Assembly (NCBI GenBank): GCA_965603825.1
Contig: CBFDEM010000016.1
Coordinates: forward strand, 372,001 to 436,000
DNA length: 64,000 nt
Direction: 5' to 3'
From: Blepharisma stoltei ATCC 30299
Lineage: Eukaryota > Protista > Ciliophora
This document shows positions 1 to 64,000 of the stretch, piece by piece (position 1 is the stretch's first letter; every line of letters begins with the position of its first letter). The notes under the pieces are model-generated. The model ran no database searches. It saw only the letters and a list, made by a program, of their open reading frames with translations, and had not been told where the DNA came from. A program made the translations under genes and the position numbers.

Positions 1-3000
1 AAATCTTTAACCTTATCAGGGACTTCTCCAATTAAGTTCCATATTCTCTCACCCATCGTTTTAAAGCATTCTCCAATAGTGCCAACAGCTGAAGTTCTTA
101 CACTATTATCAGGACTATTCACAAACTTCGCAATAGCTCTTATGTCTCTAGGCTGCGCAATTACCGAGCCAAACTCTTGTATTAAGCTTGTTAATTCGTC
201 AAGACATTCCACTTTGCTTCGTGCATTTTTTGAGTTCAATCCTTGTAGTACAATTAAAAACACTTTTTCGGCAGGATAAATTTTGGTTGTGCTATGAATA
301 ATGTTCCTTATCATCTGTCTGAACACTGCATTATTATTTCCAGATTTTTCACACAAAATTGGCAAAAATAGCATGGCTTCTCCTTCATTTAGGGAATAGT
401 TGTCTTCTTGAAAAGTGTTAACAAGCTGGACGCAAAACTCAAACAGTGCTTTATAAATCTGTGGGTTATTGCCTTCTAGCAGTTTGAACCAGATAAACTT
501 GAAGACTAGGTCAATAACGTCTTGCATTTCTCTACGCTGAGAAGTTAGTAAGATTGATAAATCTTGGATGGATTCTATTTGCTTTTTGAAGTCAGCAGAA
601 AATAGCAAGTTGAACAAATCATTGGAAAAGGATGCTTTCATGTCTGCTCGCAGCTTATCCACGTAATCTTGACGAAGCTCTTCAATGCTCCATCTGTGCT
701 TAGCTTCATAATCTAGTCTTTTGTCTTTTCCGGGTCCAGGAATTATGGAGATGTCTTGAGAAGCTTGTTCTGAAGCTTTTGAGGCAGGTTTGGGGGTTTT
801 AAGAAGCTCTTTTTCGTTCTTTGGGGTGTCGCTGCCAACTTTGCTGGTATTTCTATTAGAGCCCTTGGAGTTTGATCTGGATCCTCCTGTGTTGGCTGTT
901 TGGGAACGACTTTGTCTGCTGCTTGCTGATAAAGTGTTTTCTCTTGGACTGTCCGCCTCACTTGCTTGGCTATTGCTACTGCCTTTATACTTATCAAAAA
1001 TAGTAGAAAGGGTATTCATAACAGCAGGCTTTATATCTTTTAATAAAGGCTGAAAAGTATCAAACCCAACCAAGTTTACAGTTTCTGCGAATAACAATTC
1101 TGCAGCATTTCTAATACTTGCGCTTCTATCCTGCAAGCAAGATAAAATACTTGGTGCCATAGATTTCATATCACACTTCGGAAAATTCTCTTTGTGAGCT
1201 AACAGCCAGCTAAGGAGTTCTGTACGAAGCTCAGGGTTTTCTTGCAGTAAAGGCTGGGCGCTTTGATTTATTACGCATTCAGGGCTTACTTCTTGCGACC
1301 ATTTATCAACTGCTGCTAATGCATCTGTTCTTAACAATGAATTTTTGTCTGATAAATTTGAAATTATTCCTGGAACTATTGACTTTGATATTGAATTCCC
1401 TTCTGAACCTAAAGCTTGTGCAAGCTTGCCCATAAGTCCAAGTGTTTGTCTGACAAGCGATTTATTTGGATCAGCAAGTCTAGCTTTCAAAGCTTTAATT
1501 AGTACTTCTAAGCCAGTTGGCAGGATCCTCATTCCACTTTGGTCTATTACTGCTTCTACTGCTTCTAGTCCTTCTTTTCTTACTTTCCAATTCGAATCCC
1601 CTAGCTTTTTCAGAATTGCTGCATTTATCTGTGAGCTTATATTTGTGCGTGGGAACTGTGCATCCATCATTTTATTTGGATCTAATTTAGACTCCTCTTC
1701 TCCTCTGATAGTTTTATAGTTAGCATTTTTAATGACCTCAGTTTTGGAAAATTCTTCTTGTAATGCTTTCAAAGTTTGCTCTTTTATGTCTGATATAAAT
1801 GGAAGAATCTTATCACCAATGTGGGAATATATAATTATAGTAAGGCTTTGAGCAGCTTTTTTAATAACCGCATTTGTTTGGGAAATCCCAGCTTTTGAAT
1901 AGTCAATGACTTCTTTCAGATTTACTGTGTGAATGCCATAATCATTAATGGCCTTACCAATTGTTGAGCAGCACTCAGAAACGACTTTAGGCTTGTTGCA
2001 ATCGCTAGTATTTTTAATGATGGATGAAACTACAAATCTTGGTCCAACACATTCACAAAAACTAAAAATGCAAGAATTATAAGATTCAATTAGTTTCATA
2101 TCAGAAAACTTATCAAGAGCTTGAGAATTAAGAGCCATCGAAGCTGCACGCTTCGTTAAGTTACAGTTTTGGGCTAAATATGAGAACAGGTCAAAAGCAG
2201 CTTTGTTGACATTGAAGTTATTTTCTTTCCAATCTTTTACAGTACTTTTTACAAAACGCATGATCGCTTCATTGTTTTCAGAAGCCACTGGCTGGTTATT
2301 GGTTATCCATTCTAAGAATTCTTGTAGGCCTGCTTGTTTTTCTTTCCAGTTACTGTTTTTAAGCTTTTCAAAAGTCTCACTTGGGATCAAAGGTGAAATA
2401 ACTGCTTCAGCGTCTTCTGGAGACATAGGGGCTCCAAGGTCTTCTTCAGGCTGTGCAGCTGATTCTTTATCTTTTTGTGGTGCAGGGCTTTTTGGTGGCA
2501 ATAACGGCTGCTTTTTACTATTTGCTGGTGGTTTAGACTGTTGTGGGGCTGAAGTCATACTTTTTCTCGATCTTCTCAGCTCTGGCTTTTCGTCTTTACT
2601 TTCTTCAACAGTAACAGTTCTCTCCACACTTTGTTCCCTTTTACTTGTGCCTGCATTACCGCCAGCTTCTTCAATTTTTTTCATCTTTGCAGATGGCAAA
2701 TCTTTTATGAGAGGATTTATAATGTCAGAGCATTTATTCAATAAGCATGCAAGCATCTTAAAGCAAGAGTTCCTTACATCAGCTGTGCTATCATCTGTGT
2801 TTTTCTTTAAAATTATAGCAATTACCTTTGCTACTTTAGCCACTTGCTCATCAGGCATTTCTGCAAAAACTCTTTCAAGTCATTGGCAAGTATTGATTTT
2901 TACTGATGGGGTTTTGTCTTCTAAGGCTTCTTTTATGTCGTCTATTACTTGTTCAATGTTTAAACTGTACATTAAATTATCAAGGGATGTATGGGTTTCT

Positions 3001-4295
3001 TGGATAACTAAGCTTTTCTTATCTTTGAATTTTTGTAAAAATATTGGCAAAAACTGCTTAGCATAGCTATCAAAATACTTTCTTTGGCCTTTAGCGAGCA
3101 ATCCAATCATTTTCATTGTTTGCATCATTACATTTACATTGGCATCATTTATGAGCCTTTTACCCATTGTTGTCAAGGCAATTGGACTTTTTTCTGCCAG
3201 TTTTGGATAATTTAGCTCTGCATTGAGCTCTTCTAAAGCAGCTTTCTTCTCTACCCATTTTTCCATTGCAAGTACTCCATCTGCCCATCTTTCGCCATAT
3301 TTATTGAAAATATCTTTGGCATCTGCCATGTCATAAATATCAATGGCTCCTCCTTTGCTTTTGCCACCAGCCTTAGTTTCTTCAGCTTTTGGCTGCTGTC
3401 CTACAATATATCTAGTGACAACAGGAGGTTCCGTTAATTCTTCAAATGATTTTTTTAGTTCATCTTGCTGTGCTTTTTTAAGCTTGTCCACACTAGGTAA
3501 AATTAAATCTCTGACCCATTTGTAGGCTTCCTTATAAAAATTTAAAGCTTCCCCTCTTACCTGGGGATTGCTGACGCCTGCAAACTTCTCCATGATCCCT
3601 ACAAACGGTTTAAACGAAAAAGCTTTAGCCCCATAGGCTCCCATAATCGAATTCGTACTTGAAACAGCAGCTGCTTGGATCTTTAAGTTCTTATTATTAA
3701 GCGCTGCAATGAGACCATTTATAAATGGTTCCTGAGTGGTTCTATGTATTCCGTAAAAATCCAGCAAAATATTTGCTGATTTTTGCTTAATATTAGCTTT
3801 TGTGTTCGCAATTCCTTTTTCGATAAGTGCTTTGGTAATCCCTTCACTCTGGGACAAAATCATATCAGGCTGCTTTTCAATATACACGCTGAGAACGTCA
3901 AGACCATTTTCTTGGGCTCCTGCATGTGAGTCTGAAATGAATTTGATGATAAGGTCTAAATAGGCTGCAAAAGGTGGATCTGGATCAGTTCTTAGTAATC
4001 CAGTCAATTCTTCAAGGGCCTTTACACGTGTTTTCCAAGCTTTTGATTCAATGCGCTTTTCTAAGGGTCCTGTTTCCTCAACTTCAGCTTCTTCGGGGGC
4101 TTCTTCAGGTGGCAGATTATATGCTCCGGCGCTGCCTATTGGCTTCTCATCAAGCTGTGAACCAACCGGCATTTCATCCCCAGGAAGGTTGTAAGCGCCT
4201 CTCGCATTCAATGGCCTTTCACCTGGAAATGAGGCTTCTTGAGGAACTGAATATTCGTTGCTTCCTGATAAAGGGATTTCATCCTGTTCTTGCAT
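1..4295 (-). CDS. CKAP5: XMAP215/ch-TOG (CKAP5) microtubule polymerase, multiple TOG domains; 3' end lies outside the window
   Basis: TOG motifs SKAWKTRVKALEEL, EKWVEKKAALEEL and HEAT repeats. The track ORF 2880..4295 ends at TGA, but the frame continues (INTCQ-W-LERVFAEMP...DDSTADVRN) and is still in frame at position 1 (TMGERIWNLIGEVPDKVKD). Confidence 0.9.
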
Positions 4296-4600
4296 TTTTA
4301 AATATAATTTGAGCTTTATATGTAAGAAAAGATGAAATTCGAGGTGGGGAAAGAAATTTTGACTTTTTAGCTTAGGAAATTAAAAAGATAGATTATAAAT
4401 GGAAAGAAATTCGTGTTGTTGAGAGGACAGGCTAGATAAAAGAAGAATATCGATTTTAAAATTTAGCTGATATATTTCTCTATCTAGTTAATGAAATAAA
4501 AATAAATTTTAAAAATTTAAACTAATTGATTTCCCACTCTCTTACAAACTCACATTTATCTTTAAAGGCTTTGGCTTTTTCTTAATTGCGCATTTATATA

Positions 4601-5314
4601 ATGAATAATCATGACATGATTTGGAAAGTGCAAACCTACATCAACATCACTCACTTTTGAGTTATGGCGATAAATGCAGTTGCTTGCACTTACTATCTCT
4701 GCCGAAATCCTTCAAGATATTTCAACTTACGGAAGCCTACTCACGTGCAAGATCCAGTCCCATGATTTCTTTTTCTTGGAATAGCTGTGCTCCCTCTCTA
4801 TTACGCATGTGAAACAATTACTACAAGCTTCCTTTGTGCTTTTGTTATGAGAAGTGCATGCATGTACACAAACCATCATGTTTTGACTGTTAATTTATTT
4901 CTAGTCTTATTCCACTATAAATTTTATAATGGGCCCTTATTGCTGACTATAGGAACACATGGACTTATGAATGTAGGATACTACTATAACAAATTTTTAC
5001 AAATTTTTATGTGTAAATGATATATGATTACTTCATTATTAGATTTAATTTATTTATCTTTTACAATTTATCTGTTCTGGAGCAACAAAAAAATAAGATG
5101 AATGGGTGCTCAAATTCTTACCTTTTTGATGCTAATTATTTTAAATAATACGTTAACTCCAGAATTGGTAGCTCTCTGCAAAAAAAATGAAGATGAAGAA
5201 GATATTGAGTCAAACACAGACTGACTTGAATATTCATTAAACATATCACTAGCAGCTTTAATAGTTTTTCTCAGCTGAAGGTTCACTAAAAAAGAGGAAA
5301 ATAGTAATGATTAA
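4601..5314 (+). CDS. Hypothetical multi-pass membrane protein, 237 aa
   Basis: ATG 4601 to TAA 5312-5314, open except for 6 in-frame TGA (read as Trp). Several hydrophobic segments (ITHFWVMAINAVAC, WFLFLGIAVLPLYY, SLLDLIYLSFTIYLFW, LNISLAALIVFLSW). Confidence 0.7.
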
Positions 5315-5321
5315 ATAATAA

Positions 5322-6749
5322 ATGGATAACCTCTTGAAATTAATTACAGAGGAACTCTATGGCACAATACCATCACAAATTGTCTTTCTTTTAGCATCAA
5401 GAAATCAAATGCAGCTAAAGCAGATTCAAGTAGCAACAGGACTTAACCTTTCTGACATAAAAAATGCCTTGATTTTACTTATTCAGCAAAACATCATCTA
5501 TAAGGAAAACTCTGAAAAACCCAAAAAATCCCATTCAACCTCTAACACTGCCACAAATGGAATAAAAAATTTAGCATCTTCACTTCAGGAAAAAACAGAC
5601 AAAAAAACAGCCCAAATTTCGACTTACTCTATTCATCCTGAAGAAATTTTAAGCAGGGTCAGATTTCCCAGATTTATTAAGCTGATGAATCAAAAATTCA
5701 ATGAAAATGGGATTATTGAAGAAATTTTGGAAAATGGCTGCATGACTGTAGCGCAGATGATAGAAGTTTCACCAGTTTATAAGAGAAAAGCTGATAACAA
5801 CCATTTGACAAATTTGATAAATTCTTTGATAGAGAGTGAGTACTTAATTCCTGTGGATCCTAATTTTGAGCTTGGGGAAAATATCGAAGTCAAAAAAGAG
5901 AAGAAAAACCTTGGAAAGCCGAGGAAAAGAGTGAAAATTGATCCAGAAATTAAAAACGAGCCACAAATCTCCAGTGCAATTCCTAGCAGCAGCAGCAATA
6001 ATAGTGTGCATTATAGACTTAACTTTCAGAAGCTGAACAGAGAAATCATTAGTGAAATGATTGGAAATTTAGCAAACTTTAAAGTGAATATAGAAGCATC
6101 AGTGATAGCAGAAACTCTTTATAAACTTGGGCCGCATAGGCAATTTTCTATCAATGAAATTATAGAAAATCTTCCACCGAAGCCAAAAATAAATAAAAAC
6201 AACGTCGACACCTTATTAGAACAATTAGAAAGAGCAAAACTCGTTACACTAAGTTCACAAACAACTTACTCTCTAGATCTTCCGTCAATTCGTTCAATCC
6301 TCCAAAATTCCACAATAGAAAAAATTATTAAAGGCCGCTTTGGCGATTATCATTCCCGTATTTTCCGTGTTCTTATTGCCAAGGGCTTGCTTGATGAAAA
6401 AACCATTTCAGAGCTAACTTTACTTCCTCCTCAAGAAGCTCGCATTTGTATAAACGACCTATTTACTTCAGGATTTTTGCATTTAGTGCAGCTACCTACC
6501 TTAATGGTTTATGGAATTAAGCCAGAACAAATTAAGGAGGAATTAACAAACCAATTATATATTTCAATGCAAAATCTTAAGCTTAGGCTCCACAGTGAAA
6601 TGGAAGAAGCTTGGAATTTGGTTCAAAGGGTAGGATCACTGACTAATGAGGAGAAATCACAATTAGAAAGGTATAAGCAGACAGAAGCTAGAATAGAGAG
6701 CGCACTGCTAGATATTGATAGAAGTCTTTTAATTTTTAAAGAAATTTAA
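5322..6749 (+). CDS. POLR3C: RNA polymerase III subunit RPC3 (C82/RPC62)
   Basis: N-terminal HTH (IKNALILLIQQNII), ILSRVRFPRF, RFGDYHSRIFRVLIAKGLLDEK winged helix, C-terminal coiled coil. Confidence 0.8.
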   Translation: MDNLLKLITEELYGTIPSQIVFLLASRNQMQLKQIQVATGLNLSDIKNALILLIQQNIIYKENSEKPKKSHSTSNTATNGIKNLASSLQEKTDKKTAQISTYSIHPEEILSRVRFPRFIKLMNQKFNENGIIEEILENGCMTVAQMIEVSPVYKRKADNNHLTNLINSLIESEYLIPVDPNFELGENIEVKKEKKNLGKPRKRVKIDPEIKNEPQISSAIPSSSSNNSVHYRLNFQKLNREIISEMIGNLANFKVNIEASVIAETLYKLGPHRQFSINEIIENLPPKPKINKNNVDTLLEQLERAKLVTLSSQTTYSLDLPSIRSILQNSTIEKIIKGRFGDYHSRIFRVLIAKGLLDEKTISELTLLPPQEARICINDLFTSGFLHLVQLPTLMVYGIKPEQIKEELTNQLYISMQNLKLRLHSEMEEAWNLVQRVGSLTNEEKSQLERYKQTEARIESALLDIDRSLLIFKEI

Positions 6750-6820
6750 AGAGCGATATAATAGGTTTAGAAAAATATTATTATATAAAAATTAGGCATT
6801 ATGACAAATAAGTTGAAAAA

Positions 6821-9097
6821 ATGGCTGAATCTTCATGCTCAGCCAGATGAGGATTAAAAAGAAAAATTACATTGGGGATTTCAGTTGCAGCTTTATTTTT
6901 GTATGCAGCAATTACTATTTGGCTTGCTTTTGAAACTAATATTGGTGATAAATTTTTGCCTTCAGATAAAGAATTTATATATAATAACCAAATTTTTACT
7001 CCATCAAAAGATTCAGAGGAAAGTAATCAAAATGATAATGATCATGCAGAACAAAATAGCAAAGCTAACATCTCTAATTCTCATTGAGAGTATTATAGCC
7101 TGCTATCATCCAGTCTCGTTGAATTCAAAGATTATGATATAAGTGCAGAATCTTCACAAAGATTCCAAAAAATCCCTTCACAAATTCCAAATATTTCTTG
7201 TTTTCCTCTAAAACTTGGATACTCAGATAGCCAGGCAGACGAATTATTTAATCCATGAAAATCATTTGATAGTTGCAGTGACGAAAAAAATCAATTTTTA
7301 TTTTTCAATTCATCAAATAAGTAATTTTCAAGCAGCAAACTTGAAATGAATTGCACAGAAAACCCTCAATATGCACTAGGGAGCTTAATTGAAACTGAAT
7401 CATTTGGATCTTTATTAATCCAAATAAAATGAAATAACTATACAAGCCCAGTTGATATTGGTCAAAGGGAATTTGCATATGGGAAATGTGGGCGCCAAAT
7501 TCAAACGTTTTTAGTTAACAAATTCAACAAAAAAGTCGCAGATGAAGCGAAAGAAAAATCAAGAGAAATCAATCAATTTTTAGCTAGAAGAAAACCGCAT
7601 AGGCCTCTTACTGTTTTTTACATATTGATTGACTCTTTATCTCGTCTTCATTTATATAGAAATCTACCTTTATTTATTGATTTTTTAAACTCAAATATCG
7701 TAACTGGTAAATATTCAATGGACTTTTTAGCTTATGACTTCTTAATAAATAGTGCACAAGGAGAAAACACATATCCCAATATGATTCCTGTTCTATATGG
7801 CCATAACTCATCTTTTCATGATGATTTAATCGGCGGAAAAGGTTTCAGTTTTAGGCGAAAAGCTGATGATTGGATCTTTCAAGGAATCCAACAAAATTCT
7901 CTGTGACATTTCTATAAAGAAAATGGCTTTGTCACAATGATGGGTTATGACACAATATATGATTTTCTCGCTAAAGGACTTGGAAAAAAAATTCAAACAG
8001 ATCACCAAGCTTTCAATTTTTGGTCAGGAGCAGCCTATACATATGGCTATAAAGATTTCTTAGAGCTCCAGCAGTGCTTGGGTCTTCACAACTCTCATTA
8101 CTATATGCTTGATTATACTTGGCAATATCTCAATAATTATTCAAAAATCAATAAATTTGCATATATTCATCTTTCAACAGCTCACGAAGAGAGTGGAACT
8201 GTTATAAGAACACTAGATGATGATTTAGTAGAATACATGGAAAAATTGGTCAAATATTTCTATGATAATCCAGATGAAGATATGATGATTTTTGTTGGCT
8301 CAGATCATGGAAAGCATACGAAAGAGTGGGATAGAAGTTATGAAGGGTATATTGAAAATAAGCTTCCTTCTCAGTTTGTTATTACTAATAGAAAATTTAT
8401 TTCAAGGATAGATGCAGCTCGCAATTTAAAAGAAAACTCGTTGAGAATGGTTGGAAAATTTGACTGAAACTTGACTTTAAAACAATTAGCTGTGTCTCCA
8501 TATGGAAAATTAGACCCAAAAAGCATTCTTTATAATCAGTGGAAAAAGGACTTCTTTGTAAAAGATTCAATAAGCCTACTATTAGAGAGTGCAAGCCAAG
8601 ATAGGACTTGCAGTGATCTTGGAATTGAAAATTATTTATGCACCTGCATAAGATGAGTTGATATTGCCTATAAGCAGCAATATAAGCCAGTAACTGTTTT
8701 GGCTGATCTAGCAATAAAATCAATAAATAATCAAATAAAAGAGTCGCATGCTTCCTGCCAATTGGTTCATTTAGATAATATTCTAACTGCAAAAGAGCAT
8801 CAAATAAGAGGTGAAGAATTTCAAAATAGAAACATAACTATTACCATTTCTATCAAAGAAAGCCAAAAGGCACTGTATGAAGTGAATGGATTCGCAGCAG
8901 AAGCGACAAAAGAATTCAGAAGGCTTGAGCTTGATGACCCTTATGGTTTCAACCCCAGTGAAAGATTCACTCAAAGATTCCCCAAGGGCTTATTAATTTC
9001 AATGAAAGCTCAGCTGCATTCAATTAAAAGACTTGATATCTACTCACACAATTGCACCAAGCCTGAATCATTAGCTGCTCCATATTGTTTCTGCTAA
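6821..9097 (+). CDS. DUF229 / alkaline phosphatase-sulfatase superfamily type II membrane protein, about 753 aa, one 15-nt intron (7321-7335)
   Basis: Five track ORFs in one frame joined by TGA=Trp. N-terminal TM (ITLGISVAALFLYAAITIWLAF). Motifs IDSLSRLHLYRNLP, ENTYPNMIP, TAHEE, LDDDL, GSDHG typical of DUF229. Confidence 0.75.
7321..7335 (+). other. 15-nt spliceosomal intron GTAATTTTCAAGCAG
   Basis: GT-AG, A at position 10; splicing removes an in-frame TAA and restores the DUF229 frame. Confidence 0.75.
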
Positions 9098-9150
9098 TAC
9101 TGCATCCTTAATTCGAAAGCCTAAATTCCATAATAAACATTTATTTATTA

Positions 9151-10728
9151 CTATTCATCTTCATCCTCTCTTCTTCTGTAGCTCGACACTCTTTTCTTTG
9201 TGCTACTTTCTTGGCCAATTTGTGTATCTTCTTCCTCATTTAATGAAAGTCTAGATCTGGTCCGTCTTGGCTTTCTTTCCTCGAATTCGTCCTCATCAAA
9301 GTTGGCCCTTGAAATTTTTGGCTTCCTGGTTTCTTCCTCCTCTCCCTCTCCCTCTTCATCAAGCTGAGGCTTGGCTGCTCTTCGTTTTATGGGTTCTTCG
9401 GAAAACCTGCTCCTTGATGATTTTCTTCCAGAATCTTCGTCACTGAAATCAGCGCTTCTTGATCTTTTTAAATTGCTGCTGCTTGTTGAACTTCTTGAGA
9501 ATGATGATGGTGATGATCCTCCTGCGTAATCTTTTAGTTCTGGAGGAACCGGCTGGCCAGCTGTCTGAAGTATTTTAATAAGTTCTTTAGCTATTTTTGG
9601 ATTTTCGATTGAGTAAAAAGTCAAGGCTTTACCTTTAGCTCCAGCCCTACCAGTTCTACCAATTCTGTGTACATAACTGACTGTTTCTCTAGGCATCGAA
9701 TAATTGATGACAAGCTTGATATCTTTAACATCCAATCCTCTGGAAGCTACATCTGTCGCAACCACAATATCGATTTCACCTTTTTTATAGCTTTTCATGA
9801 CAAGATCTCTGTCATATTGCTCTTTATCTCCATGAAGCTCCTCTGCTTTAATACTTCTGTGCTTTAACTTGTCAGCAACCCTTTGGCACTCCATCTTGGT
9901 GTCACAGAAAATCAAAATTTTTTCGTTTTTGTGATGATGGCAGACTTCAAGCAGCTTTGAAAATTTTTCAGATTCAGAGTGAATAAACTCGAATGTTTGC
10001 TCTATATCAGGGTTTGCGGTTAAATCTTCAGAGCCAATTCTTATTTCTTCAGGGGTGCTGAGAAAGTCTCTTGCTAGCCCTATGATTTCTTTAGGCCAGG
10101 TAGCAGTGAACATCAAGGTTTGGTGGTCAGCTCTGATTGTTTTTAATATTTCGCGGATTTGTGGCTCAAAGCCCATATCAAGCATACGGTCAGCTTCGTC
10201 AAGGACTAAATAGCTGACGTTCTTTACAGTAGTCTCTTTGGAATCGATAAAATCAATTAATCGGCCTGGTGTAGCGATGATTGTTTCTGGGTTTAGGCGG
10301 AGTTTGCGAGCTTGAAGCCACTTATTCGCACCACCATAAACACAGACTGATGTTGTTTGGCTTTTTTGCTCGAAAAGCTCGCATTCAGCACCGATTTGGC
10401 AAGCCAGTTCACGAGTTGGGGAGAGGACGAGAACTCGAGGGCCATCTCCACGCTGAACTGGTGGCTTGGACTTGATGTGTAGCAATGAAGGAACCAAAAA
10501 GCCCATTGTTTTGCCTGACCCGGTCTTCGCAATACCTACAAGATCTTTTCCTTTCATGATAATTGGCCATGTCATAGCTTGAATCGGGGTAGGCTCCGTG
10601 TAGCCAGCTTCCTTAAATACATCCAATATATATTTGGGAAGATTGAACTGCTCAAAGCTACTTGCTGTTTTGATGGTGGATTCTGGGATAGCGCTGAAAT
10701 AGCGTGCCAGCCGCATAATTTTCAGCAT
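9151..10728 (-). CDS. DEAD-box RNA helicase (Dbp2/DDX5-like core), possible mitochondrial presequence
   Basis: Q motif GYTEPTPIQ, AKTGSGKT, PTRELA, TPGRL, LDEADRMLDMGF, TAT, HRIGRTGRAG. N-terminus MLKIMRLARYFS; Arg/Ser/acidic tail. Confidence 0.9.
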   Translation of the reverse strand: MLKIMRLARYFSAIPESTIKTASSFEQFNLPKYILDVFKEAGYTEPTPIQAMTWPIIMKGKDLVGIAKTGSGKTMGFLVPSLLHIKSKPPVQRGDGPRVLVLSPTRELACQIGAECELFEQKSQTTSVCVYGGANKWLQARKLRLNPETIIATPGRLIDFIDSKETTVKNVSYLVLDEADRMLDMGFEPQIREILKTIRADHQTLMFTATWPKEIIGLARDFLSTPEEIRIGSEDLTANPDIEQTFEFIHSESEKFSKLLEVCHHHKNEKILIFCDTKMECQRVADKLKHRSIKAEELHGDKEQYDRDLVMKSYKKGEIDIVVATDVASRGLDVKDIKLVINYSMPRETVSYVHRIGRTGRAGAKGKALTFYSIENPKIAKELIKILQTAGQPVPPELKDYAGGSSPSSFSRSSTSSSNLKRSRSADFSDEDSGRKSSRSRFSEEPIKRRAAKPQLDEEGEGEEEETRKPKISRANFDEDEFEERKPRRTRSRLSLNEEEDTQIGQESSTKKRVSSYRRREDEDE

Positions 10729-10894
10729 TTTATTAATAAAATTTCAAGTGTTTAATGATCAATTTATGAATAAATGAAGTTACAAGTAAAAGACCATCAG
10801 TAAAATTTTGCAAATTAATTTAGAAGGAGCATTCAGCCATTTTTTAATCTTCAGCGCTTCAGCAATAAATTTATTTTTCCTTATAATTTAACTA

Positions 10895-11440
10895 ATGATA
10901 CCACAGCATAACCCTCTTGAAAAGCGATACTCATATTGGTTCACTGCTTCTGATTCAACTAAAACAGTTACAGACTATGGAGATTCTATCAAAATGATAG
11001 GCAGTTTTGGCACGATTGAAGAGTTTTGGCAATATTACTCTCATCTCAAAAAACCTGATGATGTCCCGCTGAATACCGAATATCACGTATTTCAAGAAGG
11101 AATCAAGCCTATGTGGGAAGATGAAGCCAACAAAAAAGGAGCAAGGTGGATCTTAAGAATTAAAAAAGGTGCGGCTTCACTATTTTGGGAAGAACTTCTA
11201 ATTACTATGATTGGAGAACAGTTTGATGTTGCTGACGAAATCTGTGGAGTAGCTGTGTCCATCAGAGCTAACGAAGACATCTTTTCTATCTGGATACGAA
11301 GCGGACAAGATCTCTCAGTCAAAAATTCAGTCAAAGAAACTCTGAAGAGAATTTGGAAGCTAAATGACAACGTCTTCTTGGAATACAAAGAGCACCCGAC
11401 TGCACAAAGAACTCACCCAAGATATAAGCATAATTATTAA
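10895..11440 (+). CDS. eIF4E-family cap-binding protein, class II (4EHP/nCBP-like)
   Basis: HNPLEKRYSYWF, GSFGTIEEFW, FQEGIKPMWED; the W43 and W56 equivalents are Tyr (RYSYW; TDYGDSI), as in class II. Confidence 0.85.
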   Translation: MIPQHNPLEKRYSYWFTASDSTKTVTDYGDSIKMIGSFGTIEEFWQYYSHLKKPDDVPLNTEYHVFQEGIKPMWEDEANKKGARWILRIKKGAASLFWEELLITMIGEQFDVADEICGVAVSIRANEDIFSIWIRSGQDLSVKNSVKETLKRIWKLNDNVFLEYKEHPTAQRTHPRYKHNY

Positions 11441-11443
11441 ATA

Positions 11444-12064
11444 ATGAAGCTTTTTGGATTAGGCTCTTTAGCATATTGTTATTACGCACATCATAAGGAA
11501 ACCAAAGCAACCCTAATTGCGATCCAATTTTCAAATCAGACAAGAGGAACAGCTTTTGCAATCTCAAGCAGCGGACTTGCATTGACAACTTCGCACTGTT
11601 TGAAAGACTATGAAGCAACCACAACTGAAGGGGAATTCATACAAGTAATTGATTATGAAAAAGAAAATGACTTAGCTTTACTGCAGCTCCCAAGACATCA
11701 CACTTATAATTATATTAAATTAGGAGACAGCTCAGAGCTGAAGTCTGGAGAAGAGATTTTTCATTATGGGCTTGTTATTAATTCATTATTAGGCTGCAAA
11801 GGATACTATCAAGGCTCTGATGGAGTGAGTTTATTTGCAAACGTAGAAATGATGCACGGGCAAAGTGGTGGACCGCTCGTCAACACAAAAGGAGAAGTCG
11901 TTGGGGTCAATCGTGGACATATCTATTGCAGCCCAGAGAGAATTAAGCTGAATCCTGCTCATGGTGGCCCATCACGATATATCCCCATCAATACAGCTAA
12001 AGAGTTTCTACAGAAAAACTGTACTGAGACTGACAAAGGCTGGGTAATGAAATCTAAAACATAA
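11444..12064 (+). CDS. Trypsin-like (HtrA/DegP-type Trypsin_2) serine protease without PDZ
   Basis: Catalytic triad contexts LTTSHC, NDLALL, GQSGGPLVN..GEVVGVN. Confidence 0.85.
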   Translation: MKLFGLGSLAYCYYAHHKETKATLIAIQFSNQTRGTAFAISSSGLALTTSHCLKDYEATTTEGEFIQVIDYEKENDLALLQLPRHHTYNYIKLGDSSELKSGEEIFHYGLVINSLLGCKGYYQGSDGVSLFANVEMMHGQSGGPLVNTKGEVVGVNRGHIYCSPERIKLNPAHGGPSRYIPINTAKEFLQKNCTETDKGWVMKSKT

Positions 12065-12087
12065 TAAAACCATTTGAATTCTTAAAA

Positions 12088-14607
12088 ATGTGAAATGAAT
12101 TATTTGATGAAAAAGTGAACTTATCGACACGCGTCAGAAACACAACGACTATGGTTCCGATACACCCAAAGCCAATTGATGAAGACTTTGATCAATATGC
12201 AAATATCAACCTTGTCAATATTTTGGCTTCTACAACAGGGTTTCCTACGAATTGGGATCCAACACTTCATGACCAAATAAACAAAATGAAGAACCTATTG
12301 GAGCAAGAAAAACAAGAGCAAAGGGAAAAAAGGCATAATAAGTATTTGCAGAGACTTGCAAGCAAAAGCCCAAGGAAAAAAGAGTCAAACGAAGATCAAG
12401 AAATAGTCAATGCAAGATTTAAAGCAAAGCTGGAAAGAATCACAAAACATCTGCCGCCTGAAGATTACTATAAGAATTCCCCCATTAAGCCTGGCTTTGG
12501 ATTTCTTGAAAGCTTGATTCATGGAAGAAGAAATATTAACAAGCTCAAAGTAAATATACCGGAAAGTTATTATGCAGCTGATAGAGCTTATTTATTATAT
12601 ACAGATGAAGCAGGTTGTGCTAATTGTGAGACTTCATTTAAAGTGTATGATTTCATGAAAAAAGTGCTAAGTCATAGGGTGCAGTCAGATAACGAAATGG
12701 ATCAAGCTGCAGCTGTTTTTAGAGCGAGAGGAGATTTGTGGATGAAATCAAGTGTACTTATGTGGGATCAGTTTAGATCAAGAATTGAATCTCATGAGCA
12801 GCTGCAGTCAGTGCTACTGCAACGGTATATAAGAACTTCTGGAGATAGACCATCAATTACTAGAATATTTTTTTCAAGCTTCAAAAAAGACCATAGAGCT
12901 AATTTAGGGGTTGCAATTATAAACGACGTTAATGAGATGGAATATTTAAGCCCTTATAAAAGATTCATCATTGATACAAAACTCCCAAACACATGAGATA
13001 TTGTAAATGTTACAGGACATGCGTTAAGGCCTTATGAAGTAGAAGCTAAAAAAATAGCCAGATTTTTAGAAAAATCGTATGATTTGAGGCTTGAAAAAAT
13101 AGTGCTTGATTTCATAAGAGATCAAAGTGGAAAAATCTGACTTTGTAATTGCAAAGGGTTCAAAATTGATATAACGAGCTTGAATAAGCAGGAGTTAATA
13201 TTTTTTGATAAATTTGCAAGGCATTCATTATCTTCTCCAAAATTTTCAACTCCAGCTAGCATCAAGGACGCTAAGGCAAAGTCAATGAGTAAAGTTGAGG
13301 AAATTGTTTATTATGGTAATTATAATTTAGCACATTGTAAATCTTGCAAATTGAATTATGCTCAATCAGATCTCAATCATCTTGTGTCAGAAAGAATGAT
13401 TGTAATTTTTAAAGAGCATATTGAAAGCCGAAGAAACGCCCCATTTGATACTTTAAATGCTAATGTAGCAAATTTTGAAACTTTATCTCAATCTGTCAGA
13501 GTTTGTGACTATTGCTTCACACTTATAAGCAGCGAGCTTGAACTAATTAAAGTTGAAAAAGAACTAGCTAAAACAATGAATATTCCTATAGATAAGTCTT
13601 TTACTTCCGACCCTGACTTGCAATTTTTGCCTCAAACCTTAAACCAATGGCGTATTTTAATATATTTTGACAAATTGGAAATGGTTACGGACACTTATAA
13701 AGATTTGCATTTAAGCATCAAATTTCATAACAGCATTACCGTATTTCCTCTCGAAAACTTATCAGGATTCCAAATATTAAAAATTCCACATATGAAGCTC
13801 TACTATCTTTATCTATCTGCAGATAAATCTCCAAGAGCCTTTTTTAAGCATTTTCAAATAGAAATTCGCATCACACGGGACAGATCTTGAGAATCCAAAA
13901 TTGCTTACTCGAAGTCCTTTTTATTTTTTGAACTCCCTTTTTATTTATCCCCAAATCAGGCCATGAGCTCTCAAAAAAGACTTTTCCTTTATGGCGAAAA
14001 TTCCAATATACTCGGGGAGATTTCTCTTGTAATTGGAGTTTCGAATGATCATAAGATAAAGACAAAATATTTCAAAGTTGGGCTTGAGAAGATATTAGAT
14101 GTATATCTTCCTGATGAAAATCATTATAGATGTGATCCATTACCTGAGCAATGAATGGAAATGCTTGGAAATAAAAATGATGAAAGTAGCACGTTTGGAA
14201 ATAAATCAGGAGAATATAACTATACGCCTCATTTGAATAAAAATGAGATGAAAAGGATGGAAAGCGAAGTACCATTAGAAACTGATAGGAAAAGCAGCAC
14301 TATGAGCCGACGTTCAAGCATTTTTATGCCTATTGAAGAGCCTGAAAGAGAAATAATCCCTAAACTCCAATTAGCGAAGATGAGAAAATCGAAGAAAAAG
14401 CAGAAAAAATTGAGTAAAGATGTCGATCAATATTTAAATAGGAGAGGAACTTGTAACTCAATTAAGTCCAAAGAGACGAGTAATGAGCTAAAAAAATGAG
14501 GAAGCACCGGAGATATAAAAGAAGAAAAGCAAATCTCAAAAAAAACCTCAATGAAGCCGTTAAATAAAATATTCCGCACAACATGCTCAAAAATGCTAAG
14601 CGTCTAG
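12088..14607 (+). CDS. Uncharacterised 839-aa protein: putative ATP-grasp-like domain, CxxC...CxxC module, basic low-complexity tail
   Basis: ATG-TGA-AAT start at 12088; four track ORFs in one frame joined by TGA; TAG at 14605-14607. Motifs VNIPES, LLQRYI, IVLDFIRDQSGKIWLCNCK, CKSC and CDYC. Confidence 0.7.
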
Positions 14608-14686
14608 CTGATATTTGGACTGATTCGCTTTGTACAAAACGATCAATTAATTAAACGATATATTTTTTTTTTCAAAATTTAATTAA

Positions 14687-15529
14687 TTAATTATTTAGGC
14701 AAGCTAATAAATCTTTGCCTAATATTTCTTCTGCTTCTTTTTGAGAAAACTCAAAAATCTCATCTTCGGAATTTTTTGCCTTTTTTTCTTGATAAACTTT
14801 CGGCTTCTTCACTTTAATTTCCCCTCTAAAATATGCGTCCCCAATTACTTCTCCATCTACATTTACCCACTCAATTTTATATTTTTCCCAAAATCTAAAA
14901 CTTTCCAAGGTTTTCCTTGCTGCCGAGTGACTTGAAAAATTCAAAATTGCGTATCCTTTGCCATGAATTTTTATTTCATTTATTCTTTGAGGCTTCGAAA
15001 ATAGAGAAGAAATAAAAGACGCTTTAACAAATGGCTTGACTGGAGATATCTTCAACAGTTTGTTGAAGCGGTTCCCTTTAAACATTAGCTGCTGGTGTAA
15101 ATTTTTGTAGATATTCTCATATTTTTCTGTTTCATTGGTAAACAGGTTTTCATGCTTTTGGAGGATTTCAAGAGCTTCAAAAGTTTTCCCTTGCTGATGT
15201 AAAACGCCTACGAGATCCTTGATAGCACTTTCAGCTCTGTCATTAGAATTGATTGCTTTAAGGTACAGATCAGCAGCTTTTTCAAGATTTTTTTCGATGT
15301 ATTCTGCTTTTTTGCCAAGAGCGTAAACGGAATCTCCTTTGGGAATTGGGTAGTAGACTTTAGAATCTTTGGAATATTTCGTGACAAAAGGGCGGTTAGG
15401 GTCTCTGGGTTTGAGAACAGATTCTGAAGAAACGTGAGATGAAATGTGCTTTATTTCGTAAACTCCAGTGCCTTGGTTTTCTTTATTAAAGTCGCTTGGG
15501 AGAAGAGCAGAAAACTTTGTTTTAGCCAT
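14687..15529 (-). CDS. TPR protein resembling the plant TDM1/MS5/SDI1 N-terminus, followed by an RRM-like domain (start may be 15580)
   Basis: IPKGDSVYALGKKAEYIEKNLEKAADLYLKAINSNDRAESAIKDLVGVLHQQGKTFEALEIL, then GKGYAILNFSSHSAARKTL (RNP1-like). Confidence 0.65.
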   Translation of the reverse strand: MAKTKFSALLPSDFNKENQGTGVYEIKHISSHVSSESVLKPRDPNRPFVTKYSKDSKVYYPIPKGDSVYALGKKAEYIEKNLEKAADLYLKAINSNDRAESAIKDLVGVLHQQGKTFEALEILQKHENLFTNETEKYENIYKNLHQQLMFKGNRFNKLLKISPVKPFVKASFISSLFSKPQRINEIKIHGKGYAILNFSSHSAARKTLESFRFWEKYKIEWVNVDGEVIGDAYFRGEIKVKKPKVYQEKKAKNSEDEIFEFSQKEAEEILGKDLLACLNN

Positions 15530-15775
15530 TTTAAAATGATAAATTGTTGCTAATGGCTCATTTTTTACAAAATGGGGCATGATTTCACGTTTCCCATAAT
15601 TTCTTCAAAAGTTTATCTTGGCATAGCTCTTAATTCAAAACTTATTAAATATTTTATCAATGCTGTCCTAATTTTACTTTTTTCCTGATTCAACTCTAGT
15701 TTCAGTCTTATCATTTTCACTGCTTATTTTTCTTATATTTTAATAAATTTCTTATTTAATCACTTTTCCATATTT

Positions 15776-17236
15776 ATGGGAAATTGTTCTTGCTCAAAAG
15801 CCTCTGAAAATTTTGACACTTTCTCTTATTCTGAATCTGTCTCAATCAAAATCAAAGAAAGAGACTACTCAGGCAGAATCACTCATAATGAAAAAGTCGA
15901 TTTCAAGGTAACTTCTCCTGTTTACCAGCATTCACAAGAAATTCAGTTAAGCCCTTACAAATTTTTTATATCAGGATGTGTCCTTCCCGGTTTAGATCCC
16001 CGTGGGATGATGGAAAAAGAATGCCAGGACAATCTTTTCTTTATTGAAAAAGAAGGCTCTATCCTAGCTGCTTTATTTGATGGACATGGTCGTGAAGGTC
16101 TGAAGGTTGTGGAATTCTGCAACAAATTTATGAAGGAATATTTTAAGAACAATGCCAGTGATTTTAAAGCTCATCCTAAAGAGGCATTAGATAGCATTAT
16201 AGAAGAATGTGATCACGCACTAAGTCAGCCCAGTAGCAAGGTAGATCCTTTAATTTCAGGGACCACCGCAGTCGTCATGTATATTGATGAGACAGGACTG
16301 TATGTAGCTTCTGTTGGGGATTCCAGGGCAATTTTAGCAACCGTCCCAAAGAAAAATGAAGAAGTGCAGCAGCCACCAAGAGTAGACAAAAATAATCTTT
16401 ATAAGAGATTTGTGGAACCAAGCAGGATTTTAAACCCACTAGCACTAACAGTTGATCAGAAACCAAATCATCAGGAAGAGCTGGAAAGAATACAAAAAGC
16501 AGGAGGAAAAGTCCAGCAGCTCACTGACGACAGAGGAAACAAAGTAGGACCTTTTAGAGTATGGAAAAAGAACGGAACTCTTCCAGGACTAGCAATGAGT
16601 CGGTCTATAGGTGATGGAATTGGAAAAGAATGTGGAGTCATTGCTACACCGATTTTTCACTCATTTCAGTTATTTCCTGGAAAAGACCAGTTTATTGTTG
16701 CTGGGAGTGACGGAGTGTGGGATGTTATGGAAAACATAGAGGTTGCGAATTTCGTGGATAAATTCAGAGGAAGGTCAACAAAGACAGTAAGAAAAGAAAC
16801 AATATACCCGATTTCAGTAATTTTAATTTAGCCTGAAAACTCAAGTATAGCTCATTTATTGGCTGAGGAGTCCAGATATAGATGGTACGGAATTTGTGAG
16901 GATGAAGACGTTATGATTGATGATATTTCTGTCATAGTAATTGAAATTAATTCTCTTATGCCAAGCTCGAGCTTGAGCAACTTGGATGTTGAAGATAGAA
17001 GAACGTTGAGATTAAATAGTGTTGGGAATATACCAACTGAAAGTACACAGATGCAGCCTGGGACACTAAGAGGAGATGCGGTTAGGGGAAGCTTTATTCC
17101 AGCAAAAGACCCAAATGCAAAGAAAAAGAGGGTTGATCCGAAAAGAGGCTCATATTTGCCAGCTGGCCAAGAAGAAGAAAGTCACGAGACACTGGATGGA
17201 GTACCTTTTGTAGATGAAGAAAACAAACAGCAATAA
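15776..17236 (+). CDS. Protein phosphatase 2C (PPM), probably N-myristoylated; one 15-nt intron (16817-16831)
   Basis: CQD, LFDGHG, SGTTA, VGDSRAIL, LAMSRSIGD, GSDGVWDV and, after splicing, IDDISVIVI. Starts MGNCSC. Confidence 0.92.
16817..16831 (+). other. 15-nt intron GTAATTTTAATTTAG
   Basis: Splicing removes an in-frame TAG and joins the PP2C core to its essential DDIS motif. Confidence 0.9.
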
Positions 17237-17522
17237 CATATTAGATTTATGTTCATAGCCTAAGATTCATTTATAATTATCATAAAGCATCTTGATATAA
17301 ACTGCACCGCTTCAAGTATGGCAAGCGTACAAACAGCTTAAGCAGCTATCATTTCAGTTAAAAGCGCTGACTGGGTCTCAAGATGCGCTATCAGAAAGTT
17401 TAATCGCTGATTATGGATCTTCAAACGGATATAACTCTTTATACCTTTTTCTTCATACAATTTTTCATTACTTAAGATTTTTCTTACTAAGCACCCTTAT
17501 TTACGATTAAAATTATTTTATC

Positions 17523-18773
17523 TTATTGAGTCTTAAAACCTAATGCTAAACTGTGGTCAGCTCCACAAGAAACTTGTAAGACTCTGTAATTGGTAAAGTA
17601 TTCTACTGGCACTGTTGCCGTTCTATAGCTAGCTACACTTTCAACATTTCCCTGTCTCCCTAATTGACCATCTCTACCTCTACCTACCATTAAAAGTCTG
17701 AAATCCTGTGTAATAAATGCACTATGACCCCCTCCACAGAAGAGTCTTGATATTAAAGGAATTCCTTGAATAAGTCTTGGGGTTGACTGGTTCGAAGTAT
17801 TTCCATGACATAACTGTCCATCACTTCCAGCTCCCCAACTGAAAACAGTACCTTTATCAGTTAAAGCCATCACATGAAAGTCTCCAGTTGCAATTTCAAC
17901 AACATTTGAAAGTACTTTGATCTGTTGAGGAGTTGCTCTAAACCTGTCAGTTTGAGAAAGGCCAAGTTGGCCATACTCATTATTCCCCCAGCTATACAGT
18001 TTTCCTTCATTATCTAAAACAATGCAGAAGTTTCTCCCACATGCAAGCTTTACTATTTTTTTCCCTTCAAGTCCTTGAACTTTTTTTGGATGCTTAAGAG
18101 GAGTTCTATCGCCATGGCCTAAAGCATAATCTCTCCCTTGCCCCCAGGTATAGACCTCTCCATCCTCAGTTACTACTGCTGTAAAGTGTCCTCCACAGCC
18201 AATATCAACAACCTTTTTGCTTTCAAGCTCTCCTTTGACTTGTTTAGGAGGCTTTCCTCCTTTGAAAATTTGGGGCTTAAATGCTTTGGGGTTTTTTACT
18301 TGTTCTAGATTTTCTTCATGGCCGCACTGTCCATTGTCATCTAATCCCCAAGTATAAAGTTTCCCATCATGAGTGAGCCCTGCCATATGGCCTCTGCCAC
18401 AAGCTACTTTTACTAACTTGGCATCGTATAATTGAATCAGTGGAGTTGGGATCAAAACATTTGCGTCTGTTTCGCTATGTCCTAGCACTCCGTCCAAGCC
18501 GCTTCCCCATGTAAACGCATGGCCGTTCACATCTAAAGCTACACTAGAATTGGACTGTCCTGATGAATGGATTGATTTAATGTTTTGATTTTCCAGTTCT
18601 TCTATTAGAGTTGGGAGAGCTCGAGAAGTGTCACTGCCAAGACCAAGCTGGCCAGAAGTGTTTTGTCCCCATGAGAAAACTGAATAGGAAGGGTCTGAGT
18701 GTGTTTGATTAGAACAAAAGAATGATCCTGCAAACAGTAAACCTGGCTTAAAAAGGGCACTTAAGAACTTCAT
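17523..18773 (-). CDS. RCC1-repeat (7-bladed) protein with an N-terminal targeting-like peptide
   Basis: Repeated (S/T)WGxNxxGQLG and ACGxxH motifs. Confidence 0.88.
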   Translation of the reverse strand: MKFLSALFKPGLLFAGSFFCSNQTHSDPSYSVFSWGQNTSGQLGLGSDTSRALPTLIEELENQNIKSIHSSGQSNSSVALDVNGHAFTWGSGLDGVLGHSETDANVLIPTPLIQLYDAKLVKVACGRGHMAGLTHDGKLYTWGLDDNGQCGHEENLEQVKNPKAFKPQIFKGGKPPKQVKGELESKKVVDIGCGGHFTAVVTEDGEVYTWGQGRDYALGHGDRTPLKHPKKVQGLEGKKIVKLACGRNFCIVLDNEGKLYSWGNNEYGQLGLSQTDRFRATPQQIKVLSNVVEIATGDFHVMALTDKGTVFSWGAGSDGQLCHGNTSNQSTPRLIQGIPLISRLFCGGGHSAFITQDFRLLMVGRGRDGQLGRQGNVESVASYRTATVPVEYFTNYRVLQVSCGADHSLALGFKTQ

Positions 18774-18928
18774 ATTGTTTTAGATATTATTAGAGTGAGT
18801 TTAGGGAGCGTGGGTAAAATTTGATAAAAAAATAATAAAATTCATGAAATAATAATGCAAGTTTTGAATTTTCAACTTGATGCCTTGGGATATTGGGATA
18901 AATATTAATCTATCATAATTTTATTAGA

Positions 18929-19675
18929 ATGGTAAAAATTATATAGTCCAGAAGATATGATTCAAAAACAACTACCTTTACTCCAGAAGGCCGTCTCATG
19001 CAAGTAGAATATGCTATGGAAGCTATCAACAATGCAGGGTCAACAGTTGGCGTTTTATGCTCTGAAGGAATCGTAATCGGAGCTGAAAGAAAGCAAACTT
19101 CAAAGCTTCTGGAGAGATCAAAGCACAGTGAAAAAATGTATCAGATCGACGAGCATGTTGTGTGCGCAGCAGCTGGACTGACAGCAGATGCCAATATCCT
19201 CATAAATCATGCCAGAATTATCAGCCAGCAATATCAATATACCTATCACGAGCTTATGCCTGTTGAACAGCTTGTCAGACAACTTTGCAACTCAAAACAA
19301 GGTTACACACAGCATGGTGGACTCAGACCTTTTGGAGTTTCATTCTTATATGCAGGTTGGGATCCGATTTACGGCTTTCAATTATATTGTTCTGATCCCA
19401 GCGGAAATTACTTAGGATGGAAAGCAATTGCAATTGGAGCAAATAACCAATCAGCTTCTGGGATATTAAAACAAGATTATGAAGAAAATTTTACACTAAG
19501 ACAGTCTCTTGGGTTGGTGGCTAAGGTAATTACGAAGTCAATGGACACTACATCACCGACACCAGACAAACTTGAAATTATTGTATTGTCAAGGCAAAAT
19601 AATAAGGTGGTTTATAAAACACTTAGAGACGAAGAAGTGCAAGAAATTCTAACTGAATTCAAAATCGTAACCTAA
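18929..19675 (+). CDS. PSMA4: 20S proteasome subunit alpha-3 (PSMA4/PRE9); 15-nt intron directly after the ATG
   Basis: Spliced N-terminus MSRRYDSKTTTFTPEGRLMQVEYAMEAI; QGYTQHGGLRPFGVSFLYAGWD; SDPSGNY. Confidence 0.95.
18932..18946 (+). other. 15-nt intron GTAAAAATTATATAG
   Basis: Splicing gives the conserved M-SRRYD N-terminus of alpha-3. Confidence 0.95.
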
Positions 19676-19800
19676 CTCTTCGTTTTAAGGAAATGCAGAC
19701 TATTGAGTCATAAAAAGCTAATAATTAAATTCACAATTAATTTAAGTTAAATGAATCCTTCACTTAAGTTGTTGGGTTCTAAGTGATTATCAATATAAAT

Positions 19801-20496
19801 ATGGTAAAATTATGGATCATCCGCCATGGTCAAACTTTATATAACAAATTCCAACATGATTGAACTGATCTCGGGAATTCTCTAGAAAATGCTCAGTTTC
19901 GCTGGGATCGTAGCTATTGTGATGCACCTCTTTCAGAAATCGGAATAGAGCAAGCATCATCTAAAGTTGATCAAGCACATAGCTTAAACGTCACTAAAGT
20001 CTACGTTTCCCCATTACGTCGCGCTCTGCAAACCTGTGATATCCTATTCAGAAATCACCCAAATACTCCAAAAATAGTAGTCCATCCTTTATTTACTGAA
20101 TTAATTCACAATTCCCATGATATTCCTACTTATTCAGGAACTCCTTATCCAGAATTCTCACATTTTGACTGAAGTAATGTTCCTAATCATTTCTATGTGC
20201 CTGAAATATTAAATAATCAATATACACAACAACTGATAGGAATGAATTTCGAAGATGCCAGAATAAGGTTGCTTGATATTATGAGGGAAATTAACCCGTT
20301 AATAGTTGAGAGTCAGTGAGAGATGTATGATAGAACAAGAAAAGCGAGAGAAATTATAAGAAGTGGACAAGAAAACGTAGGACTTGTGACTCATTCTTCA
20401 TTTTTAACATACTTCATGAGCGAGCTTAACGAAAATAGAGAGTTCATAGGATTGAAGAGGCTAAATAATCTAGAAATGGTTGAGTTCGAGTTTTAA
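19801..20496 (+). CDS. Histidine phosphatase superfamily (phosphoglycerate mutase-like), 231 aa; absent from the ORF track
   Basis: IIRHGQT, DAPLSEIGIEQA, VSPLRRALQT, LVTHS; 3 in-frame TGA; TAA at 20494-20496. Confidence 0.9.
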
Positions 20497-20669
20497 AAAT
20501 CTACGTATATTAATATGAAATATTTCTCTAAATAATTTTGGCACCTAATTTCATGCAGATTAAATTTCATTAAGATCGGAATTTTCCCTATATATTAGTC
20601 TATTTTATAGGGTACTTTCTAGTGTGTTTTGATTATTTAAAACAATTTTTCCAAATAGATGATATAAAA

Positions 20670-21332
20670 ATGGAAATTTTTGCAGAGTTGATTAAAAATC
20701 TAGATAAAGACCTATCTCTTAAGGAATCAATAGCAAATCTTGCTCAAAAGCTAGAGCATATTATTAATGCAGAAAATACTGAATTTTCATATCTGCTAAT
20801 GTACAATGATTTAGTAAAAGTTCAAAAATCAATCATTTTGAGCAGAATTAACAAGTCAAAAGCGAAATTGGCTCCTTATGCTGTATATATTAGATAGATT
20901 CAACCATTAATGATGGGTAGAAAAAAGTATAGTATTCCTATGGGGTATTTGCCTTATTTTTTTCAAAAACCACAAAAGAATTGGGCTAAGCATGCTGGAA
21001 ATATCAGTCAGGTAAGTTTATGATTTTTGAATTCCAGAATAGATTCTGTTGCAAATTGAACCTATGATATAGATAGATTACCAGAAGTCAAGAAGAAGAT
21101 GAAAGAAATGATAGAAGAACCTAATTTTGTTGGATCGAAACACGAATTTGGAATTAGATGGGCTAAAATTGCATTAGGCTTAATCCCCAAAATTCGACAT
21201 GAACAATCTTTGGCACAGCAAATAGATAAAATTGAAAATAAAATCTTACGGAAAAAGAAACAAATAGAAGCGAACAAAAAACTGTTAGCCAAAACGATTG
21301 AGCTAAAGCAGCTTATAGATAAATCCTATTAA
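20670..21332 (+). CDS. Hypothetical protein, about 215 aa, C-terminal coiled coil; one 15-nt intron (20883-20897)
   Basis: Two track ORFs in the same frame, joined by the intron and 2 TGA. Confidence 0.6.
20883..20897 (+). other. 15-nt intron GTATATATTAGATAG
   Basis: GT-AG, A at position 10; splicing removes an in-frame TAG between open frames. Confidence 0.65.
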
Positions 21333-21479
21333 ACTTTGATTTCAATTAGTAAATATATAAATAATAGTATTCATTATGCATTTAAAATGCTATAAAAGAA
21401 AGATCATATAGTTTATATAAATATTTATGCTTTCGTAGTCTTGAAATAAGTTTAATATCAATCTTAATATAGAAAAAAA

Positions 21480-24400
21480 TTAATTAGAGTGCGAAACTTT
21501 GCTTTTTTGATAAGGAAAATTGAGCAGATACTGAGATTCCTGTGGCCCTGTAGACATAATCATTTTTCTGAACAAAGACATTTCTCTACTTTTTAATTCA
21601 CTGGGCGTGCCTATCTCCTTGCAAGTCCCCTTCTTCATGACAATAATCTTATCAGCATCTATGATTGTCCTCAGTCTATGAGCAACTATAAGCATTGTAG
21701 TTTCCCTAAACATTTTCCTGATCTTCTTTTGAATAAACCTATCTGTTTCTGGGTCTATATTTGCAGTTGCTTCATCCATCATGACAATTTTATTTTTCCG
21801 AATAAGAGCTCTTGCCAAACACACCAACTGCTTTTGACCTGCAGAGAGATTTCCGCCTTCTCCTGCTAAAATTGTGTTTATTCCTTCAGGATAAGAATTG
21901 ACTAGTTCAGTAAGTCTCGTTTGTTTTAATGCAATTAAGATTTCATCTTCTGAGTGCTCATGGAATGGATCAAGATTATCTCTGAAACTTGCCAAAAATA
22001 TAGTAGGCGATTGAGGAATAACTGACATCTGCTTTCTCAGCTGATGCAAGCCAACAGTTTTATAATCTTGCCCATCAATAAGAATAGTACCAGAAGTAGG
22101 ATCAATTAGCCGAAATAATACTTGCATGATAGAAGATTTGCCAGCTCCTGTTCTTCCAACAATGCCAACTTTTTGCCCAGGTTCTATAGAGAACGAGAGA
22201 TTTTGCAAAGCATATGGGTAATTGTCTCTATATCTCATTGAAAGCTCCTTTATTTCGATCCTCCCTTTGCCAATTATAAATGGGACTTCAGTTTTAAAGA
22301 CCCCTTCTTCAGGAATATCTGCATATTCTATGAGTCTTTGCGGTGACGCCATTTGATTTTCTGTTTCTACAACTGTTTTTGCCCAGTAAGTGACTAAGTT
22401 TGAAACAGAAATCGTGAGCGAAATGCTCATAGCGGCCAAACTTTCATTGATATTGTCTTTATATAAAACTAAGATCATAACATTTAATATGTTCACAAAA
22501 ACTGATCCGAGATCAGTATAACTCTGATAGAACCTCAGAATCATTTGATAAGTAAACATTGCTCTAAGACTTGCAGTGACAGCATTCTTCATGTCCTGGA
22601 TGCATTTTTCTTGAAGATCTAGTGACCTTATTGTAACTATTCCATTCACAGTAGCGTTGCATAAGGATAAAACAGGGCTTTTTGAAGTCAATTCAATCCT
22701 TTTTAAGTCTTTAGTAATTGGCGCTAGATTTCTAATAAGTAAAAAGACATATATAAAGAAGGCTCCAATGACTGCTATATTTGGAGGAGCAACGATTGCC
22801 AAGACTATCACATTTCCTAAAAGGGCAAACGATAAGTTGATAAATTCGTAGAAAAATGTCATAAGCACTTCATCCATTAAGAAGGTATCTTTTGAGAATC
22901 TATTTATCATTCTTCCAGTAGGATTTTTATCAAAAAAGGTAATTTGAGTCATTGTCATTCCTTTTAATGCTTGATTGTGTAGCTTTTTTGCTCCACATAG
23001 CATTCTATAGTTGAGAATATAAGCTCTACTATAAGACAACAAATAATTCATCCCAACAATAATGGCAAAACCCCAAATAAAATATGAATTACTTTGGTCA
23101 TTGCTATTTTGTCTTGCCCATATAGCAAGTCACCATAAAATTGCAATATAAACTACTTGTGCACCAACCAATAGAGCAAGCATAAATGGAAAGGCTGCAA
23201 TAGAGTTAAATCCAAACATTAAGAATCTATAATAGATCTTAAGAGGAACTGACCCTTGTGCTCTCTCTTCTTCTTGGATTGATAATTTATCACCTGTCAC
23301 TTGTTTTTTTGTACCCTCTTCAATTATTTTAGTATTGCTTTCTTCTTCCTTGCTTTCGAATTGATGCATCAATTCTCCGACAATGTGCGAAATGTTATCT
23401 TTTGTTTTTAAGTCCTCATATGTTCCAAAGAATAGTTGCTTTCCTGAATCTAAAACTAGAATCTTATCAGCTTCAGAAATATAATGGATTTGATGAGTCG
23501 CTAAAATCACAGTTTTGCTATTAAGGAATCCTTTTATGCATTTATTGAAGAGATGCTCGCTTACCTCAGAATCTACAGCACTTAGAGGATCATCTAGAAG
23601 CAATATATCTCTATTTGTATAGAGTGCTCTAGCTAAGCTGACACGAGCTTTTTGACCTCCACTTAAAGTGATTCCTCGGTCCCCTACAACAGTTAAATCC
23701 CCATATGCAAAACTATCAATATCTTGCTCCAATGCACAAGCTTTAATAACATTTTGATAGAAAGCTTCATTGAACTCAAGTCCCATTAAGATATTATCTC
23801 TTATACTTCCTGACACTATTCAAGGATCCTCACCTGAATAGGCAATCTGCCCATTAATTTTGACTTCCCCACTTATTAATCCTATTTCCTGCAGAATGCC
23901 CATAAATAGGCTGCTTTTTCCGCATCCAACAGGCCCAATAACAATTAAAAGCTCTCCTGGTTTTAGCTTGAAATTAATTTCATTGAGAACTGCTTGACTT
24001 TCTTCAAATGACTTATTTGTGTCTGATGAAGTATTTCCTCCTTCAGGATCGTTCCATGAAAAGATGGAATTTTTCATCATTAATGAGAATTTTGGTTTCG
24101 ATGAGCGAGCTGAAGTCTTCTGCTGTTTTATCAGAAGAGTTTCTGTAATTCTTTTCATTGATGAAAAGAATAAAAATAAAAGTAGAACTCCAAGTGCCCC
24201 TAGATTTGATATAAGATTGTGAGTTATAGTCAAAATCGTGACGGTCGCAAAAACAACTCCTGGATCCAGAGTATTGCCAAGAGAAATATAGATTACGAAA
24301 GTTATAAACAAAACAAGCCCAAGCCCTCCATTTCCCATCGTTCGGTTCAGTGAGTTAAACTTGACCCTTTTCAAAGCTTGCCTCATTTCTATTTCTCTCT

Positions 24401-25262
24401 TTTTAAATACTAAGTCTAGATATGGGTATTCCCACCCATACAATTTTATGATTCTTATCCCCTCAATTAAGTTTGTAATAAGCTTGATTCTTGCATCACT
24501 ATGAACAGCAACTCTCAGCCTGAATTTCCCATTGATTTTTCCCAATGCATAAATTATAGGAAAGTGCAAAAGCACTATAATTAATCCTATAACTCCAGCT
24601 ACACCAATATAGAATCCCAAAATGAAAAAAGCTCCTATTAAAAGTGTAGGCACAGAAAACAGAGCGACAATTGCAACGACGCCTTCAAGAAATTCTAGTT
24701 CAGAAGCGATCACATTTTCTAGCTTGCCTTTTGAGTTTCCTTGCAATATTTGACTGCTTGAGAAGCCTAAAACTTTTTTATATATTAAGCATGGAACAAT
24801 TGATTTCACCTTCACTGTCAGCATGTAAATTTTAAAGCTGCAAAAACAAAATAAATAATAAGTCACCAATGCTGTACCAGCATATGCAATTACATAGCTA
24901 GCACCATCGTATCATTTTGAGTTGTTATCTCTTAAATATCTCACTAAGTAAATCACCAATACTGATTGGACAAGACCTAAATTATAAGAAACTATCCCTG
25001 GCACTGCATATTTGATTAGATCTCAGCCAATAACTTTTATAAGTGCTTTTAGGAAGCTAGGTCTTTGTTTTTTGAGTTCTTTTTCTCATTCATTTTCTAA
25101 TTTTTCTAAATCTTCGTCAAATCTAAGTCTTTTGGGAATTGAGACAAGATTAGAAGGAGTGGCTTTGTGTTTCTTATAAAATGATGCTACAGAATAAGCT
25201 CATGTCATGAAAAAATCATTAAAAACATTTCCTCTGTCATATGAGCATTGAAATTCCTCCAT
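21480..25262 (-). CDS. ABCC (MRP4-like, no TMD0) full ABC transporter, 1260 aa
   Basis: NBD1 GPVGCGKSS/LSGGQKAR/LLDDPLSAVD; NBD2 GRTGAGKSS/LSAGQKQL/MDEATA. Three track ORFs plus the N-terminus MEEFQC joined by TGA. Confidence 0.93.
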
Positions 25263-25892
25263 ATTTATAATTATACATTTGTTTGATTATACAACATGTG
25301 GAGTCAACATATTTTAATGCATAGCAATATAAGTTTTTATCTTGCACGAAGAATAATTTTTCAAGAGTTAAACTCGTTTGGTAATAAAGGCAAATCATAA
25401 TAATTCTTAATGATATTTGATCTTAAATATTAGAGAAAATTAATTTCAATTTATCCTTAAATAGATATCTAAAAGATGTCTTCAATTGCAGACAATTATA
25501 AGCTTGATAAAGATAGTTCAAGGGGTGGCAAATTTTGCTCACTCTTAAAATGGATAGTTAATAAATAAAGAATATCTAATCACACTAAATCTCAATATTG
25601 ATTAATCTAGTCAGGAAAAATACTTTTTTCCTGTCAGATGTATTTTTCCTAATCATTTCGTCATTTATAACGTACACTATAGATATATAGTTTTTACTAT
25701 AGTTAATTCTTAAATGGACGATGTCTTCTGATTTCTATATTCACAGTTCCATAATTTATAATACTCTGCAGATGCAAAAATTAATGCTAAAATACTACTT
25801 TTAAACAATAAATCAATTAAAATAGGGCAAATTTTCTCCAAATGCTGGTGACATAAATCTCTTATGAGACCCAGGTTAATAAAAGTCATAGT

Positions 25893-28800
25893 ATGGAGGA
25901 GCCTGAGTGCAAAATAGACAATGCCAATATTTTCAATGATCTTACACTTTCTTGGGCCTTTCCCCTAATAAAATTTTGGTTAAAGAGCACCCCAACTCCA
26001 AAAAACTTAATGGCCCTTCCAAAAAGGCTGAAATTTGAAGAGGACTTGGAGAAACTAGAAAAAGAATGAGAAAAAGAGTCAAAAAGCCCAAATCCAAGCT
26101 TTTTTAAGGCCCTGATGAGAGTAGTAGGTAAAGAGTTTATCAAAGCATCATGGCCAGGAGCTTTTTCTTATCTGCTTGGTCTGGTCCAAGCAATTTTAGT
26201 CATTTATCTAGTCAGATACATGAATGACGATAATACAGAGACCTATGTTGGAGGATTATATGTGCTGGCCTACGGGTGCACATCAATAGCTGTATATTAT
26301 TTGTTTTTCCTGTCAACACTTCGGTCTCAATTACTAGTCATTAAATTGAAGTCTATTGTTCCCTGCCTGATTTACAAAAGGTTTCTTACATTTTCTCATG
26401 CTGGGATCGCCAAGGGAAACTCCAGGGGCAAGATGGCCAATATAATTGCGTCAGAACTTGAGTTCATGGAGGGAATAGTGTCGACTATATCTCTTTTATC
26501 AACTCCTTTTTTCTTAGTCGGCGCTTTTCTTATTCTCGGCTTTTATGTTGGCCCAGCTGGTGTCATTGGGCTTATAGTCGTAATTTTGCATTTCCCACTT
26601 TCTTTGATATTTGGGGCTATGAGTGGTAAAGTTCGATTGAGAGCTGCCCAGCAAGGAGATGGCCGTGTAAAGATGATAACTAATCTGATAGAAGGGATCA
26701 GAATCATAAAACTCTATGGCTGGGAGCATCCATATTTAGACCTTATTTTCCAAAAAAGACAAGCTGAAATAAAGCAGCATTCAAATCGAGTCAAATATGG
26801 ATCAGGAAGTCGCTCGCTTGGAAATGGAGGAATTGGAATAATCCTATTTGTGACCTTTGTAATTTATGTAAATTTGGGCAATAACATGGATCCAGGAGTA
26901 GTATTTGCCACAGTCACGATTTTATCAATGACTCATAATATAATTTCCAACATTGGTGCATTCGGGATTTTGATGCTGGTTCTGTTTAGGACATCTATGA
27001 AGCGTATTAAAGACACGCTTTTGATTGATAAACACACTGAGCAGTCCTATGCAAACGATTCAAAGTACCCTATATCACTAAATCATGCCTGCTTTGCATG
27101 GGACAAGAAAACTATTGAAAAACAAAAAAATAAAACAGAGACCGGTGATATAGAGATGACTGAGTTGATTGATAATGGCAATTTGGTACTTAATGATATA
27201 CATTTTAAATTGAAAAAGGGAGAACTGCTAGTTGTTGTAGGACCGGTAGGGTGTGGTAAAAGCAGCTTATTTATGGGACTGCTGCAAGAAATTCCGTTAA
27301 TAACAGGGGATTTAGGAATTAATGGAAGTATTGCTTACTCTGGAGAAGATGCATGGATCATTTCAGGGACTATAAAAGAAAATGTTCTGATGGGCTTGGA
27401 ATATAACGATCTATGGTACAGACAAGTTATATCTGCCTGCTCTCTCGATCAAGACATCCAAAGTTTTACATTTGGCGATGAAACAGTTGTGGGCGACAGA
27501 GGCATCACTCTTAGTGGAGGCCAAAAAGCAAGAATAAGTTTAGCCAGAGCTGTATATACTAATCGAGACATTATCCTTTTGGATGACCCATTAAGTGCTG
27601 TTGACGCAGAAGTGAGTGAAATAATATTTAATCAATGCATAAAGTCTTTACTGAAAGAAAAAACTGTGATTTTAGCAACTCATCAAATTCATGTCCTAGC
27701 CAATGCTGACAAAATTCTTGTGCTCTCTGATGGCGGTCAAGTATTTTTTGGAGGATATGAAAAGCTGAAAGAAAGAGAATACATAAGTGATATCATTGGG
27801 GAATTATTTCACAAATCAGTAAAAGAAATAAGCCAAAGCCCAGAAGCTAAGCCAGCCTTAAGCGCAAAGCCAAAGGAGGTAAAAGACAAATTATCTATAG
27901 AAGAGGAAGAGCGAGCAGCAGGACAAGTCCCATTAAAAATTTATATCCGCTTTTTTAAATATGCTTTTAGAAGCTTATGAATACTACCAATTCTCCTCAT
28001 TTGCTTATTAATCCCTCAAGTGACTTATATAGCTGTTGTTTGGTGACTTGCTATATGGTCTAAAGCGTCAGATGATGATCAAGACAACGCGTATTATATT
28101 TATGTGCTAGCAATAATCGTGGTAGTTAATTACATCTTGGTCTTTTCAAGAGCTTATTCAATTGGAATAAGTATGCTTGCATCTTCTAAAAGAATTCACA
28201 ATGTAGCTCTAAAAGGAATCACTCTAGCAGAAAGTGTTTTTTTCGATAAAAACCCAACAGGAAGGATGCTGAATCGATTTTCCAAAGACACTGTCCTCAT
28301 GGATGAAATGCTGAACATATATTTCTATGAGCTTGTTAACAATTCATGCTCAATCATAGGAAATATTATAGTATTAGCCATTGTAGCACCTCCCAATTTG
28401 GCTGTTATTTTTGCTTTTATGGTGTATGTGTTTTTCCTAGTAAAAAAAGTCGCTCCGATTACTAAGGCTTTGAGAAGAATTGAATTGGTATCTAGAAGTC
28501 CAGTTCTTTCGCTTTGCAATGCTTCAGCACTTGGCTTGGTGACTATAAGAGCGCTCGGCTTAGAAGAAAAGTTTAAAAAAGATATGAAAAGCTCAGTAGT
28601 TTTTGCTTTGAAATCTTTATGTAGTTATGCGATAGCTGTACGATTTTATCAAGGATATTGCGAATTCGGAGCATTATTCGTAAATATCCTTAATGTTCTG
28701 ATTCTTGTGCTATATAAAGATAGTATAAACTCAGGGCTTGCTGCTATGAGTATTTCTCTTACAATTTCTGTAGCAGGTTTGGTCACATTTTGGTCGAAGT

Positions 28801-29675
28801 GCTTGGTGGAAACTGACAATTTTATGGCTTCACCGCAAAGATTGATAGAATACGCTGATATCCCGAATGAAGGAGATTATGAAACAGGAAAACCATTTAT
28901 AATAAATAAAGGCAGAATTGAAATCAGGGAATTGTATATGAAATATAGAGAAAATTATGAGCATGTTTTGCAAAATCTCTCTGTAACGATAGAAGAAGGC
29001 AAAAAAGTCGGAATTGTGGGCAGGACTGGTGCTGGAAAATCATCAATCATGCATGTGCTGTTTCGACTTGTCAATCCTTCGTCAGGAACAATATTTATTG
29101 ATGGACAAGATTATAGAAATGCTGGGTTGCATCAACTAAGAAAGCAAATGTCAGTCATTCCTCAATCCCCAACAATATTTTTAGCGAGCTTTAGGGATAA
29201 TCTTGATCCTTTCCATGAGCATACAGAAGAAGAAATATTGGACATTTTAAAACAAACAAGACTTTCTGATTTAGTAAAATCTTATCCTAAAGGACTTGAC
29301 ACAGTTTTAATTGGAGAAGGTGGGAATCTTTCAGCAGGACAAAAACAATTAGTATGCTTAGCAAGAGCCCTTATCAGAAAAAATAAAATTGTGATGATGG
29401 ACGAAGCTACTGCGAATGTGGACCCAGAAACTGATAAGTTCATTCAAAAGAAGATCAGAAAAATGTTTAAGGAGAGCACTATGCTTATCGTAGCTCACAG
29501 GCTGAGAACTATTATAGATGCTGATATGATTATTGTAATGAAAAAGGGCGCTTGCAAAGAATTTGGAACACCTTATGATTTGGGTCGAGATGAGACATCA
29601 TTGTTTAGAAAAATGATTACTTTTACAGGACCCCAAGAATCTCAGTATTTGCTCAGTAAATTGGAAAGAAATTAA
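25893..29675 (+). CDS. ABCC (MRP4-like) full ABC transporter, 1260 aa; paralogue of the divergently transcribed neighbour
   Basis: Same motifs; starts MEEPEC at 25893; continuous with TGA=Trp. Confidence 0.93.
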
Positions 29676-30606
29676 ATAAGGGATTTGATATTCAATAAAT
29701 TTCTATACAGTTAGTTTTGATTTGATAAATTTCCAAAATTTCTAAACTATTTTAAGCGGAGAATATGAAAGAAATTTAAATAACTATTATCTGAATATCT
29801 ATTATAATTTTAATGGAAATTAAAAATAAATTTAGTTTAAGAGCGCTTACCGTGATTTTAGCTTATTAACTTTCTGACAAATATGGTTTAAATATCCCAG
29901 GGAAAGTTTAAACGATGGGGTTGAGAATAAGTCTAAATTGTTGTTCTTTAGTTAGAAAGAATATTTGCTGCTAGCTGCTTATTATATTGAGTAAATCGAG
30001 TGGTTTCTTGCATAAGAAAATTTTAATTTTTGGTATTATAAGGAATTTACTTTTTTTTATCAAATTATAGGCTTAAAAGCCATAAAAACTCTTAAAAATA
30101 TTTAGTTTATTCGGCAATGATAATATTAATTAAAATAAACTGCACCCAATATTTGGCGTAAGAAAAGATGGCAAAGTGAAATTAAAAAATTAAGATTTAA
30201 GGTTGGCTTTAGATATGTCAAAAGATAAGTTATCACTGAAAATTCATGTAATGTTTCCATTTTCTATTGATTTTATATGGAATATAAAATCAATCATCCT
30301 TTCAGATATTAAATAAAATAAAATTTTATGGATTCATGAAGAATGCAAGAATTCAAAATAATGCTAAATTTGTTTAATGTAATTTAATTTCCTGAATTTA
30401 AATTATTTATATAGACTTCATTAATAGCTTCATTTAAATCAGTTAAAAATAATCAGTAATTTATATATACAGCAGCATGAATACTAAATAGAAAGGGTAA
30501 TTATTAATTTCTTTTTTAAAACTCTTAAGGGTAGCTATAAGCCATTTTCTAATCTTTATAAGTCATCCACATAGCATTTGTCATAATTTTGCTTGGTAAT
30601 AAAAAT

Positions 30607-33447
30607 ATGTTGAGAAGACCAGAAACTTGGGTTCTTTTGCTAACACTGGTGAGTTTAGCTTCTGCCTCTGCCAACTTCGAGACTCGACCTCTCAGTTCTG
30701 ATCTCCAATTCATCCCAAAGAGCCTTAATGAATTTCGTCAACAAGATAACTTATATAGTCCTCCAAGGGTCCACATGGAAATTGATGCAGAATCGTCAAA
30801 AACTGCACAATACCTTGATGTATTTAAGGCAACCTCCAAGACTCTCTCTGACCTGCTTCTTACCAAGCCTCTATCTGAGAAGATCATGCTTGGAGAGAAT
30901 GATCAATGCAGCGAAGTTTCATTGAGCCAAGCAATTAAAATTGAAGGAATCGCAGCGGATTTGGTCTTATTCGTAATCCCTCATAAAGAAAAGATGCACG
31001 CACAAATATGCGGGGGAAGCGGCCAAATGATCGAATCAGTTGCTTTGTACATCAATATCGAAAAATTAAACGAATTTGACAAGGCTAACCAAGTAAAGGT
31101 CTTGTGCAAAACAGTTATAAGGGCAATTTATGAAAAAGGATCAATTGAAAGAAAGCAGATGATGAAGGATATTGATGATTATCAAGTAGAACTCGGAGCA
31201 AACTGCCCTGCAAACTGCAGTAGCTGCTCTGATCCAAACTCTTGTGATACATGCAGCTCTGGGTATTGGCTTGCTGGAGATTCTTGTTTGCCTTGTGCAT
31301 CTCCTTGTCAAGCTTGCTATGGATCAGCTATCTCTTGTACTTCGTGTTTGCCTGGGTATTACTTATTTGGAAGTGATAACTCTTGTGAGCCTTGTGAAGA
31401 GCCATGCGCTACTTGTGCTATTTCAGCTTACTATTGCACTGGATGTGACACTGGCTATTTCTTAGATGATAATGACTGCTCTGCATGCAGTCCTCAATGC
31501 TATGCCTGCTCTGGATCTGCAACTACATGCACTGGCTGCCCAAGTGGGCAATTTTTGAACGGAAACTCTTGCCAAAACTGTATTTCTCCTTGTGCTACAT
31601 GCTCATCATCAACATTTTGCTTATCATGTGATAGCTCTGCTCTTGTTTTGAACAATGGAGTATGCAGCTGCATAGATCCAAATGCAGAATTGAACCCATC
31701 CGCAGACCAATGCCAATGCAAGTCAGGATACATTGAAGTCAACGGCGTGTGCACTATTTGTTTCTCTCCTTGCGCTACTTGCACCAATACAGGCGCATGC
31801 ACAAGCTGTTTATCAGGCTACTACTTGAGTGGAGCCAGTTGCCTTGCCTGCTCAGCCCAATGCACGACTTGTGTAACTTCTGCTAATACTTGCACGAGCT
31901 GCCCTTCAGGGTATTACCTTAACGGAAGCACTTGCTCTCAGTGTTCTTCAGGATGTGCTGAATGCACCAGCGCTACTTCTTGCCAAACTTGCTATGACCC
32001 AGCAGACACTTATAACACTGGTTCAGGTACCTGCAAATGCTCAGATCCAAACTCGTCTCTTGACGCATCAAACACTTGTGAATGCAACCCAGGATACATT
32101 GGCACTCCAGGAAACTGCATTGCAAACTGCACTCCTCAATGCGCTACCTGCTCTGGCTTCTATAATTGCTTAACTTGCAATGACCCTTCACATACCCATC
32201 TTTTCAATGGAGCTTGCACATGCGTTGACCAAAACTCCTCTTTCAATAACTCAACATTACTCTGTCAATGCAATCAAGGCTATTTTGGACAGCCTAACTC
32301 TTGTCAAGCCTGCAGCAATGGGTGTTTAACTTGCACTTCAACATCTAGCTGTTCAGCTTGCATCCAAGGAATGTCATTAGTCAATGGTGCATGTGTATGT
32401 CCTGCAAACTCAAATTGGTCAAGCTCCAGCAACTCATGTGTCTGCAACGCAGGATTTTACTTGGATAACTTTACAGGCCAATGCTACCAGTGTGGAGGAA
32501 ACTGCCAAACTTGTTCGAGCCAGTCTGTATGCACTTCCTGCATTGACTCAGTTCATGCCCAGCCTCCAGCTTGTGACTGCCCTTCTACATCGATAAATAC
32601 CAACGGAGTTTGTACTTGTGCAAGCGGAACTGTGTTTAACAACAACATTTGCTGTCCTTCTGATTGCAATACCTGTGATCAATCAGGAAACTGCACAGCA
32701 TGCAACAACCCAACTATGACAATTGTGAACAACGTCTGCTTATGTTCAGCTCATTCTTCTTTAGTCAACAATTTATGCGTTTGTGATACAGGATATTTCA
32801 TGGACACTAACAATGTCTGCCAACCTTGCCCGTCCGGATGTGCTACCTGCAGTAGTGATGGAGTCTGCTTATCCTGCACAGACCCTCATATGGTCTTAAG
32901 CTATCCAACTTGTGTTTGTCCAGCTTATTCATACATGTCAGGAAAATCTTGTGCATGTTTTGATGGCTTCTATTTCTCAACCCCAACACATTGCGCTTTG
33001 TGTGTCGAGCCATGCGCTACTTGTTCTGACCAATATACCTGCACTTCTTGCCAAGACCCTGCTCATATGAAATTAGTTGATGGTGGATGTGAATGTATTG
33101 CGGATGATGCAACTTTCGACCAAGGAGCTTGCATCTGCAATAAGGGATATTACTATGATGGACATAACGAATGCAAATCCTGCTCAGCTTTGCTGAATGT
33201 TCCTACTCTTTTGGAGTGTGTGAGAGAAAAGAGCTGCTTGTGCGCCTCAAAGGATTCGTTTTATGACGAAGTAACAGGAACTTGCCAATGCAATTCAGGA
33301 TTTTATCCAAGCAGCCAAAGTGAGTGCTCGGCTTGTAGTATCAGCTGTTTGGAGTGCTCAGATGCAAATACCTGTACAGCATGCGCTGAAGGGATGCTAT
33401 TAGAAGATGGAGCTTGCAAGACTGAGGAAGATGATATGAGGGATTAA
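30607..33447 (+). CDS. Secreted Cys-rich furin-like/EGF-repeat protein with an N-terminal degenerate leishmanolysin-like segment
   Basis: Signal peptide WVLLLTLVSLASASA; about 740 aa of CxxCxxxCxxC/CxCxxGYY repeats; no C-terminal TM. Confidence 0.85.
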   Translation: MLRRPETWVLLLTLVSLASASANFETRPLSSDLQFIPKSLNEFRQQDNLYSPPRVHMEIDAESSKTAQYLDVFKATSKTLSDLLLTKPLSEKIMLGENDQCSEVSLSQAIKIEGIAADLVLFVIPHKEKMHAQICGGSGQMIESVALYINIEKLNEFDKANQVKVLCKTVIRAIYEKGSIERKQMMKDIDDYQVELGANCPANCSSCSDPNSCDTCSSGYWLAGDSCLPCASPCQACYGSAISCTSCLPGYYLFGSDNSCEPCEEPCATCAISAYYCTGCDTGYFLDDNDCSACSPQCYACSGSATTCTGCPSGQFLNGNSCQNCISPCATCSSSTFCLSCDSSALVLNNGVCSCIDPNAELNPSADQCQCKSGYIEVNGVCTICFSPCATCTNTGACTSCLSGYYLSGASCLACSAQCTTCVTSANTCTSCPSGYYLNGSTCSQCSSGCAECTSATSCQTCYDPADTYNTGSGTCKCSDPNSSLDASNTCECNPGYIGTPGNCIANCTPQCATCSGFYNCLTCNDPSHTHLFNGACTCVDQNSSFNNSTLLCQCNQGYFGQPNSCQACSNGCLTCTSTSSCSACIQGMSLVNGACVCPANSNWSSSSNSCVCNAGFYLDNFTGQCYQCGGNCQTCSSQSVCTSCIDSVHAQPPACDCPSTSINTNGVCTCASGTVFNNNICCPSDCNTCDQSGNCTACNNPTMTIVNNVCLCSAHSSLVNNLCVCDTGYFMDTNNVCQPCPSGCATCSSDGVCLSCTDPHMVLSYPTCVCPAYSYMSGKSCACFDGFYFSTPTHCALCVEPCATCSDQYTCTSCQDPAHMKLVDGGCECIADDATFDQGACICNKGYYYDGHNECKSCSALLNVPTLLECVREKSCLCASKDSFYDEVTGTCQCNSGFYPSSQSECSACSISCLECSDANTCTACAEGMLLEDGACKTEEDDMRD

Positions 33448-33702
33448 AGACTTGCGGAGTTCGGCTTCGTTAAGCATTAAATAATCTCGACTTAAAAATA
33501 TGCTTAAATCATAAAATCTACGCCAAGATTGATTACTTATAAGAATAATTTAAAATTAAAAGCGGTTTTATTATATAATGTTTACAGATTGAAATGATAA
33601 GCAAATAAACTATAGCTATTAAGTTTATCTACACAGTAATGAATCAAAATTCAACTGTAAATACGCAATAGTTTTTATTTAAATTTAACTATATTTCTAA
33701 AT

Positions 33703-34275
33703 TTATCTTAAATAATCTTGGTTCATTTGCTGTGGGTAAGCCGGGTACATTGCAGGAGGGATTAAAGGCTGCTGGTAATTCTTCATTTTACCAGATAGCA
33801 GTCCAATTGTCTTGTTCGAATGAGCCATAGCAAAAAATGTAAGGACACAGCTTGAAATCAATAAAAGCCCCATAAATCCCAGTAAGATGGTAATAAACCA
33901 GCCAACGCCTTCTCCTAGACTACAGCTATCATTATGTTCACGGTCACAATCATAATTCAATATTTCATATAAAGCATATCCAAATAGTGAAATTGTTGTA
34001 ATTGTAAGTAGCACAAATCAAGTACAAATAATCATCAAAATTACGCTATAACACTCTAAGCTTGACTTATGATGAGATTTCGAGCTTCTATAGGCAAAAA
34101 ATGCAGCAATGAAATAAGGAGAATAAAGTAAGGCACATCAGAGAAATGCTTCTAGATGCCACGGAAAAAGTGAAAGTAGGAGATACAGCGCTCCAAAGGC
34201 TGCGAATCCAATTGCGTCTGCTTTTATTACTCCTCGAGATATATCTAAGTGCACGCTGTTAAGTTGATTTTCCAT
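33703..34275 (-). CDS. Hypothetical 4-TM membrane protein, 190 aa, Pro/Tyr/Gln-rich tail
   Basis: ATG 34275, 2 in-frame TGA, four hydrophobic helices, Cys pair in the loop (NYDCDREHNDSC). Confidence 0.7.
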
Positions 34276-34476
34276 TAATATATATATTTTAACAGATTTT
34301 AGTTTTTAGAATAAAAATCCGGTTCAGTAATTTAAGGTTTCTGCTAATATTTGACTATGAAATGCATAACTTATTGATTGTTATCAAAATTTGATTGAAT
34401 AATTACTTATAGATAAGCAGCTTACCTGAACCAAATTTAAGGTATTATTATAAAATATTAAAGATTAACTTGATAT

Positions 34477-37400
34477 CTAATTTACTGCTATAATTTTTTG
34501 CTGCTCATGACTTTCTTTCATTTTACTTAAAGAGACTTTTGATTTTTTGCCAAATGTGAATGCAAATTTGAAGAGCATACTAGTGTCTCTGGATTTCTGA
34601 CTAAATAAGAGACTTGGATATTTTTTAATTTGAACATAAAATCCAATAATTGCTAAAGCAATTCATCCAACTACCAAGATTATCAAAAATACATATGAAA
34701 TGCTTTGATCTTTCATTCAAATTGCAATTGTCGATCAAAAGCTTAGCCAGACAACTCCAACCAAGCTTAAGCCTTGCCACCAATTATATCTTCCATAATT
34801 ATATGGATGCACTTTAAATACAAACACTAGATAGCAAATCATAAGTAGGATAAATACAGCACCATGTGCAATATCCTGAGATCTTTTGAGAGTTTTATTT
34901 AAACCTATAAAAATTGATTGCACCACTGTTTTTACCATCAAAAATAGAGGGAGGGTTTTTACATGAAGCATAGGTTGAAGCTCTTGCCAAAGAGGCCTAC
35001 AAAAAACAGCTAAAGGCTCATAAGCAATTAAAGCAAAACATGATAAGATAGCATAGTATAAATGAGCATCTTTTCAACAGAAATAAAAGCAATCTGAAGC
35101 AAGAAAACTATCAGTGAAATCATCACTTATTGATTGATCACACACAAAAATATCAAGACAAACAGATACAAAAGGTATAAAGCAAAGATTTCCCAAAATC
35201 GGCATCAAAATATCCCCAAGCCATCCTAAAAATTTAAAGATTCATAAATATGACCATTTTTCGTCAAGTCTCAGCAAAACAACTATACATAGTATAACTC
35301 ATAAAGCAATTCCTCCAAAAACTACATCAACAACGATTCAAAAAATCCCATTTCTAAGCTTTATCACGTCCTCTAAATCCATCGAAAATATATTCCCTAT
35401 TGAATAAAAAAATGATCCAATTATTGAATAGTCAGGCCCCATATTTGAAAACTGTATAAATTCAATTGCGATGGTAGCCCCAACTACAAAATCTTGAAAG
35501 GAGATTTCTTGTTTTTCTTTGAGTTCTTCAATAGAGATGTTCCATCATTTTTTTCAAATGATAAAAGTTATAGCAGCTGTCATCAAACATACAGTTATGC
35601 AAATTCCAAATAGGAGTCCTCTTCCTTTATTAAAAGTTTTCACAAGTTTATCAGGAAATGGACATTTATCTAGCTCATTTCTTAAGTCTGTTGGCTTTAT
35701 TGTTGAACCATCTGAATATATTAAAGGGTTTGCATAAGAGATCACTTGTGTCCCAAATGGGTATAAATTTCCAACCAAATAAATATATGGAATTCTATTA
35801 TTATCTAGTTTAATCGCTTCAATATAAAAAAAATCAAAATTTCTATCATTAGTTCCTTTACTGATACTAACAGGTCCAGTGCAGCCAATAAATTTTGTAT
35901 TTCTAAGGGTAGCCATTAATTTATAAGGATCTGAATAATCTAAGCCTCTATTGATCATGAAATCTAGTGCATTCGCAGCAATTAGTGTAGAGTCATAATA
36001 GCAGCACCCAAATGTATTTGGTATTGATATATTATACTTTAATGAAATTTCACTACGTGCTCTTTTGCCTATATTTCCTACTCAATAAGGCACACTAAGT
36101 CTCATCATAGCAACCCCAAGTTCTGCTCTTTTATACATATATTCATCTTTAGTAGAGATTCAGTTTAAAACATCACCAGTCCCTGCTAAAAAGATGACAT
36201 CTTTATTCTTCAACCCCAAATCATAAAAGAGTTCTATGGCATAATTGCAGAGCGGACATAAAAGTAATAAAGCGACCATCCTTGCCTGAGAATCTACTAT
36301 TGCTTGAAATACGTCTATGTAGTCCTTTACGGTGTCTCTATCAAGATTTCCAGGAATATGTCTCAAGCTTTCTGGGTTTATTATTTCTAATCCTACTTGT
36401 TTTGCGGTTGAGTCTAATGTTTTATAAACTCCTTCCCCTCATAAACTATTTTCATAAATAACAGCTATTTTTTTCCATCCTAAAGAATAAAGCAGCATTG
36501 ATCATTTACTATACATAAGAGGGTTAAACATTCTTACATAGAAAGGAAATATCTGAATCGAGCTTAAGCTGCCATCTCCATTTACACCTCCAATGCTTGG
36601 AATTGTAGCATTAAGGTATGTAAAAGTTTTATATTGGCCAATAGCTACAGAAGATCCAAAAGCTGTAAGATGTGCGTGTCCTAGCTTATCAATGTCTTTG
36701 CTGTAGCAAGCTCTTGCAAAGGTTGCGTTAAAAATTGACACTCCACAGTCGAAGTTAAAAAAATCGATCTGAAAGTTTGCTAAAATTTCACCATTTACAT
36801 TGATTTCATCTTGCGCTGCAAAGGCGCCCATTGCTGCCAGCTTTGTAGTGTCACTGCTGGAGCCGCCTGGATTTGTTGTTCCTGCTGTGATACTTAAATG
36901 GAGAATTTTTTTGGCTGAGTCTGGAATAGAATTTGTGTTTCCTGGAAATATTAGGTTTCCAAATATTTGAATATTTCTATTTACAATTGAGCCGACTATA
37001 ATTCTTTTTTGGTTTTGTATATTTACAATCGAAAAATTGTTGCGTTTATAATGATTTGGCAGCTCAGTATCCAATAGCTTGAGAAGCTCCTTGTAATTTT
37101 CAATTTTGTGATCCAATATAACGCTAATTATATTTTTTATAGAAGTTTTAAAATACTCTTCAGAAGATTCAATAGATTCCATGCCAATTTCAGTAATAAT
37201 TAACGACCCATCGACGCTGCAATTATATCCACTTTCTTGGTTTAACAAAATACCGCTTCCTTTTTGCAATAATTTTGAATTGCTTAAAGCATTTTGTATT
37301 TTCTGTGACTCTAAAGAGCTTGTCCAAAGGTAATAAAGAGTAGCACCCATCCTTACAACTGATTGACTTATCAGATCTTCAATGTTCGTTAATGAGTCAA

Positions 37401-37905
37401 CAGTTAAAAAACTTAAATCATTAGAAAATAACAAAAATTGGTCTTTTAGCGCTGAATAAGATTTTTTGTTAAAGACAGCACCTTTAGTTCAGTTAAAATA
37501 ATTCATTAAAGCTAAAAATGCGGTTTTTTGGCTTGACAATGAGGGGACTATGGAATAGGCTGAGTCATCAATGTATTTAAATTCATCTTGGTACACTAAA
37601 TGCACTAAAAAATGGTCTTGGCAGTATTTTGAAAGAAAATATTGAATATCAAGGTCTTCTGATAAATCCAGCAATATTAATGAATTTTGGTGCATTGAAA
37701 TACAAAACTCGAGATTTGTGTGGCTGCATTTGTGTCAATCAATTGCAGAAGTATAAATTTCGGACAAAAGAATTAAATATTCCTCCTTTCAGTTAACTGA
37801 GATTGCTTCTTGGGGATTTGGCACAACTGTAATTATTTCCAAAGCACTACAATTGAATATAAAATCAAAAAACAAAATTAGAAGCATATATAGGTTGGTC
37901 CGCAT
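34477..37905 (-). CDS. Receptor-like protein: signal peptide, periplasmic-binding/ANF-receptor (Venus flytrap) domains, about 9 TM helices; 1142 aa
   Basis: Five track ORFs in one frame joined by about 16 TGA; TAG at 34477. ANF-like FPFYVRM...LGWKKIAVIYENSLWGEG, YYDSTLIAANAL, FIGCTGPVSI. Alternative start at 37887. Confidence 0.75.
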
Positions 37906-38590
37906 TGCTAGTATTTTAAGTCAATTTATTTATTTCGAATTTTACTTTTGCATTATTTTGGAAATTCATCATGGACTGAAAAATTCTAAAAAAATTTCTA
38001 ATGTTTTTTTTTATCCTTGTATAAATTTTAATAGAGGCTGATTTTGGAGTAAGTATTTTATGCTTTTACTCCACCTGCATATTTTTATATTTATTTGTGC
38101 CAAGATTTATGAGGCGAATAGCAAATATCTAGTTCTCATAAAAGTTAAGCACAGATTGATTATGCCTGCATATATATTTATCGCAATTAACTAAATAGAG
38201 AATAATTAAAAAATCAATAAACGTCAGATTGAAAATTTCTGATACATGCTTATATGAAAACTGAATAAGAATTATTATCATCTTCTTATAAGTTAAGAAG
38301 CTCAGAAAAAAAAATGCTAATAAAATAATGCCATTTTTTGATGCATTGAATATTGAGCTAGAATGGCTTTATTTCGGTTTAAATGATAATTGATAGTGAA
38401 AAAGCCTTTTTATAAAATTTTCCATTTATAAAGAAAGATTCTGTTAGCAAAATGTACTTTAATGATCAATAAAACTAAATATAAATATTATAAACTTTTA
38501 CTTTTTAATCGCTCTTTGCAGATTAACTTGATTTATTAAACAGTCCGAAATTCGTATCTAAAATTATGCATAATCTACTAATAATTAGAC

Positions 38591-40549
38591 TTATGGCATG
38601 ATTGGTTTACAAATCAGGCATTTCATCGATCGAATTTGTGCCATTATAACTTGCTTATCGACATCACTTATATTGAACTCGTTAAGGGTATCTTCAAACA
38701 TTTGTGAATACAGATTGAAGTCTTCCTCAGGTATTCCCAACCTTTCATGGGCTACTTTTATTTTTCTCCTAAACTCAAACGTTGCACATCCATTAAAAAC
38801 CTTGAACATCCCTTTAAAAATCATTTTCATATTTGAGTCTAAAAAATGCTGCTTTAGATCATCGCTTGACAAAATTCTCTTGTATAAGGAAATAATAAAT
38901 TTATTCCAAAACTCATCGCCCCCGTATGCCTCCACTAGATTTCTGCTTCTAACTTTTAACAATTCTGTGTTCATATTCATTTCGTCAATTTTTCTAATCG
39001 CATCAGTAAAACATTTTTTGATATGGACGTCATATTTATTGTCTCATAGCGACTTTGAAGTATTATAAAAGTCGTTTTTCTCTTCTGTCTCTTCAATTTT
39101 TACCTTCTTTGCTTGGTTATCTTGATGAATTTGGTCCATAATTGTTAATTTTTTGGTTAATGACCTGTTTTGATAAGCTTTTATGCTTTGCTTTTTCAGG
39201 TTTTTGATTCTTGCCAAGTTAGAAGGTTTTAAACTTAACACTGGGTCATCTTTTGCGACTATTTTTACATGCTTTGTACTGATGTGGCTTGATGATTGAG
39301 AGATCTGAGGGGGATGATGCGCCTTTGATGACCTCTGAGAAGATAGATTAGAAAATGGGCACACAAACTCTTCAACGCTATTCAACTCAGCGCCTCTCTC
39401 TGTGCTTAAAGCTTTAAGCACGTGTATATTGACTTCGGGCTTAGTTTCCATAAAAGAAATCGCTCGTTTTACTTGTGATGGCTCTCCTAAGTTTATTTCT
39501 CCTATTTCCAATTTAATTTCATGGTTTTTCAACGAAATTTCTACACAGTCTAGAAATGTTCATTTTTTTTCCTTTGACAAAATAAAATCAAAAGTAATTT
39601 CTCTGAGCTCTTCTTCTTTATAAACTTGTTTCCTCAAAAACGATACTATTTTGTCAACCATATTTTCAATTTCAGGCACTTTTACCGTATCTTCAATCAC
39701 CATAATTCCATCTGATGCCCTCGTATTTACAATAGGATTTGTATTTTGGTCTGGAAATTGGTCCTCCCCAGAAAACCTTTCAGTAAAATTCCCAAAATTT
39801 CGAAAACTGCTCAATGAAGGGCAATGATCAATCATTGGCCTTTCAGTTGCTGGCGTCATGCATTCGTTTGTATTTCTGTTAATTATTTTAAAAAGTGGCA
39901 AGTTCATATTACTCCTAATGTTTTTTGGTGTCAGAGTCATGCTTCGTTTTGTGTAATCGGTTGGGATCGCTGTTCTTCTCCTTAAAAGAGGCCTAGTTTT
40001 ATTTGCAATTAAGTAAAATTTGGTTCTGCCTCCAAATCTCCAATAAGCTCTGGTGAGCGAAGATGGCTTACTTCTCGGCTGAACAAAAATTTGCATTTTG
40101 TCTGATGTTTCTGTCGATGAATTTCATAGAGAAACCGCGCTTTCTTTTGTGTATAAGAATTGTGTGGGTTTTCCAAGAATTTTGTAGCAGCACACTGGAT
40201 TTTCGTTGTCATTTTTATCAGGGATTTCAGCAAAGAAATCATCATCAGTGCACAGGCGGGTGATAATCGCCCCATATTTGTTGTTCTGCACTAAATAGCA
40301 GAGGTTTGTGTTGCTGATTCGTAAAAGTGTGGTAGGGATCTTAGCGATGATGTTATTTAAATTTGCATGCAGACAGAAAAGTCTGTAGATATCGAATTGC
40401 TGACTGTTATTTAGTTTTGGTAGAGAATTGAAACCTTTTTTGTGTGCGTTTGGGGTTTGAATTTTCTTATATAGGCCCAAGGGGTATGGGGTAGAGATAG
40501 ATGTGGAGTAAATTGATATTGGCTCACCAACACTTGAATTGTCTTCCAT
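38591..40549 (-). CDS. 652-aa fusion: putative ATP-grasp-like domain plus C-terminal group I truncated (2/2) haemoglobin
   Basis: Four track ORFs in one frame separated only by TGA at 40124, 39560 and 39044. C-terminus NLVEAYGG...SLYKRIL...QHF...KIKVAHERLGI..EDF matches the trHbN pattern. Confidence 0.75.
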
Positions 40550-40871
40550 ATATAAATTTACTCAGTGGCATATTAGCCAATATTTTGAGAAGGAAAGATA
40601 TTCCTGAAGATACTGGAGGAGATAATTTAAAGGCTTAGAGAAAATATGAGACAGATGCCTATATCTCAAAACTAGAAGAAGACCTTAAGATTAATTGTAA
40701 TTAAAGAATTAATGATTCTTATTTGACAAATTTCTAGCCTTTTGATTAATTTTTCTAAGAATCAGTAGAATATCTCCATAATTGGATTCCTTGTTTTTCA
40801 AATTTTGTATTTTTAATGAAGATTTATGGTAATTTTATTACTTTCATCAAGAATTTTTATTTCTATCAAGG

Positions 40872-41001
40872 TCTCAAACAGAAATCAAAATTTTTTGGTC
40901 TCTGTGATTAATAATCTCAAACAGAAATCAAAATTTTTTGGTCTCTGTGATTAATAATCTCAAACAGAAATCAAAAGTTTTTTGGTCTCTGTAATTAATA
41001 A
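40872..41001. repeat. Tandem repeat, 3 copies of a 43-bp unit with an internal imperfect palindrome
   Basis: Unit TCTCAAACAGAAATCAAAATTTTTTGGTCTCTGTGATTAATAA at 40872, 40915 and 40958; the third copy has a 1-nt insertion and one substitution. Confidence 0.95.
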
Positions 41002-41223
41002 AACACTGACTTTGAATTTTGTAAAGAATTCTGGATTTATAATATTTTTAAATGCTTCCATTAAAGACAAAGTCAAGAATTCTAATAGAAAAATGTAAAT
41101 AAGAACACAAGCGATTATCAATTTTAATCTGTATAATAAAGAATGTTTTGCTATTAATCCTTTTGGTAATATGCATGATTTAATTTTTGTTAAAAATAAA
41201 TCTAAATAAAATAATAAGTAGCA

Positions 41224-44200
41224 TTAAATATTATTTAGCTTCTTAGGCTCGATAGGACTTGTAGGCTTTACTGTATAATTTTTAACTTTTAAAGGTTGTG
41301 GAGAATAATCATGATTTGATGAACTTGAAGGAGTGTTACAAACTGTTGCATTTTCTTCTGTTTTCTTATCGCTTGTAACACTTGCAGCATCTTCATTGAA
41401 TGTTGAGAAATACGATTTATTTGGAACAACACTTGGCCGACTTCTAGCAATACTGGAGGCTCTGCTTCTGCTTCCTCTTTCTGCTCTCAGTTTTTCGACT
41501 TCTCTTACGAGCGTTTCTTTTCGTTTTTCCAATCTTTCAATAAGGTCTTGGCTTTCATTTTTTTCTGAAATTAAATGATCTCTATCTAGTGCCCATTTTG
41601 CTTTTTCCTTCTCATATTCAATGTATATTGAATTCTTTTGCTGCTCCAAATCTTTAGCTCTCTGCTCTAAATCAGCTACTTGGCTTCTTAAAATTTCTTT
41701 ATCGTGCTTAAGGTTTTCACATGTTTCCTTGATTTCTTTTTCCTTTTGTTTATTTAAAGCCTCTATTTCTTCTTTCAGCAGTTTTTCATTTTCTATGAGC
41801 TCTTGCACTTGATTTTCTAGCATTGCTGAATCTACATTCCTTAGTCTTCTTTCCTGGTCGAGCTCATCTTTGATGATTTTCAGGTCTTTTTCAAGCGACC
41901 TTATTTTAATATTTAAATCATTGACTGCCAATTGGTTTGCTTCTTGAAGCTCTTTGATTTGGTGATTATAATTCGCTTCAACAGACGAGAGTATAGAAGA
42001 CTGATCTGTTTTATCACGATTTCCTCTCTTTTGAAGCTGCTCCAAGGCTAGTTCAAACTTCCTTTGAGATTCAATTGTGCTGTTTCTAGCTTGATCTCTC
42101 TGTGAAGTCAAAAAGGTAACTTTATTTTCCCACAAAGTTTTTTCCCGATCAGCAGTTGCCAACAGCTCAGCTATTTTTCGCTCTAAGTCAGAAACATTTG
42201 TTTTTAATGCATCATTTTCTTTTAATATTGTTGATTTATCGCGGATCACAACTCCATCTCTGCAGGCAAGCTGCTCTCGGAGATCTTTTATTTCTTCATT
42301 ATATCTTTCTTCAGTTTCTTGCTTTTTCTGAGTCAGCTGCTCAACCTTTTCTTCTAAAAGTGATTTTTCTTTTTCGTAAATGGCTGTTTGTTTATTTATT
42401 TTGCATTGCAGTTCTTTAATAGTTCTTCTTTTCATATCAATTTTCTTCAAAGCTTTTTCTTTTTCTACACTCAATTTTTCTATCATTTCAAAGCCATCTT
42501 GTCCATTCTCCATCTTCCACGACTTTGAAGAGCTTCCTCCTTTTTGGTTTTCTTGTATAGCTTTTTCTAAGTCAGCAATTTTTTTAGCTTGGAATTCAAT
42601 ATGCTGATTTGCGAGGGCGATTTCTCTTTTATACTCACTTTTCTTTTGGCTTATTTCATCAGCGAGCTTATGATTAGTTTTTTTGGCACAATCAAGCCTT
42701 TCAATGAAATTCATTCTTTCTTTGCTCATTTGGTCTTTTACATCTTCAAGCTCTTTTTCATGGCTTGCAAACTTATTTTGTAGAGTTTCAGCCTTGAATT
42801 CCATACTAGCCATTTCTCTTTCTTTTAAGGAAACTTCATTAACTAATTTTTCAATTTTCTCTAATAGAAGGTTTCTTTCATTGGTAAATGCTATCATTTG
42901 GTTTTCTATTGCTTGAGCATGGGACGTTTGCATTGAGCTTATTTGGTCTTTAAGGCTTTGCAAATACACTTCCAAAGTTTCCAGCTTCTGGACATCCAAA
43001 GCTGCTTTATGGCGCACCTGTTGGATTTCTCGGGCCTTGGATTCTTGGAAGCCTTGCAGTTCATCCTGCAATGCGTTTATTTCTTCTTCGTACTTTTCTT
43101 GCTCTTCCCGAAGCCTATCTTCATACTCTTCACAAGCAATTGAGTATTTCTTTTCAAACCGCTCTTTTTCTTCTTTTACCCTCTGATCAATAATTGCTTT
43201 TTCATCACTATGCAGTTTCTTTAGCTGATTTAAGATTTGCTCATTTTCCAGCTTCAAGGCTGATATTTCTTTATTATGTGCCAACGATAGTTCTTGTATT
43301 CTTCCTTCTAAGTCTTTGATTTTCTTTTTTGACTTAATTTCACAGTCTTCTGAGAGAGCTGTGACCTCGTTTTGCAATAATTTTATCTTCTCAATGTTCT
43401 TTTGTTTTTCAAAATTGAGAGCTTCCATAGCATCTTTATAGTCTTTTTCTTTGTTTTCGTATGATATTTTGATAGTTTCCATTTGCATTTCAGTGTCTCT
43501 TTTATCTGTTTTTAGCTGAAGAATTTCGTTTCCGAGTTCTTCTTTCAGCTGTTCAATAGCTTCTTCAGAAGATCTCAGCATGTCTTCATAGGAGTTTCTA
43601 ATTTTTTCTATTTCAATTTGCATTTCTTCTTGTGTAAGATCACAGCTGACTCTGTTCAAAGTTTGCATCATGGTTTCATGCATCCTTCTTTCTTCTTCTA
43701 GCACTCTTTTAGACTCTAACAATTCTTGTTCTAGAAATTCTGATTTTTGTTGGAGTATTGCGACTTCTTTTTGTGTGGACGATACGCCGCTAGCTATCTG
43801 CAAGTCTTTTTCTTTTAGTTTTGCTTCAGTTTCAATCAATCGTTCTCGAAGATGCTTGAGTTCCATATCGATTGATTTTTGGACATTTTCACATTCTTTT
43901 TTATAAAAAAGGTCCTTTTGGTCAAGTTTTTGCTTGAGAGCTTGGATTTCTTCTTTGCTTTCTTTTAATAAGTTTGAGAGCTGAAGCTCATTTCTGCTTG
44001 ATATTAGCCTCAACTGCTCTATTTCAGATTCTTTGTCATTTAATGTGCCTTCAAAATCATTGAATTTTTCATTTTCTTGTGAAATTTTAGCTTGGAAGCT
44101 TTGAATTTGTTCTTCATACTTCACATGGATGTCTTTGATTGCCTGATTGTAATTTTTCTTCTCATTTTTCAATTCATTCAACAATTTTTGAGCTTTAATA

Positions 44201-45696
44201 TTGCCTTCTTCTAGAGAGCTTTCAAGGAAATTTATTTTTTGTTGGAGGAGAGCTATTTCTTGTGCTTTTTCTGATTCAATTTGATAAATATGCCTTTCAA
44301 GCTCTTTAGTTTTGTCTTCATACTCTGAAATCTTATTCAGAGAATCTTGAATTTCTTTTTGTGCATCAGATTTTATATTTTTGACCAAATCTCTATTACC
44401 TTGTTCGATTTTTTCAATATATCCTTTCAAACTTTTAATCTGCTCGTGTAGATTTTTTTCTCTTTCTGCTAAATTGCTTCTCTCACTTTCAAATGATGCA
44501 ATTTTTTTCAAAAGGTCTTCTTTTTCTTTGTTATAGATTTCTTTCATCTGTGACATCTCTGAACTTACACAGACTTTTGAGTTTTCTGAAGTTTCTCTAT
44601 AAAACTTCAGTTCCTGACTCATTTGTCTTAGAAAGCTTTCACTTGCAGCTGCTGTCACATTGTAGCAAAATTCCATCAAGCTTTCTTCTTTGCATCCTAA
44701 ATTAGGTCCATGGCTTCTCACAAATTCTTGGAAATGCCTTAGCTCCCTTTCAAAGTCCATATAAGCCATGGTCCCTGATTTCATCTTGTTTGAAATCACT
44801 TTGAAATTCTCATTCATAAAGGCTGATAGAAAAGCTTTACTTGACTGCTCATTTTCTATTTTAAGATTTTCAAATTTTTCATGTATTTTTTCATTTAAAG
44901 TTTCCAGTAAATTTTTTGTGTCATATCCAATGGAGTTTGAAAAGTAATGCGCAAGTGCTAGTTTTTTTGCGTCTTTATGAATTAATTTGAGTTCTTTTTG
45001 ACTTACTGGAAATTTTTGAGAGGTATAATCCATAATGGTAGAATCATAAATTTCATTGGCAGAGTCCATAACTCTTTGATTCTCATAAATGCACATGCTA
45101 GTTCATAGACTCTGTATATCGGGAATTGATCTTTTTTTGACAGATTCAATGCATTCCTTTATTAAATTTTTCAAGACCTCCTGAGGTACTAATAAATTAT
45201 AAAGGGAGTCTGCTGAAGTTAATCTGGAGAAATCATCCTTTAGCTTATCAATATAACTCACCAATGTAGCATCTTCTTGATCTATGCAGATATTTGAAAG
45301 CATATTTGAGATTTCATTGCTATTTATAGGTCTTCGAAAATTATAGCAAGAAATATTTGAAAAATAATTGTTCAATATCTGTAAAAAGTTCTGTGGATCG
45401 CTCTTCTTGGTGTTTTCTTCTTCATTTTTTTCTGAATTGCATTTGTAAAGCTGATTTCTTGGCTTTTCTTCTTTCAAAAATAATGGCGGTGCTGGAGGCT
45501 CATTCAAATTTGTGCTTCGTTCTTCATCCATACAGGAAAGGTTTTCAGATGTTTGTGAGGGGCTTAAAATGGCTTTTTCGTCTCTATAATCAGATTCTTC
45601 ACATGAGGAAATATTGGATTGTTGAAAATCATGATTTGATGTAATGCTTGCATCGCTATATGTTTCATATTCAATAAGATCTTCAGGCTTTTCCAT
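41224..45696 (-). CDS. Guanylate-binding-protein-like long coiled-coil protein, 1490 aa; GTPase P-loop not evident
   Basis: CYNFRRP...IPDIQSL-W(TGA 45103)-TSMCIYENQRVMDSANEIY...FPVSQKELKLIH resembles the GBP GTPase/helical-domain junction, followed by over 1000 aa of coiled coil. Confidence 0.65.
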
Positions 45697-45962
45697 TTAA
45701 AATATGTATATGAATTTATAAATTCTAAATATTTTATTTAATCTAGAGTTTGTCTAAGTTTAGAGCACTAAGGGTTTAGATCTTTCATAAATTTTTTTAT
45801 TAGTATTAAAATTTGGCAAATTAATTGAAGTAAAATACATCAATCGACTGATCTATATAAATAATAGATTTTTCTTATTAGACTCTGACAATTTCAACGT
45901 TTTAGACAAGATAATTGCAAATGGTCAGCAATGATAATTATATAGAGTCAAAATTTAATAAA

Positions 45963-46997
45963 ATGATAAGAAGATTCCATTCAACTTTAATTAAAACCCA
46001 TGAACTTGCAGATTTAATGCTACAAAGGGTCCCCATATATATTATTGATGCAAGCTATGACATCCCTGGAGTCTCCGGAAATTCAAAGTCAGAGCATTTT
46101 AAAACCCGACTGCCAGGGGCTAAATTCTTTGAAATTGACGAAGTTTCAGACAAGACTAATTCTCTCCCACATATGATGCCTACACTTGACACATTCGTGG
46201 ACTTTATGAAAAAGCTACGTATAAAAAATGACGATAATTTGCTAGTCTGCTATGACAGATATGGAGCATTCACATCTCCACGTGTATGGTACACATTTAA
46301 ATGCTTTGGTAAGAAAAACATTGCAGTATTAGATGGAGGACTTCCCAAATGAGTATCAGAAAATCTCCTTACAGAGAGTTCTGAATATGAAATCTATCAA
46401 AACCCTGAAGGAGAAATCAATGAAGATTATAATTACCAATTTGATAAGAAAAAAGTGAAAAATTTTGAAGCTATGACATCCTTTTTTGCCTTGTTGGGCT
46501 CCAGAACTTCTGTTCCACAAACTAATACTCAAATTCTTGATGCAAGACCACCTAAGCGCTTTTTAGGAATCGACCCAGAGCCCAGGGAAGGAATCAGAAG
46601 TGGCAATGCAAGGGGCACGAAAAACCATTGTTTCAAGTATAATTTCAAAAGTGATGGAACTTTCAAAAATCCTGAAGAACTGAAGAAGCATTTTATAGAA
46701 GCAGGAATTAATATGGATGAAAGTGCCCATACTATTCATATGTGTGGCAGCGGGATCTCAGCTTGTGTCAATATACTTGCAATGGAACTTGCTGGCAAAA
46801 CAAATAATTCGCTATATGATGGATCTTGGACTGAATATGCAACAAGATTTCCTAAAGAAGAAGAAAGGGCGCCTAGGGTTAAATCAATTCTGCAAAGTGA
46901 ATATATGAAGCATGTAAAGGAAAGGTTTGATTTGAAGTCAAACCCGGAAGATGCAATAAAAAAAATGGAAATGCTGACAAAAATGCTTAAAAAATAA
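45963..46997 (+). CDS. MPST: 3-mercaptopyruvate sulfurtransferase / rhodanese, probably mitochondrial
   Basis: LPGAKFFEID, LPHMMP, SPRVWY, VLDGGLPK-W(TGA), LDARP..RF.G...EPR, active site CGSGISAC, LYDGSWTEY. Confidence 0.9.
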
Positions 46998-47222
46998 TAT
47001 TTAAGACACAAAATTAATTTAAAATAGCGTCATTGTTAGCACTGCATTTAAGAAATAACAATTCTAGATAATAAATAAAGATTTAGACTTGTAAAAAATT
47101 GAATTACGTGAATAGAACAGTTTTAAGAATTAATTAATGCTGAATTATTAAGATATTTTGGATAAGATTACTATATTTTATGTTTTTATACGAAAAGCTA
47201 TCTATTAATCAATTCCTAACAC

Positions 47223-49382
47223 TTATATTGGAGTTCTTGGTATTTTGCTTCTTGAAGTGAATGCTTTTGTGTAGTCAATCTGTTCACTCTCCGCTTTTTC
47301 TATTTTTGGAGGCTGCAAATCAGCTGCAGGCACAACTCTTGTATCTTTTCGTTTAGGACTTTCCCTCATCAAGACTTCTAATTTCGTGGAAGAGTCAGAA
47401 ACTTCTCTCTGCTTAGCATTTGGCTGTTCTGTTGACGACCTCTTTTTCTTTGGTTCAGAACTATGAGGGCCTTGCTGTGAATATTTTTCTCTTAAAAGCC
47501 CTTCTCCAGTAAGCACTCCTTGCTGCACAATGATATCGTCCATATCTTCTTCTTCCGCAATCAAATCATCCCCTTCAAATTCCTCATCTTCAACTTCTTC
47601 TTGCTCATCTTCTGTGCTGCTTTCACTTTCTCCTTCATGTTTAATTTGTTCCAATATGAACGATATTTGCCTTTTTATGCTTTCTTCAGCATTGATGCTT
47701 AGATTTCTCAGTCTCTTTTCCATCCCAATTTTGATTGCTGCTTCTTTCATGCTTTGCCGTGTAAGGATCGAGTATAATGTCCCGTTAATATAAGTTTTCA
47801 CTTGGGTGTTGCTATGGTTTAAAAATTTATTCAGCATGGTCATTACATCTGAGGCATGCTCTTCTAGTTTGTTTTTTCCAGCTTTTCTGAGTGATAGATT
47901 CATCAACAAAGCTGCAGCATATTCTAATGTATAGTCTCCAATGTTGTCAAGGTCATATTTCAGTATTTTCATAAGCCAGTCCAGCATATTGAGCTCTATC
48001 ATTATTGACTGTGCAGCTTTTCTCAGAGACAATTTTTGCAGCACCCCCAAAGCATTTTGCCGTAAAATGGTATCTTGTTTTTCTGAATATAAAATTTGTA
48101 CAAGCAGAGCTATCAAATTGTCTTTTTGTAATAAATAAGAGCGTCCTTTGCTTTCAGACGAAATTACGTTGAGGAATCTTACTGTAAATTCTTTCACTCT
48201 GCGGGTCGAAGTCAAGAGCTGGTCGAGTAAAAGGTCATGAGGCTTTATTGTGCAAAGGATATTAAATCGGATATAGTTTTCAAGCTGTTCTTTTCTAACA
48301 GAAAATTGAGAACGAGTTAACCTCCATCTCAGTGCTTGTAAAATTGCACATATCTGTAGATCGTCTTGCAGAGAAGAAATATCACGGATTATACTTGCGT
48401 AGTTTATAGGTGGCAGATAGGAATAGCCTTTGATCAGACGGATTTCACTAGACTTGAAAAATGAAGGCTGAGGTGATGGATTTTCTATAAGTTCTTGGCT
48501 AGGTTTATTTATTATTTTATCGAATTTTGCTAATTTCTCATAGGCAGCTCTTGATAAGCTTTCATTTACAGCTTTTCCAGTCAGAGAAAGCTGTAATAAT
48601 TTGCTGAACTCTTTTGCAGTTTGATATATTTCTCTGCATTGGATTTCCCAGTTATTTGGCTGCAGATGACTCTGCTGCGCTACTAAAATTTCATTTTCAT
48701 GCTTCAGATTTTGAATTTCTTTTTCCAATGCTTGACTCCGTTTTGAATCCTCTCTCCCTCTTGACTGTGTGCGGGAGTTTTCCATATAAGTCATATACAT
48801 TTTGTCTAGAATTGTAGGAACGGTTTGTGGGTCTTTTTCCTGGATAAAATTCCCCACTCTGAGCTTCAGCTCATTCAGCCATTTCATAGTAAACAAGTCC
48901 TTAAAACCTTTATGGCCAATTGGATTCGGCATATAAGGCAGTGCGTAAAACGGAAGGATTTCTTCAAGAGAAGCTAGCGCTGGGCCTCTAGACTCTAGAA
49001 AGTTTTTTAAATCGTTCATGTTTTGTTTGAAGACTTTATTGTTTGGGTCTTTTATCGATGCTCTGCCTTTTATGTCATGGCAAGGATAAATTGCAAAGAA
49101 TACTCTGATATAAAATTCCAAAACTTGCCCTTCAGTGCTGGACTTGAGTTCTTGGGAGACATTGCTGTTCCATATATTGAAAAATGACTCTTTTTCTCCG
49201 TTATCTAAGGCGTGATTTAATGAATCGAAAAACATTGACTTGCCCACTGTGTGCTCTCTCTAAATGAGGATTACTTCGATTGATTGAAGAGTTTCAGTAT
49301 ATCTGTGTTCATGTAGATATTCTTTGATAGCTTCAATTATCGCTTGGTGATTTGGCTCTCGTGAAATTTGAGAAACTTGCAT
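47223..49382 (-). CDS. ARMC9: ARMC9 (LisH + armadillo; ciliary protein); one 15-nt intron (49260-49274)
   Basis: LisH-like AIKEYLHEHRYTETLQS; LPFYALPY, LQALRWRL, LGVLQKLSLR, YTLEYAAALLMNLSLR, YINGTLYSIL. Confidence 0.88.
49260..49274 (-). other. 15-nt intron GTAATCCTCATTTAG
   Basis: Splicing removes an in-frame TAG and joins the LisH exon to the rest of ARMC9. Confidence 0.88.
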
Positions 49383-49832
49383 GATTATTTATTTAAGTAG
49401 TTTAAGAAATAGGATAAAGATAAAAATTTGAATTATTAGGGAGTAAAAAATACTAGGTTGAAAAATACATGATCTTAGCGAGAGAGGCTATTCTAAATAT
49501 GAACAAAATAACCATTTTTAGAAAATTCGAATTAAAATTTTTGAAGTGTTATATACATAGATTTTTTATAAGAAATGAATTATCAGTTGTTAACTATTTA
49601 AACATCCTTACTAGCTGTTAGAAAATTTTCTAAGTTAGAAAATAATTTTTTTTTAAATTTTAATCATTTCGTTAAGCATGCAATAAATATATCGCATCCA
49701 AAAAAATAAAAGTAGCATGCTAGGTTTACTTAGAAGCATCAAACAATAACGAATAGGATATAATATTTAAAAAATCGAATTAAAATTGAATAATTATCAT
49801 AGATTCTACAAATATGGTCTTTAATAATATTA

Positions 49833-50267
49833 ATGCAAAGAATATTAGAAGAGTATAACAGCTTTTTTTTAAATCCTGATCCTTCTTTTGAGGTTAGAAT
49901 CGCCAATAATAACTACTATTTATGAAATTGTGTACTTAAAGGACCTCCAGGATCTCTTTATGAAGGTGGACGTTTTCGTTTTACGCTGAACATTCCTAGC
50001 AATTATCCTAATACACCCCCTTCAATTATTTTTCAGAACAAACCTTTTCATTGCGACATTAGAGAAAATGGATATGTCTGCTGAGAACTGCAAGCAAAAT
50101 GAAGTCCTTCTTGGCGTATTAGAGGTATTTTTGGCTGCTTGATAGGACTACTTTTTAATCCAGTTCCACACCCAGGAGATCGTTATGAGCCAGACCTCCT
50201 CTATTGCACAAATCGTCCAAGATATGAGCAAAGAGCAAGAGAGATAACTAATCTTAATAGATCCTAA
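49833..50267 (+). CDS. Divergent ubiquitin-conjugating enzyme (E2, Ubc4/5-like fold), 144 aa; absent from the ORF track
   Basis: MQRILEEY, L-W-NCVLKGPPGSLYEGGRF, YPNTPP, FHCDIRENGYVC, K-W-SPSW; 3 in-frame TGA, two at conserved E2 Trp sites. Confidence 0.88.
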
Positions 50268-50810
50268 GCAAACTATCTTATGGTGTCTAATTTATGCAAT
50301 CATAATTTGATTGAATTTTTAACATTCAGAAGTAATTGGCAGAATTGTTCTATATTTAATCAACTGCTTCATGATTTAATTTAAACTAATTTACTATTTC
50401 AAGCATAGCCTTGCCGCTTCAGATTCTATGAGAAAGTATGATATGCAAAAATGTGTTGAAATATTAATAATTTAAAAAGTCAACACTCTTTCCTAAGATG
50501 AACCTAAAAACCTACTTTGGATCATTTGATCTAATCAATTTTGGGCATAGACAATTCTTATGAGTTTATTAACTTTAAAGTCTTTCTAGCAAATAATATA
50601 TGATTAAGAAAAGTCTAAGTGCATAAGCAATGCAAATCTCATTTTTTATTATAGCATATCTATAAAAGTATATTACTTTAGAGAATGTTGAGATAGCATC
50701 ATTGAACTTAGCGATAAAATAATTACTCAATTTTTATTAATAATCGTGCATTGGTTTATCGAAAACTCAGTGGATAATTCTGGAATTCCTCTTCCATTTA
50801 TTATCAAACC

Positions 50811-51341
50811 ATGGAAGCTAGGCACATACCAATAAAGTGGGCACAAAGAAAGGCACAAGTTTTCATTACCCTTGAAGTCAGCAATTTGGTAGAGAACTCT
50901 TGGACAATTCAGCCCACTGAGGAAGGTGCAATCCACTTTAAAGCTCTCAGCAAAGACACAGGAAGCGAAGTTGCAGTCGATTTGGAACTTTTTGAAAAAA
51001 TTGTCCCAGCAGAATGCAAGTGGAAGGTCACTGGAAGAAATGTGCAATTGAGTTTGGCAAAAGAAAACAAAACAGCAGAATATTGGCCGAGACTCTTAAA
51101 GCAGACAGGAAAAAACCAATGGCTTGGAATTGATTGGAGCAAATGGATTGATGAAGAAGACGAAGATGCCAAGAGCAAGCCTGATTTTGATTACGATTTC
51201 AATAATATGAATTACGATGAAGGAGAAGATTCTGATGAGGAAGAAGAGGAAGAAGAAGCACCTGCAGATTTAGGAGATTTAGAAGGGGATAAAATGGATA
51301 TTCCTACAGCAGAAACTGGAGAAGAGAAGAAATCAGAATAA
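50811..51341 (+). CDS. PTGES3: p23/Sba1 Hsp90 co-chaperone (CS domain, acidic tail)
   Basis: IKWAQRKAQVFITL, YWPRLLK, WLGIDWSKWIDEEDE. Confidence 0.9.
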   Translation: MEARHIPIKWAQRKAQVFITLEVSNLVENSWTIQPTEEGAIHFKALSKDTGSEVAVDLELFEKIVPAECKWKVTGRNVQLSLAKENKTAEYWPRLLKQTGKNQWLGIDWSKWIDEEDEDAKSKPDFDYDFNNMNYDEGEDSDEEEEEEEAPADLGDLEGDKMDIPTAETGEEKKSE

Positions 51342-51520
51342 ATAACATATTTTTAAGGCGTAAGCATAACTTGAAATGTGAAATTGAATGAAGGAAGGAA
51401 GGAAGGCTTTCTGAAAATTAATAATAAAAAATAGATTTATGGCGCTTTGCAAAAGTGACTTAAATTTTTTAGTCAATTTAAAAACTTTATGCATAATGCA
51501 TATTAAACTTTCGACTTATT

Positions 51521-52180
51521 TTAGGCTTCAGACACATCTGTTTTCGAAGATCCTTGCCGTTTGTATTCAACATCATAGTCAGATTTCGCTTGAGCATTTA
51601 TAGCTTTTTGAGACATATCTTGAGAGTGAGGAGTTTGAATATCTTCTGCGTCGCTGAAATCATTTAGCTCACTTACTGCAATACCTGTATTTTTCATTCT
51701 TTTAAGCATCCTAAGCAATTTAAAAAAGATCAAAAATAGTCTGACTAAGTTTATGACTATTGCAAGAATTTTCCCGCAGCTTCCAAAAAATCCTTCCAAC
51801 CCAAATGATACGCAGCAAATAATGCAGCTTAAGCTTAAGCTTGAGATATCAAAAATATTCCAATTTTCGCTAAAAAATGCTATATTTCCCTCCATGATCA
51901 CTCTATAAATTGCTTCAAATATCACACAAACAAGCATGAAAGTTAATAAAAAGACACTCAAATTATAATTTTGCTGATCAAAGCCAAGCATCATAAGGAC
52001 AAGCAATAAGATAATCCAGACAATCAAAATTAAATAAAATGCTTTGCCTAATTTCGAATAATACACTCTTGACAGTACAACTTTTAAGTTTATTCCTTCA
52101 GTTTTCAGCAAATTCGTCGCAGAAATTATTTCAATCGGAGAAAATACCCCTTTTGCACTCGTAATACCGCCTACTAGCAT
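51521..52180 (-). CDS. Small 4-TM protein resembling a stand-alone voltage-sensor (S1-S4) domain
   Basis: S2-like FEAIYRV, S3-like FFSENWNIFDI, basic S4-like NLVRLFLIFFKLLRMLKR; no pore helices. Confidence 0.55.
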   Translation of the reverse strand: MLVGGITSAKGVFSPIEIISATNLLKTEGINLKVVLSRVYYSKLGKAFYLILIVWIILLLVLMMLGFDQQNYNLSVFLLTFMLVCVIFEAIYRVIMEGNIAFFSENWNIFDISSLSLSCIICCVSFGLEGFFGSCGKILAIVINLVRLFLIFFKLLRMLKRMKNTGIAVSELNDFSDAEDIQTPHSQDMSQKAINAQAKSDYDVEYKRQGSSKTDVSEA

Positions 52181-52236
52181 TTTTTATATCAGATCACAAA
52201 TTATTTATAAAATCCGCTTATAATTATTACACAAAA

Positions 52237-53826
52237 ATGAGTGAATTTGAGGCAAGATTTTCAGAGAGAAAACAGCACTTTTTAGAGTCAGCAAGCAATG
52301 AAGATTTGATGAAAAGACATAATGAGTACACAATTGAGCTTAGACGAAAAAAAAGAAACCAACATCTCGCAAAAAGAAGAGCTCTCATATCTGGGTCCAC
52401 AAATAATTTAGACTTCGATGGGGATGAAATTTTAGTTTTTGGCGAAATTTCTGAAGAATTGCTTGCATATTGTCCTGATCTTAACAATGAAAACTTAGAT
52501 GACCTTTCTAAATTAGCAATAATCAAAAAAGCCATTGATAGTGATCCGCCACAGGATATACTTTTGCATGCTATTTGAACTGTGAGGAATATAATTTCTA
52601 TGAAACATGGCCCACCTATTGGAGCTTTTTTAAATCTTGGGTATGGGGAAACCTTGATTAAACTGTTAAGCTATGATTATGGGCTTAGAATCCCTTTAGA
52701 AGCTTCATGGGCCTTATGCAATTTGGTATCAGGCCCTCACGAGTACGTAGAGTCTTTGGTGAGATCTGATATAATCCCAGCTCTGCTGAAGCTTACTTGC
52801 CCTGAGTGTCCTTCAGTCGCTGAACACACATTATGGGCATTATCAAATATTTCTGGCGACTGCCACGAGTACCGCCAGGTTTTGATAAATTCAAGCTATA
52901 TCGAGCTTCTACAAGAAATGATCACTAGGACTCGCAATATTTCAAACGTCCTCATAAAGGTGATTTCCTGGTGTGTATCTAACTTATCCAGAGGATCAGA
53001 CTACATTCCATATGAGAAGCTGCAAAGGATTATTGATATTATCAATCAGTTGATAGTGATAGATGACCATGACATTCATTCTGAATGCTTATGGGCACTC
53101 GCATATATCAGTAAAAATGAAAATGAGAAAGTGCAAATGGTTTTGGACTCTGGATATATAACCTTCATTATAGATGGGCTAAAAGCAAACTCAGAAAGCA
53201 TTGTGAGTGCTTGCGTAAGGCTTGTATGCAATATTTCTTCAGGGACTGATTCTCAAACACAAAAAATATTAGACGAAAATATTCTTGATCTACTGCAAAA
53301 TCTAATGCAAAGTGATAATGACTTAATGGTAAAAGAAATCTATATGGCAATTAGCAACTTTGCTGGTGGATCAATTAGCCAAGTTAAAATTCTAGCAGAC
53401 CATCCAATTTTTAAACTTTCCTTCCAAGGACTTATACATCGAAGCCAAGAGGTAAGAATCGAAGCAAGCCACATTTTCAAGAATTTTTGTTTGGTTGGGA
53501 GAAATGAAAAACTGCAGCTTAAGCTAATTGAGCTAAACTTCCATGAAATCCTCCAAAGATGCTTCGAAGAATCAGATGCTACTTTTTTACTTAATATTTT
53601 AAGCGTTTGCAGGCTTCTACTTGAAGCTGGAAATGATGAAAGTGAGAATAAAATCACAAAATTGTTTGAAGAGGCGGGGATTGCTGAGGAAATTGAAAAG
53701 CTAGATAAGAATATGAACAGTAAAATTTATTCCGAGTCAACTCAAATTATAGAAACATACTTTTTGTCAAGTGGAATTGAGCCTGATATTTCTACTATGA
53801 AAGTGGAAAGTTTTAAAATAATTTAA
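52237..53826 (+). CDS. Importin-alpha (divergent), 529 aa
   Basis: IBB IELRRKKRNQHLAKRR; ARM repeats EASWALCNLVSG, LWALSNISGD, SWCVSNL, LWALAYI; TGA at 52576 read through. Confidence 0.9.
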
Positions 53827-53959
53827 TAGAGGTAAATTTTAAGATGGTTTAAAATTATCTCATAATTGCTAATAAGATCAGTCTAATACGACAAAGAAAA
53901 AATCATAATGTGTTATAGGAACAATTTTAATAAAAAATGATATACAAAAAACATTATAA

Positions 53960-55795
53960 ATGGAGGGATTCTTGAAGAAGTGAACTAACTACGTTTATGG
54001 CTGGAGAAAACGGTATTTCGTCTTACAAAATGGAGTTTTAAAATACTGCAAGAAAAAAGGAGGCACGCTGAAAGGTACAATAGTTTTAAACAACTCACAA
54101 ATTCAATCCCACACTAATCCGAAGAGGTTTATCATCACAACTGGGGTTTCATCAATCCATTTCAAAGCAGAAAACCCCATCCAAGCAAATAAGTGGATCA
54201 CAGCCCTTAGAAACCAGCAAAATGCCTCTAAATCTCTCTCATTAGGCTGCCTCACACCTAGAAGCTCAGAAATCCCAGCCCCATCCGGAGGTAGCACAAT
54301 TGCAATGAAAGTTGGCGAGCTCTGAGGGATCCATGCCCAAATGCAAGAAGCTGTTGACATGATCCCTAAACATGAGATAAGGCGAATCCCAGGGCTCGAT
54401 ACAGTGATTATTCTTACACAAGCAGTAAAAAGAATTTCAGCAGAAATTTTAGAAGCCCTTGATGTTGAAGAAATAAGGAGGAGCACCATTTCCAATACTC
54501 AAAAATCCCCTGGACTGGCTCCAGAAAACCATGATACATATAGCGGGTTCGATAATAATTTGGACGACTCAGAAAAGATAGAAGAAGAATATGAAAAAGA
54601 AATTGAGTTTCACGATGCAAGAAGCCACGCTTCAAACCTTTCAATCAACTCAGAAGGAGAAGAAACATTGGTGATTGCTCCTCATAGGAAGTGCTTACCT
54701 GTTTTAAGGAACCCAAACCAGAAATTTAATATTTGGAAAGTGATAAAGGACTCTATAGGAAAAGAAATGAGCAAAATTACAGTCCCTGTGTATTTTAATG
54801 AACCTTTAAGCTTTTTGCAGAGGTTCTGCCAAGACTTGACTTATTCTGATACTGTAGATAGAGCTTCCGAGGAACCTGACCCTTTGCTAAGGCTTGCCTT
54901 AGTTGCATGCTTTGCTGCTAGTGGGTATGCAGGCACTGAAAGCCGCACAATGAAGCCATTCAACCCACTGCTTGGAGAAACTTTTGAGTTAGAAAAAAAT
55001 GGTCTTAGAGTGATTTCTGAGCAAGTTAGTCATCACCCTCCAGCTTCAGCAATTCATTGTGAACATCCTGCTTTTACTTTCTGAGGAAACACAGAGGTAA
55101 AAACAAGCTTTAAAGGAACATATTTGCAAGTAAACCCAACAGGAACTTTCCATCTAATATTGAGGCCTTATAATGACCATTTTATTTGGCATAAAATAAA
55201 AACCAATGTCCATAATATAATTATGGGCAAAATATATGTTGAAAACCATGGAGATTTAGAAATGTCAAATTACTCCACAGGTGACCGGGCAACTCTTACT
55301 TTTAAGAAAAAAGGCTGGTTTGAAAAAAGCACTCACGAAGTAACTGGCTTTGCCTATGACACAAATGGAAATGCTGTTTATTCTATTGAAGGAACATGAA
55401 GCAAGGGGTTAACAATCAAACATATTGAGACTGACAGAACAATTGTAGGCTTTGAAGTATATCCAAATCCTCCAGATTTTGAACAAAGCTACTTTTTTAC
55501 TGATTTTGCTTTACAATTGAATCTACCTCCTGAATATGTACCTGGGCTACCGCCAACTGACGCCAGACTTAGACCTGATCAAAGAGCCTTGGAAAACGGA
55601 GACTTGAAGCTAGCTGCAGAAGAAAAAGTAAGAGTGGAAGAGAAACAAAGAGAAGCAAGAAGAAAGCGAGAAGAAGCTGGAATTGAGTATAAACCATCAT
55701 GATTCTATTATGAAAATAATGAATGGATATATAATGGAGAGTATTGGAATAGAAGAAAAGCCCAACAATTCGAAGGCTTGCCAGATATATTTTAA
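53960..55795 (+). CDS. Oxysterol-binding protein (PH + FFAT-like + ORD), 611 aa
   Basis: PH start MEGFLKK-W(TGA 53981)-TNYVYGWRKRYFVL; FFAT-like EIEFHDA; VYFNEPLSFLQR, KPFNPLLGETFE, EQVSHHPP, LPPTDARLRPDQR, terminal LPDIF. Confidence 0.93.
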
Positions 55796-55830
55796 TTTAG
55801 GTGCATGATATAATAAAATAGCTTAAATTG

Positions 55831-58800
55831 TTAAATGTTTTCGATGCACTTTGGACACACATCAAAGACACACAAATCACAATGAAAAGAGCCAATTCTT
55901 CGGACTGAAGCTCGGCAGATGTCGCAGCAGTAGCTAGGGTTTCTGTAAGTAATTTTTTCTCTCCATTCTAACTGATGCCCATTTCTGCAAAATTTGGTGC
56001 TTAAAATTGGGATGAATTTTTTGATTCTTTCGATGCATTTTAAGCATAAGTAGATTTTGCAAGTTTCACAAGTAATCATTCCAGTCAATCTCAATTTTTT
56101 GCAACTTTCACATATCAATGTTTTTTTCGCTGTTTCTGATATTTGGTAAACAGATAAATCTTCAATAAAAATTAATTTATGGCTGAGAGTGCAAGTAAAC
56201 CAAGTTGCTTTTTCAGTTGGAGAAACCATAAATTTAAGACAATTTTCACATATAAGGTATTCACATGTTTTACAGACATAATATACCCCATTTTTCTTTT
56301 TTAAGCATCTATTACAATATGGCTCTTTATTATATTTTTCATAAATTTCATTTGCATAGTCATCATCTTCTACCAAATCATGCATTTTTGGACAAAAATA
56401 TCTCGATAGATTTTTCTTATTTTCTTCATTTTTTTGAAAGTGGTTTAACAAAGTCAGAACATTTGCCTCAATCCCTGAGATTTGGTTCCTAAGAGCTTGG
56501 CTGTCAGCTTTTATTGCTTTTATTTCAGTTAAAAATAGTTTATTTTCCTCACTTATAGTCTCTTGACCCTTTTGGATAGTATTTATCATCATTTTTAGCT
56601 CTTTTATTTTTCCCATCCATGAATCACTATCATCATCATTCAGATTATCCATGCACATTTGAAAATATTGATAATTCCTTTTGCGCCTATTCCATAATAA
56701 AAGATTTTCTACTTCAAGAATCATATCAGTCAATTCATAGTTATCAGCTACTTCAAATCCTTCTTGAACTCTTTCATATGTATTCCCCATAATAGAAATC
56801 AAAACATTCAGCAAAATAATCGGCTCAATTATTGATGCAATAATAAAAATTACCCACTCAAGAGATGAAAATGTACTGGAATCAAAACTGTTTAAAATCA
56901 CCAAATATGAAAATTCGATATAATGGGCAAAATTTGAATGGTCAGAGCTGCTATCAATAGCAATAAAAATGAAACAGAAAGAAAGCACAGAATAAAAGAG
57001 AATAAGAAGAAATGATATCATGTCTTTTAACACTTCAAAAAGCAAGTTGATCATATATCTAGTCCATATAAATAGCCGAAAGTATGATAATCCTCTAAGC
57101 CAAGATAAGCACATAAGATAAACTAAGATTTCGTCGCTTTTACTATTATCATCATTTTTTCATACGTATATACAGTACAAAAATGCTAGACCACTTCTTA
57201 CTATGTCACTACACACCCACAAATTCAAAGACCTTTTGCCCATATTATAGACCATTTGCAAAACTTCATAAACAAAAAGAACTATAGACAAAATAAAAAA
57301 TGGGATAATCCCACTCATCCCGTTTCTATCAAAAAGTACATATAATGAAAGACACGTCATATATAAAATATAAATGCAAGCTTGGACATACATAATTCAT
57401 TTTGCTTTTAGTCACTTATCTAAAAGGATCATCTTTATAAACTGCGTGCGAAAAATTGATTTATTTGGAGTGCAAAGTATGCTCTGCAGAAAATCAATAC
57501 TGTCTTGTGAACCCAAAGTTAGATTCAAAGGCAAAAGAGTGTATCAAAATGAAATTGTTTTTTCTTCAATTATTTTATCATTGCCAAAGAAGTCAATCGA
57601 CTTTGGCACGAATATATCAGAGTGAAAAAAAATAGGATTCCAAACAGTTTTGCTGCATTGCATAGGCAAGTTTAGATTTTCTGCTTTTTTAAATACAGTT
57701 GCATAAAATTGTTGAATAATGGGGTAATCTGCACTATTAATTCCTATTAAAATTTCTTTGCTAACTAGACTAAAAACAAATGGATTTTCACATAGCATAA
57801 GATGTTGTAAAAGAATGCTTAGACTATCTTTCAGATTTTTTTTGACAGCAATCGATATTGGATCTAAATTAAACGATGTTGATGCAAAATTGGGTCTGTT
57901 TTCTAATGATTTTGAAATGCATTCAGTCATATTAAAAAATGTGTAAATTTGGAGAGGAGTGATCATATCTGGAAGCATTACGCAATCATCCATGCTGCTA
58001 TCATAAGCTTTAGGGTCTTTTCATTTAATTATGCCTTGAATATATTTCATGAACTTATATTTGTTAACTCCAAACCCATACACCTCACAAGTTTCCTTAT
58101 TCATTGGATTCTCAATCACATAAGAATAAACTTTACTGTCTCATGAAGATTTACAGATAATATATTTCCCATCACTGCTAAATTTTATCATTGAGATAAC
58201 TCCTTCGCCTTTAATTGATAATATTTTTGAGAAAGTTTTTGTGCAGAAAAAATTTAATTCTTCACTTGTCCCCCCATACACGAAATACCCATTGTTAGGA
58301 GAAACTGCTATTGAGTATATTCCACCTTTATCAATAATAGTATGGACTAAGGATCCTGTTTCCCAAAACCAGATTTTTATAGTGTGATCAAAGCTAGCAG
58401 TCAACAGTAGCTTATCATCATGCACAGATTTTACTGAATAAATCGGTCTTTGATGGCCTTTTAATGTTACCAAATTTTCCCCACTCTTAAAATTTCAAAT
58501 TTTACTTGTACTATCTCTGCTCCCAGTAGCAATTAAAGTGTCTTGACGAAAGATGCATACTGCTCTTATTTCATTAGTATGCCCTACAAATTCTTTTATC
58601 AATTCAAGAGTATCCAGGCTGTAAATTCTCAGCTTTTGATCCAATCCCCCTACGCAAATTCAAGAAAAATCTGAGCTCACTTCTGCAGCGAAACTTGTTT
58701 CTCTTCCTTTTTTCTTTTCAAAAGTTTCGCATGTGTGCTGATTATAAGCAGTAATATACTCAAAGTCCAAAATAATTAAAATATTATTAGCTGGGACAAG

Positions 58801-60006
58801 TTTTTCTATTTTTCTTGGGTGGGTTATTAAAACTGATTTTTCTTGAGTGCCTACTTTATTTATGAAAATTCTATTAGTTTGATCATAGAAATAAAGAGTA
58901 TCTGCATTAAATGCCATTCCAGAGTAATCAGAGAATAAGGCCATTGATGAGTAGGAGGGATAATTTAAAGCAAAAAAATCGTTTTTTTTGCATAGAATAA
59001 AGATTTGGTCGTTATCGTCAACATCTAGTTTGGATATTTGGCTAAGGGAGATAGGAATATTAATTAAATCAGTTCTGGCGAGAAATTCTCATATACTAAT
59101 TTGCCCATCTATGGTGCCAATAACCAACGAGCCATTCTTCTTCGTAAATGCTAATGATTTTATTTTGCTTTTTATAGAGACCTCATAAATAAAACTTAAA
59201 TTAGAAAGGGTCAATATTTTGACATAGTCTTTATATGAAACTGCAATAAAATTCCCAAAGTACGAGATCTTGATAATTTTAATCCCTTTTTCATATTTAA
59301 TTTCAGAAACATTACCTCCATCAAATGTATATTTCACTATTTTTCCAGTTTTAGATCCAAGAATTAGAACCCTTCCATCTATAGAGACATCTATTTTATC
59401 AAACTCATCAAGAAGAATAGAATCGGAAGGTTTTTCAAAATTATCAGAATTTCAGCAAAAAATTTCATTTTTTGCAATAGAATACAGAAACTGCTTATCA
59501 TAACTGACAACGAAATAAGATACTCTAAAATGATGATTTGATAGGATTCGCAGCAGTTCTATAGGATAAATTTTATACAAAAATATTCTGTGCTCGTAAA
59601 TACCCACTCCAACTGCTGCAACTGTATCATCTTTACATGTTTCTAAAACAGTAAGCCTATCCTCAGAAATTTTTACAGGATTGCTTGTATCACTTGTAAT
59701 AGAATTATAAGAAATGAGCCCAGATTGTCCACGATAAACTAAAACAAGAAACATTGAACTCCGTGAGAGGCATTTAAAGGAAAGCAAAGTCATCGGAAAG
59801 GTTTCAATTTTCCTTGGAAGTTGGGCTTCTATTGAATCTGTAGCATCTTTTAGTGAAAGGGCGAACTTATTTAATTGAATGTCTTTATAATTTGGGTTTA
59901 CAAAATCATCAGTGTAATACGATGTGTATTTTATAAAGCTTTCATCAACAGGTAGAGTTTTATTAAGATTTTCTTTGTTTTTGATCGTGGCTGATAACTC
60001 AGACAT
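55831..60006 (-). CDS. WD40-repeat + TRP-like 6-TM cation channel + coiled coil + three Cys/His-rich repeats, 1391 aa
   Basis: Seven track ORFs in one frame joined by TGA. WD repeats (GHTNEI...ATGSRDSTSKI-W; GHQRPIY...TASFDHTIKIW). TRP-like LSWLRGLSYFRLF...LLNVLISIMGNTYERV. Confidence 0.8.
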
Positions 60007-60510
60007 ATAAGTTCAGATAATTATTTAACATAAGAAACTGAATAGTTGCAATTGATCTTTCTTTGAAAAGAGTTAGTTATGAAAAATAAAATGTATTGAT
60101 AATAAATAAATATTAAATTTCAAATATAAAATAATATATAGACAAATTATAATCAAGAGTCTATTATTAAAGTATGGAATTTTTAAATTTCCTGTAAGAA
60201 ATATTCTTATAATAGATCGCTTTTAATCATATATAGCCCATAAAAACTTTTAGCCCAGTTTTCGCTATCGGCTGATTTATTAAATTTGCCAACATGGCTG
60301 GGAAATCAACTGTGTAAATTGCACCCAATTGCTAATCCAGAGCTCATATCATAGGCTATGCAATTAATTAAATTGTTTTAGATTCTCCAGTATTTGGCGT
60401 TTCATTTGTGATTGTATTAATTCTATATCTTAATAGCATATAAATCCTTTGCAAAATAATTAATGCAGCTGTTTTATATAAGAAATTATATTAATAAATT
60501 TATATTTCAA

Positions 60511-61653
60511 ATGTCTTTAGAGGCTTATATTGACATAAGATTTGGTGATCCTGTCATCAGCCTTTCACTAAACTATGAAGGTCTGGTATACGGCAGCATG
60601 ATGGGCCGCTTGCTTTATTACAATTTTTACACAAAAGAAGAAAGAGTGATAAATGAGCTCAGCGAAGAGTACATCCCAGGAGTGTGACTGTCATATGATA
60701 ACGTTCTTTACGCAGCTATAGGCGACCAAAAAGCAATGATAGTTGTAAATCCTGACGCTCCCAGGTTCCAAAAGCAATACGTTCTCCATGAAAAGCTCCA
60801 CAACTCAGTCAACTGCGAATTAACTCAGGTTCAGATGCACCACGACACTGTTTGCTTGTTTACGCTTGACCCTCCTAAAGAAGACATGCAAGAAGAATTT
60901 GTCCAATCTGTTCTACCTATTTACCTTAATCACCTCTCTACACAAATTCAAGAGCACATTGAAGGAATTAGGTTCCCAGCCTATACCATGCCATTTGATT
61001 TTGACGGTAACTGTCTTCTGTATATGGAATGGGAACAAAGCGGCTTAAGAACTTTGAAAATGTTCTACATGACGCCAAATCCAAGACTTGTCCAAGTAAG
61101 TTCTTTTGACAAATCTTATGGAAAAGTGTCCTTTGCAAGATTTTTGAATGACTCCATTGTATATGTCCACAAGAGAAAGACACTAAAAATTTTAGATATA
61201 AATTCAGGAGAAGAAAAAGCTACCCTTGGGTCTCATAGAGCAGAAGTTGTTGCCTTATCTGTGGTTACTTTACAAAAAGTCCAGCCTCCGAATGTAAAAA
61301 TTATTTAGCAAAGGAGAAATCATAGAGGAAGGCTTGATGATGCAATGTATGAAAACTCAAATGAAGAAATAGAAGAGAGTGTCCATGAGTCCCAGATAGA
61401 AAACTTAAAAACTGTAGTAATTTCAGCTGACTCTTCAGGATGCATTTGTGTGTGGGAAAGCACAAGTGTTATTGACATCATAAAAATCAGCGAGCTACCC
61501 CAGCTGACCCCTCAATATCAAAAAAAGCAGTATTTTTCGATGGGATACCCCTACACAATTCAAGCATTTGGCCCTCGCATTGCGATTTCTACTGACTTAG
61601 GAGTTTTAGTTATAAAATCAAAAGCATTGGAATCAATCCAATATAATTGCTAA
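60511..61653 (+). CDS. Hypothetical beta-propeller (degenerate WD40-like) protein, about 375 aa; one 15-nt intron (61294-61308)
   Basis: Three track ORFs in one frame joined by a TGA and the intron. LVYGSMMGRL, LGSHRAEVVAL, ISADSSGCICVW. Confidence 0.7.
61294..61308 (+). other. 15-nt intron GTAAAAATTATTTAG
   Basis: GT-AG, A at position 10; splicing removes an in-frame TAG. Confidence 0.85.
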
Positions 61654-61666
61654 TAATTATTTAAAT

Positions 61667-63925
61667 ATGAAGAAGAAAGGAGTTGAAGAATCCAAAAGTA
61701 AATACGCAGTGAACACTGATTTAATTGATTCTTACCTACAAGATGAATTTGAAGTGCAAGATATTGCTGCATTCAGAGAGCAAGCTGCAGCTAGACTTTT
61801 AGCAAAAGAAAATAAGCCGAAATCTGCAATGCTGCCGGCTCAAGGTATGGCAACTCCAGCTGAGCTTAAAAGAGAAATTGCCAAGGCAAAAGGAAACCCT
61901 TCTCTTCAGCTGAGTCTGATGGATTCTTTAATATCGAAATCCAACAACGATGAAAAAGTTGCGCTACTTGAAGAAAAAATAGAAATCTTGTTGCAAAATA
62001 ATAGACTGAAAGAAGCAGAAGCTGATAGTAAAACTTTGGTTTCTATAAAAGACTGCTCAAGAAATAGATTGACTTATTCAAAAGTGCTAATTCAGCTAAA
62101 AGATCCTCAAAGTGCAATGTCAGAGTTCTTAAGAGCTTCAGTTATAGCGGATGAGGAAGTAGAAATCAATGAACATTTTGTCCATATACTGGCATTACTG
62201 CAAAAAGCGAATCTTCCTAACTGTCTTTATACAGCTGGATCTAATATAAATTTTACTCTTGGAGATGGAACTCAAAATACATGTGAAAAACCTAAGCCAA
62301 TTATAGAGTTGAAAGGGAAAATCCCAATAAAAGCAGCCTGTGGAGATTTTCACACAATTTTGATAGTGTCTGGGTGCCCGCATATAGCTAGGCATGAAAA
62401 TTGTCCTAACAACATTACAAATTGTAATGGAGGAAATGACGTTTTAGCTTGGGGGGATAATTCATATGGCCAGGTCCTTTCCGTTCCAACTCATAGTCCT
62501 GTGAGAAGACCTACAGGATTAGGATGCTTTGTTGGGAAAAACGTAAAAGATGTAAGTGCCTCCAAACGGCTGTCTGCTGCTATATTAGGAGATAACTCAG
62601 TAGTGCTTTGGGGAGACCTACCAGAAGTTGAAGAAAATCTTATTGAGTTCAGAACAAGTGCAAAACTTATTGCAACCGGAGGCGAATTTCTTGTGATTGG
62701 AAGAGATGACGGCTGTTTCTTATGGGGCGAAATCAATGATCATGGGACGGTTGCTGTTTCTTCTTTTAATCAGCAAGATAAGATATATTTGCAGCCAATA
62801 GGCCAGATAACTCTTAAACAAATTTGTGCAGGAGAGTATCATGCTATTGCGCTGTCTGAAGACTCTCGTGTATTTTCTATAGGCTGTGGAGAAGTAGGTC
62901 AGCTTGGGCTAGGCCTAACTGCAACTTCAGTTTCAGAGCTAACACATGTTTGACTTCCAGGCCCAGCCAAAGAAATAGCAGCTGCTGGCCAGATAAGTTT
63001 GGCATTAACCAATTCAAATATTTATGTGTGAGGACTAATAAACCCTGATGAACTTGAGCATCAAAGTCCTATTGAATGGCTCCCAATTTCTTTGGAAGGC
63101 CATGATGAAGAAGAAATTGCTGCAATTGGGATGGGGACACATGATTTAGTTGCTGTAGATACTCATGGAAAATTTTATGTATGGGATTGGACTTTTTCGA
63201 GAAGACTGAGAAGGCCACCTGAAGAATATAAGCTACTAGCGAACATAAGGAAATTATACTCAGGGCGATCAATGCATCATTTTTTGCAGGGAGTCCTTAT
63301 TCCGCAGTTCACAAAAGTTATAAATTGTCCTAGCAGGGTTCCATCAGAGCTGCCGTTTTTATTGGAATTACAATTGTATGACCAAATCGGAGAAGTACTT
63401 CCTCAGAATCCATTAATCCATATAGTGTTTACAACTGAAAATGTTGAAGGGAGAAGATCAAAGCCTACTGATATATCTGCTCTAGAGTTTCAAATGGAAA
63501 TTCTGGAAAATGAGCCAACCACTACTATTCAAATAGTTCCACTTAGATATGGAGATTATTGGATGCATATCCTAGTAAACAATATTGAAATTATAAATTC
63601 TCCAGTGCCTATTTCAATACATCCAAGTGAGGAGCAAGAAGAAGCGAAGCGTGAAGAAGAAGAAAAAAGGCAGAGAGAGCTGGAAAAAGAAAACGCAAGA
63701 ATGCAAAAGCAAATTGAGGCAGAAATGGAAAGAAAAAGGGCAAGAGAAATGCAAGAAGAAATCAATAAAAAGAAAAAACAAGAAACTGACAGAAGAGCTC
63801 AAGACGCTTTGAGAATGTTTAGAGAGAGGCAAGCTAAAGAAAGAGAGACTAAAGAGGAAGAGAGAAGAAGAAGGATTGAGGCAAAGGTGGGAGGAGGCTA
63901 TGATCTTAGCAAATTAAAGAAATAA
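61667..63925 (+). CDS. TPR-like + RCC1-repeat + filamin/Ig-like + charged helical tail protein, 752 aa
   Basis: AACGDFHT, LAWGDNSYGQ, ICAGEYHA, GQLGLG, IYV-W(TGA)-G; filamin-like YGDYWMHILVNNIEIINSPVPISI; Glu/Arg/Lys-rich tail. Confidence 0.75.
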
Positions 63926-64000
63926 ATTATGAATTAAAAATAGCACCTTATTGATTTTCCGTGTATAGAAATTAGTTTGTTATCCATATAAAAGCATTTT

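Follow-up and report, generated by a model that had tools for sequence, protein, structure and literature searches.

A divergent truncated globin fused to a DC4-like domain of ATP-grasp fold in a large gene family of Blepharisma stoltei

The window analysed here, a stretch of 64,000 nucleotides from the heterotrich ciliate Blepharisma stoltei, part of a macronuclear contig, holds four short open reading frames on its minus strand that had been read, from the letters alone, as one hidden gene joining a truncated 2/2 haemoglobin to an ATP-grasp-like domain. The question that follows is whether such a protein is encoded and, if so, to what its two halves are related and what a globin might do beside such a partner.

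A single intronless gene

With TGA translated as tryptophan, the four frames become one single-exon, intronless gene that runs from 40549 to 38591, encodes 652 aa and ends in TAA (Table 1). That this is one gene is shown by three independent lines of evidence. First, when 50 paralogs are aligned, nothing but TGA or TGG tryptophan codons occurs at codons 142 and 330 (29 TGA and 17 Trp of 50 at codon 142, 21 TGA and 29 Trp of 50 at codon 330), tryptophan is the commonest residue at codon 502, and five full-length paralogs are entirely free of TGA. Second, the translation is identical, letter for letter, to the public protein P0010; the gene was not hidden, being already present in the genome's own annotation as an uncharacterised 652-aa protein of which only the domains are unannotated. 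Third, in four probable RNA runs contigs extend over the gene with no joint and leave the adjoining intergenic DNA uncovered, and single contigs of 1.9-2.0 kb cross the gene (38564-40543 and 38596-40539) with ends that coincide with the gene ends. These runs come from one study and their RNA nature is a guess; the contigs speak for presence and continuity, not expression level. The sequence-only reading is upheld in that the four frames form one gene and, by the same contigs, probably one transcript.

Four separate genes, or a globin gene starting at ATG 38980, are ruled out by the TGA-free paralogs, the TGA columns and the spanning contigs; because the latter are jointless, a separate transcript from ATG 38980 is not what is seen. 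The candidate start itself, Met524, lies inside a conserved helix and is replaced by Ile, Leu or Ala in 11/50 paralogs. Compared with the closest paralog, synonymous sites are near saturation and dN is 0.09-0.33 along the whole frame. An open reading frame of 156 aa on the plus strand (38598-39068) is taken as a shadow frame, because the divergence is synonymous in the minus frame. The queries of the searches were the public record P0010 and pieces and paralogs free of TGA. A 43-bp unit stands in three tandem copies (40872-41001, 97% matches) in intergenic DNA some 320 bp upstream of the gene start.

Table 1. Features of the gene and its product, in positions of the window
Feature	Positions	Strand	Basis and conservation
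Whole gene: DC4-like, putative pseudo-ATP-grasp domain, linker, amphipathic helix, truncated globin	38591..40549	(-)	Reading-frame translation
TGA codon 142, Trp	40124..40126	(-)	Frame and paralog alignment
TGA codon 330, Trp, in an invariant Trp column	39560..39562	(-)	Frame and paralog alignment
TGA codon 502, Trp	39044..39046	(-)	Frame and paralog alignment
DC4-like domain, first part, aa 45-190	39980..40417	(-)	pLDDT >90; profile match to dDC4, E 3.5e-6
Disordered, variable, basic/Ser-rich insert in the domain, aa 198-267	39749..39958	(-)	pLDDT <50; mean family identity 0.23
DC4-like domain, second part, aa 268-342	39524..39748	(-)	Model, fold search, conservation; Asp321 and Trp330 conserved
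Presumed Glu-x-Asn position, aa 334-336	39542..39550	(-)	Asp334-Cys-Val336; variable in family
Disordered linker, aa 345-449	39203..39517	(-)	Model; identity 0.20
Predicted helix, medium confidence, aa 451-476	39122..39199	(-)	Model
Amphipathic pre-globin helix, aa 504-533	38951..39040	(-)	Model; present across family
Divergent group I (T1/N) truncated 2/2 globin, aa 536-647	38609..38944	(-)	Fold, family profile
Tyr556, B10	38882..38884	(-)	45/49 paralogs; only 15/64 distant fusions
Phe569, CD1	38843..38845	(-)	48/49 paralogs
His601, proximal His F8	38747..38749	(-)	49/49 paralogs; 58/64 distant fusions

A DC4-like domain and a truncated globin

The AlphaFold2 model of the window protein, built from a 96-row paralog alignment, shows a confident alpha/beta domain split by a disordered insert, with Pro72, Lys123, Gln153, Arg167 and Trp170 conserved in its first part, then a disordered linker, an amphipathic helix (hydrophobic at 514, 517/518, 521 and 524, acidic at 522 in 77/87 sequences) and the globin. 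A second model, that of the compact distant member P0069 (521 aa), places these parts in the same order. Two independent predicted models and profile searches support the proposed union of an ATP-grasp-like fold with a 2/2 globin. The linker between the domains is long and disordered, pTM is 0.50 for the window protein and 0.62 for P0069, and the models show no convincing packing of the two domains. P0069, which comes from a metagenome, also has a confident N-terminal helical hairpin (aa 9-59) that occurs in distant members and is lacking in the window protein.

The closest fold matches of the N-terminal domain are both subunits of an outer-dynein-arm docking complex: distal DC4 (dDC4) of Leishmania (9e78_5K; Z 17.8, rmsd 3.4, 212 residues, 12% identity), followed by TbDC65 (9e5c_7c; Z 16.6/16.4), with the next ATP-grasp protein at Z 11.8. 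The same two rank top for both independent models, dDC4 at Z 17.8 each time. The kinship also holds at the sequence level, because a broad profile of the N-subdomain has dDC4 (E 3.5e-6) and TbDC65 (E 2.6e-3) as its only significant matches among solved structures in the PDB; a narrow, Blepharisma-only profile found no solved relative, and the broad profile alone reached DC4. Pfam gave no match, ATP-grasp included, in the N-terminal half of any member. PMC7617938 describes dDC4 as an ATP-grasp-like subunit that sits on the DC1/DC2 coiled coil and touches the outer-arm (ODA-alpha) heavy chain, and the loss of which slows swimming; DC4 orthologs occur in other flagellated species, including Chlamydomonas (PMC11971395).

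The central and C-terminal subdomains of the ATP-grasp fold are recognised at Z 9-12 over 150-190 residues (synapsin, the D-Ala-D-Ala ligase Ddl, TTLL, RimK), with structure matches in the Atlas too, and the ligase alignments begin after the ligases' own N-terminal (A) subdomain (DdlA 121, synapsin 215). Thirteen residues after the conserved Asp lies what we take, from the motif spacing of TTL and RimK, to be the metal-binding Glu-x-Asn position. Here it is Asp-Cys-Val, and in the family it varies: Glu is present in 3/50 paralogs and Asn in 1/50, the paralogs having Asp, Lys, Gly, Asn or Ser followed by Lys or Arg, and distant members Lys, Ser, Asn, Gly or Ala. Lys123, Gln153, Arg167 and Asp321 are 96-100% conserved in paralogs and, by motif spacing only, may correspond to the nucleotide-binding Lys, Gln-Glu, Arg and Asp of the fold. 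The domain is probably a non-catalytic pseudoenzyme that, given the near-invariance of these four residues, may have retained nucleotide binding.

Kinship to DC4 does not equal orthology. The genome holds at least 97 DC4-like loci, counting the more remote fusions and the relatives without a globin, and most of them cannot, because of that number, be a docking-complex subunit, which argues against simple DC4 orthology. One such locus is a second gene of the window (12088-14607, plus strand; about 839 aa with TGA as Trp; N-domain profiles E 5e-11), in which no globin is detectable and which has a long Ser/Lys-rich tail. Another globin-less relative, P0138 (1006 aa), has weak EF-hand matches at about aa 730-830, hinting that the DC4-like domain may be paired with other sensory modules. 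Across the whole genome (G000) there are also at least 57 tubulin-tyrosine-ligase-like loci (PF03133, E <1e-20).

The group I pattern recognised earlier in the last ~115 aa is borne out: a divergent truncated globin of group I makes up the C-terminal domain. Group I trHb structures match the window globin at Z 13.6-14.2 in the fold search (VIA); the globins of both models (pLDDT >90) score Z 13.3-14.6 against group I, above groups II, III and 3/3 globins. The family profile matches the Tetrahymena trHb 3aq5 at E 4.7e-4, then 2.3e-11, free of gaps over 98-99 positions, and of 13 weak PDB matches to the C-terminal piece alone, 12 are truncated haemoglobins. With Pfam PF01152, the check that had been suggested, the window protein itself stays below the 21-bit gathering score at 15.6 bits, but eight fusion paralogs reach it. 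The landmarks are as first claimed: Gly-Gly after helix A (G543-G544), Tyr B10, Phe CD1 and His F8 (Table 1). Among the domain's residues, only His F8 is near-invariant in highly divergent members of ~20% overall identity (58/64, background His 2.8%), and from it putative haem binding is inferred. A cyanoglobin-like covalent link to haem is rejected, since the matching position in helix H, placed by sequence spacing, is Met642, neither His nor Cys.

The distal side departs from group I in more than had been supposed. In the gap-free 3aq5 register, E7 is Phe in 28 of 49 paralogs and lies within a three-residue deletion in the other 21, the window protein among them, E11 is Val, Ile or another hydrophobic residue, and E14 is Met. 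This register comes from the profile alignment and may be shifted by one residue, in which case E11 would be the invariant Ile577 and E14 would be Gly580, so that Gln and Phe would again be lacking. In the paralog alignment against 3aq5, the polar distal Gln at E7/E11 and the Phe E14 of group I trHbs are absent. On this register the shortening falls at the CD/E junction rather than, as had been read, in the E-F region, and the loss of the E7 Gln stands but is not confined to E7, the E11 Gln being replaced as well.

The genome also encodes at least ten single-domain truncated globins (L056, L057, L060, L061, L062; G000:C54:165910-168007, C44:274274), the best Pfam scores among them being those of the trio on C54. 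Six share a YGG-x2-FW-type signature with the fused globin and have no distal Gln; the nearest single-domain relatives of the fused globin in the genome are of this kind.

The paralog family and its relatives

The genome of B. stoltei contains about 50 full-length fusion paralogs of 610-710 aa, which form one clade (SH-aLRT 99, in a tree that was built without trypanosomatid sequences and whose deep forks are uncertain). The globin is their most conserved domain, with a mean identity of 52% against 36-39% for the N domain, and dN/dS, where measurable, is 0.03-0.08; the family is under strong purifying selection. With some 50 conserved copies in one genome, the set of globins is very large for a unicellular organism, and Pfam misses most of it. 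The window gene is a dispersed copy. Elsewhere, arrays of ~16 and ~17 members, each on one strand, lie at G000:C22:175400-212900 and G000:C58:651500-690400 and look like duplicated versions of one ancestral array. A few paralogs are interrupted (L031:4320-6152, that is G000:C22:178819-180651; L041:6009-6974; L044; L054), with an in-frame TAG within the globin at C22:178819 and half a gene at C58:840008; these may be pseudogenes, tiny introns or assembly errors. For the split gene L066 of a metagenome contig, a tiny intron was rejected, the break being an assembly gap (a run of N).

A profile search over 1.84 billion representatives returned 184 relatives. Of 87 distant relatives of at least 420 aa, 64 have a C-terminal globin, with His F8 in 58 and Tyr B10 in 15 of these; in some relatives the globin is entirely absent. 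His F8 has been lost in one subclade (P0080, P0091, P0133, P0144) and in one Blepharisma protein; these four and P0041 keep the whole architecture without it and are candidate non-haem pseudoglobins. The named carriers of the fusion are B. stoltei and, in line with the survey of heterotrichs proposed from the sequence, Stentor coeruleus (SteCoe_21405, SteCoe_6585); because both carry it, the fusion predates the Blepharisma-Stentor split. Other fusions lie on gene-dense eukaryotic metagenome contigs, four of them in tandem on one contig. Thecamonas and Ploeotia have relatives without a globin, and relatives by structure only occur in oomycete and ciliate clusters. The named non-ciliate relatives seen are flagellated protists only: Thecamonas, Ploeotia, the oomycete clusters and, according to PMC11971395, Chlamydomonas.

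Possible roles and comparison with known systems

The kinship to dDC4 suggests a haem-based gas or redox sensor attached to cilia or cytoskeleton, and the explanation tentatively preferred here is a haem-gated adaptor on the ciliary or cortical cytoskeleton rather than a globin-coupled enzyme. In the ciliary axoneme or the cortical microtubule cytoskeleton, the N-terminal pseudo-ATP-grasp domain would attach to a partner, a coiled coil or a motor, much as dDC4 sits on DC1/DC2 and contacts the outer-arm dynein heavy chain, and may still hold a nucleotide. The globin would hold a b-type haem via His601 in a largely apolar pocket. Weak O2 stabilisation is expected, because Tyr B10 is present but there is no Gln at E7 or E11, and this would suit reversible sensing of O2, NO or haem redox state. 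The amphipathic helix conserved ahead of the globin, which is perhaps the interface of a dimer or bundle, could relay the ligand state, which would alter docking or the activity of the partner; the ~50 paralogs would diversify position or ligand tuning.

Observations on the side of the adaptor are that dDC4 and TbDC65 lead the fold search and are the sole significant PDB profile matches, that Glu-x-Asn is unconserved, that 49/49 paralogs and 58/64 distant fusions have retained His F8, and that the globin is the best conserved domain (52% against 36-39%) at dN/dS of 0.03-0.08. By analogy, the docking role of DC4, the occurrence of relatives in flagellated protists and the precedent of androglobin in the ciliate axoneme would point the same way. 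Against it stand the 97 or more DC4-like loci, the modest pTM values with the long linker, the loss of His F8 in one subclade and one Blepharisma protein, the relatives without a globin and, weakly, the fact that a Stentor proteome of ~1750 entries and its membranellar-band table list neither of the two named Stentor fusions, a check that concerns two identifiers only. A bolder version, unlikely as it stands, is that heterotrichs joined a haem sensor to an outer-dynein-arm docking-type subunit in ~50 tuned copies, such that O2, NO or redox state would drive ciliary motors mechanically with no kinase or cyclic-nucleotide relay. If the axonemal or cortical placement is true, ciliates that inhabit oxygen gradients would have a direct route by which O2, NO or redox state acts on the beating of their cilia. 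Stentor, which has the fusion and in which RNAi is available, makes this testable now.

The alternative that carries most weight, unlikely though it is, is a tethered scavenger or buffer without signalling, in which the DC4-like domain does no more than keep a haem globin close to cilia or cortex. The globin would then act as NO dioxygenase, peroxidase or local O2 buffer, like soluble group I trHbs; its nearest structures belong to that class, in which trHbN of M. tuberculosis and THB1 of Chlamydomonas are NO dioxygenases. Tyr B10, kept in 45/49 paralogs, fits such chemistry, but just 15/64 distant fusions have it, and the Gln E7/E11 hydrogen-bond network that stabilises O2 has given way to hydrophobic residues. 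The long disordered linker of the models would suit an independent tethered domain, yet the protein is without a reductase domain, and the genome already has at least ten single-domain trHbs, so that ~50 diverse paralogs exceed the needs of detoxification.

It is improbable that the protein is structural, its globin fold being mainly a dimerisation or interaction module with haem absent or merely a stabilising cofactor. The His-less proteins (P0080, P0091, P0133, P0144 and also P0041) that retain the entire architecture fit this, as does the degenerate distal site, and non-haem globin folds exist in RsbR and the phycobiliproteins, according to PMC8717448. A His F8 that is near-invariant against its background, with Phe CD1 kept, is nevertheless hard to explain without haem ligation.

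More improbable still is an enzyme reading, in which the haem domain controls an ATP-dependent ligase or kinase that is atypical yet active. In its favour are the ATP-grasp fold (Z 9-12 with synapsin, Ddl, TTLL and RimK) and the near-invariance of Lys123, Gln153, Arg167 and Asp321, with a spacing like that of nucleotide-binding residues (a presumed correspondence). Opposed to this are the variable Glu-x-Asn position in paralogs and distant members, the ligase alignments that start past the N-terminal subdomain, the lack of a Pfam ATP-grasp match, and a nearest relative that is described, in PMC7617938, as a structural docking subunit. Of the enzyme or scaffold first envisaged for this locus, the enzyme is weakened by the unconserved Glu-x-Asn and the unmatched ligase subdomain, and the scaffold has gained DC4/TbDC65 as a lead. 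Finally, an artefact of separate genes or chance globin resemblance can draw on the window protein's own Pfam score (15.6 against 21 bits), but is effectively refuted by paralogs without TGA, by RNA-type contigs that each span the gene, by the fusion's presence in Stentor, which uses the standard code, by purifying selection over the whole frame, and by a profile E of 2e-11 and a fold Z of 14.

The fusion adds a chimeric globin architecture for which no description was found in the literature searched, a scope that leaves out most subscription journals, and the domain joined to the globin is related to a dynein-docking subunit whose structure dates only from 2025. A review mentions chimeric T1 globins in ciliates, without a DC4-like partner (PMC7475203).

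Among known systems, the docking-complex proteins dDC4 (Leishmania LtaP31.0090, PDB 9e78 chain 5K) and TbDC65 (T. brucei, 9e5c chain 7c) have the same degenerate ATP-grasp-like domain, but the full-length profile found no globin in them, and two trypanosomatid paralogs compare with ~50 fusions and at least 97 DC4-like loci in B. stoltei. The group I trHbs (Tetrahymena 3aq5, Paramecium 1dlw, Chlamydomonas THB1/THB4/THB11, M. tuberculosis trHbN) share the 2/2 fold, Gly-Gly, Tyr B10, Phe CD1 and His F8 with the window globin, which differs in being C-terminal in a 650-aa protein, in its E7 (Phe or deleted), hydrophobic E11 and Met rather than Phe at E14, and in the YGG-x2-FW signature that is common to a set of single-domain Blepharisma trHbs. 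The C domain of synapsin, the next-best ATP-grasp match (Z 11.8), is an ATP-grasp fold that serves as a nucleotide-binding scaffold; at ~10% identity it has no profile-level match and its context is another. Globin-coupled sensors (HemAT, DosC, AfGcHK) likewise combine haem globin, helix and second module, and fold alignments place the pre-globin helix over the additional N-terminal helix that sensor globins have. However, those of the S family have an N-terminal 3/3 sensor globin and, at the C terminus, an output domain (PMC7475203), whereas the window globin is 2/2 and C-terminal and its partner looks catalytically degenerate; the architecture does fall outside the described sensors, as had been suspected.

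Androglobin (ADGB) is likewise a chimeric globin tied to motile cilia, and in Tetrahymena it is a component of C1b/C1f (PMC8175508). It consists, as described in PMC7949040, of a calpain-like domain and a circularly permuted globin, neither of which was found in the window protein by Pfam or fold search, its globin being colinear with trHb; the partner domain is unrelated and the globin type different. In summary, the protein lies outside the globin-coupled sensors, the androglobins and the active ATP-grasp ligases, is not demonstrably a DC4 ortholog, and would, if the proposed placement is true, be a second, independent ciliary chimeric globin beside androglobin.
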